Positions 1 to 64,000 of a stretch of 64,000 nt of DNA are shown here, one piece after another. The notes beneath the pieces are model-generated. The model made no database searches and had not been told where the DNA came from. It saw only the letters and a program-made list of their open reading frames with translations. Source of the DNA: Flavobacteriales bacterium (GTDB lineage: Bacteria > Bacteroidota > Bacteroidia > Palsa-965); the NCBI GenBank assembly GCA_040377305.1, contig JBEIPA010000013.1, forward strand, positions 64,001 to 128,000, in the 5' to 3' direction. Within the stretch, counting starts at the first letter, position 1; every line of letters begins with the position of its first letter. Made by a program: the position numbers and the translations under genes.

Positions 1-98
1 AACTTGCGAGTTGCGGCAGAAACGAAGGAATTAATGTGCGCTGATCGTACCGTAAATCCGCAACCCTTTTCTCCCCAAAACGGAGTAACTTTATAGCA

Positions 99-1100
99 AT
101 GCTCCGCACTATCACACCGTATCGACTTTGGAATGCAATGAAGCTCTATACTTCATTTCGCAAATCGAAGCGTACAAAACGTGCGGATCTAACCGCGTTG
201 CCAATTAGTATTTCGGTTGAGCCAACTACGAGTTGCAATTTACGTTGTCCGGAATGCCCAAGCGGGTTGAGAAGTTTCTCGCGCCCCACAGGAATGATGA
301 GTGAAGAACTGTTTCGCAAAATCACCGACGATGTGAAGTCGCATGTGATGTACATGAACTTTTATTTTCAGGGCGAACCTTTTCTGAATTCAAAGCTGAC
401 GGAGATGATTCGTTATGCGCACGACAAGAAGATATTCACGTCGACATCAACCAATGCACATTATCTCGATGAAGAGAATTGCCGGAAGATAGTGGAATCG
501 AAACTGGATCGTCTGATTATTTCCATTGACGGCTCAACACAGGAAACGTACGCGGCTTACAGAATTGGCGGTTCGCTTTCGAAAGTGATTGAAGGCACGA
601 AGAATATTGTCGCGATGAAACAAAAAATGAAATCGCGCAAACCTGAAATTGTTTTTCAGATGCTGGTTGTGAAGCCGAATGAACACCAGGTTCACGAAGT
701 GCAAACACTTGCGGAGAAACTGGAAGTGGATGAAGTTGTTCTGAAAACAGCACAGGTTTACGAGTATGAAAACGGCAACGAGCTAATTCCAAACAATGAA
801 GAGTACTCGCGCTACAAGCGTGGCGATAACGGTCGTTGGGAATTAAAGAACGAGCTTGAAGATCACTGCTGGAAGATGTGGCACTCGTGTGTGATAACCT
901 GGGATGGTTCAGTTGTGCCGTGTTGCTTCGATAAAGATGCGCACCATAAACTCGGAACACTGAAAACATTTTCGTTCAGCGAAATTTGGTTCAGCGAGCC
1001 GTATAACAAATTCAGGAATGCCGTGTTGAGCGGACGCAAAGAAATAGACATTTGCAGGAACTGCTCGGAAGGTTCGCATGTGTACGCCGGTGTGGAGTAA
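99..1100 (+). CDS. Radical SAM protein with C-terminal SPASM/twitch domain
   Basis: CxxxCxxC motif (CNLRCPEC), QGEP motif, C-terminal Cys cluster (C..W..C..DG.VVPCC...CRNC). Confidence 0.9.
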   Translation: MLRTITPYRLWNAMKLYTSFRKSKRTKRADLTALPISISVEPTTSCNLRCPECPSGLRSFSRPTGMMSEELFRKITDDVKSHVMYMNFYFQGEPFLNSKLTEMIRYAHDKKIFTSTSTNAHYLDEENCRKIVESKLDRLIISIDGSTQETYAAYRIGGSLSKVIEGTKNIVAMKQKMKSRKPEIVFQMLVVKPNEHQVHEVQTLAEKLEVDEVVLKTAQVYEYENGNELIPNNEEYSRYKRGDNGRWELKNELEDHCWKMWHSCVITWDGSVVPCCFDKDAHHKLGTLKTFSFSEIWFSEPYNKFRNAVLSGRKEIDICRNCSEGSHVYAGVE

Positions 1101-1168
1101 CAGTTCATTTGTATTCTGAGCACGGTATCGTGACCTGTTTGTGGAAACCGAGATGTTAATGGTCAATC

Positions 1169-1205
1169 AACCGCAAAGGCGCTAAGACGCAAAGGACGCA
1201 CAAAG
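1169..1205. repeat. REP-like short repeat between convergent genes
   Basis: aaccgcaaaggcgctaagacgcaaaggacgcacaaag has an internal cgcaaagg direct repeat and resembles the element at 47641. Confidence 0.4.
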
Positions 1206-1217
1206 ATTTCCTGGAAC

Positions 1218-2390
1218 TTAGAACGCCTCTCCCACAAAAATATAGAAGCCTGGACCTTCACGTGTGAACGCAACATCTACGCGCGTGAAAATGTCTTTCT
1301 TTTGAAAAATCAAATAGCGTATTCCACCACCCCCGGACACCACTAGGTGTTCAAACTTCACATGATTCCATTCCGGGAAAACTGTTCCTGCTCCAATGAA
1401 CGCAGCAAGTCCCCAACGTTTAGTGAATGAAAAAGGAAGTGGCAACATTCTGAATTCAGCCTGTGCAGCGATGAGATTATTATCGCGGTAACGCCCCGTG
1501 TAATAACCACGCATCATCATTTCTCCACCCATCAGGGCGAGCTGATTGAAGGGAACAGTTCCGGCATTAAATTGTCCGACCGCCTGCAGTGCTAACACAT
1601 TTCGTTTCTGCATCGGAATGTATAGACGCTGATCAACGAAAACTGTACTCATGTTGAAATCACTTCCCCATGATTTATCAGAATGCAGGTATGCGATTTC
1701 TGAGTAAATGCCGTGACGAACATTGAGTACGTTGTGTCGGTTATCATAAACCAAACCAAGGCCCATTTCCAGATTCGCATAACCCGTGTGTCCATGCGGC
1801 AATTGAATAGGATGTGTTGATGTTGGAATGAATTCTACTTTCGACAAACGCTGAAAGTCAAATTCTGCTCCAACGTAAAGATTCTTGTAAACCTTTCTCA
1901 GAACACGTTGGCGCGCCTGAATAGTTACGGCATTGACCTGTGCAATGTGATGCTCTCCGCTCTCGGGACCAATTCCAAAATAGAGTAGAGGGTAACTTTG
2001 AAATTTGGAATGTCCGAGAAGAAACCATTTGTTATCGTCGGAGTAAAGTGCGTTGTCGAGAATAACGCCGTACTGTTGTTCCAGCGTAAAAAATGTGAAT
2101 GCACTTATTTCTGACAAGCGGTTTGTGGTGTCGCGCTTCGCATGAAATACATAAAGACTGCTGATCCCAAATTCCCAACTTGTTTCAGGCGCAAACGCCA
2201 CCGTAGGATAAGCCATGAACTGCGGCTTCGAGGGTTCCTCATGATTATTGAGGACGTGATTGATATAACGTACAAAAAGATTCGGTCGACGCGCTTGTGT
2301 TGTGGTATCATCCTGCGCGTACAAATTCACGCACGAAAACGTAAGCACACACGCAAGCAGAAATGCACGTAAACCGATCAGCGGAAACAT
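1218..2390 (-). CDS. Omp85/BamA-TamA family outer-membrane barrel protein, no obvious POTRA domains
   Basis: Signal peptide from MFPLIGLR, MRGY motif, C-terminal YIFVGEAF beta signal. Start moved from 2459 to 2390. Confidence 0.8.
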   Translation of the reverse strand: MFPLIGLRAFLLACVLTFSCVNLYAQDDTTTQARRPNLFVRYINHVLNNHEEPSKPQFMAYPTVAFAPETSWEFGISSLYVFHAKRDTTNRLSEISAFTFFTLEQQYGVILDNALYSDDNKWFLLGHSKFQSYPLLYFGIGPESGEHHIAQVNAVTIQARQRVLRKVYKNLYVGAEFDFQRLSKVEFIPTSTHPIQLPHGHTGYANLEMGLGLVYDNRHNVLNVRHGIYSEIAYLHSDKSWGSDFNMSTVFVDQRLYIPMQKRNVLALQAVGQFNAGTVPFNQLALMGGEMMMRGYYTGRYRDNNLIAAQAEFRMLPLPFSFTKRWGLAAFIGAGTVFPEWNHVKFEHLVVSGGGGIRYLIFQKKDIFTRVDVAFTREGPGFYIFVGEAF

Positions 2391-2419
2391 TGGTCTAAAA
2401 TACGAAAGAAAGCGCTCAC

Positions 2420-2444
2420 CGTCATCGCGAGGCACGACGCGATC
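2420..2444 (+). repeat. REP-like imperfect palindrome (CGTC-foot type)
   Basis: cgtcatcgcgaggcacgacgcgatc: CGTC foot followed by an atcgcg...cgcgat stem. Confidence 0.5.
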
Positions 2445-2507
2445 CCACGAGCGGAACATAATTTACACTGGACGTGTAGCGGAAGACGAAAGCGCTTCTT
2501 GACTTGG

Positions 2508-3293
2508 TCAGTATTCCATAGTTCTCACCAACTTCCCCTCTTCATAAAACTCTTCTTTGATGAGCTTGCCGGATTCGTTGTAGTAGGACCAGGTGCCGAT
2601 TTTGTCGGGAGCTTTCCACTGTGTCTCCAACGGACAAGGGGGATATTGACCTTTTACATGTAGTTGTCCATTGCTGTACCAAGATGTGAATTCACTACAC
2701 AAGTAGGGCATAAGCCGGGTAGATTCTTCCATCTTCTGACCAGATTCGTAGTATGTGATATATGGTTGGGGTTTCCGAAGATTTGGATCACCTGGCAAGA
2801 ACGTGAGTTGTCCATTTTCATAGTACTGTGCACTATAATGCCATGTTACATGCTGGTCGTTGGGAGAATCACGCATGGATAAATTCTTTTCAGAAATTGC
2901 GCCTGAACGATAGTAATGCAATTCATAACATGTGTCGTTGGAAAAATACATTTCCATTTTAAGTCCACCTTCTACATACCACTCTTTCGATCGCCAACAA
3001 TTGCCACAGCTATCTACGGGATGACTCCACGATTTGACTTTTCCATTCCTAAACCAAGCCGTATCTACGCTTTTATAAATATCAGCTTTGATATACCGGG
3101 CGCGATTTTTGAATTTCGAATCATAATATATCATCCACATTCCAGATCGCAATTCATATTTCACAAAATACGATGTGTCACCCTCTACGATCGAGGTCTT
3201 GACAATACTCGTATCACCAATCCACGTTTTCTTTTCCTGCGCGAATGATGTTGCAGAAATAACAAAAAATAAGATGATCAATTTCCATCGCAT
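2508..3293 (-). CDS. Exported MORN-variant/YwqK-like repeat protein
   Basis: Signal peptide MRWKLIILFF..AQE and repeated YYENGQL / WYSNGQL / YYNESGKL units. Confidence 0.75.
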   Translation of the reverse strand: MRWKLIILFFVISATSFAQEKKTWIGDTSIVKTSIVEGDTSYFVKYELRSGMWMIYYDSKFKNRARYIKADIYKSVDTAWFRNGKVKSWSHPVDSCGNCWRSKEWYVEGGLKMEMYFSNDTCYELHYYRSGAISEKNLSMRDSPNDQHVTWHYSAQYYENGQLTFLPGDPNLRKPQPYITYYESGQKMEESTRLMPYLCSEFTSWYSNGQLHVKGQYPPCPLETQWKAPDKIGTWSYYNESGKLIKEEFYEEGKLVRTMEY

Positions 3294-3404
3294 ACCCCAA
3301 GTTAAACAAAAAGCGCCCCATCTCTGAAGCGCTTCTGTAATCAAAATTCGTGTTGTGTTTTAACAAGAGTCTGTACACCCGTCTCCGATCTCCCAACTCC
3401 CAAC

Positions 3405-3968
3405 TTACACCGTCATAATATCCTTCTCCTTCGCCTCCAAATGCTTATCCACTTTCGCAGAATACGTATCTGTCACTTGCTGAACTTTTGCTTCTCCACC
3501 TTTCACTTCGTCTTCAGTAAGTCCGCCTTTGAGTAGTGCGCGAACTTGTTCGTTTGCTTCTTTACGCGCTGTGCGGATAGAAACTTTCGCGTGCTCTCCT
3601 TCTTCTTTTGCTTTCTTCACCATCTGCTTACGACGTTCTTCCGTCATCGGAGGAATTGCGCAGATGATCATGACTCCGTTGTTGGTTGGATTGAATCCAA
3701 GATTCGCTGCCTGTATAGCGCGCATGATTGGATCGATCATGGATTTCTCCCAGGGCTGAACTGCAAGCGTTCTTGCTTCCGGAGTGTTTACGTTTGCCAC
3801 CTGATTAAGCGGCGTCATCGTTCCGTAATAGTCAACCATGATTCCGTCGAGCATGCCTACGCTCGCACGACCACCACGGATCTTTGCGAGTTCGTTCTCG
3901 AGGTGTTTCACTGCACCGTCCATCGACTCTTCGGTGCTTTCTATAATGAATTTAAGTTCTTCGCTCAT
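3405..3968 (-). CDS. frr: Ribosome recycling factor
   Basis: GRAS..MLD.I.VDYYG, PPMTEERRK motifs; adjacent to pyrH. Confidence 0.97.
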   Translation of the reverse strand: MSEELKFIIESTEESMDGAVKHLENELAKIRGGRASVGMLDGIMVDYYGTMTPLNQVANVNTPEARTLAVQPWEKSMIDPIMRAIQAANLGFNPTNNGVMIICAIPPMTEERRKQMVKKAKEEGEHAKVSIRTARKEANEQVRALLKGGLTEDEVKGGEAKVQQVTDTYSAKVDKHLEAKEKDIMTV

Positions 3969-4006
3969 AAAAAGGTATTTACGTAAAAATAAGAGTTTTC
4001 GTGAAT

Positions 4007-4105
4007 GGGGATTAGGGAATTAAGGTATTAGGGTATTTAGGTGTTTGGAAATCGACATTTTAGTTTTGCCCAAATACCCCAATCCCCTAATACCTTAGTC
4101 CCTAA
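4007..4105. repeat. Low-complexity 8-9-mer repeat tracts in inverted arrangement
   Basis: ggggattagggaattaaggtattagggtatttagg ... ccaaataccccaatcccctaataccttagtccctaa. Confidence 0.7.
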
Positions 4106-4113
4106 CCGTGGTC

Positions 4114-4818
4114 TTATAGTGATACAAGTGTCCCTACTTTCTCTCCCGTTACCACCTTCTTCAGGTTCCCCTTCTTATTCATATCGAAAACGATAATAGG
4201 AAGGTTATTCTCCTTGCAAAGCGTGAACGCAGTAAGATCCATCACATTCAGGTTCTTCTGATACACTTCGTCGAATGAAATATGTTCGAACTTGGTTGCC
4301 GTTTTATCTTTCTCCGGATCGGCCGTGTAAATGCCATCAACACGCGTTCCTTTCAGAACAACATCTGCTTCGATTTCGATTGCACGCAATGATGCAGCTG
4401 TGTCTGTTGTGAAATACGGATTACCCGTTCCTGCTCCAAAAATAACCACGCGGTTTTTTTCGAGGTGACGAACGGCGCGACGACGAATGAACGGTTCACA
4501 AATCTTGTTCATCTCAATTGCCGACTGCAAACGTGAAGGAACTTCGAGTTTCTCCAGCGCCGACTGCAAAGCCATGCTGTTGATCATGGTTGCAAGCATT
4601 CCCATGTAGTCGCCTTGAACGCGATCCATGCCGCCGTCTTCTGCCTGTATTCCACGGAAAATATTTCCTCCGCCGATTACGATCGCAACTTGCACGTCTT
4701 TCGAAATCTCTTTAATCTCTGCAGCGTATTGACCCAACACATCGTGATCAATACCGAATTGTTTGTTGCCCATCAGCGACTCTCCGCTGAGCTTGAGAAG
4801 TACTCTTTTGTATTTCAT
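4114..4818 (-). CDS. pyrH: UMP kinase
   Basis: [26 protein letters not shown] motifs. Confidence 0.97.
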
Positions 4819-4872
4819 AAACGTAAGGTCAAAAAAAATCCCTCCGAAGAGGGATTGAAATTAAATCAATGA

Positions 4873-5697
4873 TTATCCGAGAGCAATGCGGCGGAAAGCA
4901 GTAACAGTTGCATCCTTGTCAGCAGTTTGAATGTACTGACGGATCGTTTTCTTCGCATCCTTAATGAACTCCTGGTTCAACAATGTATTTTCCTTGTAGA
5001 ACTTGTTGAGTTTGCCTTGCGCGATTTTCTCAACCATGTCTTCCGGTTTTCCTTCAGCGCGGGTTGTTTCACGTGCAATCTCAAGCTCACGCTCCAGAAT
5101 AGTTGTGTCAACATCATCCTTGTCAAGTGCAACAGGTGCCATTGCTGCAGTTTGCATCGCAACGTCTTTTGCAATTTCATCGCTCACTTCTTTGTTGAAA
5201 CCAACGATTACAGCAAGACGATTTCCAGGGTGATTGTATGCAACAACTTTAGTTGCTTCTACTTGTTCGTAGCGTGAAAGCTCAATTTTCTCACCGATAC
5301 GACCAACTTGTTCAGTAACCTTTTCTGCAATCGTCATTCCATCGCCGTAAGGCAATGCAAGAAGTGCAGCAAGATCAGCCGGCTTCTGGTTCAAAGCAAT
5401 TTGTCCCATTGCAGAAGCAACTTTTCCGAAATCTTCATTCTTAGCAACGAAGTCTGTTTCGCAGTTCAGAACTACAACAACTCCACGTGAGCCTGTAGTC
5501 TGTGCAATAACATATCCTTCTTTTGCATCGCGGTCGCTGCGGTTAGCCGCAACTTTCTGACCTTTTTTGCGCAACAAGTCGATAGCAGCTTCGAAGTCCC
5601 CGTTTGTTTCAACGAGTGCTTTCTTGCAATCCATCATTCCCGCGCCTGTGATAGTACGCAGCTTGTTTACGTCTGTTGCTGTGATTGTAACTGACAT
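4873..5697 (-). CDS. tsf: Elongation factor Ts
   Basis: LR..TGAGMMDCKKAL and NCETDFVAKN motifs. Confidence 0.97.
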   Translation of the reverse strand: MSVTITATDVNKLRTITGAGMMDCKKALVETNGDFEAAIDLLRKKGQKVAANRSDRDAKEGYVIAQTTGSRGVVVVLNCETDFVAKNEDFGKVASAMGQIALNQKPADLAALLALPYGDGMTIAEKVTEQVGRIGEKIELSRYEQVEATKVVAYNHPGNRLAVIVGFNKEVSDEIAKDVAMQTAAMAPVALDKDDVDTTILERELEIARETTRAEGKPEDMVEKIAQGKLNKFYKENTLLNQEFIKDAKKTIRQYIQTADKDATVTAFRRIALG

Positions 5698-5806
5698 TAT
5701 TATTTCTCTTAATTCTGTTATACTTCAATTTAATTAAGGCGCTTGACAGATTCAGCGGAGTCGAAGTGTGACTGCCGGCTGCACTACTGCAAGACTGCCG
5801 GCTGAA

Positions 5807-6811
5807 TTAACGACCTGTCGGCTTACGCGGACCGCCAGTTGAAGGACCACGATTCGGGCCACCAGGACCACGACTCTGTCCGCCACCAGGACCGCGATTG
5901 AAACCACCCGTGTTGCCACCAGGGCCACGGTTGAATCCGCCAGTGTTTCCACCAGGACCACGGTTAGCACCGCCAGTGTTTCCACCGCGAACAGGTTTCT
6001 TAGCTAAGCCAGGACCTTTTTTCTCACCGCGTTTTTCTTCGCCGTCTTCAGTTTCGTATTTCTTCAGGCGACGCTCGTCAAGATCGTTCTCGTCGTTTTC
6101 TTCTTCGCCTTTGTCTTTGTCGATCTTACGATCTTCAAGACCTTCCTGAACCGCTTTACAAACGATGTCAATGATCAGGCTGATTGAAGTTGAAGCGTCG
6201 TCGTTAGCAGGAACTGCATAATCAACTTCGTTCGGATCTGCATTGGTATCAACCATTGCAAAAGTTGGAATTCCCAAACGGTGTGCTTCAGCAACTGCGA
6301 TGTGCTCGTTAACGATATCAACGAGGAAAATAGCTGCAGGCAAACGAGTCAGGTCAGCAATTGAACCGAGGTTATGCTCGAGTTTCGCACGCTCACGAGA
6401 CAACATAAGGCGCTCTTTCTTAGAAAGGATCTCCCATGTTCCGTCTGTGCCCATTTTATCGATGCTCGCCATTTTGCGAATCGCTTTACGGATCGTAGCG
6501 AAGTTGGTAAGCATTCCGCCTGGCCAACGCTCAGTTACGTAAGGCATACCGATCTTCTTTACTTTCTCAGCAACGATATCTTTTGCTTGTTTCTTCGTAG
6601 CAACGAAGAGGATTTTTTTACCAGAGCGTGCAATTTGCTTCAAAGCACTGCAAGCTTCTTCCAGTTTCACAACCGTCTTGTTCAGATCGATAATGTGAAT
6701 ACCGTTCTTCTCAGTGAAGATGTAAGGAGCCATTGCTGGGTTCCACTTACGGCGAAGGTGACCAAAGTGTGCACCTGCTTCGAGAAGTTCGTTAAATGAT
6801 GTTCTTGACAT
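5807..6811 (-). CDS. rpsB: 30S ribosomal protein S2 with long charged and Gly-rich repeat tail
   Basis: [28 protein letters not shown] motifs. Confidence 0.97.
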
Positions 6812-6841
6812 GATGTCTGTATAATGAATTGTAAATACCGA

Positions 6842-7228
6842 TTAACGTTTGCTGAACTGGAAGCGGCGACGTGCTTTACGACGACCAAATTTCTTACGTT
6901 CAACCATGCGAGGGTCACGAGTAACGAGACCGTCAGCGCGAAGTTTTGGCTTCACTTCCGCATCCAACTCAATGAGTGCACGGGAAATAGCAAGGCGAAT
7001 TGCTTCTGCCTGACCGGTTGTTCCGCCACCTTCTACGTTTACACGGATGTCGAACTGTTCGTTCTGTCCGGTAAGTACCAAGGGCTGGATTACTTTGTTC
7101 TGAAGAACTTCTGTAGAGAAGTACTGTTTGTAGTCACGATTGTTGATCGTGATGGTCCCATTTCCGCGCTGAAGATAGATGCGCGCAACTGCTGTCTTAC
7201 GACGACCAAGTGTGTTAGTTACTTCCAT
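6842..7228 (-). CDS. rpsI: 30S ribosomal protein S9
   Basis: GRRKTAVAR...RDPRMVERKK...QFSKR. Confidence 0.98.
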   Translation of the reverse strand: MEVTNTLGRRKTAVARIYLQRGNGTITINNRDYKQYFSTEVLQNKVIQPLVLTGQNEQFDIRVNVEGGGTTGQAEAIRLAISRALIELDAEVKPKLRADGLVTRDPRMVERKKFGRRKARRRFQFSKR

Positions 7229-7692
7229 TATGCTCTCTCCTTAATGGTTTTAAGATCGATTTTCTTAGGGTTCTGAGCTTCCTGCTTGTGTGAAGTTCCA
7301 GCGTAAACGAATACGTTACGACGAAGACGATCACCAAGAATTGTTTTAGGAAGCATACGGCCGATTGCAAGTTCCAAAATGCGCTCAGGCTTTGAGTTCA
7401 ACAACTCTTTTGGAGTTGCGAAACGCTGACCTCCTGGATAACCAGTGTGGCGCACGTAAACTTTGTCAGTCATCTTCTTTCCTGTGAAGCGAACTTTCTC
7501 AGCATTAATAATTACTACATTATCACCGCAGTCAACGTGCGGAGTGTAGCTTGTCTTGTGCTTGCCACGTACGAGGTAAGCAACCTTAGAGGCTAGGCGA
7601 CCAACGGTTTCATTCTCCGCATCTACCAGAAGCCACTCTTTTTTTACAGTAGCCGAGTTAAGGTTAGCTGTTTTGTAAGATTGTGTATCCAC
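7228..7692 (-). CDS. rplM: 50S ribosomal protein L13 (GTG start)
   Basis: GRLAS, GKHK..YTPHVDCGD, HTGYPGG motifs. Confidence 0.98.
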   Translation of the reverse strand: MDTQSYKTANLNSATVKKEWLLVDAENETVGRLASKVAYLVRGKHKTSYTPHVDCGDNVVIINAEKVRFTGKKMTDKVYVRHTGYPGGQRFATPKELLNSKPERILELAIGRMLPKTILGDRLRRNVFVYAGTSHKQEAQNPKKIDLKTIKERA

Positions 7693-7749
7693 TTGTTTTA
7701 TTTAATTAGTTCTACCTGAGCAGAATTTCCCTTTGTTCAAAACGGGCTG

Positions 7750-7780
7750 CAAAGATACGCGCATTTCTAAGTTCACCAAA
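7750..7780 (-). promoter_or_regulatory. Bacteroidota primary-sigma promoter of the rplM operon
   Basis: Minus strand reads TTTG-N19-TATCTTTG, matching the -33/-7 consensus TTTG..TAnnTTTG. Confidence 0.8.
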
Positions 7781-7872
7781 GATGAGGTTGAACATCAATG
7801 TATGAATCGCCGAATTTTGCCTGAAAAAAGCGATTTGTGAGGAAGAAGACGCTGGGCAATCATGATGATAAC

Positions 7873-7921
7873 GTCTTATATAATAGACATTAAACGTATA
7901 TTTGTCTATTATAATAGACAA
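7873..7921 (+). promoter_or_regulatory. Promoter plus palindromic operators of the HTH-hipA operon
   Basis: -7 box TATATTTG (7897-7904) is overlapped by a perfect 20-bp palindrome ttgtctattataatagacaa (7902-7921); an imperfect second copy gtcttatataatagac lies at 7873-7888. Confidence 0.75.
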
Positions 7922-7923
7922 TT

Positions 7924-8241
7924 GTGAAACGACAAGCACTTTTATTGCCATCCGCAAAAAATATTCTCAGCGAAATGGGAGAGAACCTTCGTCTCGCACG
8001 TCTGAGAAGAAAGATAAGCGCACAACAAGTAGCGGAACGCGCAAACATCAGCCGATCTACTTTGTGGATGATTGAAAAAGGTTCTCCGGCTGTTGCAATG
8101 GGTGCGTACATGCAGGTTTTATTTGTGCTTGGGCTGGAAAATGATCTCGGCAAAGTTGCGGCAGATGACGTGCTCGGAAAGAAGCTTCAGGATCTGGAGT
8201 TAATGCCAAAAGAGCGAGCACCTAAACGTCCGAAGGAATGA
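7924..8241 (+). CDS. XRE-family HTH regulator / HipB-like antitoxin
   Basis: LRLARLRRKISAQQVAERANISRSTL..IEKG HTH; ATGA overlap with the HipA-family gene. Confidence 0.85.
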   Translation: MKRQALLLPSAKNILSEMGENLRLARLRRKISAQQVAERANISRSTLWMIEKGSPAVAMGAYMQVLFVLGLENDLGKVAADDVLGKKLQDLELMPKERAPKRPKE

Positions 8242-9479
8242 ATCCGATTGAAGTTTGGTCGCAATGGGTGGGAATGAATGAAGCAGCACGCGTTGGGCTT
8301 ATTCATGCAGGAGAATCGCGCGGACAAGAAATACTTTCGTTTGAATACGATGCAAAGTGGATGAAGACACGTCATCACGTGCTTGATCCTTATTTGCAGT
8401 ATTATTCCGGGAAATTTTTTCCGCGCAGCGGTTCTGAAAGCTTTGGTTTGTTTCTCGATTCTTCTCCTGGAGATTGGGGACGCATGCTGCACAACAAATA
8501 CGAACAAGTGCTCGCGCGAAAAGAGAAACGCGAAGTAAGTAAGCTGCATGCATCCGGTTTTCTTGTGCGTGTATTCGATTACTATCGTCAGGGTGCATTG
8601 CGTTTCAGGTTTAACGCAAATGAAGAATTCGTAACGAGTGATGAACAATTCTTCCTGCCGACGTTTGCTTCGCTGAAAGAACTCGAACGTGCTAGTGTAA
8701 TTTGCAGCAACGAGCACGTCAATGACAAAGATTTTCCGACTGCAATAGAAGCACTTATTCATCCCGGCGGCGCGCTGGGAGGGAAGCGTCCGAAAGTAAA
8801 TGTGATTGACGACGAGTGGCAAATGTGGATGGCAAAATTCCCATCACCGCAAGATCAGTCTGACATTGGCGGTTGGGAATTTGTGGCACACACCTTGGCT
8901 GGACTCGCAGGAATAAATACGAGTTCAGTACTGCTGAAAAAATCGAACGCTCATCATCACACTTTTCTTTCGCAACGTTTCGATCGAAATCTGAAAGGAG
9001 AACGAATTCATTTTGCATCGGCCATGACTATGTTGGGTTATGCCAATGAAAATGATTCGCTGCAACGCGTAAGTTATCTCAACATGGCAGAGTTTCTCAT
9101 GCGGCATGGTTCAGATGTAAATCGCGATCTGGAAGAGTTGTGGAGAAGAATTGTGTTCAACATTGCAATCAGAAACACGGATGATCATTTACGTAATCAC
9201 GGTTTCTTGCTCAACGATCGTGGTTGGGAACTGTCACCTGCATTTGATCTGAATCCAACGGGTGGAGATTCACTTTCACTCAACATTTCGGAGAGCGACA
9301 GTTCATGCGATTTCGAACTCGCGATGCGTGTGGCGCCTTATTTCCGGATCAGCGACGCGCGTGCGAAGAGCATTATGCAGATTGTGAAAGTTGCAGTGGG
9401 GCAGTGGAGAAAAGTTGCGTCCGATGCCGGCCTTACAAAAGCCGAGATCGAACGCATGAGTAGTTCTTTTGAAAAGTAA
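8238..9479 (+). CDS. HipA-family kinase toxin
   Basis: LGG.RPK loop, RFDR, NTDDHLRNHGF and LSPAFDLNP motifs. Confidence 0.9.
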   Translation: MNPIEVWSQWVGMNEAARVGLIHAGESRGQEILSFEYDAKWMKTRHHVLDPYLQYYSGKFFPRSGSESFGLFLDSSPGDWGRMLHNKYEQVLARKEKREVSKLHASGFLVRVFDYYRQGALRFRFNANEEFVTSDEQFFLPTFASLKELERASVICSNEHVNDKDFPTAIEALIHPGGALGGKRPKVNVIDDEWQMWMAKFPSPQDQSDIGGWEFVAHTLAGLAGINTSSVLLKKSNAHHHTFLSQRFDRNLKGERIHFASAMTMLGYANENDSLQRVSYLNMAEFLMRHGSDVNRDLEELWRRIVFNIAIRNTDDHLRNHGFLLNDRGWELSPAFDLNPTGGDSLSLNISESDSSCDFELAMRVAPYFRISDARAKSIMQIVKVAVGQWRKVASDAGLTKAEIERMSSSFEK

Positions 9480-9488
9480 TCTGAACGA

Positions 9489-11099
9489 TTATGGATTTGC
9501 GCGCTGCAAATGACAGAACGCATTCATCTTACGTCCATCGCAGGCAGAAGTGAGAATGTAGTAGTATACACCTTCCACTAACTGTCCGCCGTCCCAATCG
9601 TTTTTGTAGTTGTCGCTCTTATATACTTCAGCGCCCCAACGATCGAATACTTGTAATCCCCAGCCGTCACCTGAAATGCATGAGAATGCGAGGAAATCGT
9701 TTTTGCCGTCTTTGTTGGGAGTGAATACGTTTACAAGATTGCACACATAGCTTTCACACGGATCGTATTCGCAGTCAGACCATACGCAGCAACTGCCTAG
9801 CCATGTTTTTGGTTGGTCAGTTAAGTCGCCGTTGAGATCAATCATGTACGAAGTGGTGTACACGAAATCAGGATCGGTTGCCACCATGGAATTTCCACTG
9901 CGCTTTACGCCGGTAAGTCCATATACTTTATGCGTTGCTCCGTCGGGGTTGTACGCATCATACTTAATCGCATCTGAGCTTGCCCATACGAGTTGTTCGC
10001 AACCGGCGTTAACTCCTGGAGTTGCATCGTCATCGTAAAAACCGAAATCAGCACCGCCTGAAGTATTCGCACAAATAGCATCGTCCAATCCGATAACGCC
10101 AATGTGTAACCAACGCTCGATGATCCACGAGCCGGTAGAATTTTCAAGAAGGTAAACGCGGCTATTGTGTGCCGACAAACTTGACATATCTATTTGAGAA
10201 CGCTCTGCGCAAAGCAAGTGTCCATCAACTGAAAAGTTGAGTGTAGAAATCACACAGCCTGGACCCAGCGGCGACCACTGACTTACGAAATCTTCGACCT
10301 GATACTCGAATTGTTCCGTGCCGGAGAAATTTCCATTGGCATCAAGAGCTACTGAATAAATGCAATTCTTGTCGCGCGGAGCTGCCGGCGCTGGTCCCGG
10401 AGTATACGCGTTACGGCACCAAACGCTAAAGAACAATCTGCAATTTCCTGCACCGTCTTTCGTAACGGCTACACCAAACGGCAGTTCACCGAGAGCAGCC
10501 CATCCGGCTGTACCATTATCTGCAGTGAAGGGATCGAAAGTGCTCAGGATATTTCCATTGAGATCGTAGCGATAAATTTTGCCGTCTTCGAAGTTGGTCA
10601 CGAAGAGTTGGTCGTTGTATTGATCGAAGTTGATGTTTCCAAGACCTGAGCCCGTATTCGGAATTTGCGTTGTGCTTGAACTGCTACCTGCATTCACAGT
10701 GGTCACAAAATCATCTACGCTCCAGTCCAAAGCATTCACGCGATAAATCCCCGCAGAACCTGCAGAACCTTGTATTACGCTTTGAATATTGTACGTACCG
10801 CATGCAGCAACATACATATTGCCGGAGCCATCAACGGTTATACCGAAAACGCTGCCCATACGAGATACTTTGAACTGATTCGGATCGGCCGAATTGCTCA
10901 GTAGCATATTGGTCATCGCCCAGTTGTTTCCCTGTGGTGCATTGACGACTACATCGCGTGTATCATACACGTTCAAACAGAGCTCGGAGGCTGTGTCGGA
11001 GGGATAGTGGGTCATTGCAGCCATTCCAATAAAGGAAGCGACCTGTGCTGGGAGGGAAAGTGTAATTGCAGAAACAAAGAGTAGTGTTGCGTAGCGCAT
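9489..11099 (-). CDS. Secreted probable beta-propeller protein with T9SS type B C-terminal domain
   Basis: Signal peptide MRYATLLF; CTD NVFTPNKDGKND..VFDRWG..YKNDWDG..GVYYY. Start moved to 11099. Confidence 0.8.
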   Translation of the reverse strand: MRYATLLFVSAITLSLPAQVASFIGMAAMTHYPSDTASELCLNVYDTRDVVVNAPQGNNWAMTNMLLSNSADPNQFKVSRMGSVFGITVDGSGNMYVAACGTYNIQSVIQGSAGSAGIYRVNALDWSVDDFVTTVNAGSSSSTTQIPNTGSGLGNINFDQYNDQLFVTNFEDGKIYRYDLNGNILSTFDPFTADNGTAGWAALGELPFGVAVTKDGAGNCRLFFSVWCRNAYTPGPAPAAPRDKNCIYSVALDANGNFSGTEQFEYQVEDFVSQWSPLGPGCVISTLNFSVDGHLLCAERSQIDMSSLSAHNSRVYLLENSTGSWIIERWLHIGVIGLDDAICANTSGGADFGFYDDDATPGVNAGCEQLVWASSDAIKYDAYNPDGATHKVYGLTGVKRSGNSMVATDPDFVYTTSYMIDLNGDLTDQPKTWLGSCCVWSDCEYDPCESYVCNLVNVFTPNKDGKNDFLAFSCISGDGWGLQVFDRWGAEVYKSDNYKNDWDGGQLVEGVYYYILTSACDGRKMNAFCHLQRANP

Positions 11100-11284
11100 A
11101 ACTCGGATTTTGATGATACTAAAGTCGGAAAAAGAGGAATGCAGAAATAATGTACTTGCCGGTAATCTTACGAGGTCAAGACCCCATTTGGTTACACCGC
11201 AACGCATGTTTCTGAAGAATAGTGTACCCAAATATTGGGATGATTAAACATTCACGGGGGTAAAGACAGTGAAAAGCACAAAAA

Positions 11285-13204
11285 TCAGATTTCCGCACCC
11301 AGGATGAGAATGTCGTCGGGTTGCTCGAGTTTGTTGCTGTGTTCGCTGATGTACTTGTCGATTTCAGATTGAGATTTCAGGGCTGCCAGTAGATCATACA
11401 CATGACGCTGGTCGGAACCCGGGAGGGAAGTCAACCCATCGCTAAACAGGAATAGCTTATCAGACTTCTGCAGTTCCACAGAATTTCTCGTGAAGGGATT
11501 TACCGTTCCGCTCACCGAACCCGCACGTTGTTCTGCACCACGATATTCAATCACCTGATTTTTGCGCACCAGAATCACCGGCATTCCCGCAGAAGAGAAA
11601 TGCATTTCTGTTTTCTCCTTGTTGAATCTGCAAACAGCAATTTCAATGGTATCAGAAACGAGTGGAGTACTTTCCGCAATGCCGTCGTGTTGCAATGCAC
11701 CGCGCACTTTCATGTTGAGCTCATAAAGAATTTCTTCGGGTGCATGAACTTTGTTCTCAATCACAATTCCGTTGAGGAAAGAAGCTGCCATTACACTCAT
11801 GAATCCGCCAGGCACTCCATGGCCGGAGCAATCGCCAAGCGCAATGAAATAGTCGGATTCGGTTTCTGCAATCCACCAGAAGTCGCCACTAACAATTGAG
11901 CGAGGTCGATTATATAGAAATCCTTTCGGAAAAATGGCCTTCAGCTGGCTTTCGATCGGAGTAACCGCTTCCTGAATTCTTCTTGCGTAGTTAATACTAT
12001 CGGTGATGTCTTTGTTCTTCGATTCTATGATTGCTTTCTGCTGTTCGAGAACAAGTCCTGCTTTCTTCCCCATTTTAATTCGTCCGAACAAAAGAATGGC
12101 AATCACAATGAATCCAACCGATGAAACAATTCCGCCTGCAACATAAATTTTCTGTTGACGATCATCTTCTTCCGCAATGGCAAGTGCCTTCTCCGTTTTT
12201 TCTTTGTCGTAGAGCGTTTCCAGATTCTTGATGTTTTGCTGATTCTTTGTGCTGAGAATACTGTCTTTCAAAGACTGATAGCTCGTATAGTATTCAAGCG
12301 CGAGTTTATCGTTGCCGGATGCTTCATACAACTCAGCAATACGTCGTAGTTGGTTCATGCGCGAATCACGAACATTTAAACGAGTTGAAATGCTCAAAGC
12401 AGAGTCCATGGCGCTTAATGCCGCCGGATAATTTTTCTGAAATTCCCGCAGCTCAGAAAGCGAAAGCCAGAGTGCCATCATGTCATACGGATTCTCTTCG
12501 TTGCGCGCAATCACGAAAGCTGCATTCATCAGTGAATCTGATGTCTTAATATTCCCTTCCGTCGCCAGACAATATGCTGTTCCGGCCATATTTGCAGCGA
12601 TCCAGTGTTTGAGATCATATTTCTCCGCTGCAAGCAGTCCTTCATGGAAATATTCTTTGGCGAGAAGAAAACTATCTACTTCAATGTTGTGGCGACCCAG
12701 AAAATTCGCGATGGGAGCAATTCCGCTCTGGTCGTCTCCTGCGCGATAAAATGCGTAGGCCATGCGTTGGTATTTCAGGCTGAGTTCAAGACTGTCCATC
12801 GATTCGTAGACAAGTGCGAGGTTATGATAGGATCCGCCAACATCACTCGGGTCAGCGTCCGACCCGTCTTTAAGACGTATGGATTGCAGATGCGCATTGA
12901 TGGCTTCCGGATAACGACCCATATCGGCATAAATAGTTCCGGCTACGTTTTGTGCAGCGGCTTCTCCCAATACATTGCCTTGCTCGCGGGCAATGGCAAG
13001 AGCACGATTGACAATCACCAGTCCGGTGTCCAGATCGTGGTAGCTGATGTCCCACGCAAGCGCAGTCAGCGCAACTACAATCTGCGAATCGGATTCGTTC
13101 AGCGTTAACAGCAACTTTGAAAGCGAATCAATGTCCTTCTTGTCCTGTGCCTGCAAGCTTGCGACAGAAAAAATCAGAAGGAATATGTAAATCAGCTTCT
13201 TCAT
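11285..13204 (-). CDS. Periplasmic TPR + TM + degenerate SpoIIE/PP2C-type phosphatase
   Basis: Signal peptide, TPR repeats, TM helix, DSINYARRIQ, SGDFWW, DCSGHGVPG, SDG, DD. The DGMD and DQFGG motifs are altered. Confidence 0.85.
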   Translation of the reverse strand: MKKLIYIFLLIFSVASLQAQDKKDIDSLSKLLLTLNESDSQIVVALTALAWDISYHDLDTGLVIVNRALAIAREQGNVLGEAAAQNVAGTIYADMGRYPEAINAHLQSIRLKDGSDADPSDVGGSYHNLALVYESMDSLELSLKYQRMAYAFYRAGDDQSGIAPIANFLGRHNIEVDSFLLAKEYFHEGLLAAEKYDLKHWIAANMAGTAYCLATEGNIKTSDSLMNAAFVIARNEENPYDMMALWLSLSELREFQKNYPAALSAMDSALSISTRLNVRDSRMNQLRRIAELYEASGNDKLALEYYTSYQSLKDSILSTKNQQNIKNLETLYDKEKTEKALAIAEEDDRQQKIYVAGGIVSSVGFIVIAILLFGRIKMGKKAGLVLEQQKAIIESKNKDITDSINYARRIQEAVTPIESQLKAIFPKGFLYNRPRSIVSGDFWWIAETESDYFIALGDCSGHGVPGGFMSVMAASFLNGIVIENKVHAPEEILYELNMKVRGALQHDGIAESTPLVSDTIEIAVCRFNKEKTEMHFSSAGMPVILVRKNQVIEYRGAEQRAGSVSGTVNPFTRNSVELQKSDKLFLFSDGLTSLPGSDQRHVYDLLAALKSQSEIDKYISEHSNKLEQPDDILILGAEI

Positions 13205-13320
13205 ATTCTGATTCCTATTACGAGAACGTCATCGATGCCGACGAAGGCACCGCCTTGTCGGCATCGTGACTTCGAGTGAGCCAAAACAATATTCAGGACG
13301 TTCTCTTGATGTGTTCGCAT
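13201..13320 (-). CDS. Candidate 39-aa small ORF MRTHQENVLNIVLAHSKSRCRQGGAFVGIDDVLVIGIRI
   Basis: ATG lies 2 nt after the upstream stop, the frame is open, and its TGA overlaps the next gene's ATG (ATGA). Translation is not demonstrated. Confidence 0.35.
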   Translation of the reverse strand: MRTHQENVLNIVLAHSKSRCRQGGAFVGIDDVLVIGIRI

Positions 13321-13357
13321 GGTTATATTCTGATTCCTATTACGAGAACGTCATCGA
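13203..13357. repeat. 33-bp perfect direct repeat of a gene 3' end flanking a structured 89-bp insert (element copy 1)
   Basis: atattctgattcctattacgagaacgtcatcga at 13203-13235 and 13325-13357. Confidence 0.95.
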
Positions 13358-15287
13358 CCTGTTCATGCGAACCTTTCCATTCGCTGAAACGTTCATTGAG
13401 GATGCGTTGCTGTTCGTTGCAACTCTTGTCCGCAACCGTGCAGAGAATATCCCGCAGCTGTTTGTACTTCAGTTTTTTTCCTTGCGGGCCACCAAACTGA
13501 TCGGCATAACCATCGCTGAAGATGTAGATCATGTCGCCCGGTTCGCAATCGTGTTCGAGCAAAGTAAAAGGACGCACATCGCCCACGTATTCTCCAACCG
13601 GAAATTTATCGGCGCGGTATTCAATCACCTGATTTTTCCGGATTACCCAAAGTGGATTCATTGCGCAGGCAAAACGAAGTTTTTTCCTGTCGTTCGAGAA
13701 AGAGCACATCACCATATCCATTCCGTCTTTCAGGCCGGAGTTTTGGCCGCCAGAACGATTAAGAGCGGTGATCACTTTATCGCGTAGTTGGTTGAGAATT
13801 TCAGCCGGAGAAGAAACTTTTCGTTCCGTAATAATTTCGAAAAGAAACACGCTACCAAGCATGCTCATGAATCCACCAGGAACTCCGTGGCCGGTGCTAT
13901 CCGCTCCGGCGAGGAAAAATTCTCCATCCTGTTCGCTGCACCACCAGAAATCGCCGCTCACAATATCTTTCGCACGAGACAACACAAACGCATCAGTGAA
14001 GTTTCGGGTGAGCTGTTCGATCGAAGGTACTACGGCATCCTGAATGCGGCTTGCGTAGTTAATGCTGTCGGTAATGTCCTGATTTTTCTCTTCGATAAGC
14101 TGGCTTTGGCGTGCCGTTTCCTGATTCGTTTCCTTGCGGAATTTGTTTCGCTTGTAAAGCATGACTACAAGAAAAACCAGCACGATGAAAGCGATGATAA
14201 TTGCAATCAGGAACCATTGACGGGTATCAGCTTTACTGCTGAATAGCTCGAGTTGTTGTTTCTGTTTGTCGCTTTCAAACTTTGCTTCAAGATTGCGCTG
14301 GTGATTCAGGACGTCGTCGTTTACAATTGAATCGCGAAGCAGCATGTATTTTTTCAGGTAGAGGAGAGCGCTGTCGTATTGTTGCTCAGTCTGGTAAGCC
14401 GCGGCCAGATTGCTATACAGATCAACCACTTCTTCGCGAACACCAATCTGGCTGAAGATATTGAGGCACTGGTGCATGTATCTGATTGCACTTCTGTTTT
14501 GATTGCGGTACAGAAGAATTGCAATCTGGTTCGACATGATCTGTGCACGGGAGTATTCGTCATCCAGTGTGTCGATCATTTCCCATGCGCGGTTGATGCA
14601 AAAATCAGAGCTGTCTTCGTTGCTCATACGCGCATAACAAACGCCCAAAGCACTCCATGACATCGCCTCCACAATGCTCTCTCCCATTTTTGCTGCAAGC
14701 TGTTGAGATTTTGAGAAAGTAATTTTCGCTTCATCGAAATAGCCGGTGCGCATATACAAGGAGCCGAGGTTGACGTATGCAACGGAAAGTCCCCGTTCAT
14801 AGCCCGCTTGTTCGTAAATGTCAACAGCACGCTGCAAGGTGGAGCTCGTCATTGCCGTATCGCCCATCGATGAATACACGAGCGACATATTCATGTATGC
14901 TGTACCCGTACGACGAGGATCACCAAATTTCTCTGCTTCTTCCAGGCCCTCAATGTGTGCAGCGAGCGCTTCGTCGAACTCACCCATGTCGTTGTAGGTG
15001 GCGCCGAGAGTATTGAGACACATTATTTTTCCCAATGGGTAATTAATTTTCTTTGCAACCTTCAGTCCCTCTTGCGCATATTCAATACCCAGGGTGAGAT
15101 TGTAGTATGCGGTGTCCCACGCAACGCGATTGAAGTAGAGCACTTTTAAGGTGTCATCGGGAAGTGCTTGCAGATCGGCAACTGAACGTTTAGACGGAGC
15201 ATCCACTTTTGGCATTTGTGCACGCACTGGTATTGTTGCAAATAGCAGCAGCGAAAGCAGAATAGAAGCGCGGATGACCTGTGGCAT
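13323..15287 (-). CDS. Periplasmic TPR + TM + SpoIIE/PP2C-type phosphatase
   Basis: Signal peptide, TPRs, TM (WFLIAIIIAFIVLVFLVVML), SGDFWW, DSTGHGVPG, DGMD, SDGYADQFGG, EQVDDVLV. Confidence 0.9.
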   Translation of the reverse strand: MPQVIRASILLSLLLFATIPVRAQMPKVDAPSKRSVADLQALPDDTLKVLYFNRVAWDTAYYNLTLGIEYAQEGLKVAKKINYPLGKIMCLNTLGATYNDMGEFDEALAAHIEGLEEAEKFGDPRRTGTAYMNMSLVYSSMGDTAMTSSTLQRAVDIYEQAGYERGLSVAYVNLGSLYMRTGYFDEAKITFSKSQQLAAKMGESIVEAMSWSALGVCYARMSNEDSSDFCINRAWEMIDTLDDEYSRAQIMSNQIAILLYRNQNRSAIRYMHQCLNIFSQIGVREEVVDLYSNLAAAYQTEQQYDSALLYLKKYMLLRDSIVNDDVLNHQRNLEAKFESDKQKQQLELFSSKADTRQWFLIAIIIAFIVLVFLVVMLYKRNKFRKETNQETARQSQLIEEKNQDITDSINYASRIQDAVVPSIEQLTRNFTDAFVLSRAKDIVSGDFWWCSEQDGEFFLAGADSTGHGVPGGFMSMLGSVFLFEIITERKVSSPAEILNQLRDKVITALNRSGGQNSGLKDGMDMVMCSFSNDRKKLRFACAMNPLWVIRKNQVIEYRADKFPVGEYVGDVRPFTLLEHDCEPGDMIYIFSDGYADQFGGPQGKKLKYKQLRDILCTVADKSCNEQQRILNERFSEWKGSHEQVDDVLVIGIRI

Positions 15288-15292
15288 TCTGT

Positions 15293-15300
15293 CAAATGTA
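15293..15300 (-). promoter_or_regulatory. Possible internal -7 promoter box (near-leaderless) for the 13323-15287 gene
   Basis: TACATTTG lies 5 nt upstream of the ATG; no clear -33 box. Confidence 0.35.
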
Positions 15301-15316
15301 CAATTAAGTGTAGCGG

Positions 15317-15462
15317 AATCCCATTACGAGAACGTCATCCATGCTGACGAAGGACAAGCCTTGTCGGCATGGTGACTTCGAGTGAGCAAAATAAGTGTAC
15401 TGGACGCTCTCGTTCAAAGGTTCATTTTTAAAATCTAAATCCCATAACGAGAACGTCATCCA
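15317..15462. repeat. 25-bp direct repeat (1 mismatch) of a gene 3' end flanking a structured insert (element copy 2)
   Basis: aatcccat(t/a)acgagaacgtcatcca at 15317-15341 and 15438-15462; the insert core is 41/47 identical to copy 1. Confidence 0.95.
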
Positions 15463-17371
15463 CCTGCTCAAGATCCCCTCTCCATGCGTCAAATTCTTTG
15501 ACCAACCCGGCTTCCTGATTCATCATCGGTTCTTGCGCGTTCTGAAGCATGAATTCCCGCAGGCGTTTCTGCTTGTATTTTTTTCCTTTGTGGCCACCAA
15601 ACTGATCAGCGAATCCATCTGTGCTGAGATAAACACTGTCTCCTTTCTGCAGCGTAATTTCAAATTCGGTGAAAGGATCGGGTTGTGTGGTATGGCTCAA
15701 TCCTACCGGAAATTTATCCGGTCCGTGAATTTGCAGGGTGCCGTCGCGTATGTGTACAAGTGCATTATTCGCACAGGCAAAACGAAGACGACCGGAGTTG
15801 TTCAATGCGCACAACACAACATCCATTCCGTCTCGCGCCTCCTCGTTGCCTTCACGATTAAGCGAACTGATTACGTTGTGACGAACTTCATTGAGTAATT
15901 GAGCCGGACTTGTGTTCTCATGTTCTGCAAGTGCACGGTTGAGCAAGTTGATGTTGAGCAATGACATGAAAGCCCCAGGAACTCCGTGTCCAGTGCAATC
16001 AGCGACTGCGAAATAGAATTCATCCTCATGTTCTGCGCACCACCAGAAATCGCCGGAGACAATATCCTTCGGCTTGTACAGAATAAAATTCTCCGGAAGA
16101 TGCGTGTTCACCATCGTGCGTGAACCCAACAATGCCGTCTGAATTCTTCGCGCGTAGTTGATACTATCGAGGATACTTCTGTTCTGATCTTCGATTGCAT
16201 CGTATGCCTGTTTCAGTTCCACGTTTTTCAGTCGGTGAATTTCCGCTTGCTGATCGGCTTGGGCGGTAGCATGTTTCTGCTGCATTGATTTGATGCGAGT
16301 CGTCACTTCTTCACCAGTGATTTCCGCTTTGATTCGGTAACCGGTTTCGAGGTGGTCGAGGGCATTCTTGAAATCTGCTTTCGCTTTGTACAGTTCTGAC
16401 AGCAATGTGTGACACACGATTATTTTCTGCTTCAAACCGCCTTCAGCGCTGATCATTAATGCATCCTGAAGCAATTGCTCGGCCGGTCCAAAATCCGTTT
16501 GGGCGATATGAATTCTGGCGAGTTCAATTTCAGATGTAATAATCCCCGGCCAGTACTTTAGATTTTTACGGATGTTCAGCGCTTCTTCCAGGGAAAGTTT
16601 GGCTTTGGTGTTGTCTCCGCGTTTGGAGTAGATTACACCAAGATCATTTAGGACACGACTGATCGCAGTCTGGTGCCCGGTGCTCCGATATCCGGTGAGC
16701 GCTTCTTCATTTAATGCAATGGCCTCGTCGAATTCGTTACGCGCAATGTGAATGGATGCTATTCCGGAATTGATGCGTGCCAGTTGGTAATTGAGCATAT
16801 GTTTTGTCGCCACTTCCTTCGCGTGCAAAAAATAGTTCATTGCATTATCGAACTCCTGCATGTCGGAATGAAAAACACCCAACTGAAAATCAGACCACCC
16901 TATACTTTCGGGATCAAATTTCTCTGAAAGCTTGCGGGCTTCATACGCCAGTGCAAATGCTTTTTCACGCTCACCGTTCGACCAGCAGTTGAAAGCAAAC
17001 ATCTGCTTTGCAATAGCCGCTGCGAAAGATCCTGGTGCGAGACTCAGCAGTTGTTCTGCATGTTCAAACTCGGCAATTGCATCTTTCTGCCTGTTCTGCT
17101 GACGGTAATAAAAGGCAATGTAGAGTCGTGCGAAAGCTTCCAGTGTGGGATCATTTTCCCGTTGTCCCTGCGCGGCTAATTCAGAACTGAGTTTGTAGCA
17201 TTCTTCAAAAAGATAATCCGATGCGCTGGTAAGGAAGATAATCTTTATCGCCAGTTTATCTTCTTCCCCGGGGATTTCATCCAGACGATTGTTCAGCCAC
17301 TCTATAGAGAAGTACATCGGTTTGTTTAACCGTACTGCATTTCCCAATGCGCTCTGAACGCGATCGGCCAT
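15428..17371 (-). CDS. Cytoplasmic TPR + SpoIIE/PP2C-type phosphatase
   Basis: No signal peptide or TM; TPRs, SGDFWW, DCTGHGVPG, DGMD, TDGFADQFGG, EQVDDVLV. Its ATG overlaps the kbl stop (TAATG). Confidence 0.9.
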   Translation of the reverse strand: MADRVQSALGNAVRLNKPMYFSIEWLNNRLDEIPGEEDKLAIKIIFLTSASDYLFEECYKLSSELAAQGQRENDPTLEAFARLYIAFYYRQQNRQKDAIAEFEHAEQLLSLAPGSFAAAIAKQMFAFNCWSNGEREKAFALAYEARKLSEKFDPESIGWSDFQLGVFHSDMQEFDNAMNYFLHAKEVATKHMLNYQLARINSGIASIHIARNEFDEAIALNEEALTGYRSTGHQTAISRVLNDLGVIYSKRGDNTKAKLSLEEALNIRKNLKYWPGIITSEIELARIHIAQTDFGPAEQLLQDALMISAEGGLKQKIIVCHTLLSELYKAKADFKNALDHLETGYRIKAEITGEEVTTRIKSMQQKHATAQADQQAEIHRLKNVELKQAYDAIEDQNRSILDSINYARRIQTALLGSRTMVNTHLPENFILYKPKDIVSGDFWWCAEHEDEFYFAVADCTGHGVPGAFMSLLNINLLNRALAEHENTSPAQLLNEVRHNVISSLNREGNEEARDGMDVVLCALNNSGRLRFACANNALVHIRDGTLQIHGPDKFPVGLSHTTQPDPFTEFEITLQKGDSVYLSTDGFADQFGGHKGKKYKQKRLREFMLQNAQEPMMNQEAGLVKEFDAWRGDLEQVDDVLVMGFRF

Positions 17372-18570
17372 TATGCGTGAACGTGTTTTATTACACCAAG
17401 TTCTTTACCCACTTTCTCAAACGCAGCAATTGCCTTGTCGAGATGCTCTTGCTCATGTGCTGCGCTGAGCTGAACTCGAATACGAGCCAGACCTTTCGGA
17501 ACAACCGGGAAGAAGAATCCGATCACGTAAATTCCTTCTGCCAGTAGTTGTTCTGCGAATTGCTGTGCAAGTTTTGCATCGTACAACATCACAGGAACAA
17601 TTGCAGAATCGCCTTTGCGATATTCGAGGCCGATGCGATCCATCCCTTGCTTGAAGTATTTTACGTTCGCTTCGAGCTTATCGCGCAAAGCAGTTGTTTC
17701 ACTCAGCATGTCGAATACAGCAATAGAAGCACCAACGATTGCAGGAGCCAATGAATTCGAAAACAAATAGGGACGGGAACGCTGTCGAAGCATCTCGATG
17801 ATTTCTTTTTTACCGGTTGTGAATCCACCCATCGCACCGCCCATAGCTTTACCGAGTGTGCCGGTGATAATATCCACTCTGCCCATGCAGTCGCCTGCTT
17901 CAATTGCACCGCGACCGGTTTTGCCAATGAAACCTGTTGCGTGTGATTCATCAACCATCACAAGTGCTTTGTATTTATCAGCGAGGTCGCAAATTTCTTT
18001 CATAGGAGCAACGTAGCCGTCCATAGAGAACACGCCATCCGTTACGATGATTTTAAAACGACAATTCGCAGCAGCCTGCAATTGCGCTTCAAGATCTGCC
18101 ATGTCGCAATTCTTATAACGAAAACGTTGTGCTTTACACAAGCGAACACCGTCAATGATTGAAGCGTGGTTTAGTTCATCAGAAATGATAGCATCGTTTT
18201 CTCCCAGCAAAGGTTCGAACACGCCGCCGTTTGCATCGAAGCAGGCAGCGTAAAGAATAGTGTCTTCTGTCTGGTGAAATTTCGCGATTTTATCTTCCAG
18301 TGTTTTGTGAATATCCTGTGTTCCGCAAATGAAACGAACAGATGACATTCCGTACCCGTGAGAGTCAAGCGCCTTCTGAGCGGCTTCTGTTACTTTCGGA
18401 TGAGAAGAAAGTCCGAGGTAATTGTTCGCACAGAAAATGATCACCTCTTTTCCGTTCACTTTCACCACCGCGCCCTGCGGAGTAGTGATTACACGTTCGC
18501 GTTTGAACAATCCTGCTTCGTCAATGGAAGCAAGTTCTTTCTTGAGAAAATCCTGAAATTCGCCGTACAT
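17371..18570 (-). CDS. kbl: Glycine C-acetyltransferase (2-amino-3-ketobutyrate CoA ligase)
   Basis: [42 protein letters not shown]. Start moved to MYGEFQ. Confidence 0.95.
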
Positions 18571-18605
18571 AGGAATGAAAAAATTAGAGAGGTAAAAATA
18601 AGCAA

Positions 18606-19547
18606 CTATCGGCTGATTTGCTTCAAGGAAAAGCCTTGTTTCAGCAACCATTCTGCATAGGCACGATGTACATGCACAAGGGAGTTTTCATCTGGTTCAG
18701 CCTTATTTCCAACACGTTTCAGGATGAATAAGCGGTGGTGCCCATAATCGGGTTCAATTTTCCGTACCACTTCAAACTCCTCAGCAGCAATCGCACCGTT
18801 CGGGGCCGGGAACTTGTACATAGGACTTCTAACTTCAGTGAGTAAAAGTTCAGCCGCTGGTCGGAAGTCAAACCCATGATTTTTTCCCAGTGCATAAACT
18901 TCTTTCGCCTGTTTGGCATCAACTGTCCACGTTGCAATTTTTCCCGTGGATTCCAGCTGTCTACATGATTTCATTTGATGACGAAGCGACAGGATCATGT
19001 ATTCTTCTCCAACAAATCCGAACAGATCGATGGGAAATACGTTGAATTTTTCCCCGTCGGAAATTACGGCAGCACGAATTTCTCTCGGAGTGCTGTATTG
19101 CAGTTTGAGAAAGTCGTACTCGTATTTTGTGAGATCAATATTCCCGGGCTTCTTCTTTCGAAATAGTGAAAGAATACGATCATTAGATTGATGAACTTCC
19201 AACTCGAGATATTGTTTGCGTGATGAACACTGTACAATGGTCAGGTTCTTCTCACCGAGCTGAATTGTCTCTCGCGACCGGCCATCTACATAGCCTGCAA
19301 TTTCCTTTGACCTGACGTCAATTACTTCGAATGAATGCAGAGCATGCGAGTGCTCGTTACTGGAAATTCCGTTTGCTACAATCCCTAATAGTGGCGGCTT
19401 ATATCCTAAAAACAGTAGTTCGTGCTCTGAATGGTCGTTAACCGTTCTCACAGTTTTTAACGCTCGCTGCAAATCTGCTCGTCTTGCCGTTACGTATTCT
19501 GTTGGAAGCGTGATGCCTAACACTATTTTACGTAGAAACTTCCTCAC
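18606..19547 (-). CDS. Hypothetical protein with probable flavin-reductase-like split-barrel C-terminal domain
   Basis: Long ORF with NVFPIDL..G and GHHRLFI segments. Start uncertain (GTG at 19547 chosen). Confidence 0.5.
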
Positions 19548-19614
19548 AAGTTGAAGTTCCGAATTCTTCACTGATGTTAAACAGCGACCACCAAATATCT
19601 TATTTTTACCCCGA

Positions 19615-20160
19615 TTGACGTCCGCAACTAAATATTCCGAAGAACAGCTCGTTGAGCGCCTTACCGCGCAGGACAAGGAAGCTTTTAGTTATCTCTACGA
19701 TAACTACTCGGGCGCACTCTATGGAACGCTCATTCGAATTGTGATTGACGAAGACGTTGCGCAGGATTTGCTTCAGGAGACTTTCGTTAAAATCTGGAAG
19801 AGTTTTACCTCGTACAATGCGCAAAAAGGACGTTTGTACACATGGATGGTGAATATTGCCCGCAATCTCGCGATTGATCACAAGCGTTCGCGTTCGTTCA
19901 AATCATCAGAGAAAAACCAAGACATTGATAAGTCCGTAGGTGCTATTAACAGGTCGCAAAAGACCGTGTTCAATATTGACCGTATTGGGCTGAAGGAAAT
20001 TGTTGAGAAGCTGAAGCCCGAGTCGAGAGAGATGATTAACCTGTTGTATTACTCCGGCTATACGCAGGAGGAAGCATCGAAGGAATTGAATATGCCTTTG
20101 GGAACTGTGAAGACAAGAACGCGAACGGCATTAATTGAATTGAGAAAACTGATTGGATAG
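19615..20160 (+). CDS. ECF RNA polymerase sigma factor
   Basis: AF..LYD.Y, AQDLLQETFVKIW, TWMVNIARN.AID, PLGTVKTR. Confidence 0.93.
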   Translation: MTSATKYSEEQLVERLTAQDKEAFSYLYDNYSGALYGTLIRIVIDEDVAQDLLQETFVKIWKSFTSYNAQKGRLYTWMVNIARNLAIDHKRSRSFKSSEKNQDIDKSVGAINRSQKTVFNIDRIGLKEIVEKLKPESREMINLLYYSGYTQEEASKELNMPLGTVKTRTRTALIELRKLIG

Positions 20161-20978
20161 TGGACGCTAAGCAACTCATAGAATCCGGATTACTGGAGAC
20201 CTACGCAATGGGACTCGCATCTGCAGAAGAGGCGAAGCTGGTTGTGGAAATGGTTGCGCGTTATCCGGAAGTGAAAGCAGAGCTTAGTGCGATTGAAGAA
20301 TCCCTTGAAAATTTTGATCGGAAGAATGCAGTGGAACCACCGGCGCATCTGAAAGAAGAAATTCTTGCTGGAGTTTCCGGTTCCCAGTTTCCGGTTTCTG
20401 GCAATGGAAAAAGGGAATCGAAGATCGTTGAGTTGCAGCCGAAATCGAATCAGTTCTACAAATTGGCCGCGATGGCGGCAAGCGTCGCTTTAATTTTTGG
20501 AATATTTTATGTGCAGAGATTGAAGGAAGATGTCGAGAATTTGCAAAACGAAGTAGCGTCCATCAATGAAGATCGTGTAGCTATGACAATCGCTCTTCGT
20601 AATAGTGATTCGTTCGCTACTAAGCTTCAGAACGACATTGCCTTGTTGTCTAAACCTGGAATGAAAAGCATAGAGCTTAAAGGAATGGCTGATGTTGCTC
20701 CCGACGCAAAAGCTATGGCGTATGCAAATACATCAACGGGCGAAGTATATCTCGAGATCATGAATTTACCGGAAACTCCCGAAGGAATGCAATATCAGTT
20801 CTGGGGAATTGTAGATGGCAAACCGGTAGATGCAGGCATGATCACGTTCGATGAATTTGCTTTTACAATGCGCGAGATGAAAGTTGTTCCAAACACAACC
20901 GCATACGCAATTTCCCTCGAACCGAAAGGTGGTTCTCAATCACCAACGGGGAAGATTTACGTGATGGGGAATTCGTAG
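20160..20978 (+). CDS. RskA-like anti-sigma factor
   Basis: IESGLLE.Y.MG N-terminus, single TM, QYQFW.IVDGKPVDAG..AISLEPKGGS..PT; overlaps the sigma stop codon. Confidence 0.9.
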   Translation: MDAKQLIESGLLETYAMGLASAEEAKLVVEMVARYPEVKAELSAIEESLENFDRKNAVEPPAHLKEEILAGVSGSQFPVSGNGKRESKIVELQPKSNQFYKLAAMAASVALIFGIFYVQRLKEDVENLQNEVASINEDRVAMTIALRNSDSFATKLQNDIALLSKPGMKSIELKGMADVAPDAKAMAYANTSTGEVYLEIMNLPETPEGMQYQFWGIVDGKPVDAGMITFDEFAFTMREMKVVPNTTAYAISLEPKGGSQSPTGKIYVMGNS

Positions 20979-20986
20979 CTTATAGT

Positions 20987-21076
20987 ACGCGGATTGAGCT
21001 GATCGGGCGGATCACGTAGGATATTTTTCACAAGACATCGGCACATCGGAAATCGAAAATCGGCACATCGGATTTC
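20987..21076. repeat. Short degenerate repeat tracts
   Basis: acatcggc/aaatcga-type 8-mers and a cggat-containing tract. Confidence 0.5.
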
Positions 21077-21093
21077 GTACCTTCGGTTCCCTT

Positions 21094-22254
21094 ATGAAAA
21101 AGAAAATCATGCTTCTCGGTTCGGGCGAACTCGGAAAAGAATTTACTATCGCCGCGAAACGACTCGGTCAACATGTAATTGCAGTTGATTCGTATGATCA
21201 TGCTCCGGCAATGCAGGTTGCTGATGAACGGGAAGTGATCAACATGCTTGATGGCAATGCGCTCGATGCGATTGTAGATAAGCATCGTCCTGATTTGATT
21301 GTACCGGAGATTGAAGCCATTCGCACGGAACGTTTTTACGATTACGAATCGAAAGGAATACAAGTTGTACCGAGTGCGAAGGCAGCGAACTTCACGATGA
21401 ACAGAAAAGCAATTCGTGATCTCGCAGCGAAAGAATTAGGATTGCGTACTGCGAAGTACGATTACGCAACTACCCTCGAACAATTCCGCGAAGCCATTGA
21501 TGCAATCGGAATTCCCTGCGTAGTAAAACCGCTCATGTCTTCATCCGGTAAAGGACAAAGCGTGGTGAAGTCGTATGATGACATTGACAAAGCCTGGCAA
21601 TATGCCATGAGCGGAACACGCGGAGATTTGCTCGAAGTAATTGTGGAAGAGTTTGTGAAGTTCGAGTCTGAAATCACATTGCTTACAGTAACTCAGAAGA
21701 ACGGCAACACACTTTTTTGTCCGCCGATTGGTCACAGACAGGAGCGCGGCGATTATATGGAAAGCTGGATGCCGCATCCGATGTCGAACGCGCATTTGAA
21801 CGAAGCGGAAGAGATGGCAGGAAAAGTTACCCGTGCTTTAGGTGGAGAGGGAATATGGGGAGTAGAATTTTTCCTTGCGGAGAACGGAGTTTATTTCTCC
21901 GAGCTTTCACCGCGCCCGCATGATACGGGTATGGTGACGTTAGCGAATACGCTTCCGCTGAACGAATTTGAATTGCATTTGCGTGCTGTTCTTGGATTAC
22001 CCATTCCGGATATCACTTTGCAAAGAGCAGGAGCGAGTGCGGTGGTTCTCGCCAGTACAGAGGGTGTTCCGAATATCAGCGGGCTCAACGATGCACTGAA
22101 CGAACCGCTTGTCGATGTAAAAGTTTTTGGCAAACCGGTTACTCGTCCGTACCGACGTATGGCTGTTGCACTAGCGTGGGACAAACCGGGAACGGACATC
22201 AAGTTACTTGTTGCGAAAGCGCAAAGTGTAGCGGCGAAAGTGAAAGTGCATTGA
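21094..22254 (+). CDS. purT: Formate-dependent phosphoribosylglycinamide formyltransferase
   Basis: [39 protein letters not shown]. Confidence 0.97.
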
Positions 22255-22266
22255 TTGTACATTCGC

Positions 22267-22341
22267 TTATAGACCAAGCATCAGCATCAGCGGAGTAATC
22301 AGCACCACTAGTACGAGCAGAAAGAGCGGAGGGAATTTCAT
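22267..22341 (-). CDS. Candidate 24-aa hydrophobic small protein MKFPPLFLLVLVVLITPLMLMLGL
   Basis: Clean ATG..TAA in an intergenic gap, an A-rich initiation region (aaaacaaaaagccATG), and one TM-like helix. Confidence 0.55.
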   Translation of the reverse strand: MKFPPLFLLVLVVLITPLMLMLGL

Positions 22342-22418
22342 GGCTTTTTGTTTTAGGTTGTTATTACTTGTTAGATGTGCAATTCTTAGACCGGTTTAAT
22401 CGTTTCTCGCTAAGGTTT

Positions 22419-22447
22419 ACAAGTGGCATTGTCAACTCAACAAGTGG
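22419..22447. promoter_or_regulatory. Direct repeat acaagtgg x2 with 21-bp period (LytTR-like site)
   Basis: Copies at 22419-22426 and 22440-22447. Confidence 0.5.
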
Positions 22448-22472
22448 GCACTTTGGGGTCAGGTTATTAAAG

Positions 22473-23162
22473 CTATTCCCGGCGCAGTAGCTCGATATCA
22501 GCGATCAGTTGTTCTACATCCAGCTGAATTGTGCCATTGTATATTCCGCGAATACGACCGGTTTTGTCAACCAGAATGAAATGCTCGGTGTGCAAGAACT
22601 CTGTACTGTCTTTCGTAAATCCTAATTCCTGTTCTGCGAAGTACGACTGGCGTGCGAGATTGTAGATTTCACTTTTCGGTCCGGTAAGAAAATGCCAGTT
22701 GTCAAAGTTGATGTCTTTGCCTTCGGCGTAATTTTTCAAAACCGGAACGCTATCCTGCCACGGCGTTACGCTGTATGACATCATCACCACATCACTGTCG
22801 TTTCCATAAGCGTTTGCAACAAGTTTCATGTGATCCGTCATTCTTGGGCAAATGCTGCCGCAGCTGGTGAAGAAGAAATCAGCAACATGAATTTTTCCGG
22901 TGAGATCATTACGCGTGATGACTTCTCCGTTTTGATTCTGTAAACTGAAGTGTGCAATGCGATGTGTGATCATGATTGCCGCTTCGCTGGGCTTATTGAA
23001 AAAGTGCGGAGTAAAATCAGGTGTATTGAAATAGGGCATCTGATCTTTCTGCATGGTAGACGTTTCACGGGCGTCTGAATTCAAACAACCTGTGAATGCA
23101 ACACTGCTAAGGACTGACGCTGTCAGCAACATTAACACAGTTTTCGGTGCCAAAAAGTCCAT
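22473..23162 (-). CDS. SCO1/SenC family copper-binding lipoprotein
   Basis: FFFTSCGSICP (CxxxC), HTEHFILVD..GRIRG.Y, lipobox AFTGC. Start probably MDFLAP or the later MLLTAS. Confidence 0.9.
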   Translation of the reverse strand: MDFLAPKTVLMLLTASVLSSVAFTGCLNSDARETSTMQKDQMPYFNTPDFTPHFFNKPSEAAIMITHRIAHFSLQNQNGEVITRNDLTGKIHVADFFFTSCGSICPRMTDHMKLVANAYGNDSDVVMMSYSVTPWQDSVPVLKNYAEGKDINFDNWHFLTGPKSEIYNLARQSYFAEQELGFTKDSTEFLHTEHFILVDKTGRIRGIYNGTIQLDVEQLIADIELLRRE

Positions 23163-23709
23163 AACGTTTATTGTTTTTAATGACGTAGTTCGATTTGATT
23201 TGTCCGCCCGGAAACCAGATTTGTTGTTTGCCATTTTCATGTCCTGCAACGAAATGCTGTGAGCGAAATAGTTGTCCGTTTGAGTACCACTCGATGTATT
23301 CACCTTCGTAAATATCTTTTCCGTAGTGATAAATGAATCGCGGGGTTCCGTTGCTGTACCATCCGAAATGCGTTCCTTCTTTTCTCCCATCAATATACTT
23401 TCTCACTTCACAAAGCATTCCGTTGTCGTACCAGCTTCTCGATTCACCATGCTCTTTTCCGTTGCGGTATTGAGTGGTCTTGATCGTATCACCACCCGCA
23501 TTCAGAAAGAAGAGGACTCCGTGTGCAACTTCACCATTTACACTGGTGATCCCGCGGCGGGAAGAGATCTGTACACTGTCACCGTTTCTCCATCGGTAAA
23601 CGGGTACAGATCCTTCCGTGCGACAGGAGGCAATGATACTGATTGCCGCCACGAGAGCAACCGTCGCGTAAGTTGCTGCTTTAATGTGACCACGTTCCCT
23701 GAACTCCAT
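23107..23709 (-). CDS. MORN-variant/YwqK-like repeat lipoprotein
   Basis: Lipobox IASC and repeated G..HG....WY.NG units; overlaps both neighbours; start uncertain. Confidence 0.75.
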   Translation of the reverse strand: MEFRERGHIKAATYATVALVAAISIIASCRTEGSVPVYRWRNGDSVQISSRRGITSVNGEVAHGVLFFLNAGGDTIKTTQYRNGKEHGESRSWYDNGMLCEVRKYIDGRKEGTHFGWYSNGTPRFIYHYGKDIYEGEYIEWYSNGQLFRSQHFVAGHENGKQQIWFPGGQIKSNYVIKNNKRYGLFGTENCVNVADSVSP

Positions 23710-24451
23710 AATATCCGTTGCCATTGATGTAAGGGATGTCTGCTGTAATGTGGTAATGGTAAGTTCCGTTCGGATAATCTTCCGTTACTCCGTAATGGCC
23801 GTGGTACACATCAAGATCTGCACTCGTCAGCACCACATTATTTTCCATGGGGCCATAGATCGGAAATCCATCGAGCATGAATCCCATCAATGCATCTGCA
23901 CCTTGATTGGTGGTGAGGAAATTCGGTTCTATGTGATAGTGATACTCATTCATCGGTGTGGGATGTCCACCGTATAAATCGAACGAAACATATTCGCCGC
24001 TCGTAGTTGTGATGAGTTGGTTCTGCGCCTGGTATTGATTGAAGAATGCAATACCATTCAGCGCAACTCCGATTGTTGCCGCAGTCAATGCGGTGTGTGT
24101 ACTTGCTTCTGTCGGATTAAGCGGCAGGCGGAAGGTGGTGTTTGTAGTTGCAACTAGATTTCCCGGTGCCTGATTAAAACCAACACGTGTATCGTCGATC
24201 CACATGGTGCTTTCCCATTGTGTATTGAGGAAGTACGGACTCTGGTGATCAGGAACTCCGTTCGTCTTGATCACAATGTAATCACCATCGATGTACATGT
24301 CGGTTGCGCCATAGATTTTCTCATATACTGCGGGCACATCTTCATCGGAAGTAGCAGAAAGATCAACATCATCTTTTTTACATGCTGTGAATGCTGTAGC
24401 GGCGAGGAGAAAAATAAAAACGTTTTGGGTGAAGTGGGCTGGGCGATGCAT
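23681..24451 (-). CDS. YHYH-domain lipoprotein
   Basis: Lipobox FTAC, IGVALNG, two YHYH motifs, DGFPIYGP. Confidence 0.9.
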   Translation of the reverse strand: MHRPAHFTQNVFIFLLAATAFTACKKDDVDLSATSDEDVPAVYEKIYGATDMYIDGDYIVIKTNGVPDHQSPYFLNTQWESTMWIDDTRVGFNQAPGNLVATTNTTFRLPLNPTEASTHTALTAATIGVALNGIAFFNQYQAQNQLITTTSGEYVSFDLYGGHPTPMNEYHYHIEPNFLTTNQGADALMGFMLDGFPIYGPMENNVVLTSADLDVYHGHYGVTEDYPNGTYHYHITADIPYINGNGYYGVQGTWSH

Positions 24452-24521
24452 AGTTGTACGATTTAAATTATACTTCCTTAACGCATCGACGTTTCAGAAT
24501 GTTTTAATAAAACACAGGTTG

Positions 24522-24551
24522 GCGGAGAATGAAAGTTTTTGTGCGGTGAAT
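24522..24551. promoter_or_regulatory. Direct repeat gcgg(a/t)gaat x2 with 21-bp period
   Basis: Copies at 24522-24530 and 24543-24551, upstream of the YHYH gene. Confidence 0.45.
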
Positions 24552-24558
24552 CAAACGT

Positions 24559-24593
24559 AAAAGTCCCGACTCACTTTCGTGGTCGGGACTTTT
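24559..24593 (-). terminator. Rho-independent terminator
   Basis: aaaagtcccgac-N11-gtcgggactttt. Confidence 0.8.
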
Positions 24594-24614
24594 CGTCTCA
24601 AGGTTATGCCACTA

Positions 24615-26342
24615 TTATTCTACGATGAGCTGCTCCGTTACTTTAGCAGTACCCGTGTAAACATTAACAAAGTAAACGCCTGAAGTGAAGTTCTTCAGAT
24701 CAACGTAAGTTGCTGTTGATGTTGCAGTCGTTGTGTAAACAACTTGTCCAAGTGTGTTTGTGATTTCAACGACCTGATCTACGGCTGTAGATATTACTAC
24801 TGACTCGTTTGCCGGATTCGGGAACAAGGAAACATGAGGAGGTCCGGGAATAGAAGGAACACTTGCAGCCGGATCAATGACAACGGGAGTTCCCATTGTA
24901 GCCAGAGGAATGTTTACCATCTGACCATCGATTGCTCTCACGTTCGACAGTGTCAGATTCATTGTACTCATCGTACTCACGTTTGCAGCAGTGAATGTCA
25001 CTGTTCCAATGTAACCGTATCCATTCACTTCAGTGTGTGTGGTGCGACACATTGCAATGTCGTTAGTTCCCGTTGCAGAATTGTCGTGTGCGAAACCTAA
25101 CATGCTGGTGTTTTTGATTCCCACCATTGATCCTGCGAAAGATGTGCTGGTGGATCCGGTCTGCACGAGCATGTTGTCGTAGACCAGTGTGAAAGAAATA
25201 CCATATAAATTATTCACTGGCATTGCTTGCGATCCCATATAAACATCAGCGGTAATTACACCTCCCGGAGCAACGGTGTCGGTGATTACGTCGAGGTAAA
25301 GCGTAGGCGCCGTAAGCGGATCAACTTGAGGTAATTCTAAACGGAACGTGTGGGTTTGCAAATAGTTCTGTGAAATTGCAAGCGTGTCGTTTATGTCGAC
25401 AATTCCGTCACCATTTGTATCCGCGTGTTTGTAGTTCGCACCGAGTGGTACAGACTGCGACCAGTCTGCAGATGCTTCTGCTTGCCACGAAGTAGTTGCA
25501 CCTACGCGTGGAGTTCCCGTTGCGCCGTATGCTACACCAAGTGTGAGAACATCCATGTTGTTCGCTTGCAAATCGTAGTCAGCGTCGCCGGGCCAAACGT
25601 TTGGAGTTGGCGCACCGAAACACGATACATCGATGTACGTGTAACCAAAGTGTCCGCTGAATGCGCAATCGGAATTGACAAATTCAATGGTGACAGTCTG
25701 GCCAACAAGCGAAGAAAGATCAATGCTCAATGGAGTCCAGCGACGATACAGGTGTGAAAAGTTTGCACCAGAAATGATATAAGGAACACTTGGGTCGCCT
25801 GCCCAGATGGTGTCACACAATGCTACAACAGGTGTTCCTGTCTGGTCAAGTACATTGACCATGAAGTACGGTTGCATATCCCACACGTGCGAAGGATCTT
25901 CCATCACAGAAGCGAATTGAAACTGAAACCAGTTGTTGTTCGCAGTTACAGTATACGGAAGCATGAGTTTCTCACATTCAGCTCCGGGCAATGCATTACC
26001 TAAACGCACAGAGGCGATTCCACCCCCGGGCGCAAGTGTTGTCATTTGCGTATCGGGCAGCATCGTTATAGGATCAGTCACAACTGAATCGATCTGATTC
26101 ACTGTAATGATTGTATGACGAGCTGTTGCGTTGTATACCGAGGCATTGTTGCCGTTGGAAATCAAACCTGCAGACCACGGAACACTTGTAAGAACACCCG
26201 AGTTTGTTCCGGTTGCACCTGTCCAGCCTACAAATGTGCTGTCGTCGAAATCCTGGTTGTTGCAATTGGATTGTGCATGCACACCTACGGAAGAGGCGAT
26301 AAGTGTACACGCAAGAATAGTTTTGAGTAGAGGTTGTTTCAT
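24615..26342 (-). CDS. T9SS type A cargo with dockerin-like and cohesin-like modules
   Basis: Signal peptide; VWPGDADYD...ADTNGDGIVDINDT paired Ca-loop; LYGISFTLVYD..GTVTF cohesin-like region; FPNPA..GVYFV CTD. Confidence 0.75.
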   Translation of the reverse strand: MKQPLLKTILACTLIASSVGVHAQSNCNNQDFDDSTFVGWTGATGTNSGVLTSVPWSAGLISNGNNASVYNATARHTIITVNQIDSVVTDPITMLPDTQMTTLAPGGGIASVRLGNALPGAECEKLMLPYTVTANNNWFQFQFASVMEDPSHVWDMQPYFMVNVLDQTGTPVVALCDTIWAGDPSVPYIISGANFSHLYRRWTPLSIDLSSLVGQTVTIEFVNSDCAFSGHFGYTYIDVSCFGAPTPNVWPGDADYDLQANNMDVLTLGVAYGATGTPRVGATTSWQAEASADWSQSVPLGANYKHADTNGDGIVDINDTLAISQNYLQTHTFRLELPQVDPLTAPTLYLDVITDTVAPGGVITADVYMGSQAMPVNNLYGISFTLVYDNMLVQTGSTSTSFAGSMVGIKNTSMLGFAHDNSATGTNDIAMCRTTHTEVNGYGYIGTVTFTAANVSTMSTMNLTLSNVRAIDGQMVNIPLATMGTPVVIDPAASVPSIPGPPHVSLFPNPANESVVISTAVDQVVEITNTLGQVVYTTTATSTATYVDLKNFTSGVYFVNVYTGTAKVTEQLIVE

Positions 26343-26407
26343 CTAAGATGTATTTCGTTTGCTAATGCAAAATACAGAAAGGAAAGCAGCCATCCAACGC
26401 GGTTTTA

Positions 26408-26701
26408 ACGCGGATTTTGATGTCCGAGGATTGCTAGGCGTATTTATGGATGATTCTGCTGATTAGGAAGGGTGGGTTTTGGATTTTATGAGATAAGCTC
26501 AAGAAGGTGGTCATTGGGTGTTCAAACAACGTTAACCAGCTTTTCTGTCGTTAGAAAGAACCTTGCGCTTGAATTGCGGTTCGGTTCCAAAATTCAACAG
26601 CTGATTAAGCTTATCTCATAAAATCCAATTCCGCGCTTGTAGTATATACAACACTCATCCCTTCAAGGAAATTAACACGCAACGGACATCAAAATCCGCG
26701 T
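26408..26701. repeat. Two nested perfect inverted-repeat pairs (19 bp and 21 bp)
   Basis: acgcggattttgatgtccg 26408-26426 / 26683-26701; ttggattttatgagataagct 26479-26499 / 26608-26628. Confidence 0.9.
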
Positions 26702-26712
26702 CCAATTTCCCG

Positions 26713-27810
26713 TTAGTTCAACCGAAACATCTTCCCCGGCAAAGACTTCACCGCTCCTGCAAACTCCAACTGCAAAAGCATCGCAGAAACTTTTCCCATA
26801 GGCAATTCCGACATCAAACGAATTTCATCGATGTGTACGTTGCCCATTCCGCGCATACACGCAACGACTTTTTCTTCATCGCCTGAAAAAGTTTGTAAGG
26901 TGGTTTGAACAACTTTGGATGCATCCGGTTTTTCCCAGCCCATGGCATAAGCTACATCATCTGCAGAATCAATCAATGCAGCTTTGTTGCGCTTGATCAT
27001 GGCATGACAGCCTGCTGATGCGGCTTCACCAACTCTTCCGGGAAATGCAAACACATCGCGGTTGTAGTTCATTGCGAATTCTGCGGTGATCATTGAACCT
27101 CCGCGTTCACCCGATTCAACCACAATCACGGCATCGGAAAGTCCGGCAACAATTCGGTTACGCTGCGGAAAATTTTCACGATCCGGGTTTGTTTCACAGG
27201 GAAAATCGGTGAGTAAACCACCTTGCGAAATCATTTTCTTCGCAGTGCCGGCATGAACACGTGGATAAACTTCATCGAGTCCGTGCGCGAGTACTCCAAC
27301 CGTATCGAGCCCTTGGTCCAATGAAGCACGGTGAGCACAAATGTCGACTCCATACGCCAGTCCGGACACGACCAGCACATTGTATTTCACTAAATCGGCA
27401 ACGAGCTTTTCGCAAAGTTGTGTTCCGTAATCTGTAATTTGACGGGTACCGATGATGGAAACAATTCTCTTCGCATTCAGGTCAGCAGATCCTTTGTAGT
27501 AGAGCAGAGGAGGAGAGTCGTAGCAATGCTTCAAACGCGACGGATAGTTCGGTTCCGTGAAATACAACATTTGAATTCCGGTTTTCTCAATGCGCTGCAA
27601 TTCCTTTTCCGCTTTCGCGCGATAGTCACGATCGGTTACCAGCTTGGCCGTAATTGTTCCGATACCGGGAATAGTTTCCAGGAGCTTTTTCTTCTCACGA
27701 AAAACAGCTTCGGCACTGCCACAATGCAATACCAATTTTTTAGCAATCACGGGTCCAATGCCCGGAATCATCGTCAGAGCGATACGCCCTGCATATTCGT
27801 CGAAACACAT
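26713..27810 (-). CDS. dprA: DNA-processing protein DprA
   Basis: IIGTR, VSGLAYGVD..AH, FPQRNRIVAGLS, GGSMITA, C-terminal winged helix. Confidence 0.96.
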   Translation of the reverse strand: MCFDEYAGRIALTMIPGIGPVIAKKLVLHCGSAEAVFREKKKLLETIPGIGTITAKLVTDRDYRAKAEKELQRIEKTGIQMLYFTEPNYPSRLKHCYDSPPLLYYKGSADLNAKRIVSIIGTRQITDYGTQLCEKLVADLVKYNVLVVSGLAYGVDICAHRASLDQGLDTVGVLAHGLDEVYPRVHAGTAKKMISQGGLLTDFPCETNPDRENFPQRNRIVAGLSDAVIVVESGERGGSMITAEFAMNYNRDVFAFPGRVGEAASAGCHAMIKRNKAALIDSADDVAYAMGWEKPDASKVVQTTLQTFSGDEEKVVACMRGMGNVHIDEIRLMSELPMGKVSAMLLQLEFAGAVKSLPGKMFRLN

Positions 27811-27862
27811 AGTACTTAACAAACTTTTATTTTACATTGCAATAACATTCCGCTCCATTGTG

Positions 27863-30205
27863 ATGAAGTCAATATTGTACCTAACGGGCTTTCTTCTTGC
27901 AAATTTCCTCTTTCTTTCTGAGATAAGTGCGCAACAAACGTTTGTAAACGGCTCTGTGACCGATAGTGCCTCAGGAGAGGCTTTAATCGGCGTTATTGTG
28001 ACCACTTCTCAAGGCAAGGGCGGGGTTACGGACATTAATGGAAACTTTCACGTCGAAGCGACCTCCGGGGAAATTGAGTTCACATTAAACTACACGGGTT
28101 ACCGCACACTCATTCAATCGCGTAATGTTATTGTGGAACAGGACGTGATGCTGGAATTCAAAATGGTGCGCACGAGCAAGGAACTGAATGTGGTCGTGGT
28201 TTCGTCCGGGCGTTACGAACAGAAAATTGGTGAGGTGCCGATTTCAATGGAAGTCATAAAGCCCGCACTTATCCAGAACAAGAATACGACGAACATCAAC
28301 CAGGTAATTGATCAGACTCCGGGCGTGAATGTTACCGATGACCAGGCAAATATTCGCGGAGGAAGCGGATTCAGTTATGGAAGTGGTTCGCGTGTACTGC
28401 TTGTTGTTGATGACATGCCTATGCTTTCCGGTGATGCGCAGGATGTAAAATGGAATTATCTCCCGATTGAAAACGTTTCTCAGATTGAAGTAATGAAAGG
28501 AGCATCGTCTGCACTCTTCGGTTCATCTGCTTTGAATGGAGTAATTCATTTCCGTACTGCTTACCCAACGAGTAAACCGGCTACAAACATTACCATGTTC
28601 TCCGGTTTCTATGATGAGCCTCAGCGTGCGTCGTTGAAGTGGTGGCCGAACGCAAATCCAATGTTCAGCGGAATCAACTTCGGACATTCCCGTCAGGTGA
28701 AGCAATGGGATTTGGTTTTCGGTGGACACATTTTCAACGATGATGGTTACCGCTATCTCGAAACAGAACAGCGTATGCGATTCAATATCAATACGCGGTA
28801 TCGTTTCAAAAAAGTTGACGGACTCACAGCGGGCATCAACGCAAACCTGATGCGCACACAAGGCGGTCTATTCATACTCTGGGAAAACGATTCACTCGCG
28901 TACACACCACTCGATTCAGGAATTCAGAATTACAAGAACTTCCGTTATAACGTTGATCCGTTTATTATTTATCGCGGACCGAAAGGACATAATCACGCAT
29001 TACGCACCCGTTTGTTTGTGACCGATAACAACAACGATACGGAACAAGGCTCTCTCGCCCAATTCTATTACGGAGAGTACCAGTATCAGTTTCGCTTCAA
29101 AAATGAAGTGGCGTTCACTGCAGGACTTGTCGGTTCATACACGCACGTTGTGTCTGATTTGTACGACGATGCCGCAGACGGAGTAGGAATTGATTCAGCT
29201 GCGCCGCGCATTGGCAGAAACATGTCAGCGTATTTTCAGTTCGACAAAAAATTCTTCGACAAACTTTTTGTTACTGTGGGCGGTCGCTTCGAATATTATC
29301 GTCTCGATACTGCGGTTACGGAATATTCCATGGTGGTGAGGAATGATACGTTGCTTACAGTTCCTTTCCGTCCTGTTGTTCGAATTGGAGTGAACTATCA
29401 GATTGCAGAAGCGACATACATCCGCACTTCATACGGACAAGGTTATCGTTTCCCCTGCATTGCCGAGAAGTACGTGCGTACGAGTGCCGGTGGATTGGAA
29501 ATTTATCCGAATGAAAAACTTCAGCCGGAGTACGGTCATTCAGCTGAAATCGGAATCAAACAAGGAGTCGTAATAGGAAACTGGAAAGGTTATGCCGATG
29601 CTGCAATATTCTGGATGCAGTATTCGAACATGATGGAATTCAAATTCGGTGCGTACGGAAATCCGTTGACAGATCCGTTGTTCGGTTTCGGATTTCAAAG
29701 TGTAAACATTGGGCCAACGCGCGTGCGGGGAGTTGATTTCTCCATCATGGGCGAAGGAAAAATTGGCATGCTGGATGTTACCTTGCTTGCAGGATACACC
29801 TATATGGATCCGCGATCACTCGCTTACAACGCCGCAGTCGATACGCTAAGCTCTACAGCAAACTATAACGTACTGAAGTATCGCTACCGTCACCTCGCGA
29901 AGTTTGATTGCGAAGTGAGCTACAAGAAATTCTCTGTCGGATTAAGTGCGCGTTACAACAGCTACATGGAAGCTATCGACAAAATATTCGTGCAGGTAGA
30001 CAACATTATTCCGGGAATCAAAGACTATCGTGAGATTCACAACAAGGGCGATATTCAGTTTGACTCGCGTATGATGTATCGCATCAATGAAACATTGCGG
30101 GTGTCGCTAATTACAAACAACATCTTCAACCGCGAGTGTACATCACGTCCTTCGGATGTACTGGCGCCACGCAATTTTGCTTTCCAGGTGCAGCTGAAAT
30201 TCTAG
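27863..30205 (+). CDS. TonB-dependent receptor
   Basis: Carboxypeptidase-regulatory-like N-domain, plug (IRGG, IEVMKGASSALFGS.ALNGVI), C-terminal Phe. Start moved to MKSILY. Confidence 0.92.
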   Translation: MKSILYLTGFLLANFLFLSEISAQQTFVNGSVTDSASGEALIGVIVTTSQGKGGVTDINGNFHVEATSGEIEFTLNYTGYRTLIQSRNVIVEQDVMLEFKMVRTSKELNVVVVSSGRYEQKIGEVPISMEVIKPALIQNKNTTNINQVIDQTPGVNVTDDQANIRGGSGFSYGSGSRVLLVVDDMPMLSGDAQDVKWNYLPIENVSQIEVMKGASSALFGSSALNGVIHFRTAYPTSKPATNITMFSGFYDEPQRASLKWWPNANPMFSGINFGHSRQVKQWDLVFGGHIFNDDGYRYLETEQRMRFNINTRYRFKKVDGLTAGINANLMRTQGGLFILWENDSLAYTPLDSGIQNYKNFRYNVDPFIIYRGPKGHNHALRTRLFVTDNNNDTEQGSLAQFYYGEYQYQFRFKNEVAFTAGLVGSYTHVVSDLYDDAADGVGIDSAAPRIGRNMSAYFQFDKKFFDKLFVTVGGRFEYYRLDTAVTEYSMVVRNDTLLTVPFRPVVRIGVNYQIAEATYIRTSYGQGYRFPCIAEKYVRTSAGGLEIYPNEKLQPEYGHSAEIGIKQGVVIGNWKGYADAAIFWMQYSNMMEFKFGAYGNPLTDPLFGFGFQSVNIGPTRVRGVDFSIMGEGKIGMLDVTLLAGYTYMDPRSLAYNAAVDTLSSTANYNVLKYRYRHLAKFDCEVSYKKFSVGLSARYNSYMEAIDKIFVQVDNIIPGIKDYREIHNKGDIQFDSRMMYRINETLRVSLITNNIFNRECTSRPSDVLAPRNFAFQVQLKF

Positions 30206-30210
30206 GCTGT

Positions 30211-30361
30211 TTTACCTCATAGGATCATAGCCCTTTGTTTTCTTGTTGGGCGAAAGAACTACATAGTTCACAAGAGAATATCGCTGCGCGATATTTCTCG
30301 TGTGTTCTATGATCGCGTAGCGCCTTAGCACCTAACGAAAACTATGTTCCTATGTGGTAAA
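30211..30361. mobile_element. REPIN/MITE-like element
   Basis: 20-bp terminal IR (tttacctcataggatcatag / ctatgttcctatgtggtaaa, 2 mismatches) around an inner hairpin gagaatatcgc..gcgatatttctc. Confidence 0.55.
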
Positions 30362-30506
30362 TTTCACACCTCTTAACAGGCGGACCGAAAACACTTATCC
30401 GTCCAAACTGCTACACTGTTAATTCTATTGCTCCATTTGCGGATTTGGCCCGTAAGTCACATGTCATTTGGCGCAAATTGGTGTTATAATAGAAAGTAAC
30501 ACCAGC

Positions 30507-31181
30507 ATGAACGCCGTCCAAAGCCCGCTGAAATTAACATTGAGTACCACCCTGAAGATTATTTTCTGGGTGCCGACCATTTTCCTGAGTCTGCTGCTGG
30601 TGTGGAATACCATTCCGTATTTCACGTTCAACGAAAATCTTCCTTTTCTGAAAGAGCGGGCAGTGCTGCTTGAGAAATCAGTTTGGAAGATTTGTTTCTA
30701 CACGCACATTTCCGCAGGCGCGTTCTGCATCACAACAGCGCTTATTCAGTTTTCTTCTTTTATTCTGAAGAAGCGCAAGAAGATTCACATCATCTCCGGA
30801 AAAATATATGTGTTCGTGGTTTTGCTCATCGGGGCACCGAGCGGATTGTACATGACCTACTTTGCAAAAGGCGGATACGCAGAACGAGGAGCATTCCTGG
30901 CAATGGCCGTGTTCTGGTTCTTCACCACCTACAAAGGATTTGTAACAGCTGCACGCGATAGAAATTTCGTTGCACACAAACACTGGATGATCCGCTCGTA
31001 TGCAATGGCATTAACCGCAGTTACATTCCGCATTTATCACATTTTGTTCGCTGACTTAGGAATGAACTCTTTCAACAACTATTCTCTTTCACTTTGGATA
31101 AGCATCATCGGCAATTGGCTGGTGGCGGAATTCGTAATCTACTTACAGTCTAAAAACTATCTAAAAACTTATTTATCATGA
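30507..31181 (+). CDS. DUF2306-like membrane protein
   Basis: About 6 TM helices; HI..G, HIISGKIY, HKHWMIRSYA motifs. Confidence 0.85.
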   Translation: MNAVQSPLKLTLSTTLKIIFWVPTIFLSLLLVWNTIPYFTFNENLPFLKERAVLLEKSVWKICFYTHISAGAFCITTALIQFSSFILKKRKKIHIISGKIYVFVVLLIGAPSGLYMTYFAKGGYAERGAFLAMAVFWFFTTYKGFVTAARDRNFVAHKHWMIRSYAMALTAVTFRIYHILFADLGMNSFNNYSLSLWISIIGNWLVAEFVIYLQSKNYLKTYLS

Positions 31182-31486
31182 AGTACTTCCTCTCCACCTG
31201 CATTGCACTGATGTTTGTTGCTGGCATTTACGGCGCAACTGATATGACACGTGACATCAAAAACGACGAACTCATCGACTACGAACACGTGCGCGATCGT
31301 CACGCGAAGAATTTATTGTTCATCATCAAGACAACCGGACTCGGCACATACAAATTCCGTTCGTATGCGAAAGAGTCGAAGGAGAATGAAGTGAAAGAAA
31401 CAAAAGTAGAAGAACAGGTAGAAGGAAAAGAGAAATCTGCGATGGAGTATTTTGAAGAATTCAGCCGCGGATGTGAAGATTGTTAA
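31178..31486 (+). CDS. Small hypothetical exported/membrane-anchored protein
   Basis: ATGA-coupled to the upstream gene, hydrophobic N-terminus, ends FSRGCEDC. Confidence 0.65.
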   Translation: MKYFLSTCIALMFVAGIYGATDMTRDIKNDELIDYEHVRDRHAKNLLFIIKTTGLGTYKFRSYAKESKENEVKETKVEEQVEGKEKSAMEYFEEFSRGCEDC

Positions 31487-31600
31487 AAGTGTACCCGGCT
31501 TTGTAACTTTTCAAACATGCCACTGTTATACTATCGGCGACCACGGAACTGCTATCGGTCGCCGGTGGACCTGGCCTGGACCGCAGCCTTGCTCCACGAC

Positions 31601-31640
31601 AAAAAAACCTACCGGGATGTCCTCCTTGGTGGGTTTTTTT
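31601..31640 (+). terminator. Rho-independent terminator
   Basis: aaaaaaacctaccggga..tccttggtgggttttttt. Confidence 0.65.
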
Positions 31641-31659
31641 ATGTGGCGTCAGGTCCCGT

Positions 31660-31694
31660 TAAACCTTAAAGGTTTTTAAAACCTTTAAGGTTTA
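31660..31694. repeat. 35-bp compound palindrome, copy 1
   Basis: taaaccttaaaggtttt-t-aaaacctttaaggttta; a related copy lies at 46381-46413. Confidence 0.85.
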
Positions 31695-33197
31695 TACGAG
31701 TGCGGTTCCAGTCATTTCTTTGGGCGACCCGATCTCCATCAATTTCAACAACGTCGGTGCAACATCCGCCAAACGTCCGTTCTGAATATTCGTGTATCGG
31801 TCATCAAGGAGAATACACGGAACAGGATTCGTGGTATGTGCAGTGTTTGGTGTTCCGTCAGGATTCACCATGTAATCTGCGTTGCCGTGATCGGCGATGA
31901 TGATGAAAGAGTAGTTATGTTTCTTTCCCGCTTCAACTACTTGTTTGAGACAAGCATCAACGGTCTCGAGTGCTTTCACCACTGCAGAAAAAACGCCGGT
32001 GTGACCAACCATGTCGGGATTTGCGAAGTTGAGACAAACAAAATCCGGTTCTCCGCGTTCGAGTTCAGGAACGATCAGTGATGTCAGTTCATTCGCACTC
32101 ATCTCGGGCTGCATATCGTACGTCGCCACTTTCGGCGATGGAGCCATCAAACGTTTTTCACCGACAAATTCTTTTTCTCTTCCACCGGAAAAGAAAAAAG
32201 TAACGTGCGGATACTTTTCTGTTTCTGCAATGCGGATTTGTTTCTTGCCGGCAGCTTCAAGCACTTCACCAATCGTATTGCGAAGATCTTCTTTCGAATA
32301 CACCACATTCACATTTTTGTACGTGTGATCGTAAATGGTCATCGTGGTGTAGTGAAGCGGCATGGTTTTCAATCCATGCTCCTGCATATCTTTTTGTGTA
32401 AGCGCAATGGTAATTTCACGGCAACGATCTGTTCTGAAATTGAAACAGAAAACCGCATCGCCTTCTTTGATCAGTCCGTCTTTGTTCAGAATGACCGGAA
32501 GAATGAATTCATCGGTAACGTCTTTCGCGTATGAATCGCGAATTGCATCTTCAGCAGAGTTTGCAGAAACTCCGATTCCGTTCACCATTGCATCATAGGC
32601 AACCTTCACGCGTTCCCAGCGCTTATCGCGATCCATTGCGTAGTACCGACCGGTGATTGTTGCAATACTGCCCGTCGATTGTTGCAGATGCGCATCAAGC
32701 TGTGAAATATAGCCGAGTCCGCTTTTGGGATCTGTATCGCGACCATCTGTGAATGCGTGTACGAAAACATTTTTCAGTCCGTGCGATTTACAGATATCCA
32801 GAATGTGGTGAAGATGCTCCTGTGTTGAGTGTACACCACCATCGGAAACTAAACCAAGCAGGTGAAGCGACTTTCCTGTGCTCTTCACGTAATGCATCAT
32901 TGCAAGAATAGCTGGTTCATTGTCAATGGTCTTCTCGCGACAAGCAATATTGATTTTTGCTAAGTCCTGATACACCACGCGACCGGCACCAATGTTCAAA
33001 TGCCCAACTTCAGAATTTCCCATTTGACCATCGGGCAACCCAACATCTTCGCCGGAGGTTTTGAGGGTGCTCCACGGTTTAGTTGCAATCAGCTCATCGT
33101 AAAAAGGGGTATGCGCATGCTTGATCGCATCGGATTGTGAACCGTCGCCGATTCCCCATCCATCTAGAATGATCAATGCGGCTTTTCTATTGCTCAT
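31692..33197 (-). CDS. gpmI: 2,3-bisphosphoglycerate-independent phosphoglycerate mutase
   Basis: LIILDGWG, GQMGNSEVGH, AETEKYPHVTFFF, DMVGHTG, ADHGNAD. Start moved to MSNRK. Confidence 0.97.
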   Translation of the reverse strand: MSNRKAALIILDGWGIGDGSQSDAIKHAHTPFYDELIATKPWSTLKTSGEDVGLPDGQMGNSEVGHLNIGAGRVVYQDLAKINIACREKTIDNEPAILAMMHYVKSTGKSLHLLGLVSDGGVHSTQEHLHHILDICKSHGLKNVFVHAFTDGRDTDPKSGLGYISQLDAHLQQSTGSIATITGRYYAMDRDKRWERVKVAYDAMVNGIGVSANSAEDAIRDSYAKDVTDEFILPVILNKDGLIKEGDAVFCFNFRTDRCREITIALTQKDMQEHGLKTMPLHYTTMTIYDHTYKNVNVVYSKEDLRNTIGEVLEAAGKKQIRIAETEKYPHVTFFFSGGREKEFVGEKRLMAPSPKVATYDMQPEMSANELTSLIVPELERGEPDFVCLNFANPDMVGHTGVFSAVVKALETVDACLKQVVEAGKKHNYSFIIIADHGNADYMVNPDGTPNTAHTTNPVPCILLDDRYTNIQNGRLADVAPTLLKLMEIGSPKEMTGTALV

Positions 33198-34152
33198 TGG
33201 TGTACGGAATATCGATTGTAAAAATACTTCCTTGTGGTGTGTTGTCGGAAATTGTGATTTTCCAACCATGCATTTCTGCGAGGTAATTTGCGATGTACAA
33301 TCCCAATCCTGTTCCTTTTGTACTGCGGGTTTCTTCATTGCCGGTGCGATAGAAGCGCTCGAACACGGTTTGTTTGTAGTCATCTGCAATACCTTTTCCT
33401 TCGTCGGCAACAGTAAGAATAACACGGTTGTCTTTTCTCTCCAGTGCAACGGTAATTGTTGTCTCAGCTTTCGAGTATTTCGCGGCATTCTCAATGATGT
33501 TAGCGATTACAGAATGTGCTGCTACATCATCGAAGTCGAATTCAATCTTCTTGTCAATCTTCAAATTGAATTTATGGTTCTGGCCAACTCCGTGCGAGAT
33601 TTTGTCAGCGAGCTGTTCTACGAAGTGAGAGAAGTCGCGTTTGCTGGTTTGTAATGTGAATGCCGCAGTGTCAATTCTCGCTGCGAGCAGGATATTTCCG
33701 ATAAGTGCATTCAATCGCTCCGTGTCTTCCAGTACGTTCGAAAGAATTTGCGATTGTTTTTCTTTCGGAAGATCACGCTTCAATAGTGTTTCAGCCTGTA
33801 AACCTATTGACGCAAGCGGTGAACGTAATTCGTGTGTAACCGAGAGCAGGAAGTTCTTCTGACGCTCTGCAAGCAGTTCTTCGCGACGAAAAGCAACACG
33901 CGTACGTTGTATGGCCCAGGTGAGCAGTGCGAGAAATACGATTCCTTCTCCGATGATCATCCAACGGCGCTTTGCAAGATCACTATCCACTTTCTCGGGC
34001 TGATAGTAAGTAGTCACCGATTGTTTCTGAAGCTCCGCAACACTGTTGTTGGTTCGGATTAACAAATACGCCCACCACGAAAATTGGAGCAGTACATACA
34101 CCATGAGCACATAAAAAAGCAGAAGAGGCCGCGGTGTATTGGATTTGTTCAT
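33187..34152 (-). CDS. Orphan membrane sensor histidine kinase
   Basis: Two TM helices, THELRSPL H-box, ENAAKYS, DEGKGI, GTGLGL; no response regulator nearby. Confidence 0.92.
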   Translation of the reverse strand: MNKSNTPRPLLLFYVLMVYVLLQFSWWAYLLIRTNNSVAELQKQSVTTYYQPEKVDSDLAKRRWMIIGEGIVFLALLTWAIQRTRVAFRREELLAERQKNFLLSVTHELRSPLASIGLQAETLLKRDLPKEKQSQILSNVLEDTERLNALIGNILLAARIDTAAFTLQTSKRDFSHFVEQLADKISHGVGQNHKFNLKIDKKIEFDFDDVAAHSVIANIIENAAKYSKAETTITVALERKDNRVILTVADEGKGIADDYKQTVFERFYRTGNEETRSTKGTGLGLYIANYLAEMHGWKITISDNTPQGSIFTIDIPYTNEQ

Positions 34153-34173
34153 TACTTCAAAGGTATAGAAAGA

Positions 34174-34197
34174 AAAAGTCCGCCGAAGCGGACTTTT
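34174..34197 (-). terminator. Rho-independent terminator
   Basis: aaaagtccgccgaagcggactttt. Confidence 0.7.
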
Positions 34198-34253
34198 CAA
34201 AGGGGAATACTGTAGTGAACAAACCCATGAAAACTACACCCGTTCCCCAATTT

Positions 34254-34697
34254 CTATTTCGTGACTTTCGTATTTACTGTTTCTGCAACCCCATTGCGGA
34301 TAACTTCTCCGTCTTTCTGTAGCTGCGTCATATCCGTTTCAAGCTCTGTCAATTGCATTTCATTCCGCGTCTGGTTCGTAGTGTCTGCCTGAATCAGTTG
34401 CAAGCGATGACTCGCCAGTTTCGCATGATATGTTTCAAGAATCTCGTTCTGCTTGCTGATCGTTTCGAGACCGTGACTATTGCTGGTAACACCCATTTCC
34501 TGGCTGTATGCAGTAACATTTTCCTGCTGAATTTTATTCAACTCTTTCAGCATCATGTCGAATCGTACAATCTCCTCGCGGATCTGTGCAGCGCTTCCTG
34601 TTGCTTTTGTGTCAGCTTTACTTTCCTGGCACGCACTATAACTGATTCCAAAGAACGCCATCATTATTGCGGCAATCGGAAGAAGTATATTTTTCAT
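34254..34697 (-). CDS. Helical (coiled-coil) lipoprotein
   Basis: Signal peptide with YSAC lipobox. Confidence 0.7.
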   Translation of the reverse strand: MKNILLPIAAIMMAFFGISYSACQESKADTKATGSAAQIREEIVRFDMMLKELNKIQQENVTAYSQEMGVTSNSHGLETISKQNEILETYHAKLASHRLQLIQADTTNQTRNEMQLTELETDMTQLQKDGEVIRNGVAETVNTKVTK

Positions 34698-34857
34698 TTG
34701 CTCACTGTGAAATTGACGTTACAAATGTAAATACTGTTTCTACGATCGAACGAGATATTAGACGACACTCGAACACAAATGGACGGAAGGGTATTAGTGT
34801 GCGATGAGTGTTTTATTTACGCACTTCAGGGGTGCCGGACAAAAACCGGACAACAAA

Positions 34858-34889
34858 AAAGCCTGTCTGAGCAATGTCAGACAGGCTTT
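34858..34889 (-). terminator. Rho-independent terminator
   Basis: aaagcctgtctga-gcaatg-tcagacaggcttt with an A tract on the plus strand. Confidence 0.8.
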
Positions 34890-34906
34890 CAAATCGGTAT
34901 TACTTC

Positions 34907-37024
34907 TTACTGTTTAACGAATGTCAAAGTTGCTTTTACATCAGCACCTTCGAGTGATACAGAATAGTTACCTGCGCTGAGTCCAGCCACATCAACCATT
35001 GCTCTGTTGCCACCGTTCACGCTCTGTGTCATTACAACTTTACCAGTTACATCCATAACGCGGATTGTAGTAACAGTTGTGTTTACGTCCCAAGTGAGGT
35101 TGAGAACTTCAACCGCAGGGTTTGGTGCGATAACAATTGAGCTTGTGAAGATTTCGTTGATTCCAACACAAGCGTTTACAACGATCGTAGAAGAATCACT
35201 TCCTGAACAACCGCTGCTATCTGTGTAAGAATACACAATTGTGTGTGTGCCTGCACCAGCAGTTGTAGGATCAAGGCTAGCTCCTGAAACTCCAGGGCCA
35301 GAGTATGTACCACCTGCAGGGCTTCCTGAAGTCAATGCCACGTTTGCATCATCAACGCAAACTGCAGAGAATGTTCCAAGCGTAACAGTTGGATTTGTAT
35401 TAACCAGTGCAGTTGTAGAAGTAGAATCCATGCAACCATTAGCATCAGTTACCACGTAAGTGATTGTGTGGTTGCCCGCACCTGCAGTTGCAGGAGTGAA
35501 CATGCCACCAGATACACCAGGACCAGCATACACACCACCAGCAGGACTTCCGTTCAATGATACAGCTGCATCATTAAGACAAGACGAACCAACTGAAGCA
35601 AGTGTTGCAACCGGAGGCTGATTCACTACGATTTCAATAGTAGAACTGTTCCAGCAACCGTTAGCGTCCATTGCAACTACAGTATAAGTTGTAGTCGAAG
35701 TTGGAGTTACACTAACACTTGTTCCTGTTAATGCACCAGGATTCCAAGCGTACGTGTTGCTTGTATCCGCAGCCATCATCGTAGTTGATCCACCAAGACA
35801 GAATGTGTCTTGTGCAGCGCTCAACGTTACAGAAGGAACCGGGTTTACGGTTACAGTGATTGTGTCAGGTGCACCATTCAATGAGCAAGTTCCATTTACA
35901 GCCATTGCAACTACTGTGTAAGTGCCAGGAGCTGCAGTTCCCGAAGTGATCATGATCATGTTTGTGTTCTGACCGCTAAGGAAATTCAAAGCAGCATCAA
36001 CTGTCCAGGTATAGAACGTCGCTTCTGGATCAGAAGGCGTCATGAAAGAAAGTGTGTCTTGTGAAGAAGCGCACATCGACATTGCAGCACCAGTAATTAC
36101 TGCAGGTGAAGGCGTAGGATCTTCATAAGTAAAAGTCACCATTCCATCACCAATCCAGATTCCGTTGGTCATAGATGCGTTTGCTCCAGTACCAGTGAAA
36201 GATGAACCACCGGCACCACCGCCGCCAGCACCTTTGTCGTTACCAGAACAGCCTGTAGTTCCTGCAGAACCACCGCCGCCGCCGCCGCCGCCAGCGAATC
36301 CACCTCCGCCACCACCACCAGCAGGAATAGAACCAGCTGAGAAGCAACAGCATGACTGGCCAGCACCACCGGCACCACCAACTCCACCAACCGCAGAAGC
36401 CCCTGGCTGACCAAGGAAACCACCACAGCCGACACCAGCTGCACCAGCACCAGCACCTATACCACCAAATCCACCGCCAGCGTCACCGCCAGAAGTTGGA
36501 GAGTTCTCTCCGTTTTCTCCGTTACCGCCACCACCAAGACCACCATCGCCACCAGCACCCAATGAGCTTTCGCAACCACCGCGTCCGCCACCGCCACCGC
36601 CACCGGCAACGATAATACGATTCGCTTCAGCTGAACCGCCGAAACGTACGTCAGATGCTCCACCACCGCCACCAGCGTTCTGTGAACCACCGTTAGCACC
36701 ACCGTTGAATCCACCAGTTGGAGTTCCACCTTGTCCACCAACGTAAATCTCGAAAACATCTCCAGTGTTTACAGGAAATGTAGCTTGAGAATAACCACCC
36801 AAAGCACCAGCACCGCCGGTTTGAGTGAATGTTGAAATGCTTGCGCCATTAGCACCAGCACCCCCTTGTGCGCCCCAGCAGCTGATCGTAATCGAATCAA
36901 CGCCGCAAGGCACGGTAAATGTTTGCGTACCACCTGTAAAGTTGTACGTGGAGCTTACCGTTTGAGCCGATGCCGATAAGGCAGCGAATACGGTTACCGC
37001 TCCAATGAGGTAATTTTTTACCAT
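34907..37024 (-). CDS. T9SS type A cargo with glycine-rich domain and Ig/PKD-like repeats
   Basis: QTFTVP.GV..I....WGAQGG, GGGGGASDVR, IIVAGGGGG motifs; AGAG.HTI.Y repeats; APNPA CTD. Confidence 0.85.
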   Translation of the reverse strand: MVKNYLIGAVTVFAALSASAQTVSSTYNFTGGTQTFTVPCGVDSITISCWGAQGGAGANGASISTFTQTGGAGALGGYSQATFPVNTGDVFEIYVGGQGGTPTGGFNGGANGGSQNAGGGGGASDVRFGGSAEANRIIVAGGGGGGGRGGCESSLGAGGDGGLGGGGNGENGENSPTSGGDAGGGFGGIGAGAGAAGVGCGGFLGQPGASAVGGVGGAGGAGQSCCCFSAGSIPAGGGGGGGFAGGGGGGGGSAGTTGCSGNDKGAGGGGAGGSSFTGTGANASMTNGIWIGDGMVTFTYEDPTPSPAVITGAAMSMCASSQDTLSFMTPSDPEATFYTWTVDAALNFLSGQNTNMIMITSGTAAPGTYTVVAMAVNGTCSLNGAPDTITVTVNPVPSVTLSAAQDTFCLGGSTTMMAADTSNTYAWNPGALTGTSVSVTPTSTTTYTVVAMDANGCWNSSTIEIVVNQPPVATLASVGSSCLNDAAVSLNGSPAGGVYAGPGVSGGMFTPATAGAGNHTITYVVTDANGCMDSTSTTALVNTNPTVTLGTFSAVCVDDANVALTSGSPAGGTYSGPGVSGASLDPTTAGAGTHTIVYSYTDSSGCSGSDSSTIVVNACVGINEIFTSSIVIAPNPAVEVLNLTWDVNTTVTTIRVMDVTGKVVMTQSVNGGNRAMVDVAGLSAGNYSVSLEGADVKATLTFVKQ

Positions 37025-37092
37025 AAGATAGTTGTTTGTTAGGTTATGACTGCTCCTGTGAAATCACCACAGGAGCCGAGTATAAAGCGTCG

Positions 37093-37100
37093 CAAAGTTA
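37093..37100 (-). promoter_or_regulatory. -7 promoter box for the glycine-rich T9SS gene
   Basis: TAACTTTG on the minus strand; the leader contains an 8-bp hairpin ctcctgtg..cacaggag (37053-37075). Confidence 0.55.
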
Positions 37101-37374
37101 GAATCCTTTCGATGTAGAAATCAATATTTGTAGAACTATTTTCGCATGCAGATATGAACCAAAAGTGACTGAATAACTGCCTTTTTAGGTTATGCAGACA
37201 GTCAGTACTGGAATAGGGCGGCTTTTTTTGCGAAAACCACTAAAACTGGGTTGCTCACTTGCGATATTCGCTTGAAATGCACCAACCATCGGGTGTAATT
37301 TTAAATGCATCGTATTGTTGAAGAGGTCGGGGAAGATTCCGCGTAGAAACTGATAGCAATCCGATGTTACTGAA

Positions 37375-38040
37375 ATGAGATTTCTCTACCTGTTCATTCT
37401 CTCATGCACCCTCGTTGTTCCGCTCTTTGGGCAGGAACCGGGTTATTATTTTGGCCCGCGACTCGAACTTGGGCAAGCGCAGTTCACAGGACAAACGGGC
37501 TTCTACAACGGACTTGCATTGCAGATCGGACTTACTTCGAGCCGGCAGTTCACGGAGAGTTTTGCTGTGCAGTTTGTGCCCTTCATCGGAGTTTACAACG
37601 GTCAACGACAGAACGGAGAAGGAGATGGCAGCTATCCGAACGGCACACGAAAAGTGCTGACGTATCGCGACAAGTATAATATCTACAGCGTAGAATTTCC
37701 TTTGCTCGTAAAATTCAGCGGAGGTTTCAGGCGTGCCCACTTTTCCGTTTTTGGTGGGCCTTCACTGGGCTATATCATGGGCGGAACACGTTCGAAGCAA
37801 TACGATGATGCCAATCACAATGCAGAACATGGTTACAGCGGTCACGCAATGGAAGATCTCAAACGTGGCATGTATTCCGGAGAAATTGGCGTTGCTACAG
37901 AGCTGAAAAGCGCGAAAGGATTAGTCGTTATCGACTTTCGTATTCATCGCAACTTGTCTCCATTGGGGCGACTCGAAGGAAACTATTTCACCGCAAACAT
38001 GATGACAATTGGTCTCGCATGGACGTTTAATGCGCTTTAG
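37375..38040 (+). CDS. Small outer-membrane beta-barrel protein (PorT-like family)
   Basis: Signal peptide, VEFPLLVKF, GGPSLGY, terminal IGLAWTF strand. Confidence 0.7.
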   Translation: MRFLYLFILSCTLVVPLFGQEPGYYFGPRLELGQAQFTGQTGFYNGLALQIGLTSSRQFTESFAVQFVPFIGVYNGQRQNGEGDGSYPNGTRKVLTYRDKYNIYSVEFPLLVKFSGGFRRAHFSVFGGPSLGYIMGGTRSKQYDDANHNAEHGYSGHAMEDLKRGMYSGEIGVATELKSAKGLVVIDFRIHRNLSPLGRLEGNYFTANMMTIGLAWTFNAL

Positions 38041-38158
38041 ACAATGGTTGATCCCATGAATCACTGATCCCATGATGCAATCATCGCCGCAAATACCATT
38101 GGAAATCACCGTTTTCTGAGAATAAGACACCGAAAAACGAATAAAATCAATGTTTTTT

Positions 38159-38188
38159 TTTGAGATTTGATTGTACCCCTTATATTTG
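38159..38188 (+). promoter_or_regulatory. tRNA promoter
   Basis: TTTG-N18-TATATTTG. Confidence 0.65.
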
Positions 38189-38202
38189 CACCCCGTTTCA
38201 AA

Positions 38203-38277
38203 GGGAGCATAGCTCAGCTGGTTCAGAGCATCTGCCTTACAAGCAGAGGGTCACAGGTTCGAATCCTGTTGCTCCCA
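38203..38277 (+). tRNA. tRNA-Val (TAC)
   Basis: Acceptor gggagca/tgctccc, anticodon arm tctgc-cttacaa-gcaga, T loop GGTTCGAATCC; CCA not encoded. Confidence 0.97.
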
Positions 38278-38289
38278 CAGATAAAACGA

Positions 38290-38318
38290 AAAGCCGACCC
38301 CGAAGGGCCGGCTTTTTT
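38290..38318 (+). terminator. tRNA terminator
   Basis: aaagccgaccccgaagggccggctttttt. Confidence 0.7.
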
Positions 38319-38430
38319 ATTGGAATTAAAATCAAGCTCCGCTTGAATTTTAATAACGATAAATAAGACGGAAGCGCGATAGCGCGGTTGGTTTTTCGTT
38401 TTACTTCGGGACGCGAAGGTTCACGCAAGT

Positions 38431-38472
38431 AATCCTGTTGCTCCCAAAAAGTCGCCTAACAGGCGACTTTTT
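38431..38472 (+). repeat. 16-bp duplicate of the tRNA 3' end followed by a second terminator
   Basis: aatcctgttgctccca equals 38262-38277; followed by aaaagtcgcct-aac-aggcgacttttt. Confidence 0.85.
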
Positions 38473-38538
38473 CCTTTTAATAGATGTACTACAGTAACGA
38501 AGGTGCCCGTGGCAAATACACTCATGTGTTATTCTTTT

Positions 38539-38570
38539 AGCACATTAGCACACTAACACATTAGCACATT
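38539..38570. repeat. 8-mer tandem repeat x4
   Basis: agcacatt agcacact aacacatt agcacatt. Confidence 0.7.
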
Positions 38571-39863
38571 CTAAAGCACTTCTGCCACAACAAACGTCGA
38601 TCCACCCACGAAAATGAGATCGTTTTTGTTCGCCTGGTCTTTCGCTGCCTTCAACGCTGTCTTCACACTTGGAAACGCAGCTCCCTTCAAGCCAAATTCA
38701 CCAGCAGCTACTTGTAGTTCTTCCGAACTCATTGCGCGTGGTAAATCAAACGAACAGAAATAGTAACTCGCATTTTTCGGAAGCAGAGAAAGTATCTTGC
38801 CCGGATCTTTATCATTCACCACACCAATTACCATGTGCAGTTTTTTATATGTGGTATGTTTGAGCTGGGTAATTATTTCGCGAATACCACCTTCGTTGTG
38901 ACCCGTATCTGCAATCACCGGCGGATTTCTTCCAATGGTTTGCCAACGCCCAAGTAATCCGGTTGTCTCTGCAACATCACGAAATCCTTTTCGCATCGCA
39001 AGTTCATCTACGTTCCATCCTAAGCGACGCAATTCTTCAAGCACTGCAATGACCGTGACGAAATTCTTTTTCTGATACTCGCCAATCAATGATGAACGTA
39101 CAGTGACTTTATAACCGGCACGCCCAGCAAGATCAGCAACAACATGTGGCGACGGAACATCACTCACATCCCACTTGCGTACGGAGAAAACTTTATCAGC
39201 AAACATAACCGGTGCACGTTGGGCCGCTGCTTTCGCAACAAAGACGTGAGAAATTTCAGGTTGCGATTCTCCGATGATCACGGGAACATCACGCTTGATG
39301 ATTCCTGCTTTCTCCTTCGCAATTTTCTCCAGCGTGTTGCCCAGAAGATTCATGTGATCGTAACTGATATTGGTGATCACAGAAACTTCAGGAAGTATCA
39401 CATTCGTGGAATCCAGTCTTCCACCTAAACCTGTTTCGATGATCGCAATGTCCACTTTCTTCTCGCGGAAATAATCAAACGCAAGTCCAACAGTCCATTC
39501 GAAAAAAGAGAGATCAATTTTTTCGAAATCAACTTTGTGTCGCTCAACAAATGCCGCGACTTCATCTTTCGAAATCATTTTTCCGTTGACACGAATGCGT
39601 TCACGAAAATCTTTCAGATGCGGTGAAGTGTACAAGCCGGTTTTATATCCCGCTGCCTGTAATACACTCGCGAGCAAATGAGAAGTTGAACCCTTCCCAT
39701 TTGTACCCGCGATGTGAATGCTTTTGAAACTCTCGTGCGGATTGTTCAGCGCTTTGCAGAGAGCAATTGTATTCGAAAGATCTGCTTTGTATGCTGCAGG
39801 ACCGATGCGTTGAAACATCGGCAGACGACTGTATAAATAATCCAGCGTCTGTTGATACGTCAC
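38571..39863 (-). CDS. folC: Folylpolyglutamate synthase / dihydrofolate synthase
   Basis: HIAGTNGKGST, YTSPHL..FRERI, ETGLGGRLDSTN, DTGHN. Confidence 0.96.
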   Translation of the reverse strand: MTYQQTLDYLYSRLPMFQRIGPAAYKADLSNTIALCKALNNPHESFKSIHIAGTNGKGSTSHLLASVLQAAGYKTGLYTSPHLKDFRERIRVNGKMISKDEVAAFVERHKVDFEKIDLSFFEWTVGLAFDYFREKKVDIAIIETGLGGRLDSTNVILPEVSVITNISYDHMNLLGNTLEKIAKEKAGIIKRDVPVIIGESQPEISHVFVAKAAAQRAPVMFADKVFSVRKWDVSDVPSPHVVADLAGRAGYKVTVRSSLIGEYQKKNFVTVIAVLEELRRLGWNVDELAMRKGFRDVAETTGLLGRWQTIGRNPPVIADTGHNEGGIREIITQLKHTTYKKLHMVIGVVNDKDPGKILSLLPKNASYYFCSFDLPRAMSSEELQVAAGEFGLKGAAFPSVKTALKAAKDQANKNDLIFVGGSTFVVAEVL

Positions 39864-40669
39864 TTCAGTGTGAAGTTAAACGAGATGACACACTGTACAA
39901 TTTCCGGACGATCATCATCGGCATTGAAACGCACTTTGTAGGCCGACTGTGTTGCCGTTGCTTTCAACTGTGGATTTCCGGTTGTCGATCCACCAGTCGT
40001 TGCTTCTGCTTTCGTAACAGAACCATCACGATTCACAGAAACACGAACAGAAACTACACCTTCTTCCTGAGTTGGATTTGCAACATCGGGAGAGTATTCA
40101 ATGCGGATGGTTTTATTCGTTCCACCGTTTCCACCTTGTCCGGGAATTCCTCCATCACCAGGTCCAACACCGGGACCATTTCCATCACCGATTCCTGTGC
40201 TGTATGGACCCGAGTTACCTTGTCCTCCAACCGAAACAGAAGTGTTGTTCTTTTTATTCTTCAGTTTGTCGAGCAAGGCTTGTGTTTCGCTGCTTACCGA
40301 TGGTTCTGCATTCGGTGTAGGCTGCGCGTTCGAATGAACATTTGATTCAGAATTCGGATTGGTAATTGCACCGGTTTGTGATGGATTTGAATTTGCATCG
40401 GTTGGATCACTGTTCTGGGATCCCGGATCACCCGTGTTGCCTTGTGATCCTCCACCCATTACTTGATTTGTTCCTCCGGGCATTGGACCATCGTATAATT
40501 CAATCGAAAGTGTTTCCGGATCAGGTGGAATTGCCGGAATGGGTGTTACGATCTTAATCAGCCACAAAAGCAACAATAGTAAAATTGCGAATGACGCGGT
40601 AAGAATACCTGCCGTCGTGTGAGCGCTCTTATCAGGGCGGTCATCAAAAATCTCAACTGCGCTTGTCAT
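39860..40669 (-). CDS. TonB-family energy transducer
   Basis: N-terminal TM, Gly/Pro-rich linker, EEGVVSVRVSVNRDGSV TonB_C-like domain; downstream of exbD. Confidence 0.8.
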   Translation of the reverse strand: MTSAVEIFDDRPDKSAHTTAGILTASFAILLLLLLWLIKIVTPIPAIPPDPETLSIELYDGPMPGGTNQVMGGGSQGNTGDPGSQNSDPTDANSNPSQTGAITNPNSESNVHSNAQPTPNAEPSVSSETQALLDKLKNKKNNTSVSVGGQGNSGPYSTGIGDGNGPGVGPGDGGIPGQGGNGGTNKTIRIEYSPDVANPTQEEGVVSVRVSVNRDGSVTKAEATTGGSTTGNPQLKATATQSAYKVRFNADDDRPEIVQCVISFNFTLK

Positions 40670-40675
40670 GATATC

Positions 40676-41074
40676 TTATTTTGATGGGTTTACCGACAAA
40701 GCAAATTTAATCCCTAATTCTTGTTCGATCTGCATTACATCTGCCAGATCCTGAACGGTGAGCGACTTATCCATGAATAAGATTACACTCTTCGTGTCTT
40801 TTGCTTTCGTTTCTGCCTGAATGACTGGCTTGAGCTGGTCAAAAGGAACAGGCGCATTGTTAACATAGTAATTATGCTGCGCATCTACGGAAAGTGTCAC
40901 TTCACCTTTTGTAATCGTTGCATTGGTTTTCGAGGTCGGCACTTCCAGTGGAATCACGTTCGGATTGACCAGCGTCGAGATAATGATGAAGAACAAGAGC
41001 AGGAAGAACATGATGTCGTTCAGAGATTCTGTAAAGACTTCTGCTCCTTCTCTTTTATGTTTTCTGAGTTTCAT
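40676..41074 (-). CDS. exbD: ExbD/TolR family protein
   Basis: LNDIMFFLLLFFII TM with the conserved Asp. Confidence 0.88.
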   Translation of the reverse strand: MKLRKHKREGAEVFTESLNDIMFFLLLFFIIISTLVNPNVIPLEVPTSKTNATITKGEVTLSVDAQHNYYVNNAPVPFDQLKPVIQAETKAKDTKSVILFMDKSLTVQDLADVMQIEQELGIKFALSVNPSK

Positions 41075-41081
41075 GTTGCGC

Positions 41082-41804
41082 TTATTTCGAAGGCTCGTTA
41101 ATCACGTCGAGGAACTCCAGGCTGCTGCGTTCAATCTTTTTCGCAATGCCATCGATCATGGTATTCAGGAAGTGATAGAACACGAAGGCTATTACACCAA
41201 TAATCAAACCTGCGCCTGAAGAAATCATTTTCTGGTACAAACCGCCAGAAATCGATTTAATGCTGATGTCGCCTGAATTAGCGATATCATAAAAAATGGT
41301 AACCACACCTGCGATGGTGCCGATGAATCCTAACATTGGTGCAATTCGCGCGGTCATTCCAAGAATATGCAGATTCTTCTCCACCTTGGATATTTCAATG
41401 CTGCCTTGTGTTTCGAGCGCTTCGCTGATATCGCGACCCGGTTTTCCGATTCGGGAAATTCCTTTTTCTATAGTACGCGAAACCGGCGTGTTTGAAGCAC
41501 GACATAATTCGCGAGCGGATTCAATTTTTCCGTTGAGCAGATAATCGCGGATGTTCAGCATGAACTGTCTGTCGAGCTTTGCTGCTTTCGAAATCACAAT
41601 CAATCGCTCTATTGCGAAGTAAAGTGTGAGGAGCAAGAGGAGAATGAGCGGAAACATAACCCATCCGCCTTTGAGTAGTAGCTCCATTGGAGTAATTGCC
41701 ACTTCTACCGGAACAGGCGTAACCGTATTTGTAACCGTGGTCGCTGCTGTTGTTGCAGCCGAATCCGTCGGAGAGGTAATTTGAAGGAGAATGTAATTTA
41801 GCAT
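41082..41804 (-). CDS. exbB: MotA/TolQ/ExbB proton channel protein
   Basis: APMLGFIGTIAG, ISGGLY..M..S..GL. Confidence 0.9.
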   Translation of the reverse strand: MLNYILLQITSPTDSAATTAATTVTNTVTPVPVEVAITPMELLLKGGWVMFPLILLLLLTLYFAIERLIVISKAAKLDRQFMLNIRDYLLNGKIESARELCRASNTPVSRTIEKGISRIGKPGRDISEALETQGSIEISKVEKNLHILGMTARIAPMLGFIGTIAGVVTIFYDIANSGDISIKSISGGLYQKMISSGAGLIIGVIAFVFYHFLNTMIDGIAKKIERSSLEFLDVINEPSK

Positions 41805-41854
41805 CTTACGTTGTCTTAGATCTATAACGTGGATTATCCTTCGAAATTATCTAA

Positions 41855-42000
41855 ACAAAAAGGCTCCCGGGTAAGGCCCTGAGCCGATTGTCAACACTGC
41901 CGTGTTGATTCATTCCCGGGAGCGGGCCTACCTGTGTTTTCACGCAGGCAGGCGCGGTCCAGCTTTCCGTCGTCACAGATTACTGGACCGGCCGCGCGAC
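41855..42000 (-). ncRNA. Unclassified GC-rich structured RNA candidate
   Basis: Three consecutive stems with GAAA and GGCA (GNRA) loops on the minus strand, followed by a U tract. Confidence 0.5.
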
Positions 42001-42040
42001 AATCAATGCCCACACAACTGAGCAGGCGAATGCGATTGTG

Positions 42041-42841
42041 TTACTTTAACGAGAAACGGATTGGTTTGCGCATGATGAAATCAACGAGAGTCCCGTTTTC
42101 ATCTTTCGCAGGAGTCCACTTAGGCATGCAGCTCATTACACGAAGTGCTTCCTTGTTGAGTGCAGGATGTGCACCACGAACCACTTTCACATCGCGGTAA
42201 TCACCCTTTGTGTCGACGATGAACTCGACATACACAACACCTTCAATTCCGCTTTCACGGCAAATCTGAGGATAACGAGTGTTCTTCGTGAGGTGATCAT
42301 CCAAACCAGCGCATTCCGGCGGGAAAGGAGTCCAGTCGCGAATGACGAGCGGCGGAGTGGAATCCTGTTTACAGTTGATGCAGTTTCCAACCGGTTGTTT
42401 CACGACAGCACCAGAACCGATTCCAGACGAATCACCTTTCGGATCTCTGCCAGCTTCAAGATTTCCAGGAGGAACACTGTCCGTGTTAGTAATCTTGATA
42501 ATTGATGTCAACGCCTGGGTTCTCGGTCCTATTGCAGCTGCGGTTGTTTTCGGCGGCTCAATCGGTTTTGGAGGAGTAGCTTTCGGCGGATCGTTGGGTT
42601 TCGGAATTCCCGGTACCGGAGTAAGGTCGACAGGAACCGATTGCCATCTGTGTAGGTCGTCTGCTTGCGCAACAAAAGCCCAAGTCATAGATCCACACGT
42701 AAAGAAGAGAATTGCTGCTGCACCGGCAATCAGCATATAACGTCCATACTTGCGCCGGATTTCATACGCTCCATACTTTTTGTTTCGGTTTTCGAAAACA
42801 ATGTCGTTGAAGCTTTGCGAGAGAACAAATTTATTGTCCAT
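42041..42841 (-). CDS. Energy transducer TonB
   Basis: DIVFENRNK.YGAYEIRRKY N-terminus, TM, Pro-rich linker, YP....GIEG.VYVEFIVD..G..EALRV...PKWTPA. Confidence 0.9.
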   Translation of the reverse strand: MDNKFVLSQSFNDIVFENRNKKYGAYEIRRKYGRYMLIAGAAAILFFTCGSMTWAFVAQADDLHRWQSVPVDLTPVPGIPKPNDPPKATPPKPIEPPKTTAAAIGPRTQALTSIIKITNTDSVPPGNLEAGRDPKGDSSGIGSGAVVKQPVGNCINCKQDSTPPLVIRDWTPFPPECAGLDDHLTKNTRYPQICRESGIEGVVYVEFIVDTKGDYRDVKVVRGAHPALNKEALRVMSCMPKWTPAKDENGTLVDFIMRKPIRFSLK

Positions 42842-43181
42842 AATGATCTGTTTTTATCAGGTTAAACATTACTGTTTACAACGTTGGTCAGGGAACCATC
42901 CGTTGTCCTGTAACTCGTCCAGGGTGTACATGTTGTTGCGGGGGAATGTAGGGATGCAACGTTATGTGTAGAACCAGGTCAGGAGTAGAATCAGATCATA
43001 GATGCGTTTAAGTGTGTGTTTCCATAACTCAGATTCCAAAATTTAAAGCAGACAAATCACGAAGAGGGTTACTTGAATGTGTCGGTTGCTTTGCGTTTCA
43101 GAATCTGAGTTTATATTGTTGCTTTCACTTTCTTTAACGCAATGTTAGGGCAGTAGTTGCAATGCAACTATGCATAGTTTG

Positions 43182-43213
43182 CAAGTGGAATGTGAACGAA
43201 TACAAGTGGAATG
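43182..43213. promoter_or_regulatory. Direct repeat caagtggaatg x2 with 21-bp period (LytTR-like site)
   Basis: Copies at 43182-43192 and 43203-43213. Confidence 0.55.
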
Positions 43214-43409
43214 AGTAGTGAAGCAAAGCATACGTCCACACGAATAACGCATACATGCCAGTTGTTTGCCGGAATCAACCAGTGAAGCGAATGAAGTGAA
43301 AAAGGAAATGAATCTTGCAAGTGGCGAAACGCAGCTAAACATGCGTTATGTGTCCGGTCGGAGACGCAGACACCACATTGTGAGTCTGATGTCGGATACT
43401 TACTTCTCG

Positions 43410-44648
43410 CTATACAAGCTTACTCAAAGCAATCCCAAACGCAGCCTGGGCAATTCCTGTTTTCGAATTGTGCTGCTGGTGAGTTTCACGCATTGCGTTT
43501 TCAATCACGCGGGAAACATCGGAGAAAATTGCATCATCCGTTAGCACTGCATCATCACTCATGAGGTATGCAAACACACGCGCCATTCCACAGTTGGAGA
43601 TAAAGTCGGGAACAACGCTCACTTTGTTATCTGTGTATTCTCCGATTGGACCGAAAAAAATTTCTTTATCAGCAAAAGGAACATTCGCGCCGCACGCAAT
43701 TACTTCCAGTCCGTTTGCAACCATCGCGTCTACTTGTTCCTGAGTAACAAGTCGTGATGCAGCTGCCGGAATAAAAATCTCAGCACCGCAGCTCCACACT
43801 TTTTGCGCAATTTCTGCAGCCGACAACATATTATCAGCTTTCAGCTTGTTGCCGTCTTTATTCACCATCAGATTGGTGATAGCAGCAAGGTCTAAACCTT
43901 CCGTAGAAATGATTCCGCCTTCACGATCGATGATGCCCGTAACTCGTGTGCCCATCTGTCCGAGATAATACGCCGCCGTAGAAGCAACGTTACCCCATCC
44001 CTGAATAATTACACGTTTACCTTTTACATCGCCACCCCAAATAGCATAGTAGTGACGAACAGATTCCGCAACACCGTAACCGGTAATCATATCGGATACG
44101 GTCAAGCCATCATGCGGAACATATTTTTTATCCGTAACAACCTTCACCACGCCTAGCTGAAGGTTTGAGATTTTCTTTCCAACCTGTTTGTCATCCTGCA
44201 TGCCGAATGGCGACAATCCGAAATGACCACGCATCACACCTTCCTGGGGATGCATCAATCCATATTTCTCCGTGATCGCAATTACATCATGGATCTGATC
44301 CACGTTCATGTCGCCACCCGTTCCGTAATATGATTTCAGAACCGGAAGCACAGCTTTGAACCAACGCTCAAGCACACCGCGTTTTCTCGGATCAGCAGGA
44401 TCGAAGTTGATTCCCGACTTAGCTCCTCCAATCGGAGGACCCGCGACGGTGAATTTCACTTCCATTGTTTTCGCCAATGATTCTACTTCACGTCGGTCTA
44501 AGCCTTTACGCATACGAGTGCCACCACCGGCAGCACCGCCACGAAGCGAATTGATCACGATCCAACCTTCAGCTTCGGTCTCCGTGTCTTTCCATTCGAA
44601 TACAATTTCGGGGCGTTTGTTCTCGTATTTATTCAGCAGATCTTTCAT
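43410..44648 (-). CDS. Glu/Leu/Phe/Val dehydrogenase family protein
   Basis: GGGTRM, IGGAKSGI, IQGWGNVA, GANVPF, PDFISNCG. Start moved to MKDLL. Confidence 0.92.
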   Translation of the reverse strand: MKDLLNKYENKRPEIVFEWKDTETEAEGWIVINSLRGGAAGGGTRMRKGLDRREVESLAKTMEVKFTVAGPPIGGAKSGINFDPADPRKRGVLERWFKAVLPVLKSYYGTGGDMNVDQIHDVIAITEKYGLMHPQEGVMRGHFGLSPFGMQDDKQVGKKISNLQLGVVKVVTDKKYVPHDGLTVSDMITGYGVAESVRHYYAIWGGDVKGKRVIIQGWGNVASTAAYYLGQMGTRVTGIIDREGGIISTEGLDLAAITNLMVNKDGNKLKADNMLSAAEIAQKVWSCGAEIFIPAAASRLVTQEQVDAMVANGLEVIACGANVPFADKEIFFGPIGEYTDNKVSVVPDFISNCGMARVFAYLMSDDAVLTDDAIFSDVSRVIENAMRETHQQHNSKTGIAQAAFGIALSKLV

Positions 44649-44831
44649 TGTCGCGTTGCGATTCTTGGGAAGGAAATTTTGGTGGCGCAAAAATACTAAA
44701 TCATTATCATGTGCGCGGTATATACTTTTTTCCCTACCCGCGGTGGAATTCTCAGAAAAAATATTTTTTTGAACGATTGCACCACATGAAAAAATATCAT
44801 TCTAACTTTAGGCTAAAGAAAATCATCGGGG

Positions 44832-45134
44832 ATGAAAAAAGTTAGCAAGACAACGAAAACTGCAGTGACTGCCAAAGCGAAACCCGCAGCAAAAGTTGCA
44901 ACTTCTTCAAAGAAGAAGAGTGAAGAGGATATCGATGACGAAGATATTCCGGAAGAGATAGAATCAGATGAAGAGGTAGAGGAGAATGACGACTACGAGC
45001 GTCCCGATCCGGAAGATGCTATCGACGAGCCAGATCCTAAGAAAGTGAAAATTGAAGAAGTTGAGTTGGACGATCTCGATTTGGATCTCGATGACGAAGA
45101 CGATGATAAATTCTACAATGAAGATACATTCTAG
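44832..45134 (+). CDS. Small, probably disordered protein with basic N-terminus and acidic C-terminus
   Basis: Fills the gap between genes and is followed by the terminator aaacctcgc-tt-gcgaggttttttt. Confidence 0.7.
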   Translation: MKKVSKTTKTAVTAKAKPAAKVATSSKKKSEEDIDDEDIPEEIESDEEVEENDDYERPDPEDAIDEPDPKKVKIEEVELDDLDLDLDDEDDDKFYNEDTF

Positions 45135-45288
45135 CTAACAAACAGCTTATGTTCAAACCTCGCTTGCGAGGTTTTTTTTGCCTTATACAAACCGCGTCTA
45201 TATGATAAAATTATAGAATGATAAGATTGGGTCGCTAGTATTGACAAATCGCATTATCCAATCATCTTATCATCCAATAATCCCATCA

Positions 45289-46332
45289 TCATTTCGGAGT
45301 GTGGATAGTACCACCACAGCTATCCCGACTCGCGCCCGTCACGGAGGCAAGTGCGTTCACTTTATCGTGTAATCGCAGATAGCCCAGCAACGCGAAGATG
45401 AGCGCTTCTTTGAACTGCACCGTTTCATCATCGGGAATTACGATTTGCGCCTTGCTGTGTTTCTTCAGTTCTCCAATGAAAAACTTGTTGTAAGCACCTC
45501 CGCCTGTCACAAGCATTTTACCTTCACCTGTGCATACACGAGCTGTTTGTTTCGCAGCGTGAATTGCAAACGTGTGCAGCTGATCTTCGGGCGACATTTT
45601 TTCACTCAGCAGTGGAAATATATTTTTCTCAACCCATTCTCTGCCGAGTGATTTCGGTGGAGACTGTGAAAAATAAGGAAGCGCATCCAGTTCTTCTCCC
45701 AGCGCTGCATGGTATTTCCCCTTTGCCGCAAGCTTGCCGCCTGTATCATATTCCTGACCCCGACGTTGCGCAATTCTGTTCATCACGTAATTGAGTGGAA
45801 CTACATCAAAGGCTTTTCGCAGTCCGTTTACCTCGAAGGAAATATTCACGAATCCACCGAGGTTCAAACAATACGTGAAATTCCCAAACATCATTTTATC
45901 ACCAATCGGAACCAGTGGCGCACCTTGACCGCCCAATGAAACATCGGTGGTACGGAAATCATTTACAGTCGTGATTCCGGTGATGCGCGCTATTTCACTT
46001 CCGCTTCCCGACTGGAATGTGTACCCGTTCGCCGGATCATGAAAAATGGTGTGCCCGTGAGACGCGATGTAGTCGGGTTTCTCAGTACCCAGAAATTTCA
46101 CGCACATTTCGCCGAGCAGCTGACCATATTCTTTGTCGTGCGTCGCCAGTTCTTCACCCGATGTCTTTTCAGCATCCTTGAGCTTCTGTTTCCATTCGGC
46201 AGAATAGGGGAGGGTTTGTGCTCTCAGGATTTTATACTTCGTCCCGGCACCTGAAATGCGACATAACGCAAGATCCAATCCATCGAGGGAAGTGCCAGAC
46301 ATCAGTCCTAGAATGGTCAGTGAATCCTGCAT
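45289..46332 (-). CDS. anmK: Anhydro-N-acetylmuramic acid kinase
   Basis: GLMSGTSLDGLD, SHGHT, GGQGAPLVP, PKSLGRE, GGGAYN, KEALIFA. Confidence 0.95.
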   Translation of the reverse strand: MQDSLTILGLMSGTSLDGLDLALCRISGAGTKYKILRAQTLPYSAEWKQKLKDAEKTSGEELATHDKEYGQLLGEMCVKFLGTEKPDYIASHGHTIFHDPANGYTFQSGSGSEIARITGITTVNDFRTTDVSLGGQGAPLVPIGDKMMFGNFTYCLNLGGFVNISFEVNGLRKAFDVVPLNYVMNRIAQRRGQEYDTGGKLAAKGKYHAALGEELDALPYFSQSPPKSLGREWVEKNIFPLLSEKMSPEDQLHTFAIHAAKQTARVCTGEGKMLVTGGGAYNKFFIGELKKHSKAQIVIPDDETVQFKEALIFALLGYLRLHDKVNALASVTGASRDSCGGTIHTPK

Positions 46333-46340
46333 TTTTCAAA

Positions 46341-46463
46341 GATAGGAGATGGGAGATAGGAGTCGGGAGGTCGCGCGCATAAACCTTTAAGGTTTTTAAA
46401 ACCTTAAAGGTTTGTACGCTTTCGCGATTTTTACTCCCGTCTCCCAACTCCTAACTCCCAACT
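46341..46463. repeat. Heptamer tracts in inverted arrangement enclosing compound palindrome copy 2
   Basis: gataggagatgggagataggagtcgggag .. aaacctttaaggtttt-t-aaaaccttaaaggttt (46381-46413) .. ctcccgtctcccaactcctaactcccaac. Confidence 0.75.
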
Positions 46464-46503
46464 ATTCCCGATATTTGGCGTCCACACTTAAACCATCCTA
46501 ACC

Positions 46504-47643
46504 ATGTTTTTTGAATTATCTGAAGAGCACCGCGCAGTACAACAAGCAGCACGCGATTTCGCACAAAACGAACTCAAGCCTGGCGTAATTGAACGCGACG
46601 AGCTTCAGAAGTTTCCTACTGAGCAAATCAAAAAACTGGGCGAGCTCGGATTTCTTGGAATGATGGTTGATCCGAAGTACGGCGGCGGCGGAATGGACGC
46701 TATCTCCTACGTACTCGCAATGGAAGAAATCTCCAAAGTCGATGCCTCTTGCTCCGTGGTCATGTCGGTGAACAATTCACTGGTGTGCTGGGGACTCGAA
46801 TCATTCGGAACAGAAGAACAAAAACAGAAATACCTCGTGCCACTGGCGAAAGGTGAAATCATCGGCGCATTCTGTCTTTCAGAACCGGAAGCAGGATCGG
46901 ATGCAACTTCACAGCGCACAACGGCAATTGACAAAGGCGATCACTATCTCCTCAACGGAACGAAGAACTGGATTACCAATGGTAACAGCGCTTCTGTTTA
47001 TCTCGTCATTGCACAAACAGATGCCGATAAAGGTTCACGCGGAATCAATGCATTCATCGTTGAAAAAGGAATGCCTGGATTCGTAGTAGGACCGAAAGAA
47101 AATAAAATGGGAATCCGTGCATCGGATACGCACTCCTTGATGTTCACAGATGTGAAAGTTCCGAAGGAGAACCGCATCGGAGAAGACGGATTCGGTTTCA
47201 AATTCGCGATGAAAACATTGACTGGCGGACGAATCGGAATTGCTGCACAAGCTCTCGGAATTGCTGCTGGTGCATACGAACTTGCACTTGCTTATTCGAA
47301 AGAGCGCAAAGCATTCGGAAAGACAATCAACCAGCACCAGGCCATTGCTTTCAAACTTGCTGATATGGCAACTGAAATTGAAGCAGCACGTTTGCTGTGT
47401 TTGCGTTCTGCGTGGATGAAAGATCAGCACATGGATTATGGAACTGCATCTGCAATGGCGAAACTTTACGCTTCACGCGTTGCCATGTGGGTGACTACCG
47501 AAGCAGTTCAGGTGCACGGAGGATACGGTTACGTGAAAGAATACCATGTTGAACGTTTAATGCGCGATGCTAAAATCACGCAGATCTACGAAGGAACTTC
47601 AGAAGTACAGAAGATCGTAATCTCACGCAGCGTACTCAGCTAA
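46504..47643 (+). CDS. Acyl-CoA dehydrogenase (short/branched-chain type)
   Basis: GAFCLSEPEAGSDA, LNGTKNWITNG, QVHGGYGY, IYEGTSE. Confidence 0.95.
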   Translation: MFFELSEEHRAVQQAARDFAQNELKPGVIERDELQKFPTEQIKKLGELGFLGMMVDPKYGGGGMDAISYVLAMEEISKVDASCSVVMSVNNSLVCWGLESFGTEEQKQKYLVPLAKGEIIGAFCLSEPEAGSDATSQRTTAIDKGDHYLLNGTKNWITNGNSASVYLVIAQTDADKGSRGINAFIVEKGMPGFVVGPKENKMGIRASDTHSLMFTDVKVPKENRIGEDGFGFKFAMKTLTGGRIGIAAQALGIAAGAYELALAYSKERKAFGKTINQHQAIAFKLADMATEIEAARLLCLRSAWMKDQHMDYGTASAMAKLYASRVAMWVTTEAVQVHGGYGYVKEYHVERLMRDAKITQIYEGTSEVQKIVISRSVLS

Positions 47644-47776
47644 CCGCAGCGGCGCGGCGCCGCAAGTGACGCATAGAAATAGTTTGTCCCGGTTAACCAA
47701 GGTTAGCCGGGACAATTTTTTGAGGTAGTACTTCCAATTAGAAATCTAACGTTGCGTCGCTGCGCCGCTGCGGTTA
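47641..47776. repeat. REPIN-like 25-bp inverted repeat enclosing a terminator hairpin between convergent genes
   Basis: taaccgcagcggcgcggcgccgcaa / ttgcgtcgctgcgccgctgcggtta (2 mismatches); inner ttgtcccggttaacc-aa-ggttagccgggacaa. Confidence 0.75.
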
Positions 47777-48196
47777 TGATTTAGGTACTAAGTGCACTTC
47801 CCAATCATTTCCATCATCCTGAAAGCGAACCCAGAATTCTTTTTCCTTCAAGCGTAGAATCTGGTATTGTTCCGACTCACCGTCTGTGTTTGTAAAGCGG
47901 ATTTCCATTTTTTCGCTTACAAACTGCCACTGACCACTTTCGTTTACTTGTGCTAAGCTAAATGGACTGTAAGAAAGTGAATACGTATCGTCTTTGCGGA
48001 TGTCGAGTAAGTAACCGGCGAAAGCTGCGTTGAAATCAGAAGTTTTGTCAACTCCGTTTTGCATAGCTGAGCTTACTTGCCACTCGTTACACACACGTTG
48101 TTTCTTAGTACGTAGACTTAGTCCCGGACCATCTTCATATTTGCCGCATCCAACTAAAATGAAAAGCGGAATTGCAAGGAGCATTATTTTTTTCAT
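47774..48196 (-). CDS. Lipocalin-like lipoprotein (paralogue 1)
   Basis: LVGC lipobox, KYEDGP..SL.TKKQR....W, ILRLKEKEFW. Confidence 0.75.
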   Translation of the reverse strand: MKKIMLLAIPLFILVGCGKYEDGPGLSLRTKKQRVCNEWQVSSAMQNGVDKTSDFNAAFAGYLLDIRKDDTYSLSYSPFSLAQVNESGQWQFVSEKMEIRFTNTDGESEQYQILRLKEKEFWVRFQDDGNDWEVHLVPKS

Positions 48197-48217
48197 AACG
48201 ATTAAGTTTTACAGGGT

Positions 48218-48634
48218 TTATTTAGGATGAAGATGCAATTCCCATTCGTTGCCCGAATCGGTGAACCGCACCCATAATTCATTGCCGGCTAAACGCAGTA
48301 TCTGATAATCGATTTCACTTCCATCGTCGGCCGTAGCGACGAAATGAAGTTTGTCGTTCGTGAATTTCCAAACACCCTTTTTAATGATATGCTGTTCATC
48401 ACTATTCCGATAGAACTGTGTATACTTTTCATCATCACCAATATTGAACTGGTAATCCCTGTAGGTATCCAGAAATGAAGGTGCTTCACCATTCACGTGG
48501 ATGGCTTCGTTAATCATCCAGTTGTTCGTTAGCCGTTCCTTGCTCGTGATCAAGCTATACTCGGGACCGTTTTCGTATTTCGTGCATCCCGCCAGAAGCA
48601 GAATTCCAATCGCAACAGAAAGTATCGTTTTCAT
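48218..48634 (-). CDS. Lipocalin-like lipoprotein (paralogue 2)
   Basis: LAGC lipobox, KYENGP..SL..SKERL...W, ILRLAGNELW; a clear tandem paralogue of the neighbour. Confidence 0.75.
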   Translation of the reverse strand: MKTILSVAIGILLLAGCTKYENGPEYSLITSKERLTNNWMINEAIHVNGEAPSFLDTYRDYQFNIGDDEKYTQFYRNSDEQHIIKKGVWKFTNDKLHFVATADDGSEIDYQILRLAGNELWVRFTDSGNEWELHLHPK

Positions 48635-48782
48635 CACACACATTTCCAGAACATCATTCGAATTCTATGCCTCAAAGAAAAATCGCGTTTTTGGAAAGAA
48701 TACGTTTGTTTTGGATTTCTCACCGTGGAGTACAATCCACACTTCCGGACATTTCGCGGGAGATACTTATCTTGCGTGTTCC

Positions 48783-50387
48783 ATGGACGAACAGAAAATC
48801 GGCAAGAAAGTTTGGATTGCAATTCTGTTTATTCTCACTTTTCTTATTTATGGAAGAACAGTCTCCTACGAATTCGTGTGGGATGACGAGAGATCGCACC
48901 TCACCGCGCATAAAGATCTGATGGAAGGAAATGTCGGGAAGCTCATGACCAAAACTTACGATGGCATGTACATTCCGGTAACGTACCTAACGTGGAATGC
49001 GGTGAAGACCTTCGCGAAAGACGGAGAAACACTTAGCCCGAAACCATTTCACTTTCTAAACGTGCTGTTTCACGCGATCAACGTAGTGCTGCTGTTTCTG
49101 ATTCTGCACTTGCTTTTTGGAAATAGCCTGGCAGCATTTATCGGGGCATTTGTTTTCGGTTTTCACCCGATGCAAGTAGAGAGTGTCGCGTGGATTTCAG
49201 AATTCCGGGGCGTGTACAGTTGCTTCTTCAGCTTAACGGCGCTGTTGGTTTTATTCCGCAATCTCAAAACACATACGTTTACTTCAGCGAAAGATCTGAT
49301 CAGCTCGAGGTTTTTTATTGGAGCCACAGTACTTTTTGTCTGCGCACTTCTGTCAAAACCAACTGCGGTGATGTTTCCATTCATCACGATGTTACTCGTG
49401 TGGTGTTTCTTCCGCGAATCGTTCACCGCAGCACGAAACGCCATGATCGTGTGGGTTGTCCTTGTCATTCCGGTTGCCCTCAGTACATCCGGTGCTCAGC
49501 AGAACGATATCATGGAATTCGTTACACCGTTTGCACAACGATTTGCTTTGGTTGGCTATTCCATCGGATTCTACCTGATGAAAGTTTTTGTTCCAATCAA
49601 CCTTGCACCGTCTTATGGAATAACTCCGCAAGTTATTCTGCAGGATGTAATGGCGTACGTTGGACTTGCAATCGTTCTTGCCATTGCCGCATTCCTATTC
49701 TGGAAACGCGAGAAGTATAAGCACCTGTTCACAGGATATTATCTGTTCGTGCTGAGTGTTCTGCCCGTTACCGGAATCGTTACGTTTTATTTTCAGCGTT
49801 ATTCCAACGTTGCCGATCGATACGTCTACTTTGGCATGATTGGTTTTGCCATCATCGCAGCATACACCAACGCTCGTGCATCAGTGAAATGGGTTAGAAG
49901 TATTCCGATCGGACTCATAGCGGGCTATTTGATTTTTGCGAACGCACAAATTCCGGTTTGGAAAGATGAATTTTCGATCTGGAACCATTCCTATTTTGAG
50001 TATCCAAATCAGTTCCAGGCTGCATACAATCTCGGTGTATATTATGGACAACGCAATGATTCCAGAAGAGCAGTTGCCTTCTACACGAAAGCACTTGAAA
50101 ACAATCCATCGAGCAAGGATGCGCTCGTCAACCGTGCAAATGTGTATGGCAAGACGAACGATTTTCCGAATGCATTAAAAGACTACGACGCAGCTCTCGC
50201 ATTGGACCCCAACGACGGCAGCATCTACTACAACCGCGCGCTCACCAATTACTTCATGAAAAATTACGAAGCGTGTCCACCTGACATTATCAAAGCCCAG
50301 GAATATGGTTTTGTAATTGACATGCAGTTTGCAACGGCGGTGAGGGATTCTATGCGGGCGGTGAGGGGGAGAGATTCGTTGCAGTGA
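48783..50387 (+). CDS. TMTC-like GT-C membrane glycosyltransferase with C-terminal TPRs
   Basis: FVWDD, Y.P.T, FH..NV.FH, HP.QVESVAWIS, ALLSK, ADRYVY, then TPRs. Start moved to MDEQK. Confidence 0.8.
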   Translation: MDEQKIGKKVWIAILFILTFLIYGRTVSYEFVWDDERSHLTAHKDLMEGNVGKLMTKTYDGMYIPVTYLTWNAVKTFAKDGETLSPKPFHFLNVLFHAINVVLLFLILHLLFGNSLAAFIGAFVFGFHPMQVESVAWISEFRGVYSCFFSLTALLVLFRNLKTHTFTSAKDLISSRFFIGATVLFVCALLSKPTAVMFPFITMLLVWCFFRESFTAARNAMIVWVVLVIPVALSTSGAQQNDIMEFVTPFAQRFALVGYSIGFYLMKVFVPINLAPSYGITPQVILQDVMAYVGLAIVLAIAAFLFWKREKYKHLFTGYYLFVLSVLPVTGIVTFYFQRYSNVADRYVYFGMIGFAIIAAYTNARASVKWVRSIPIGLIAGYLIFANAQIPVWKDEFSIWNHSYFEYPNQFQAAYNLGVYYGQRNDSRRAVAFYTKALENNPSSKDALVNRANVYGKTNDFPNALKDYDAALALDPNDGSIYYNRALTNYFMKNYEACPPDIIKAQEYGFVIDMQFATAVRDSMRAVRGRDSLQ

Positions 50388-50393
50388 TCTGCT

Positions 50394-51248
50394 TTACTCA
50401 CTGACAACAATTTTATTGCCTGCAACATTACCTTGAGCAGTACTTAAAACATAGGTATATGTTCCGGGCAAAAATGTTCCCGATTCAATCACAAGTGTGT
50501 TGAAACTGCTGGTAACACTGTATTGCTTCACTTCCTGACCTAGTAGGTCATAGATGATCATTGTTCCTGAATTTGTTCCGGCAGGTAGCTGATATGGAAT
50601 TGTAACACTACTGGTGGTTGGATTGGGGTAAGGAGCGGGGAGTTGCTGGTTTGGCTGCGTTCCCCCGCCCGTTTGTTGAATTCCATTGATCACACCTCCG
50701 GTACACTCGTTGCAAGGTATCGTGCCCGGCAAGCTGTATACTTCCATCGCTCCTGAAGGCGACATATCACGAATTAGCATTTTCACACCGGCAGAAGTAA
50801 ATACGATTCCGTGCTGTGCCATGGGAAAGCTATTGGTTGAATTGGGACAATCGGCAGTGTCTCGTAAAAAAAGCACATTTCCCAATTCATCATACACGCG
50901 TATATGGCTTGGCCCAATGCCAAAATTTGTGGTGTCGCGATACACAATCATGTATTCTATATCTGCTGAATTCGTGTTGAACAATTCATCACTTACGAAT
51001 CGAACTCCAATGTTTGAAATTGGCGTGAATGGTTGCGGAGGAATTGAGAAGGTTCTAAATAGTGAATGATTGAGATTATAGATATTGATTTGCCCATTCA
51101 CATTCTCGAAGTATTTGTATCCTGCCGCGCTGAGTTGAATCAAACCTGAATTTGAATAACCCGGTGCATTAGGATAGCTAGCTTCAAACGTGATTTGGGC
51201 GGTTGCTGATATAGCAATGAGTTGAAAGGTGACCATCAATTTTTTCAT
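50394..51248 (-). CDS. T9SS type A cargo protein
   Basis: Signal peptide and YPNPT..IYDLLGQEV..GTYTY CTD. Confidence 0.8.
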   Translation of the reverse strand: MKKLMVTFQLIAISATAQITFEASYPNAPGYSNSGLIQLSAAGYKYFENVNGQINIYNLNHSLFRTFSIPPQPFTPISNIGVRFVSDELFNTNSADIEYMIVYRDTTNFGIGPSHIRVYDELGNVLFLRDTADCPNSTNSFPMAQHGIVFTSAGVKMLIRDMSPSGAMEVYSLPGTIPCNECTGGVINGIQQTGGGTQPNQQLPAPYPNPTTSSVTIPYQLPAGTNSGTMIIYDLLGQEVKQYSVTSSFNTLVIESGTFLPGTYTYVLSTAQGNVAGNKIVVSE

Positions 51249-51334
51249 GGTAGCATGTTTAGGAATAGCAAGAATAGTGCGAATAGGCAGTGCACACAAA
51301 ATCCACTTAGAGGATTCTTACGCGCTCACCATTG

Positions 51335-52648
51335 CTATTTCGCAATCGCCTCCGCCGCACCTTCCATCTTCATCCCTCTCGAACCTTTAATCAGAATTAA
51401 AGATTCACTCGGCGGATTTTTCTCCAGCCACGTTTTCACTTCACCGGCATCTTTCATACGTAGAAAATTGTGAGTGTCGCTTGTCTTTGCAAAATGATCA
51501 CCCACGACAATTACGGTTGCTTCCGGAGTTTTTTCGCTGAGGAAATTTACAATGCGTTGGTGTTCGGCAGCAGAGGAATCGCCAAGCTCGAACATATCAC
51601 CCAGAATGAGCATCTTTTTATTCGCAGGAGTTGCTGCCATATTTTCAATCGCGGCAATCATGCTCGAAGGATTTGCATTGTAACAATCGAGAATCAAAGT
51701 ATTGCTTCCGCGCGTCTCGAGCTGTGAACGATTGTTATCCGGAACATACATTGCAATCGCATTGTCAATGTCGAGATGATTGACACCAAAATGCATTCCG
51801 ATAGCAGTTGCGCCCAGCATGTTCGGGAGATTGTAAGAACCGATCATTTGTGTATGCACATCGTGCGGAACAACTCCATCCGCGTGCCATTGATAACTCA
51901 CGTACGGAGTAGAGGAGATCAATGTTCCTTGCACCATCGCGGTAACATCGGTTCCGTAGGACACATTAGGCAAGCGCAATTTGAAAGCATGCAGGCGAAC
52001 TTCATCTTCGAGCAAAAATGCAAATGCCTTTTTCTTTTCAAGATGAATCAGCATTTCGGTTTTGCCTTTAAACACGCCTTCTTCTCCACCGAATCCTTCG
52101 AGATGCGCAAGACCGATGTTCGTAATCAAACCGCAATCGGGATCGGCAATGGCACACAAGTCGCGAATTTCTCCCTGATGATTTGCGCCCATTTCAATCA
52201 CCGCAATTTCATGCGCTGCTGTCAAGCGCAACAACGTCAACGGAACACCGATGTGATTATTCAGATTGCCCTGCGTAAAAAGCACGTTGTATTTTTTCGC
52301 AAGCACTCGCGCAATTAATTCTTTCGTCGTCGTTTTGCCGTTACTTCCGGTGAGCGCAACAACTTTCAATCCGCTTGCACCAAGAACTTTTCGGTGATGG
52401 GCAGAAAGGTCTTGCAACGCTTTCAGGACATCGCTAACGAGCAAACACTTGTCCGACGACACATATTCCGCTTCGTCAACAACAGCGTACGCAGCGCCTT
52501 TAGAAATAGCATCTGCCGCGAATTTATTTCCGTTGAAGTTTCCACCTTTGAGTGCGAAGAAAATGCAGCCTGGCGTAATCGTACGCGTGTCTGTGCAAAC
52601 TACCGGATTGCTGGTGAATACTTCGTATAGCTGCGCCGTTGACGTCAT
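51335..52648 (-). CDS. murF: UDP-N-acetylmuramoyl-tripeptide--D-Ala-D-Ala ligase
   Basis: TGSNGKTTTKE, GNLNNHIGVP, EMGANH, DCYNANPSS, KGSRG. Confidence 0.97.
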   Translation of the reverse strand: MTSTAQLYEVFTSNPVVCTDTRTITPGCIFFALKGGNFNGNKFAADAISKGAAYAVVDEAEYVSSDKCLLVSDVLKALQDLSAHHRKVLGASGLKVVALTGSNGKTTTKELIARVLAKKYNVLFTQGNLNNHIGVPLTLLRLTAAHEIAVIEMGANHQGEIRDLCAIADPDCGLITNIGLAHLEGFGGEEGVFKGKTEMLIHLEKKKAFAFLLEDEVRLHAFKLRLPNVSYGTDVTAMVQGTLISSTPYVSYQWHADGVVPHDVHTQMIGSYNLPNMLGATAIGMHFGVNHLDIDNAIAMYVPDNNRSQLETRGSNTLILDCYNANPSSMIAAIENMAATPANKKMLILGDMFELGDSSAAEHQRIVNFLSEKTPEATVIVVGDHFAKTSDTHNFLRMKDAGEVKTWLEKNPPSESLILIKGSRGMKMEGAAEAIAK

Positions 52649-52672
52649 GCTTCGAAGTTACGAAGACTGATA

Positions 52673-53047
52673 TTATTCCCGTCTGTAAATCATTTCCACC
52701 TTTTTTCGTTTTTCTGTTTTCTCAAAAACGATCTGGAGTGATCCGTTTTCAGCACGTCGCGTAAGAAAGAATGATTCTTCGCGTGGCTCACTACGAAAGA
52801 TGACGTGGATTTTATTATCCGGCTCAATCGTGTACCTCCCACCATAAACAATGGTAATCCACTGGCTCGTGTCTGTATAGGATTGGTATGTTGAATGAAC
52901 AAACAGACTGTCATTGGTTATCACAAGTTTCTGTTCTTTCCCGTGATTATCGATACACACCCAGGTTCCCTTGATGCTATCTGAAGTGAGTTGGGCAAAA
53001 GCTGTTGTGCTGAAGACGAGAGAAAGGAGGAGTATGATTTGCTTCAT
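52673..53047 (-). CDS. Small exported hypothetical protein
   Basis: Signal peptide (TAFA-Q) and IKGTW motif. Confidence 0.65.
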   Translation of the reverse strand: MKQIILLLSLVFSTTAFAQLTSDSIKGTWVCIDNHGKEQKLVITNDSLFVHSTYQSYTDTSQWITIVYGGRYTIEPDNKIHVIFRSEPREESFFLTRRAENGSLQIVFEKTEKRKKVEMIYRRE

Positions 53048-53080
53048 GTCATGAAGGGGTTACGTATAGTTTAAATTTAT

Positions 53081-53115
53081 AAAAAAAGGCTGCTCAATCT
53101 GAGCAGCCTTTTTTT
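53081..53115 (-). terminator. Rho-independent terminator after gldJ
   Basis: aaaaaaaggctgctca-atc-tgagcagccttttttt. Confidence 0.85.
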
Positions 53116-53129
53116 ATATCAGAATACTA

Positions 53130-54662
53130 TTACTTTCCTCCGAGTCCAACCGGTGAACCAACGCGGTCCATGCAGCAGCGGAATCCGATGAATGCTGTAG
53201 ATTGTTGCTGATCGAGGAAGCGACGCGTTCCTGGTACCATCCAGTATGCGCGATCTCTCCACGAGCCGCCTTTGTACACACGGGCTTTGTCATTGATCAA
53301 TGATGTAAAGCCGTATTCGTACATGAGTTTGTTTGGAGTAACTGACGCAGGATCGCTGTAGTATACAGAAGACAAACCATCACCATCATGGTAATTGATG
53401 TTGTCAGCATACTTGTAGTTACGACGCTTGTCAAGTTTGTCTTCTTTGTAAGAGATGTCAACGTTACGGTAACGGATCGCACCAGGAATTGACACGATGT
53501 TTGAGTCTTTGTCGTAACGAACAGAATCTTCAACGTACATCAACGTAGGGTCAGTAGGATCCATCAATTGAGTCTGGAAAACGTTACCACGGAATCCGCG
53601 GAAATCATCATCATCAGTCAATGAAAGCGGACGATATACATCCATTACCCACTCTGATACGTTACCTGCCATGTTGTACAGACCGTAATCGTTCGGCCAG
53701 TAAGAATAAACTGGAGTAGTGATATCACCGGCGTCATTCAGGTAACCTGCAGTTCCCATGTTGTCACCGTTTGAACGCTTGTAGTTAGCAAGCATCTGTC
53801 CGATATATTCTTCGTTCGGGTTACGAACCGCGTGTCCGTTCCAAGGATAGAGACGACGATCTGTGATACGCTCACCGATTGTGTTTCCGATCAATCCGAA
53901 TGCAGCATATTCCCACTCAGCTTCTGTCGGGAGGCGGTACTTCGGAAGAAGGATACCATCTTCCATACGCACACGACGCTCTTCAGGTCCTGTTGGGTTG
54001 AGTGCAGGAATGTTCGAGATTACGTTACCCACGAATGGGTTGTTTGCTTTGTCCCCGGCGAGGTAGTGATCTGTGTTGAACGCCTGATCATTCAATGCAT
54101 CAGGAGCCCAGTCAAGAACGCCTTCGCGGATAAGAATGAATTCGTTTACACGATCTGTACGCCAGCTGGCGAAGTTCGAAGCCTGTAGCCAGTTCACACC
54201 TACTACCGGATAATCGCGGTAAGAAGGGTGACGCAGGTAATACAATACGTACGGTTCATTGTACGCCAGCTTCTCGCGCCATACGAGTGTATCTGGAAGT
54301 GCGTTGTTGTAGATCTCCGGATAGTCAGCACCGTAAACACGAATCGTCCAGTACAAGTACTCGAGATAATCAAGGTTACGAACTTCTGTTTCGTCCATAT
54401 AGAAAGACGACACAGTTACACGACGTGGAACGTTGTTCCAATCGTAGTTGACGTCCTGTTCTACACGACCCATAGTGAATGTTCCGCCTTCGATGAACAC
54501 CAGACCAGGTCCGGTCTCTTGCTCTTCGTAAGGCACAACTTCAAATCCTCCGTTATTTGGATCGTTGTAGTCCCAGCCGGTAACGTTAGATCGCTCTCTT
54601 TGGCAGCTGCCCAAAAGAACAATTGTCGCTAACAGCATCATCGGCATCACTGATTTTTTCAT
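53130..54662 (-). CDS. gldJ: Gliding motility lipoprotein GldJ (FGE-sulfatase/SUMF1 fold)
   Basis: LGSC lipobox, TGW.YN, GLVFIEGGTFTMG, RLPTEAEWEYAA, GLYNMAGNVSEW, IGFRC; lies between murF and porU. Confidence 0.85.
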   Translation of the reverse strand: MKKSVMPMMLLATIVLLGSCQRERSNVTGWDYNDPNNGGFEVVPYEEQETGPGLVFIEGGTFTMGRVEQDVNYDWNNVPRRVTVSSFYMDETEVRNLDYLEYLYWTIRVYGADYPEIYNNALPDTLVWREKLAYNEPYVLYYLRHPSYRDYPVVGVNWLQASNFASWRTDRVNEFILIREGVLDWAPDALNDQAFNTDHYLAGDKANNPFVGNVISNIPALNPTGPEERRVRMEDGILLPKYRLPTEAEWEYAAFGLIGNTIGERITDRRLYPWNGHAVRNPNEEYIGQMLANYKRSNGDNMGTAGYLNDAGDITTPVYSYWPNDYGLYNMAGNVSEWVMDVYRPLSLTDDDDFRGFRGNVFQTQLMDPTDPTLMYVEDSVRYDKDSNIVSIPGAIRYRNVDISYKEDKLDKRRNYKYADNINYHDGDGLSSVYYSDPASVTPNKLMYEYGFTSLINDKARVYKGGSWRDRAYWMVPGTRRFLDQQQSTAFIGFRCCMDRVGSPVGLGGK

Positions 54663-54760
54663 GGTGAGAGATGTTGGTTGTAGTAGTTTCCCTTTATTGT
54701 TTACTAATCTATATAACGGCGTTTCCCGCGCCAGATACATATACTATTGAAAATAATTTT

Positions 54761-55711
54761 TTAGAACGACGGACAGCTAACTGTACGGAACTTCTTTTTC
54801 TTCGGACGACACTCAAACTGCATCTGGAACGACAGCTCATGTGAACCTGCTGTAGCGTTGGTCAGTTTCGACACTGTTACGTCGTAGCTGTAACCAAACT
54901 TGAACAAGTCCTGCTGGAATCCAAGAAGTAGAATGAACGAATCGCGGTTACGGTACCATGCACCACCAACGATTGGTCCTTTAGTGAAGTAGATTCCGAG
55001 GTTCAGCTGTTCGAAATCTCCTTGTTTCTGATACAGGATGTTTGGTGAAATATTCGAATCACCATAACGTCCTCCCAATGGAATTACAGCACCGGCGTGG
55101 CCTGTATATTTCATTGGCAATTTTGACTGACCAAGGAATCCTTCATCAGGCTCAGTAATGTGGTGTACAGCGAAACCGAAGAAATAACGGCGGCTGTATC
55201 CCAAAAGACCTGCTGAGAAGTCAACGTTGGTACGACTAGTAACGTTCGGAACCTCTGCTGTATTGTATACGAAGCCACGACGCGGGTCGATCATATCACC
55301 GAAATTCAGCTTGCTCCAGTCAACCGACTTTTGAGCGTATGTAGCCTGCATTCCGATTTTCATCGAGAACTCACGTGTGATGTTCAGCTGATATGAATAC
55401 ATACCGCTGATGTTTGTAGTGTTGATTGTAGCTTGTCCGGCACGGTCGTTGGTGAAAAGGAATCCAACACCTCCCTGAATCGCATCAATATGCTGATCGT
55501 ATGATGCACTGTACGTTACGAATGTTCCTGAAATCCCAGGCCATTGGTTACGGTAGTTCAAACAAATACGCGGACAGCGCGCAGTACCTGCAAAAGCGGG
55601 GTTTAGGTACAGCGGATTTGCATAGAACTGGGTAAATTCCGGGTCCTGTGCAAAAAGATCGCCCATGCTAACTGTTACAAGCGCAAGGACAATAACCAGA
55701 CGTTTCATCAT
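54761..55711 (-). CDS. PorP/SprF family T9SS outer-membrane protein
   Basis: QDPEFTQFY.NPLYLNPAFAG, YRNQW, GYSYD...S.L....GSHE. Confidence 0.92.
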   Translation of the reverse strand: MMKRLVIVLALVTVSMGDLFAQDPEFTQFYANPLYLNPAFAGTARCPRICLNYRNQWPGISGTFVTYSASYDQHIDAIQGGVGFLFTNDRAGQATINTTNISGMYSYQLNITREFSMKIGMQATYAQKSVDWSKLNFGDMIDPRRGFVYNTAEVPNVTSRTNVDFSAGLLGYSRRYFFGFAVHHITEPDEGFLGQSKLPMKYTGHAGAVIPLGGRYGDSNISPNILYQKQGDFEQLNLGIYFTKGPIVGGAWYRNRDSFILLLGFQQDLFKFGYSYDVTVSKLTNATAGSHELSFQMQFECRPKKKKFRTVSCPSF

Positions 55712-55984
55712 GTTTATGATGTTAGGTTAAGATACAATGATACGGATTTTACCCGAACCAACCGTCCATTTGAGAAAATCGACAGTGCTCAGGCAATAAA
55801 CCGTGTTTGCCAACGTTTTTCTCTCGGTTTTAATTCTGGTCCGGAGACTAACTAAACATAAAGTACAGTAATTTCAACCGGAATTCCAAGTAAACAGGCG
55901 GCAAACCTGTTTTTTTGTCCGGATTAGAGCCGAAAATTGGCCCGCACGCCAGCAAAAAAAGGAAGAACTTTATTGAATTGCGAC

Positions 55985-58900
55985 ATGAAGTCACGATCTG
56001 CTACAATACGCTTATTTACAGCCATTTGCGCCCTAGTTGCGACTCAGGGAATGGCTCAGAATTTCCGCAAACTGAACACTGGAGAGCACCAGGAATTGCG
56101 TTGGACCACGCCCATTTACAACCGGTTTAACGAGAACGAGGTGAAGACCTTCGCCTACTTTGAAGGGGCACAATACGATGCTTCTAAGAATTTCCTTCCG
56201 TACTGGCAGGAGATGAAACAGCTCAATTCAGATGTAACCGTAACCGCTGTTATTGAAAACGCGGTGTATGAAACTATGGATCCGAATTCGGTTTCAGCAA
56301 TCGGCACACAAGCCAGTCAGATTGGAACTGAGGCGGAAGTTGTTGCTATTGTTACGAAATCGCGCGGCAAATTTTATTCGAGCATTCGCATTGTGCCGAT
56401 GCGAAGAACAGGAAACGGAACTATCCAACGGCTGGTTAGCTTCGATCTGCGCACCATTGAAACGCCGAATACTCAGCGTCAGCAAATACAAACTTCCAGT
56501 GTTGCGAACTCAGTTCTTGCAAGCGGAACCTGGTATAAAATTGCCGTTGTGTATTCAGGAATTCATAAGATCGATTACAACTTCCTGAATAATCTTGGAA
56601 TTGATATGGCTTCGCTTGATCCACGTGATCTGCGTCTTTATGGAAATGGCCGTGGACAACTTCCATTCAGCAATTACGAACAACATTACGATGATCTGAA
56701 TGAGAATGCGATTTATGTTCAGGGTGAAGCTGACGGTGTTTTCGATCAGAACGATTACATGTTGTTCTACGGCGTTGCTCCGAATACGTGGGAATACGAT
56801 ACTTCAGATAATCATTATCGTCATCACGTTCATGAGTATTCAGACACGACTTACTATTTCCTCACGTATGACAAAGGTCCGGGCGCTTCACGTATTCAGG
56901 GACAAGGATCTTCTTTGCTGACTCCAACAGATACCGTTGATGCGTTCGACGATTATGGTTTCCACGAATACGACAATGAGAATCTAATCAAGTCCGGGCG
57001 TTCGTGGTACGGGGAGAAAATCGATATCATCAACACGTACAGTTTCGCGTTCAACTTTCCGAACATTGAGTTAGGAGAATTGTCGTGGTGCGATGTGGAC
57101 ATGATTTCACGAAACGGTTCGTCTACCTCTTTCAATTTGTCTTGTCAATCGAACACATCGCAGTTTTTCATCGGACCAGCACAAATGACCACGTATTACG
57201 CGCCGTATGCAATCGGAGGCGGACAGGAAATTACGTTTACTCCTAATGGACCAACAATTACCGTCACAGTGACGCGTGACCCAAATAGCGCAGCTACAGC
57301 GTGGATCAATTGGGTGGAAGTAAACTGTCGTCGCCAATTGCGCATGAGCGGATCCCAAATGGCATTCCGTGATATGACTACTGTTGGCGCAGGGAATGTT
57401 GCGCTGTATCAATTCTCAAACTTCAGCAACTCAACTGTTATTTGGGATGTGACAGATTATGCGAATCCGAAAACACAGGCAACAACGATCAACGGACCAA
57501 TTCTGGAATGGACATTGCCTGCTGATACTCTTCACGAGTTTGTCGCATTTGATGGTTCTTCATATCACACACCACGAAGTGCCGGTGCAATAGTCAATCA
57601 GAATCTGCACGCAACACCGCAGGTTGATTACATCATTGTAACACATCCGATGTTCATGGCGCAGGCGCAGGAGCTTGCACAGCTTCACGCTGATCACGAT
57701 ACGCTGACCACCGTTATTGTAACTCCGCAACAGATTTACAACGAGTTCTCTTCGGGTGCACAAGACGTTACTGCCATCCGCGATTTTGTGAAAATGCTTT
57801 ACGATCGTGCATCTACACCGGAAGAATTGCCGAAGTACTTGTTGCTGCTTGGAGATGGATCTTACGACAACAAACGTCGTTTATCGAACAACACGAATTT
57901 CATTCCAACGTTTCAGAATTTCGATGGACTTGGATTAACTACATCGTATGTATCGGATGAATTTTACGGATTGCTGGATGATCAAGGTCATTGGGACAGC
58001 GGTGCAGATGTCGGTACCTGCGATTTAGGAATCGGACGTTTCCCGGTGCAGTCTGTTGCAGAAGCGCAAGGCATTGTTGACAAGATTCGTTTCTATATGA
58101 CGCGTCAGGAGCCGGTTATTAATACTGCGGCCTGCACCAACAATCAGTGTGGTAATGGTGGTGAGTGGAGAAACACGGTTGTGTTTGTTGGGGACGACGA
58201 AGACTCGAACATTCACATGAGTCAGGCAGATCAGATGGCGACGCTGGTTGATACGAGCTATGACAATTACAACATCGATAAAATTTATCTCGACGCATAT
58301 CAGCAAGTGGAAACGCCGGGTGGATCACGTTATCCGGATGTAAACGAGGCAATCACACGGAGAGTTGAGCGCGGTGCATTGATAATAAACTATACCGGTC
58401 ACGGAGGAGAAGTTGGGCTTGCGCACGAACGTGTTGTGGAAGTTCACCAGATTAATTCGTGGAGAAATATGTGCAACCTGCCCTTGTTTGTAACTGCTAC
58501 CTGTGAGTTTGCGCGTTACGATGATCCGGGCAGAACATCTGCAGGCGAGTATGTAATTCTTAATTCACTCGGCGCAGGAATCGGGTTGTTTACGACTACG
58601 CGTCTTGTATATTCAACGCCGAATTTCGTACTGAACCGGAATTTCTACCGTACAGTTTTCGAACCAATCAACGGTGAAATGCCGCACATTGGTGATGTGT
58701 ATTGGGAAACGAAATTGCTTAGCGGAAACAGCACGAACAACAGAAACTTCGCATTACTTGGTGATCCTGCGTTGAAACTTAATTATGCGCACAACGAAGT
58801 TGTAACTACCGAAGTAAACAACGAACCGGTGAACATGTCGCAGGCCGATACGTTGAAAGCACTCGATCGCGTAACAATCAAAGGTTTTGTTTCAGATCCA

Positions 58901-59872
58901 TCGGGCGCATTGATGAGCGGCTTCAACGGAATTCTTTATCCGACCGTATTCGATAAGCCCGCAACTATTACAACGCTTGGAAACGATCCTCCGAATCCTC
59001 CGTTCGTGTTCAAGTTGCAGCGTAACGTTTTGTATCACGGAAAAGTAAGTGTGGTGAATGGAAACTTTGAATTCTCATTCGTTGTTCCCCGCGACATTTC
59101 ATACTCCTACGGAATCGGAAGAGTGAGTTATTACGCGGAGGATGGAATTACTGATGCGCATGGTCATTATGAAAATCTGGTGATCGGTGGCTCGAATACA
59201 ACTGCACCTCCGGATAACGTTGGGCCTGCAATACGGTTGTTCCTGAACGACAGTTTGTTTGTCGCAGGCGGAATTACTGACGAGAGTCCGAAGCTGTTTG
59301 CGATGGTAACCGATAGTAATGGTGTGAATACAGTTGGTAATGGTATTGGTCACGACATCGTTGCGGTTCTTGATGAAGAAACGGATCACGCTATTGTACT
59401 AAACGATTATTACCAGGCAAGCATAAACAGTTATCAGAGCGGAACGATTATTTATCCGTTCGCTGATCTCGAACCAGGTCCACACACATTGTCGCTGAAA
59501 GTTTGGGACGTGTACAACAATTCTGCAACGGTTACTACCGATTTTGTGGTGCAGGCAGCGAGCGGATTGCGATTGAGTCATGTGTTGAATTATCCGAATC
59601 CGTTTACAACAACAACTTCATTCTACTTCGAACACAACCAATGTTGTACCGATTTCGATGCGATGGTTCAGATTTTCACTGTATCAGGAAAGCTGGTGAA
59701 AACGATAAACGAGCATCTTTACTCTGAAGGCTATCGCTCACAGGCCATTATTTGGGACGGAACCGACGATTACGGTGATAAAATCGGTCGTGGTGTGTAT
59801 ATCTACCGGATGTATGTGCGTACTGCGGATGGCTTAGCAGCAGAGCATTACGACAAACTGGTAATTCTCTAG
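55985..59872 (+). CDS. porU: T9SS sortase PorU (peptidase C25)
   Basis: SVLASGTWYKI, IYNEFSSG, YTGHGG/ATCEF His-Cys dyad, GNGIGHD, LNYPNPF. Start moved to MKSRS. Confidence 0.95.
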   Translation: MKSRSATIRLFTAICALVATQGMAQNFRKLNTGEHQELRWTTPIYNRFNENEVKTFAYFEGAQYDASKNFLPYWQEMKQLNSDVTVTAVIENAVYETMDPNSVSAIGTQASQIGTEAEVVAIVTKSRGKFYSSIRIVPMRRTGNGTIQRLVSFDLRTIETPNTQRQQIQTSSVANSVLASGTWYKIAVVYSGIHKIDYNFLNNLGIDMASLDPRDLRLYGNGRGQLPFSNYEQHYDDLNENAIYVQGEADGVFDQNDYMLFYGVAPNTWEYDTSDNHYRHHVHEYSDTTYYFLTYDKGPGASRIQGQGSSLLTPTDTVDAFDDYGFHEYDNENLIKSGRSWYGEKIDIINTYSFAFNFPNIELGELSWCDVDMISRNGSSTSFNLSCQSNTSQFFIGPAQMTTYYAPYAIGGGQEITFTPNGPTITVTVTRDPNSAATAWINWVEVNCRRQLRMSGSQMAFRDMTTVGAGNVALYQFSNFSNSTVIWDVTDYANPKTQATTINGPILEWTLPADTLHEFVAFDGSSYHTPRSAGAIVNQNLHATPQVDYIIVTHPMFMAQAQELAQLHADHDTLTTVIVTPQQIYNEFSSGAQDVTAIRDFVKMLYDRASTPEELPKYLLLLGDGSYDNKRRLSNNTNFIPTFQNFDGLGLTTSYVSDEFYGLLDDQGHWDSGADVGTCDLGIGRFPVQSVAEAQGIVDKIRFYMTRQEPVINTAACTNNQCGNGGEWRNTVVFVGDDEDSNIHMSQADQMATLVDTSYDNYNIDKIYLDAYQQVETPGGSRYPDVNEAITRRVERGALIINYTGHGGEVGLAHERVVEVHQINSWRNMCNLPLFVTATCEFARYDDPGRTSAGEYVILNSLGAGIGLFTTTRLVYSTPNFVLNRNFYRTVFEPINGEMPHIGDVYWETKLLSGNSTNNRNFALLGDPALKLNYAHNEVVTTEVNNEPVNMSQADTLKALDRVTIKGFVSDPSGALMSGFNGILYPTVFDKPATITTLGNDPPNPPFVFKLQRNVLYHGKVSVVNGNFEFSFVVPRDISYSYGIGRVSYYAEDGITDAHGHYENLVIGGSNTTAPPDNVGPAIRLFLNDSLFVAGGITDESPKLFAMVTDSNGVNTVGNGIGHDIVAVLDEETDHAIVLNDYYQASINSYQSGTIIYPFADLEPGPHTLSLKVWDVYNNSATVTTDFVVQAASGLRLSHVLNYPNPFTTTTSFYFEHNQCCTDFDAMVQIFTVSGKLVKTINEHLYSEGYRSQAIIWDGTDDYGDKIGRGVYIYRMYVRTADGLAAEHYDKLVIL

Positions 59873-59910
59873 TAAAAGCATCAGTTAAATTTTATATTTG
59901 CTTACTAACA

Positions 59911-61179
59911 ATGATTGAAATGAAAAATTTGGCCACAAAAGCGGTTGTAGTTGCAGGAGCGGCTTTGTTAATTTCCGCAGTGCCAGCATCTGCACAAAAC
60001 GGACCTACCAGCACGTTAACGCGTGATGAGATTTTGGGTGGACTGAATACGATCACTACCGCGGTACCTTTTCTTCTCATCACACCTGACTCACGCGCAG
60101 GAGGAATGGGAGAAGTAGGAGTTTCGACGACGCCTGATGTAAATTCTATTCACTGGAATGCCGCGAAGCTTGCGTTTGCTCCGCAGAAATTCGGTCTGGG
60201 AGTTTCGTACACACCCTGGTTGCGTGCGCTTGTTCCGGACATTAACCTCGCTTACGTTTCTTTCTACGTGAAGCCGGATAAGAATTCAGCATTTGCAAGC
60301 TCACTGCGTTATTTCTCTATGGGTAGTATCACCTTTACTGATGTAGTAGGAAATACCATTGGGCAGTTCCGTCCGAATGAATTTGCACTTGATGCAGCGT
60401 ACTCACGGAAACTTAGTGAACGTTTCTCTGCAGCAATGACGGCTCGATTTATTTTGTCGAACCTCACGAACGGAATCACGGTTCAGGGTCAGGATACAAA
60501 AGCGGGTAAAGCAGTTGCAGTTGACTTGTCTGCGTTCTACATGAACGATGATCTCGAAATGGCAGATAAGCCAATGACACTTATGTTCGGTCTTGCGATC
60601 ACAAACATTGGTAACAAGATTTCTTACTCAACGAGCACGAACAAAGATTTCATTCCAATCAATCTTCGTCTGGGTGGTGGTTTCAGCGTGAAAGCAGATG
60701 ATTACAACCGCATCGGATTTAATCTGGAGTTCAACAAGCTTCTCGTTCCGACTCCTCCGATTTACAAGAAAGACCAGCAAGGAAATTATATTCCGGATGG
60801 TAACGGTGGTTACGAAATTGAATTCGGAAAAGACCCAAACCGTTCTGTGCCTGAAGGAATGTTCGGTTCATTCAATGATGCGCCGGGTGGTTTCACAGAA
60901 GAGCTACGTGAGATTAACCTGAGCACTGGTGCTGAATACTGGTACAACGAAACATTCGCAATTCGCGCCGGATATTTCTACGAGCATCCTTTGAAAGGGA
61001 ATCGTCAGTTCCTAACGCTTGGTGCAGGAATCAAGTACAATGTATTCGGACTTGACTTCGCTTACCTCATTCCAACAAACGCACAACGCAGTCCGCTGCA
61101 GAATACATTGCGTTTCACGCTTACGTTCGACTTCGATGCAATGAAGAAGAATAACGAAGCTGGCGGCGACGCAAAATAG
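59911..61179 (+). CDS. porV: T9SS shuttle PorV
   Basis: ITTAVPFLLITPDSRAGGMG, YTPWLRALV, AIRAGYFYE...KGNRQF, SPLQNTLRF; directly after porU. Confidence 0.95.
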   Translation: MIEMKNLATKAVVVAGAALLISAVPASAQNGPTSTLTRDEILGGLNTITTAVPFLLITPDSRAGGMGEVGVSTTPDVNSIHWNAAKLAFAPQKFGLGVSYTPWLRALVPDINLAYVSFYVKPDKNSAFASSLRYFSMGSITFTDVVGNTIGQFRPNEFALDAAYSRKLSERFSAAMTARFILSNLTNGITVQGQDTKAGKAVAVDLSAFYMNDDLEMADKPMTLMFGLAITNIGNKISYSTSTNKDFIPINLRLGGGFSVKADDYNRIGFNLEFNKLLVPTPPIYKKDQQGNYIPDGNGGYEIEFGKDPNRSVPEGMFGSFNDAPGGFTEELREINLSTGAEYWYNETFAIRAGYFYEHPLKGNRQFLTLGAGIKYNVFGLDFAYLIPTNAQRSPLQNTLRFTLTFDFDAMKKNNEAGGDAK

Positions 61180-61200
61180 CGTCATCCATTGCCTTATAGA

Positions 61201-61232
61201 AAAACGGCGATTCCTCAAGAGTCGCCGTTTTT
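61201..61232 (+). terminator. Rho-independent terminator
   Basis: aaaacggcgatt-cctcaa-gagtcgccgttttt. Confidence 0.75.
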
Positions 61233-61625
61233 TATTTGCCACACCTTTTCACTTTTTTCTTTCCACTTTTTTAGAAAAAGTGGAGCAAAAATCGGCCGCC
61301 TAATATTTTCATTCGATTTTTCTCGTCTCCACGCGCACCGCGTCCCTAGGCGCGACGTCGTCTCTAAGAAAATGTGTGCTTCGGAGCAACTACATTCGTC
61401 ATTGATCAACATCATTCGCCGCGCTTGGTCCGCTTAAGGTGCACGTTCCAACGGAAAAATCGCCTGAAAATATTTTGCGTCCCGGCCCGCCTCACGAGTA
61501 GGGTAAATTGGGGACCGCATCAAATGTGTGCCTTGAAAAAACGAGAATGGTGTTGTCCACAATGAAAATTGTGCTTGAAGCGCAATTGAAAACGTCTTTT
61601 TTCGTTTTACAATTGGCCCACGCAC

Positions 61626-62699
61626 ATGAAACGATTTCTTCTTTTTTCATTGGTAAATCTGGCGGTTGCTCCTTTGGTGTCGCAATCGAATTACCAGATC
61701 AACAGCGACTCAACAGCGGTTCCGTTTTTGAGAATTTCTCCCGACTCTCGTGCTGGAGGAATGGGTGATGGAGGTGTCGCGTGTGCAGGTGATCCCAATG
61801 CGATTCACTGGAACCTGGCGAACCTTGCTTTTGCGAAGAGAAAATTTGCGGTGGCTGTTTCTTATACGCCGTGGATGCGTGCACTCGTACCCGATTGCAA
61901 TCTTGCATATCTGGGATTCTATGTGAAGCCCGACTCCATTTCTGCAATCGGTGTATCGCTTAGATATTTTTCATTCGGACAAATGACTACACTTACACCG
62001 GGGATTGGTGCTTACGGACAATTCCGACCGAACGAGTATGCAGCAGACATAGGCTACACACGTAAACTCTCAGAACATTTCGCGGCGGGAATCAGTGCTC
62101 GTTTGATCCAATCCAATTTGGTTGGTCCGGGCGTATTTGCGCTATCAATGATTAAGGGCATGGCATGCGCCGGCGACATCACCGCTGCATGGAAAGGAGA
62201 TGCGATCGGAAGTGAATTCAGAAACATGAGACCTTCACTCGGACTTTCCATCTCGAACATCGGAACAAAGATGTGGTATCGCGATCGCGACTCAGCAGAA
62301 TTTCTTCCAACGAATGCGCGTTTTGGAGGTGCATTGTTGTTTGTGATTGCACCTAATCATCAGTTCACATGGCAAGGTGAAGCAAACAAATTACTTGTGC
62401 CTACTACAACGGTAAACACCACAAAGGAGAAGCTCGGACAAATAACACTCAGCAGCGGAATTGAATACATCTTCAAACAGAACTTCAAATTTCGCGGCGG
62501 ATATTTCCACGAGTTTAGATCACACAGCGACAATCGCTACATGACCACAGGAGTCGGAATTGAGTATAGTGTGTTTCAACTGGATTTCGCGTATCTGATT
62601 CCGGTGGGAAGAGTTCACAGTGCGCCGGAAGAAACAATTCGGTTTACGTTGTTGTTGAATTTTGATGTGCTTCGTCAGGCCAAACCAAAACGCAAATGA
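61626..62699 (+). CDS. PorV paralogue 2 (short-loop form)
   Basis: AVPFLRISPDSRAGGMG, YTPWMRALVPD, LDFAYLIP. Confidence 0.88.
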   Translation: MKRFLLFSLVNLAVAPLVSQSNYQINSDSTAVPFLRISPDSRAGGMGDGGVACAGDPNAIHWNLANLAFAKRKFAVAVSYTPWMRALVPDCNLAYLGFYVKPDSISAIGVSLRYFSFGQMTTLTPGIGAYGQFRPNEYAADIGYTRKLSEHFAAGISARLIQSNLVGPGVFALSMIKGMACAGDITAAWKGDAIGSEFRNMRPSLGLSISNIGTKMWYRDRDSAEFLPTNARFGGALLFVIAPNHQFTWQGEANKLLVPTTTVNTTKEKLGQITLSSGIEYIFKQNFKFRGGYFHEFRSHSDNRYMTTGVGIEYSVFQLDFAYLIPVGRVHSAPEETIRFTLLLNFDVLRQAKPKRK

Positions 62700-63886
62700 A
62701 GAAACTGATTCTTGCAGTACTTTTTCCCGTTAGTCTTTACGCGCAAAGTCCCTATCCATTTTTCCCTACGATTGATGGGACCGAAATATTGGGACAAGTG
62801 AATGGCATACCGATAGCATTTCCTTTTCTGCGAATTGCACCCGATGCACGTGCAGGCGGGATGGGTGATGGAAGTGTTGCACTTTCCAACGATGCGAACG
62901 CCATGTTTTGGAATCCGTCGCGACTAGCATTTAATAAAACGCGTTATGGTACTGCGGTAACGTGGAATCCATGGTTGCGTGCCTTGGTGCCTGATCTCAA
63001 TCGTTTTTATGTTGCTGCATATTTCAAGCCCGATTCTGTTTCAGCAATAGGTGTTTCGTACACGTATATTTCCCTGGAATCTATAAGTGGGTACATGTGG
63101 ATACCGACTGAGCGAACCTGGGCCATGAGCACGGATGTTGCTTACTCAAGAAAGGTTCATAAGAATATTTCTGTAGGTCTTACCGGGCGATATATCCAAT
63201 CATCAAACTATCCCGTGTACGGGAACAGTAATCAGGCATTTGCTGCCGACATTGGTTTTTCATGGGTTGGGAATGAATTCGACTGTAAAAACTGGAACGG
63301 ACATCTTCAATCGGGTCTTGCAATTACGAATATGGGGCCGAAGTTATTGTATGATGCCGCCTGGGTACCAGATGACTTCCTTCCAACGAATCTCGCCCTT
63401 GCATTCGGAAGCGAGTTCGAAAAAAATGAGAAGCACTTCATCGCATTTCAGGTTGAATTGAACAAGCTGTTGGTTCCATCGCCACCGATATATGCGATGG
63501 ATGCCAGTGGAAATTATATTCCCGATGGTAACGGGGGGTACGTAATCGCATATGGTAAAGATCCGGACCGTTCGGCGTGGGACGGAATGATTGGTTCGTT
63601 CAACGATGCTCCGGGCGGTGCGAAGGAAGAGTTGCGGGAAATCTACGGTAGTGCAGGGGTGGAGTATGATTATAAGCGAATCGTAAAAGCGCGAGCCGGC
63701 GTTTTCTACGAGCATCAAACGAAAGGCGCGAGACAATATCTCACCTTCGGAGTAGGACTATGTTACAAGAATGTTGCGTTTGATGTGTCGTATTTACATC
63801 CGGTGAATGCACAACGAAGTCCGCTGCAAAACACCCTGAAGTTCACGTTGCTCGTACACTGGAATAAGTTCAGCGCATCCAAATAA
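62696..63886 (+). CDS. PorV paralogue 3
   Basis: FPFLRIAPDARAGGMG, PWLRALVPD, SFNDAPGG..EELRE, NAQRSPLQNTLKF; ATGA-coupled to paralogue 2. Confidence 0.9.
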   Translation: MKKLILAVLFPVSLYAQSPYPFFPTIDGTEILGQVNGIPIAFPFLRIAPDARAGGMGDGSVALSNDANAMFWNPSRLAFNKTRYGTAVTWNPWLRALVPDLNRFYVAAYFKPDSVSAIGVSYTYISLESISGYMWIPTERTWAMSTDVAYSRKVHKNISVGLTGRYIQSSNYPVYGNSNQAFAADIGFSWVGNEFDCKNWNGHLQSGLAITNMGPKLLYDAAWVPDDFLPTNLALAFGSEFEKNEKHFIAFQVELNKLLVPSPPIYAMDASGNYIPDGNGGYVIAYGKDPDRSAWDGMIGSFNDAPGGAKEELREIYGSAGVEYDYKRIVKARAGVFYEHQTKGARQYLTFGVGLCYKNVAFDVSYLHPVNAQRSPLQNTLKFTLLVHWNKFSASK

Positions 63887-64000
63887 GACGGTGACACTTG
63901 TTGCTTAATTTGCAAAGCAGACGTATGCGTTGAGCGAAACGGCAATGCACAACCAGAGTGCGTAAGGAGACATGAGCACGCCCTGTAGAGTTGAAGTTTT

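Follow-up and report, generated by a model that had tools for sequence, protein, structure and literature searches.

A gene-less, REP-like hairpin element that may spread together with a copy of the SpoIIE gene end

Two TPR-SpoIIE genes in a 64,000-nucleotide stretch of Flavobacteriales DNA (the whole of which is called the window here) are each followed by a short insert and then by a second version of their own final codons. Which of the two gene ends is the original, what lies between them, and how could such an arrangement have arisen?

Results

Duplicated gene ends flank a short insert

At copy 1 the gene end recurs as a 33-nt perfect direct repeat with a period of 122 nt (starting at 13203), and at copy 2 as a 25-nt direct repeat with one mismatch and a period of 121 nt (starting at 15317); the insert cores are identical at 41/47 positions in the best ungapped 47-nt alignment (13235–13281 against +2106). 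Repeat lengths, periods and core identity had been given in an initial annotation of the window, and recomputation reproduced them all. That annotation placed the insert behind both TPR-SpoIIE genes, which holds for two of them, but the window carries three in tandem: the copy-2 host (15428..17371, 647 aa), the copy-1 host (13323..15287, 654 aa) and, downstream of copy 1, a third gene (11285..13204) with no insert behind it, all on the minus strand, as are the features described below.

In order, the anatomy is working tail, stop, S1, linker, S2, hairpin and displaced tail. In copy 2, the element-associated working tail (V-D-D...F-R-F-stop, 15428..15462) is followed by S1 (15403..15414), antisense to that tail over 12 pairs, one of them G-U; by S2, a 5′ arm extension (15370..15384) that pairs with the displaced tail, with bulges, and whose final bases (CA) fit the GTG codon of its host; by a terminal 28-nt hairpin with one bulged C (15342..15369), the 3′ A of which adjoins the displaced tail; and by the displaced tail itself (15304..15341). 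Copy 1 comprises a working tail (V-D-D...I-R-I-TAA, 13323..13357), S1 as an exact 9-nt antisense match to the tail (13297..13305), the arm extension S2, which pairs with the displaced tail and ends in GA, fitting the GTC codon of this host (13264..13278), a terminal 28-nt hairpin, again with one bulged C (13236..13263), and a displaced tail whose TGA overlaps the next ATG as it does in the empty orthologues (13201..13235). The element is 86–87 nt long (roughly 90) and gene-less, within a repeat unit of 121–122 nt; across copies the insert measures 50–87 nt and its left end is not conserved. The right joint is fixed at the V/I codon preceding D-D, the visible joint lying 8 nt upstream of GTT. 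The 28-nt hairpin stands 59–60 nt behind the stop, with GTCA, which is predicted to pair with the tail, on its 5′ side.

The succession of stop, 2 nt and ATG was seen at both copies, as first described, but the element does not conserve the ATG, which is absent from the C7, C26, C10 and C21 copies and opens three codons only in copy 2. In copy 1 it starts a 39-codon frame that runs to the TGA overlapping the start of the next gene. A conserved mini-ORF was rejected because neither ATG nor reading frame is conserved among the copies.

Six copies lie behind SpoIIE genes and orthologous junctions are empty

The initial annotation suggested looking for further loci and for orthologous junctions lacking the element, and both were found. 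The host genome holds six copies on five contigs, every one behind a SpoIIE stop, so that 6 of its 51 SpoIIE domains are occupied. The hairpin is kept in five of the six copies and S1 is absent from C10 and C21. No free copy of the hairpin was found away from SpoIIE ends in the host genome, suggesting that it spread only together with SpoIIE tails. In the genomes of relatives, the orthologous junctions are empty for copy 1, copy 2, C10, C21 and C7. Cutting one 122-nt unit from copy 1 restores an ATGA overlap with the gene at 11285–13204, and the same junction is empty and coupled by ATGA in relatives G015 and G007, bearing out the proposal that the element entered a formerly coupled junction. 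Tandem gene duplication is excluded by the five contigs, by the empty orthologues and by cores far more alike than the genes (41/47 identical, though the host genes are 47% identical in the domain). The downstream context of the copies varies and is convergent at C26.

Beyond the host genome, the hairpin occurs once in G015 without any SpoIIE gene. An S1-like antisense copy stands once without hairpin or second tail. None of 36 parsed SpoIIE downstream regions (40 were taken from G015, G007 and G013) had a second tail or cargo between tails. Core patterns gave no match in viral contigs, seven in metagenome contigs, all in unrelated contexts, and in genome contigs 0 and then 4, three in unrelated contexts and one an orphan hairpin also in G015. 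A covariance model built from four copies, with candidates partly scored, returned G015:C206 (E 6e-4) and a perfect hairpin in G044 (E 0.001, judged unrelated) from 34 genomes of the order, and nothing from 149 genomes of the class, where candidates were likewise partly scored. A cargo-bearing version was not found in the searches made.

The original gene end is the displaced, downstream one

The initial annotation took the second gene end to be a re-copy of the host's. Judged by sequence comparison, the downstream tail is instead the displaced original and the upstream, working tail is associated with the element; third-position differences, the likeness of working tails and comparison with orthologues led to this reversal. 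Paired tails differ in 5/6 loci, and 26 of the 37 differences fall at third codon positions (P 5e-6). In ten comparisons the displaced tail was nearer the orthologue seven times and tied twice, the working tail being nearer by one base in the remaining one; at copy 2 the displaced tail is identical to the empty orthologues in G015 and G007 at 28/33 positions and the working tail at 23/33, that is, with 10/33 nt different. The six working tails resemble one another, with a mean identity of 24.9/32 against 18.4/32 for the other 45 (0/20000 permutations as high). GAC-GTT occurs in the working tail of 6/6 element genes and 3/45 others, AGA as the Arg codon in 6/6 and 7/45, and AGA-ATH-TAR at the end of the working tail in 5/6 and 3/45.

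The extent of identity between paired tails varies. Between the copy-1 tails identity extends over 33 nt; for copy 2 and C10 it covers about 25 nt and stops two bases past the Gly codon (25–26 nt); in C26, C21 and C7 the differences are spread through the whole tail and are mostly synonymous. The copy-2 working tail retains the host-specific M-G-F-R-F. GAC-GTT, absent from the orthologues, is present in the displaced tails of these two copies and of copy 1 as well, so that the actual right crossover may be a few codons farther along. The two copies meant are copy 2 and C10. In mosaic profiles along the genes, from which the copy-2 rows were left out, only C10 declines mildly toward the 3′ end (from 26–29 to 21–24 of 30).

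The insert is predicted to fold with both gene ends

On both strands, the inserts fold better than shuffled sequences (z −1.8 to −3.9). S1 and S2 are two insert segments in antisense to the tail of the host gene, with which they co-vary. The long stem is 93% paired over four copies, with three pairs altered on both sides (2/500 shuffles as high), a count drawn from four related sequences and from a structure derived from those same sequences. The same three bulges are kept in all intact copies, and the V-D-D-V codons are themselves quasi-palindromic. Exact antisense copies of at least 9 nt stand behind 9/98 tails compared with 20/1500 mismatched controls. The unit is predicted to fold into two stem-loops, one joining the working tail to S1 and the other S2 to the displaced tail, and at C26 S1 is predicted to pair on both sides of the entry point. 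Rfam held no family for the insert, its single match (E 0.97) lying elsewhere in the window, and the inserts contain no terminator-like site.

Assembly support and search for excised forms

In run X1, possibly the source run, the copy-1 insert is a separate unitig and copy 2 lies within one contig. The independent run X3 spans 15119–15546 with 0 mismatches and 3 gaps, and X2, also independent, crosses the C10 copy with 0 mismatches; an assembly artefact was rejected on these grounds. The three outcomes that the initial annotation had named beforehand as counting against its reading, namely two junctions explained by tandem duplication, a common REP or an assembly artefact, did not occur. The copy-1 insert unitig has a depth of 9.7 compared with about 16 in its flanks (simulated P 0.02–0.03), possibly through hairpin bias or noise. 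No skip joint, in which the unit is missing, was found at copy 2 or the C10 copy in contigs, which drop rare variants, and the excision switch in DNA or RNA that had been suggested gained no positive support.

Similar layouts occur at other genes and in other genomes

The layout is shared with other elements and with genes other than SpoIIE. SpoIIE tails are also duplicated by other hairpin repeats, in 7 of 400 other genomes of the class Bacteroidia and for the most part starting at the same codon. Of the 19 double-tail loci parsed outside the host genome, 14 begin no more than 4 nt ahead of the first Asp codon, which the search pattern did not require, and five begin further downstream. (A count of 4/35 genomes includes G012, whose hit is a plain tandem tail repeat and was left out of the junction tallies, and the junction table is without G289_c, which has the standard joint.) At these outside loci the hairpin arms extend into the tail, and spacers are 20–70 nt and unconserved. 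The final element bases, TCGG(C/G)A, are common to the host-genome family and to G227, G289, G199 and G295, and in G227 the last 60 nt of the working tail are exactly identical in two paralogues. The unrelated hairpins that give the same layout have 21–45 free copies per genome, and their natural 3′ flanks have 3–4 nt in common with RTN-GAY. Within the host genome, other repeat families make the same layout at other genes and tRNAs, and 17 hand-picked gene-end duplications at non-SpoIIE genes have varied inserts and cargo. The literature searched (few subscription journals, without supplements) held no description of the arrangement.

Candidate enzymes

The host genome contains 8 GIY-YIG and 10 Y1_Tnp matches. 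The hairpin flanks none of the 5 small GIY-YIG, 10 Y1_Tnp and 8 GxxExxY genes inspected; other repeats flank the 5 small GIY-YIG, 9/10 Y1_Tnp and 8 GxxExxY genes, and the tenth Y1_Tnp gene sits between duplicated gene ends. No enzyme gene lies inside or beside the 14 hairpin–tail junctions in 4 of the 400 genomes. A diversity-generating retroelement was rejected, since the genome, 99.99% complete, gave 0 RVT_1 matches and only 2/6 differences in copy 2 fall on an A of the downstream copy; an IS110/IS1111 bridge-RNA element was rejected for want of a DEDD recombinase (0 PF01548 matches in the genome).

Discussion

How the element may spread

The element combines the anatomy described, a fixed right joint, empty orthologous junctions and two tails of differing origin. 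The earlier proposal of a site-specific miniature mobile element is supported by the small size, non-autonomy, fixed V/I-D-D entry point, six loci and empty orthologues, but its re-copying of the host end does not stand. Our preferred reading, to which we give about an even chance, is that a REP-like, gene-less hairpin element at six SpoIIE paralogues spreads by one-sided recombination, carrying along a gene end of its own. Spread by tail replacement is favored because displaced tails are nearer the orthologues, working tails are alike and paired tails differ at third positions. The donor would be a single strand, either an intermediate of replication or DNA taken up by transformation; homology in the working tail and gene body would anchor it, and the hairpin would set its other end. 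The S2 arm, complementary to the recipient V-D-D-V codons, could hold the donor end on the recipient strand for joining, and replication would fix the insertion, leaving the catalytic strand of the gene intact and the old tail shifted downstream. The end would probably be made by a hairpin-recognising single-strand enzyme acting in trans, an Ssn-type GIY-YIG nuclease and a Y1/HUH transposase being candidates; in the Ssn study, small GIY-YIG nucleases cleave single-stranded DNA next to REP hairpins and have transforming DNA among their targets (PMC11893778). These steps are ones that we infer, none having been observed. The 33-nt identity at copy 1, that of about 25 nt at copy 2 and C10, and the host-specific M-G-F-R-F are not predicted from a generic donor tail unless the donor came from the orthologous locus or conversion followed.

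Several other explanations were weighed. We doubt, without dismissing it, a guide-directed site-specific mini-element whose 121–122-nt unit would excise as a single-stranded circle with the S2–hairpin–tail stem as its joint; S1 would pair across the new entry point, and a Y1/HUH or tyrosine recombinase in trans would integrate the circle, like an attP with a gene end. The two predicted stem-loops, the pairing of S1 on both sides of the C26 entry point, the shared terminal TCGG(C/G)A and the low copy-1 unitig depth fit such a circle, although that depth may reflect hairpin bias or noise, S1 is missing from C10 and C21, copy 2 and C10 show no skip joint in contigs, spacers elsewhere are unconserved, and the 14 hairpin–tail junctions lack an enzyme gene. 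A passive scar is likewise improbable: an ordinary REP behind a SpoIIE gene would have been carried in by homology-facilitated illegitimate recombination, the joint would fall at V-D-D only because of a few bases common to those codons and REP ends, the antisense arms would be later products of template-switch (quasipalindrome) mutation, and neither a dedicated enzyme nor a function would be involved. Template switching reportedly perfects imperfect inverted repeats (PMC7202029), and the quasi-palindromic V-D-D-V codons, the hairpins with abundant free copies and RTN-GAY-like flanks, and the 17 varied duplications at non-SpoIIE genes agree with this account; the SpoIIE-tail hairpin, however, has no free genomic copies, its cores are far more alike than the genes, and three bulges persist uncorrected in all intact copies.

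Insertion at a staggered cut is very improbable; about 25 nt of target would be duplicated, the element would supply the stop and the two codons before it (AGA-ATH-TAR), and allele exchange between strains would later have blurred the result. Such an insertion would account for identity ending at 25–26 nt in copy 2 and C10 and for the frequency of AGA-ATH-TAR among working tails, but the tails of C26, C21 and C7 differ throughout, mostly synonymously, working tails are alike in the D-D-V codons too, and no reverse transcriptase was found in the genome. We give hardly any credence to a host regulatory device, whether an RNA switch, with ribosomes at the gene end releasing S1 and so altering expression of the following gene, or an excision switch in DNA that brings translational coupling back: alternative pairings are possible and the copy-1 frame reaches the overlapping TGA, but ATG and frame are unconserved, downstream context varies (convergent at C26), the inserts have no terminator-like site, and relatives do without the insert at the same junctions.

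A bolder reading, which we hold to be improbable, is a self-splinting, base-pair-guided mini-element: the arm would read the catalytic-motif codons and keep the element's 3′ end in place at the cut, a single-strand enzyme, of the host or acting in trans, would join it, and a 120-nt unit could so colonise a 50-member gene family while breaking no gene, several Bacteroidia hairpin families having converged on the same codon. If the arm guides the joint, this would be a very small programmable insertion system; if it does not, the element still documents one way in which gene ends pass between paralogues and coupled junctions come uncoupled. The family is an unusually clean test case: a single codon is targeted, six sites are filled and several empty, it is known which tail is old, the arms track the host sequence, and the candidate enzymes in the genome form a short list. 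How REP-like repeats without a transposase of their own originate and spread is an open question, as the REP paper states for CGTC repeats (PMC3733652).

Comparison with known systems

In fungal mitochondrial genes, homing endonuclease insertions that replace the gene tail leave a recoded end, the insert and the displaced original end; the SpoIIE insert differs in having no endonuclease. Non-autonomous hairpin elements of IS200/IS605 and REPIN/RAYT have a hairpin end with bulged bases and an adjoining target-pairing segment, a likeness to which the Y1_Tnp genes present in trans in the host genome add. The SpoIIE element differs from IS200/IS605 in its single conserved hairpin end and duplicated gene end of 25–35 nt, and we know of no IS200/IS605 insertion that duplicates a gene end of that length. 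A MITE or IS with target-site duplication would have identical short direct repeats and terminal inverted repeats at both ends, against which stand the differing tail pairs (5/6), their third-position differences (26/37) and the unconserved left insert end. In an integron cassette (attC) the crossover falls at G-TT; the visible joint here is 8 nt upstream of GTT.

The e14 prophage of E. coli icd (icdC fragment; PMC13626634) likewise has a working end on one side and a displaced C-terminal fragment on the other, with synonymous differences, and the SpoIIE element has that layout, with the replacement end upstream and the displaced original downstream. Prophage e14 is 15 kb long and induced to excise (PMC13626634), whereas the SpoIIE unit of 121–122 nt codes for nothing, lies in six paralogues and, its inserts measuring 50–87 nt, has no internal integrase. 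The GTAG and CGTC super-families of REPs (PMC3733652) are likewise short extragenic hairpins just behind a stop codon, and the 28-nt hairpin is an extragenic palindrome of 20–40 bp behind a coding region; it lacks the high genomic copy number of REPs, with six copies in all, and flanks no cognate nuclease or transposase gene as in REP/Ssn or REP/RAYT. REPs of these super-families bear an unpaired GTAG or CGTC tag at one end; the GTCA on the 5′ side of the 28-nt hairpin is predicted to pair with the tail. Neither "duplication" nor "target site" appears in the main text of the REP paper (PMC3733652). In the NTS/Ssn system, such hairpins are where small GIY-YIG nucleases cleave single-stranded DNA, with an effect on transformation (PMC11893778); compared with this system, the SpoIIE element is low-copy, belongs to one gene family, lies between duplicated gene ends and has an arm that pairs with coding sequence.

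Two hairpin inserts follow tandem SpoIIE genes

Three TPR-SpoIIE genes lie in tandem on the reverse strand (15428–17371, 13323–15287 and 11285–13204, first to third), and their closest solved structure is 6k4e, a putative serine phosphatase. In PP2C phosphatases, a metal-binding aspartate is supplied by the D-D strand. An insert of 86–87 nt followed by a repeat of the last codons is found 3′ of the first two genes (copy 2 and copy 1, respectively), but not behind the third, so that the initial annotation, which gave the cassette to both intact genes, was right for two genes of three. Recomputation reproduced its repeats of 33 nt (perfect, period 122) for copy 1 and 25 nt (one mismatch, period 121) for copy 2, as well as the 41/47 identity of the insert cores. 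Because copies of the element were unchanged in contigs from the possible source run and from two independent studies, an assembly artefact was ruled out. Elsewhere in the window, an HTH gene followed by a HipA_C gene (7924–9479, forward strand) forms a HipBA-like toxin-antitoxin pair adjoining the rplM-rpsI-rpsB-tsf cluster.

In the source genome, six element copies were revealed by BLAST, profile searching and a look at every one of the 51 SpoIIE domain ends: the two in the window and one each on contigs C26, C10 (no S1, see below), C7 (which has lost its hairpin) and C21 (degenerate and likewise without S1). As the proposed check had asked, a SpoIIE stop lies upstream and a second tail downstream of every copy, and neither BLAST nor profile searching detected a free copy of the hairpin in this genome. 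Outside it, a single orphan hairpin turned up when three public collections were scanned by pattern and a covariance model was applied; it lies in the relative G015 (L225, contig C206), behind a secreted-protein gene, and the few bases before it look like E-Q-V codons. The element family is narrow. A seventh duplicated SpoIIE end (C50:1862, forward strand), scored below among the 45 non-element genes, has three or more repeats of the tail, and the insert among them consists of heptamer repeats and is unrelated to the element.

Insert segments can pair with the flanking gene ends

The unit is predicted to form two stem-loops, one between the working tail (the gene-end codons upstream of the insert) and the antisense segment S1, with a loop of 37–38 nt containing the stop codon, and a longer one between the displaced tail downstream and S2 plus the terminal 28-nt hairpin. 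S1 tracks the Leu or Cys codon of its host. Across four copies, 93% of the long stem pairs; it has three bulges, and at three pairs both partners have changed, one of these pairs involving the host's own codon (GTC versus GTG). Only 2 of 500 shuffles scored as high, although kinship alone can lift related sequences above shuffles without structure. Exact antisense copies of at least 9 nt within 120 nt of the stop accompanied 9 of 98 tails (35 of the 51 in the source genome, plus those from fetched loci) versus 20 of 1500 mismatched pairs, and eight of the nine were double-tail loci. On the right, the visible joint falls one base into the V/I codon preceding D-D. At another G015 locus (L187, contig C262), a perfect 12-nt antisense copy lies 5 nt past a SpoIIE stop with neither hairpin nor second tail.

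The upstream tail appears to travel with the element

Orthologous junctions bear on the direction of element insertion. In the relatives G015 and G007 the copy-1 junction is empty, with an ATGA overlap, and so is the copy-2 junction; the C10 junction is empty in G015 (domain 94% identical), and the C21, C7 and C26 orthologues lack the element. Element-free junctions, which the initial annotation had proposed to seek, thus exist in relatives. Of ten comparisons, the downstream tail was the nearer to the orthologue in seven, the two tails tied in two, and in the last the downstream tail was worse by one base; at copy 1 and C10 the orthologue's downstream DNA runs on from the displaced tail. Mutual identity of the working tails was 24.9/32 in the six element genes versus 18.4/32 in the other 45 (0 of 20,000 permutations); GAC-GTT occurred in 6/6 versus 3/45 and AGA in 6/6 versus 7/45. 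The five scored displaced tails averaged a mutual likeness of 18.5/30, against 22.7/30 for their own working tails. Comparing the two tails of each locus gave 37 differing sites, and third positions accounted for 26 of these (P = 5e-6); 20 codons differed synonymously and eight non-synonymously. Taken together, orthologue nearness, the likeness among working tails and the third-position bias indicate, at the level of sequence, that the working tail moves with the element and that the original is displaced downstream, which reverses the earlier view that the second copy re-copies the host gene end.

Several observations run counter to a simple version of tail replacement: the copy-1 tails are identical, the copy-2 and C10 pairs agree over about 25 nt, the copy-2 working tail retains host-specific residues, and GAC-GTT also occurs in three displaced tails. 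Tail replacement therefore has to be combined with the assumption of subsequent conversion, or of donors that came from other strains at the orthologous locus.

Other inserts separate duplicated gene ends

A double-tail pattern in which nothing but the second copy's final seven codons was fixed had matches in 4 of 35 genomes of the order, among them the source genome and the unpublished G012, and in 8 of 401 genomes of the class, from six genera; its reversed control matched nothing in the same scans. Nineteen loci outside the source genome were parsed, with one more row left out as mis-parsed; the duplication starts no more than 4 nt ahead of the first Asp codon in 14 of them and further downstream in five. 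These inserts end in hairpins other than the element's, with the 3′ arm running into the tail, and some are abundant free repeats. Antisense copies of the own tail also occur in inserts of three genomes (G295, G055 and G003). In G295, this kind of hairpin occurs in arrays that duplicate tRNA-Leu ends, and lies in inverted orientation behind SpoIIE genes; hairpin-unit tandem arrays (L222, L223, L123, L122; period 103–122) lie behind its tRNA-Leu, SpoIIE and prs-like genes. None of 14 hairpin-tail junctions (4 of 400 genomes) enclosed genes. At L065 (G013:C386), a GxxExxY gene with octamer arms (TIGR04256) lies behind the orthologue of the C10 gene in the opposite orientation, with no tail duplication.

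The duplicated-end layout is general in the source genome. Among 4130 long ORFs, a screen flagged 45 candidate end duplications, of which many were adjacent paralogues; in 17 non-SpoIIE cases chosen by eye, the inserts were other repeat families or cargo genes, and 52 of 86 differences fell at third positions. In one of these, at C52:173277 (reverse strand), a Y1_Tnp gene and palindromic repeats separate two synonymously differing copies of the end of a gene that we take to be methylmalonyl-CoA mutase. Small GIY-YIG genes (C49:161904, C21:117, C24:46752) lie directly 3′ of tRNA genes, between duplicated tRNA 3′ ends, the C21 locus having a hairpin within the T-loop of the second tRNA copy. One octamer-repeat element with a short terminal hairpin adjoins duplicated ends of four different genes (C1:9223, C30:16047, C44:20061, C50:43929), and genes named by inspection as hydrolase-like, thioredoxin-like and hypothetical are ordinary cargo within gene-end duplications (C49:168188, C49:31492, C15:25108). 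A SpoIIE-type gene with several coding repeats (C22:55342) also has a short palindrome within one of them.

How the insert may have arrived

The best-supported account, on which we are evenly divided, is one-sided recombination; the sequences show the anatomy, the joint and the direction, and the form of the donor, its guiding and the enzyme are what we infer. A single-stranded donor would be anchored through homology inside the SpoIIE gene, the hairpin would set its other end, and S2 would hold that end on the recipient's V-D-D-V codons. Hairpins are already known to direct the cutting of transforming DNA by Ssn nucleases (PMC11893778), which offers a precedent. None of the GIY-YIG, Y1_Tnp and GxxExxY genes inspected in the source genome is flanked by the element hairpin.

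A guide-directed circle, at which the low depth of the copy-1 insert unitig weakly hints, seems unlikely, and we are equally doubtful of a passive scar whose arms arose by template switching. The reading as a guided mini-element is no more probable than these. Neither a reverse transcriptase nor an IS110 recombinase was found in the source genome. A 25-nt staggered-cut duplication is improbable, and a host switch more improbable still. IS200/IS605 elements, homology-facilitated illegitimate recombination and mitochondrial homing offer further parallels.

Comparison with known systems

The literature searched contained no description of this arrangement, and its novelty attaches to paralogue targeting. 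The element is REP-like, but differs from REPs (PMC3733652) in its low copy number and lack of a cognate enzyme, and from e14-type elements (PMC13626634) in lacking an integrase; it therefore belongs to neither. In its workings it nevertheless resembles an e14-type element that carries a replacement end, reduced to the scale of a REP-like hairpin.

Follow-up and report, generated by a model that had tools for sequence, protein, structure and literature searches.

Some integrative elements, such as e14 and phage 21 at icd, rebuild the 3′-end of the protein or tRNA gene that hosts them, and diversity-generating retroelements (DGRs) contain the C-terminal coding region of a gene twice, with a hairpin in between. 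The WHO elements described at the yeast FBA1 gene bring a new 3′-end for their target gene, push the old one downstream, and build tandem clusters (bioRxiv 10.1101/2020.01.20.913210). Y1 enzymes are described as employing a guide located 5′ of a hairpin foot, with the formation of single-stranded DNA circles (PMC6006769; PMC3333891). Here, we report a short hairpin-bearing unit that duplicates the tails of bacterial phosphatase genes and compare it with these systems.

The window, i.e. the whole stretch of 64,000 nucleotides analysed, corresponds to positions 64001-128000 of contig C11 in the genome of a Flavobacteriales bacterium (G000:C11:64001-128000). T9SS domains and the overall gene content point to class Bacteroidia. 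Domain searches (PF07228, TPR_12) identified three tandem TPR-SpoIIE (PP2C-type) genes on the minus strand of the window, two of which end in the unit (Table 1). In each case, a tail copy that repeats the final 11 codons of the host gene and extends from the Asp-Asp motif to the stop codon (T1) is followed by a spacer with antisense tracts and by a hairpin, the foot of which abuts a second tail (T2). In-frame readthrough from T1 into T2 was ruled out by the spacings of 122 and 121 nucleotides. The Rfam check proposed in the preliminary description of this DNA, performed with Rfam 15 at the gathering threshold, returned one tRNA from the window and no known structured RNA at the cassettes. Elsewhere in the window, at 7924-9479 (+), an HTH gene and a gene encoding a HipA-like kinase (HipA_C) adjoin the rplM-rpsI-rpsB-tsf cluster and likely constitute a toxin-antitoxin pair.

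Table 1. Host genes and interpreted parts of the two cassette copies, in window coordinates.
Feature	Position	Strand	Basis
Host gene of copy 1: TPR-SpoIIE (PP2C-type), 654 aa, C-terminus VDDVLVIGIRI	13323..15287	-	PF07228, TPR_12
Cassette copy 1, 122 nt: T1, spacer and hairpin; inserted at CAG GT^C GAT GAC	13235..13356	-	repeat spacing 122; orthologous site in congener G015 empty
T1 of copy 1: upstream tail copy, now the translated gene end (DDVLVIGIRI, TAA)	13323..13356	-	
G1 of copy 1: antisense tract GAGAACGUC, able to pair with either tail copy	13297..13305	-	
G2 of copy 1: 5′-arm extension; pairs over the right junction with the beginning of the tail, leaving an A and a G bulged	13263..13277	-	
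Hairpin of copy 1; 3′ foot crosses from the cassette into T2 at 13235/13234	13228..13270	-	
T2 of copy 1: displaced original tail; TGA overlaps ATG of the next gene (13202-13204)	13201..13234	-	
Downstream TPR-SpoIIE paralog, 639 aa; own end without cassette	11285..13204	-	domain search
Host gene of copy 2: TPR-SpoIIE, 647 aa, C-terminus VDDVLVMGFRF	15428..17371	-	domain search
Cassette copy 2, 121 nt, inserted at CAG GT^G GAT GAC; T1 at 15428-15461	15341..15461	-	
G1 of copy 2: 12 nt, one G-U pair	15403..15414	-	
Hairpin of copy 2; C-G change at the junction pair	15334..15376	-	
T2 of copy 2: DDVLVMGFRYT, TAA; differences from T1 mostly synonymous	15304..15340	-	

The hairpin and antisense tracts noticed in the preliminary description were recovered in both copies. 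The copy-1 hairpin (minus strand, 13228-13270) reads GUCA-CGAUGCCGAC-AAGGC-ggu-GCCUU-c-GUCGGCAUCG-a-UGAC. In the copy-2 hairpin (15334-15376) the arms are CCAUG/CAUGG and follow the host codon as proposed, by a C-G change at the junction; one correction concerns the inner stem, which contains a C-A mismatch (GCCGAC vs GUCAGC). The tracts GAGAACGUC (13297-13305) and AACGAGAGCGUC (15403-15414) are complementary to GACGUUCUC, a sequence that both tail copies contain (13344-13352 and 13222-13230). Folding z-scores were -2.7 for copy 1 and -4.1 for copy 2, with 0 of 200 shuffles equally stable in either case, and the perfect 9-nt complement in the copy-1 spacer had a shuffle p of approximately 0.01.

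Partition function calculations bore out, in silico and for both window copies, that the tract can pair with either tail copy (P at least 0.90 in each state) and that the folds are mutually exclusive. With the upstream tail free, the tract paired with the upstream tail (P 0.93 and 0.97), and GUCA with the downstream copy (P 0.97 and 1.0). When the upstream tail was blocked, the tract shifted to the downstream copy (P 0.98 and 0.90), and the mean unpairing of the 21 nucleotides following the repeat increased from 0.51 to 0.79 and from 0.45 to 0.65, respectively. The two exclusive ensembles hence consist of G1:T1 plus G2:T2 with T1 free, and of G1:T2 with T1 blocked.

The preliminary description missed that this fold belongs to an inserted, tail-replacing cassette. 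In a congener (G015), the orthologue of the window gene pair retains the ATGA overlap and contains no insert, with blastn identities of 78% and 72% on either side. The ATGA overlap is likewise present at the empty sites L122, L123, and L125, and similar gene pairs in genomes G013 and G014 share it. Moreover, the G015 orthologue of the G000 gene on contig C10 ends with CGT ATT TAA, as does T2 and not T1 (86% and 82% on either side by blastn), and the sequence downstream of it also matches that after T2. As the empty orthologues end like T2, T2 therefore represents the original tail, pushed downstream, and it follows that at least the 3′-part of T1 arrived with the insert. Judged by these sequence comparisons, the unit is an inserted cassette that appears to have replaced the last 11 codons and displaced the original tail.

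In G000, the cassette is present at 6 of the 51 SpoIIE-type gene ends, one copy lacking the hairpin and two a separate G1, and searches of this genome placed the hairpin at five SpoIIE ends exclusively. All six T1 use GAC GTT, present at 9 of the 51 ends, and AGA (Arg), present at 13 of them. The same hairpin is found once in G015, at a look-alike site (CAGGT^GGAG) in a dead duplicate of the metH tail: intact metH is followed by a T9SS-type cargo gene and by a metH tail relic bearing the cassette-type hairpin (L156, G015:C206:1-3560). From 35 family genomes, a covariance model with at most 150 candidates scored per genome recovered the five copies at SpoIIE ends in G000 plus the one in G015; on inspection, weak matches in G030 and G013 did not qualify as copies. 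A 13-mer search of the family yielded, apart from G000 and the metH copy in G015, chance coding matches only. Among the matches listed, those of a 15-mer contig scan were taxonomically scattered; they were taken as chance and left unused. The hairpin pattern matched twice outside G000 in 401 class genomes, both times within genes and without a tail repeat. Two matches without the 3′-arm of the hairpin were obtained in a metagenome scan, three short weak ones in a plasmid scan, and none in a viral scan. In the probable source sequencing run, the depth of the insert unitig is 9.7, as compared to 16.5 and 15.7 for the flanks. Neither circles nor empty alleles were seen in contigs, where a 33-nt exact repeat masks an empty allele. 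A freshwater sequencing run covers copy 2 including the insert.

Several other arrangements in G000 are recorded here in their own right. In approximately 15 unrelated genes, the last 20-120 nucleotides are found on both sides of other REP-like inserts; the two copies often differ synonymously, and antisense guides are absent (e.g. C44:20061+, C30:16048-, C1:9223+, C51:13966+, C10:100810+, and C22:68444+). At G000:C52:172400-173280 (-), a Y1/RAYT-like gene and a repeat doublet lie between a gene end, which we take to be that of a methylmalonyl-CoA mutase gene, and its relic copy; other tail duplications in this genome enclose ordinary cargo genes. Small GIY-YIG genes adjoin duplicated tRNA-like 3′-parts (G000:C49:161904+, C21:117+, C24:46752-), one of these being a relic with an inserted hairpin. 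At G000:C50:1862+, three copies of a SpoIIE tail surround inserts of heptamer repeats; the left boundary is a different one here, and there is no guide. In addition, hairpins of approximately 20 nucleotides are repeatedly inserted in loops of larger repeats (L220, L224, L229, L233, L247, and G000:C49:121950-).

A doubled-tail pattern, defined as two Asp-Asp tails 15-140 nucleotides apart, was present in 2 of the 35 family genomes. In the class, doubled Asp-Asp tails were found in 14 of 401 genomes from 10 genera, and additionally in G018, with no hits for reversed-pattern controls. From 15 genomes, 37 elements were parsed; L305 was left unparsed, a few matches had no loci, and 24 G018 loci from one search served as background only. 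All 37 are short, roughly 65-165 nucleotides, and gene-less. The hairpins are unrelated between lineages, that of G018 being a REP-like repeat with 12-65 copies per genome. The right junction is nevertheless constant (RT^N GAY GAY), with a subtype in G055, G116, G176, and G313 where it lies at the second Asp. Arrays of three to four units occur in G055, G189, and G266. The loci L315 (G055:C14), L285, L272, L294, and L293 are near-exact tail-guide-hairpin arrays that superficially resemble CRISPR, the G055:C14 array having a 67-nt period and four tails. At L276 (G392:C22), no SpoIIE reading is discernible beyond a few codons upstream of T1, which suggests an element in a relic or in a longer decayed array.

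The composition of T1 was likewise informative. Within one genome, T1 ends and spacers are common to paralogs, whereas upstream DNA and T2 diverge; in two G214 genes, T1 and the first 20 spacer bases are identical, as opposed to 83% identity upstream and 87% in T2. When T1 was compared with the last tail in 34 elements, 183 codons were identical, 95 differed synonymously, and 28 non-synonymously, with the reservation that the search pattern itself favours conserved residues. Wobble identity between T1 and T2 drops along the tail from approximately 0.8 to 0.4, indicating that T1 is often a hybrid of host and element and that the crossover is not one fixed point.

The preliminary description had also considered guide-like pairing with the host gene. 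This idea gained support, as arm and tract vary with the host codons in the six G000 copies and in the elements of 14 other genomes. In 28 main-type elements, including four from G018 with partners placed by hand from the anchor, the 5′-arm base that faces the first base of the host is complementary to the T1 wobble base in 26, to the T2 base in 25, and to either of them in all 28, by three types of Watson-Crick pair (A-T, C-G, and G-C). When ranked against 93 element-free ends, pairing with the own T1 fell within the best 5% for 17 of the 37 guides and within the best 10% for 21. The other 16 elements, mainly from genus g10 and G214, lack an extended guide and show little pairing past the foot. 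The guides of G055 are distinct and four of five pair best with their own tail; one G214 element comprises 14 paired bases, and in G157 17 of 18 bases are paired. In G000, G2 pairs with T1 and T2 at -18.0 and -11.9 kcal/mol for the C26 copy and at -16.5 and -5.3 kcal/mol for the C21 copy. Among the 51 ends of this genome, G2 ranked its own 1-6, except for the decayed C7 copy (38), and G1 1-3. In the six aligned hairpins, 88% of the cells pair and four pairs change on both sides, the covariation score being reached by 5 of 500 shuffles; taken alone, this is weak evidence, since the copies are related.

Structure and wobble pairs are not distributed evenly between the strands. The sense strand folds better in 27 of 36 elements and the other strand in 9, and the sense strand contains 105 G.T as compared to 39 A.C wobble pairs, where composition predicts 58%; 11 of 15 genomes lean this way and one in the opposite direction. 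The G.T bias is compatible with either RNA or single-stranded DNA, and the strand bias would be compatible with strand-specific guide-directed cleavage of single-stranded DNA as in IS200/IS605 and REP. Together with bulges that persist between copies, the strand bias argues for selection on a fold. Antisense pairing was found in only 1 of 15 other G000 tail duplications tested, so that the guide is particular to the SpoIIE-tail cassette family.

We consider it somewhat more probable than not, at roughly 0.55, that the unit is a non-autonomous, gene-less tail-replacing cassette whose sense-strand fold lets the guide pair across the junction and thereby marks the sites of cutting and joining for an enzyme acting in trans. 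The similar inserts across Bacteroidia probably represent minute mobile elements, in which base pairing serves to mark the ends and not to switch the next gene. As the junctions read alike, one guide could pair with one tail copy and then with the other, and in the window copies the second tract would allow both tails to be paired at once. Pairing of both junctions may then delimit a small single-stranded circle made up of T1, spacer, and hairpin, which could re-insert at a paralog with matching Asp-Asp codons. The in-frame tail carried along would leave the host phosphatase intact, so that insertion would be safe at the best-conserved motif of a gene family with 51 members. Repeated insertion, or crossing-over between tails, might account for the tandem arrays.

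The most likely catalyst would be a single-strand DNA hairpin enzyme of the Y1/HUH TnpA-REP type provided in trans, a small GIY-YIG nuclease in conjunction with host recombination being the alternative. G000 has 10 Y1, 8 GIY-YIG, 8 GxxExxY, and 9 four-helix-bundle domain matches; the hairpin lies beside none of these genes, and no enzyme was linked to the cassette in this way. Only 1 of 27 Y1, GxxExxY, or four-helix-bundle genes resides inside a tail duplication, a Y1 gene in a different duplication. No autonomous version was detected among inserts longer than 140 nucleotides in G000 (up to 6 kb), at 30 of 45 G015 ends (up to 1.5 kb), or with right-junction patterns in 10 genomes, the latter searches yielding short elements only and no long form. 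A more far-reaching version, which we put forward tentatively, is a widespread nucleic-acid-guided recombination system in which guides of 10-18 nucleotides have been naturally reprogrammed to the conserved Asp-Asp codons of individual paralogs, with one guide serving the two junctions in turn and an enzyme in trans swapping C-termini within a gene family; its targeting code would be legible in the sequence.

Among the alternatives, a by-product of homing or repair fares best, although we regard it as rather doubtful. A REP-like hairpin located behind one SpoIIE gene would promote nicking and ectopic recombination between paralog tails, similar to WHO homing in yeast, and template switching by a polymerase would write and re-homogenise the antisense arm; the pairing would then be a scar and the guide non-functional. 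Tail duplications around other repeats are indeed common in G000 (17 of 3618 genes at an identity of at least 22/30, versus 0 in two controls), T1 is frequently hybrid, and the G018 hairpin is a multicopy repeat. In addition, a double template switch would give the order tail-inverted tail-tail, and homogenisation of arms via template switching is described as able to imitate compensation (PMC8604942). However, copying alone would erase the bulges and internal loops that face the Asp codons and persist between copies, as well as the preference for G.T on one strand. Likewise, neither the rarity of antisense pairing in the other tail duplications of G000 nor a junction that is constant across unrelated hairpins speaks for a mere scar.

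An element acting at the RNA level appears improbable. Here, a ribosome passing T1 would free the tract, which would refold on T2 and open the start of the next gene; alternatively, the 3′-hairpin could stabilise the mRNA or yield small antisense RNAs. The predicted refolding and increased unpairing in both window copies, the preference of the structure for the mRNA strand, and guides that start at the stop codon in several subtype elements are in line with this possibility. The translation-coupled switch suggested in the preliminary description is possible in silico at the two window copies, but it is not conserved: rough ORF calling placed a same-strand gene start within 40 nucleotides of the downstream tail for no more than 7 of the 37 elements, three of the six G000 copies among them, which renders a conserved translation switch unlikely. 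Moreover, the C26 copy carries both tracts yet its neighbour is convergent, the orthologous gene pair does without the unit, and multi-unit arrays and the copy in the metH relic suit mobility better. RNA-mediated mobility, by target-primed reverse transcription of mRNA 3′-ends, reverse splicing, or bridge-RNA (IS110) recombination, is very unlikely: the exact 3′-junction and the variable 5′-part, joined by homology, are what target-primed copying would be expected to leave, and the structure lies on the sense strand, but the 99.99% complete G000 has neither an RVT_1 nor an IS110 (PF01548) match, no Rfam family was obtained at the gathering threshold, the interior is too variable for a ribozyme, and the T1/T2 differences are not adenine-specific in T2.

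If the unit is a guided tail-replacing cassette, it shows how a gene-less element of approximately 100 nucleotides can reside harmlessly at the best-conserved motif of a large paralogous family and, at the same time, can shuffle C-terminal tails among paralogs. The covarying guides would represent a directly readable code for target choice. Should an enzyme read this code, it would amount to programmable single-strand recombination with a guide longer than the four-base guides of IS200/IS605 and REP. The observations also bear on the spread of REP-like hairpins without a known dedicated transposase, as stated for CGTC repeats (PMC3733652).

Within the accessible literature searched, we found no description of bacterial tail-replacing hairpin cassettes. 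The cassette shares with e14 and phage 21 the direct repeat of the gene end that flanks the insert and the intact host gene, but it has no integrase and no cargo, and an antisense guide and a hairpin are located at its junction. It differs from DGRs in that G000 has no RVT_1 match, the repeats span only approximately 34 nucleotides, and the differences are mostly synonymous; the bases at differing sites (T2: T44/C38/A37/G35; T1: A63/T39/G28/C24) do not show the adenine specificity of DGRs. The IS110 bridge-RNA elements are set apart by their DEDD recombinase, for which G000 has no match (PF01548). Read in antisense, many junctions show GTC followed by a stem, as do the CGTC-type repeats of the Ssn GIY-YIG/SRM-NTS systems (PMC11893778), and a small GIY-YIG gene in G000 is flanked by CGTC-type repeats. 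However, the published SRM pattern occurs exactly in 0 of 37 elements on either strand, and in 13 at three mismatches versus 11% for shuffles, and the wobble pairs favour the opposite strand.

With REP/BIME-TnpA-REP and IS200/IS605, the cassette has in common the short hairpin, a pairing sequence 5′ of the foot, one active strand, and tandem amplification; single-stranded DNA circles and capture of flanking gene pieces have also been proposed there (PMC3333891, PMC6006769, PMC3733652). In contrast to TnpA-REP (RAYT) systems, no GTAG/GTGG is present at the 5′-foot of the hairpin, the foot context varies with the host codon, and none of the 10 Y1 loci in G000 is flanked by the cassette hairpin. 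The guide comprises up to 18 nucleotides, is variable, and matches a coding target by Watson-Crick pairs, unlike those of REP and IS200/IS605. The single hairpin, where IS200/IS605 have subterminal hairpins at both ends, the tail repeat of approximately 34 nucleotides, where they make none, and the absence of tnpA/tnpB inside further separate the cassette from IS200/IS605. Like WHO, the cassette supplies a new 3′-end to its target and displaces the old one, as indicated by the empty orthologues in G015 that end like T2 and by the T1 and spacer that paralogs have in common. WHO elements, however, are kilobases long, encode their own endonuclease, and replace approximately 400 bp, and no hairpin or antisense guide is described for them, whereas the cassette spans roughly 65-165 nucleotides, contains no gene or endonuclease, and would move among paralogs. 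The cassette resembles WHO in its outcome and the Y1/REP elements in its anatomy, but it belongs to neither group.
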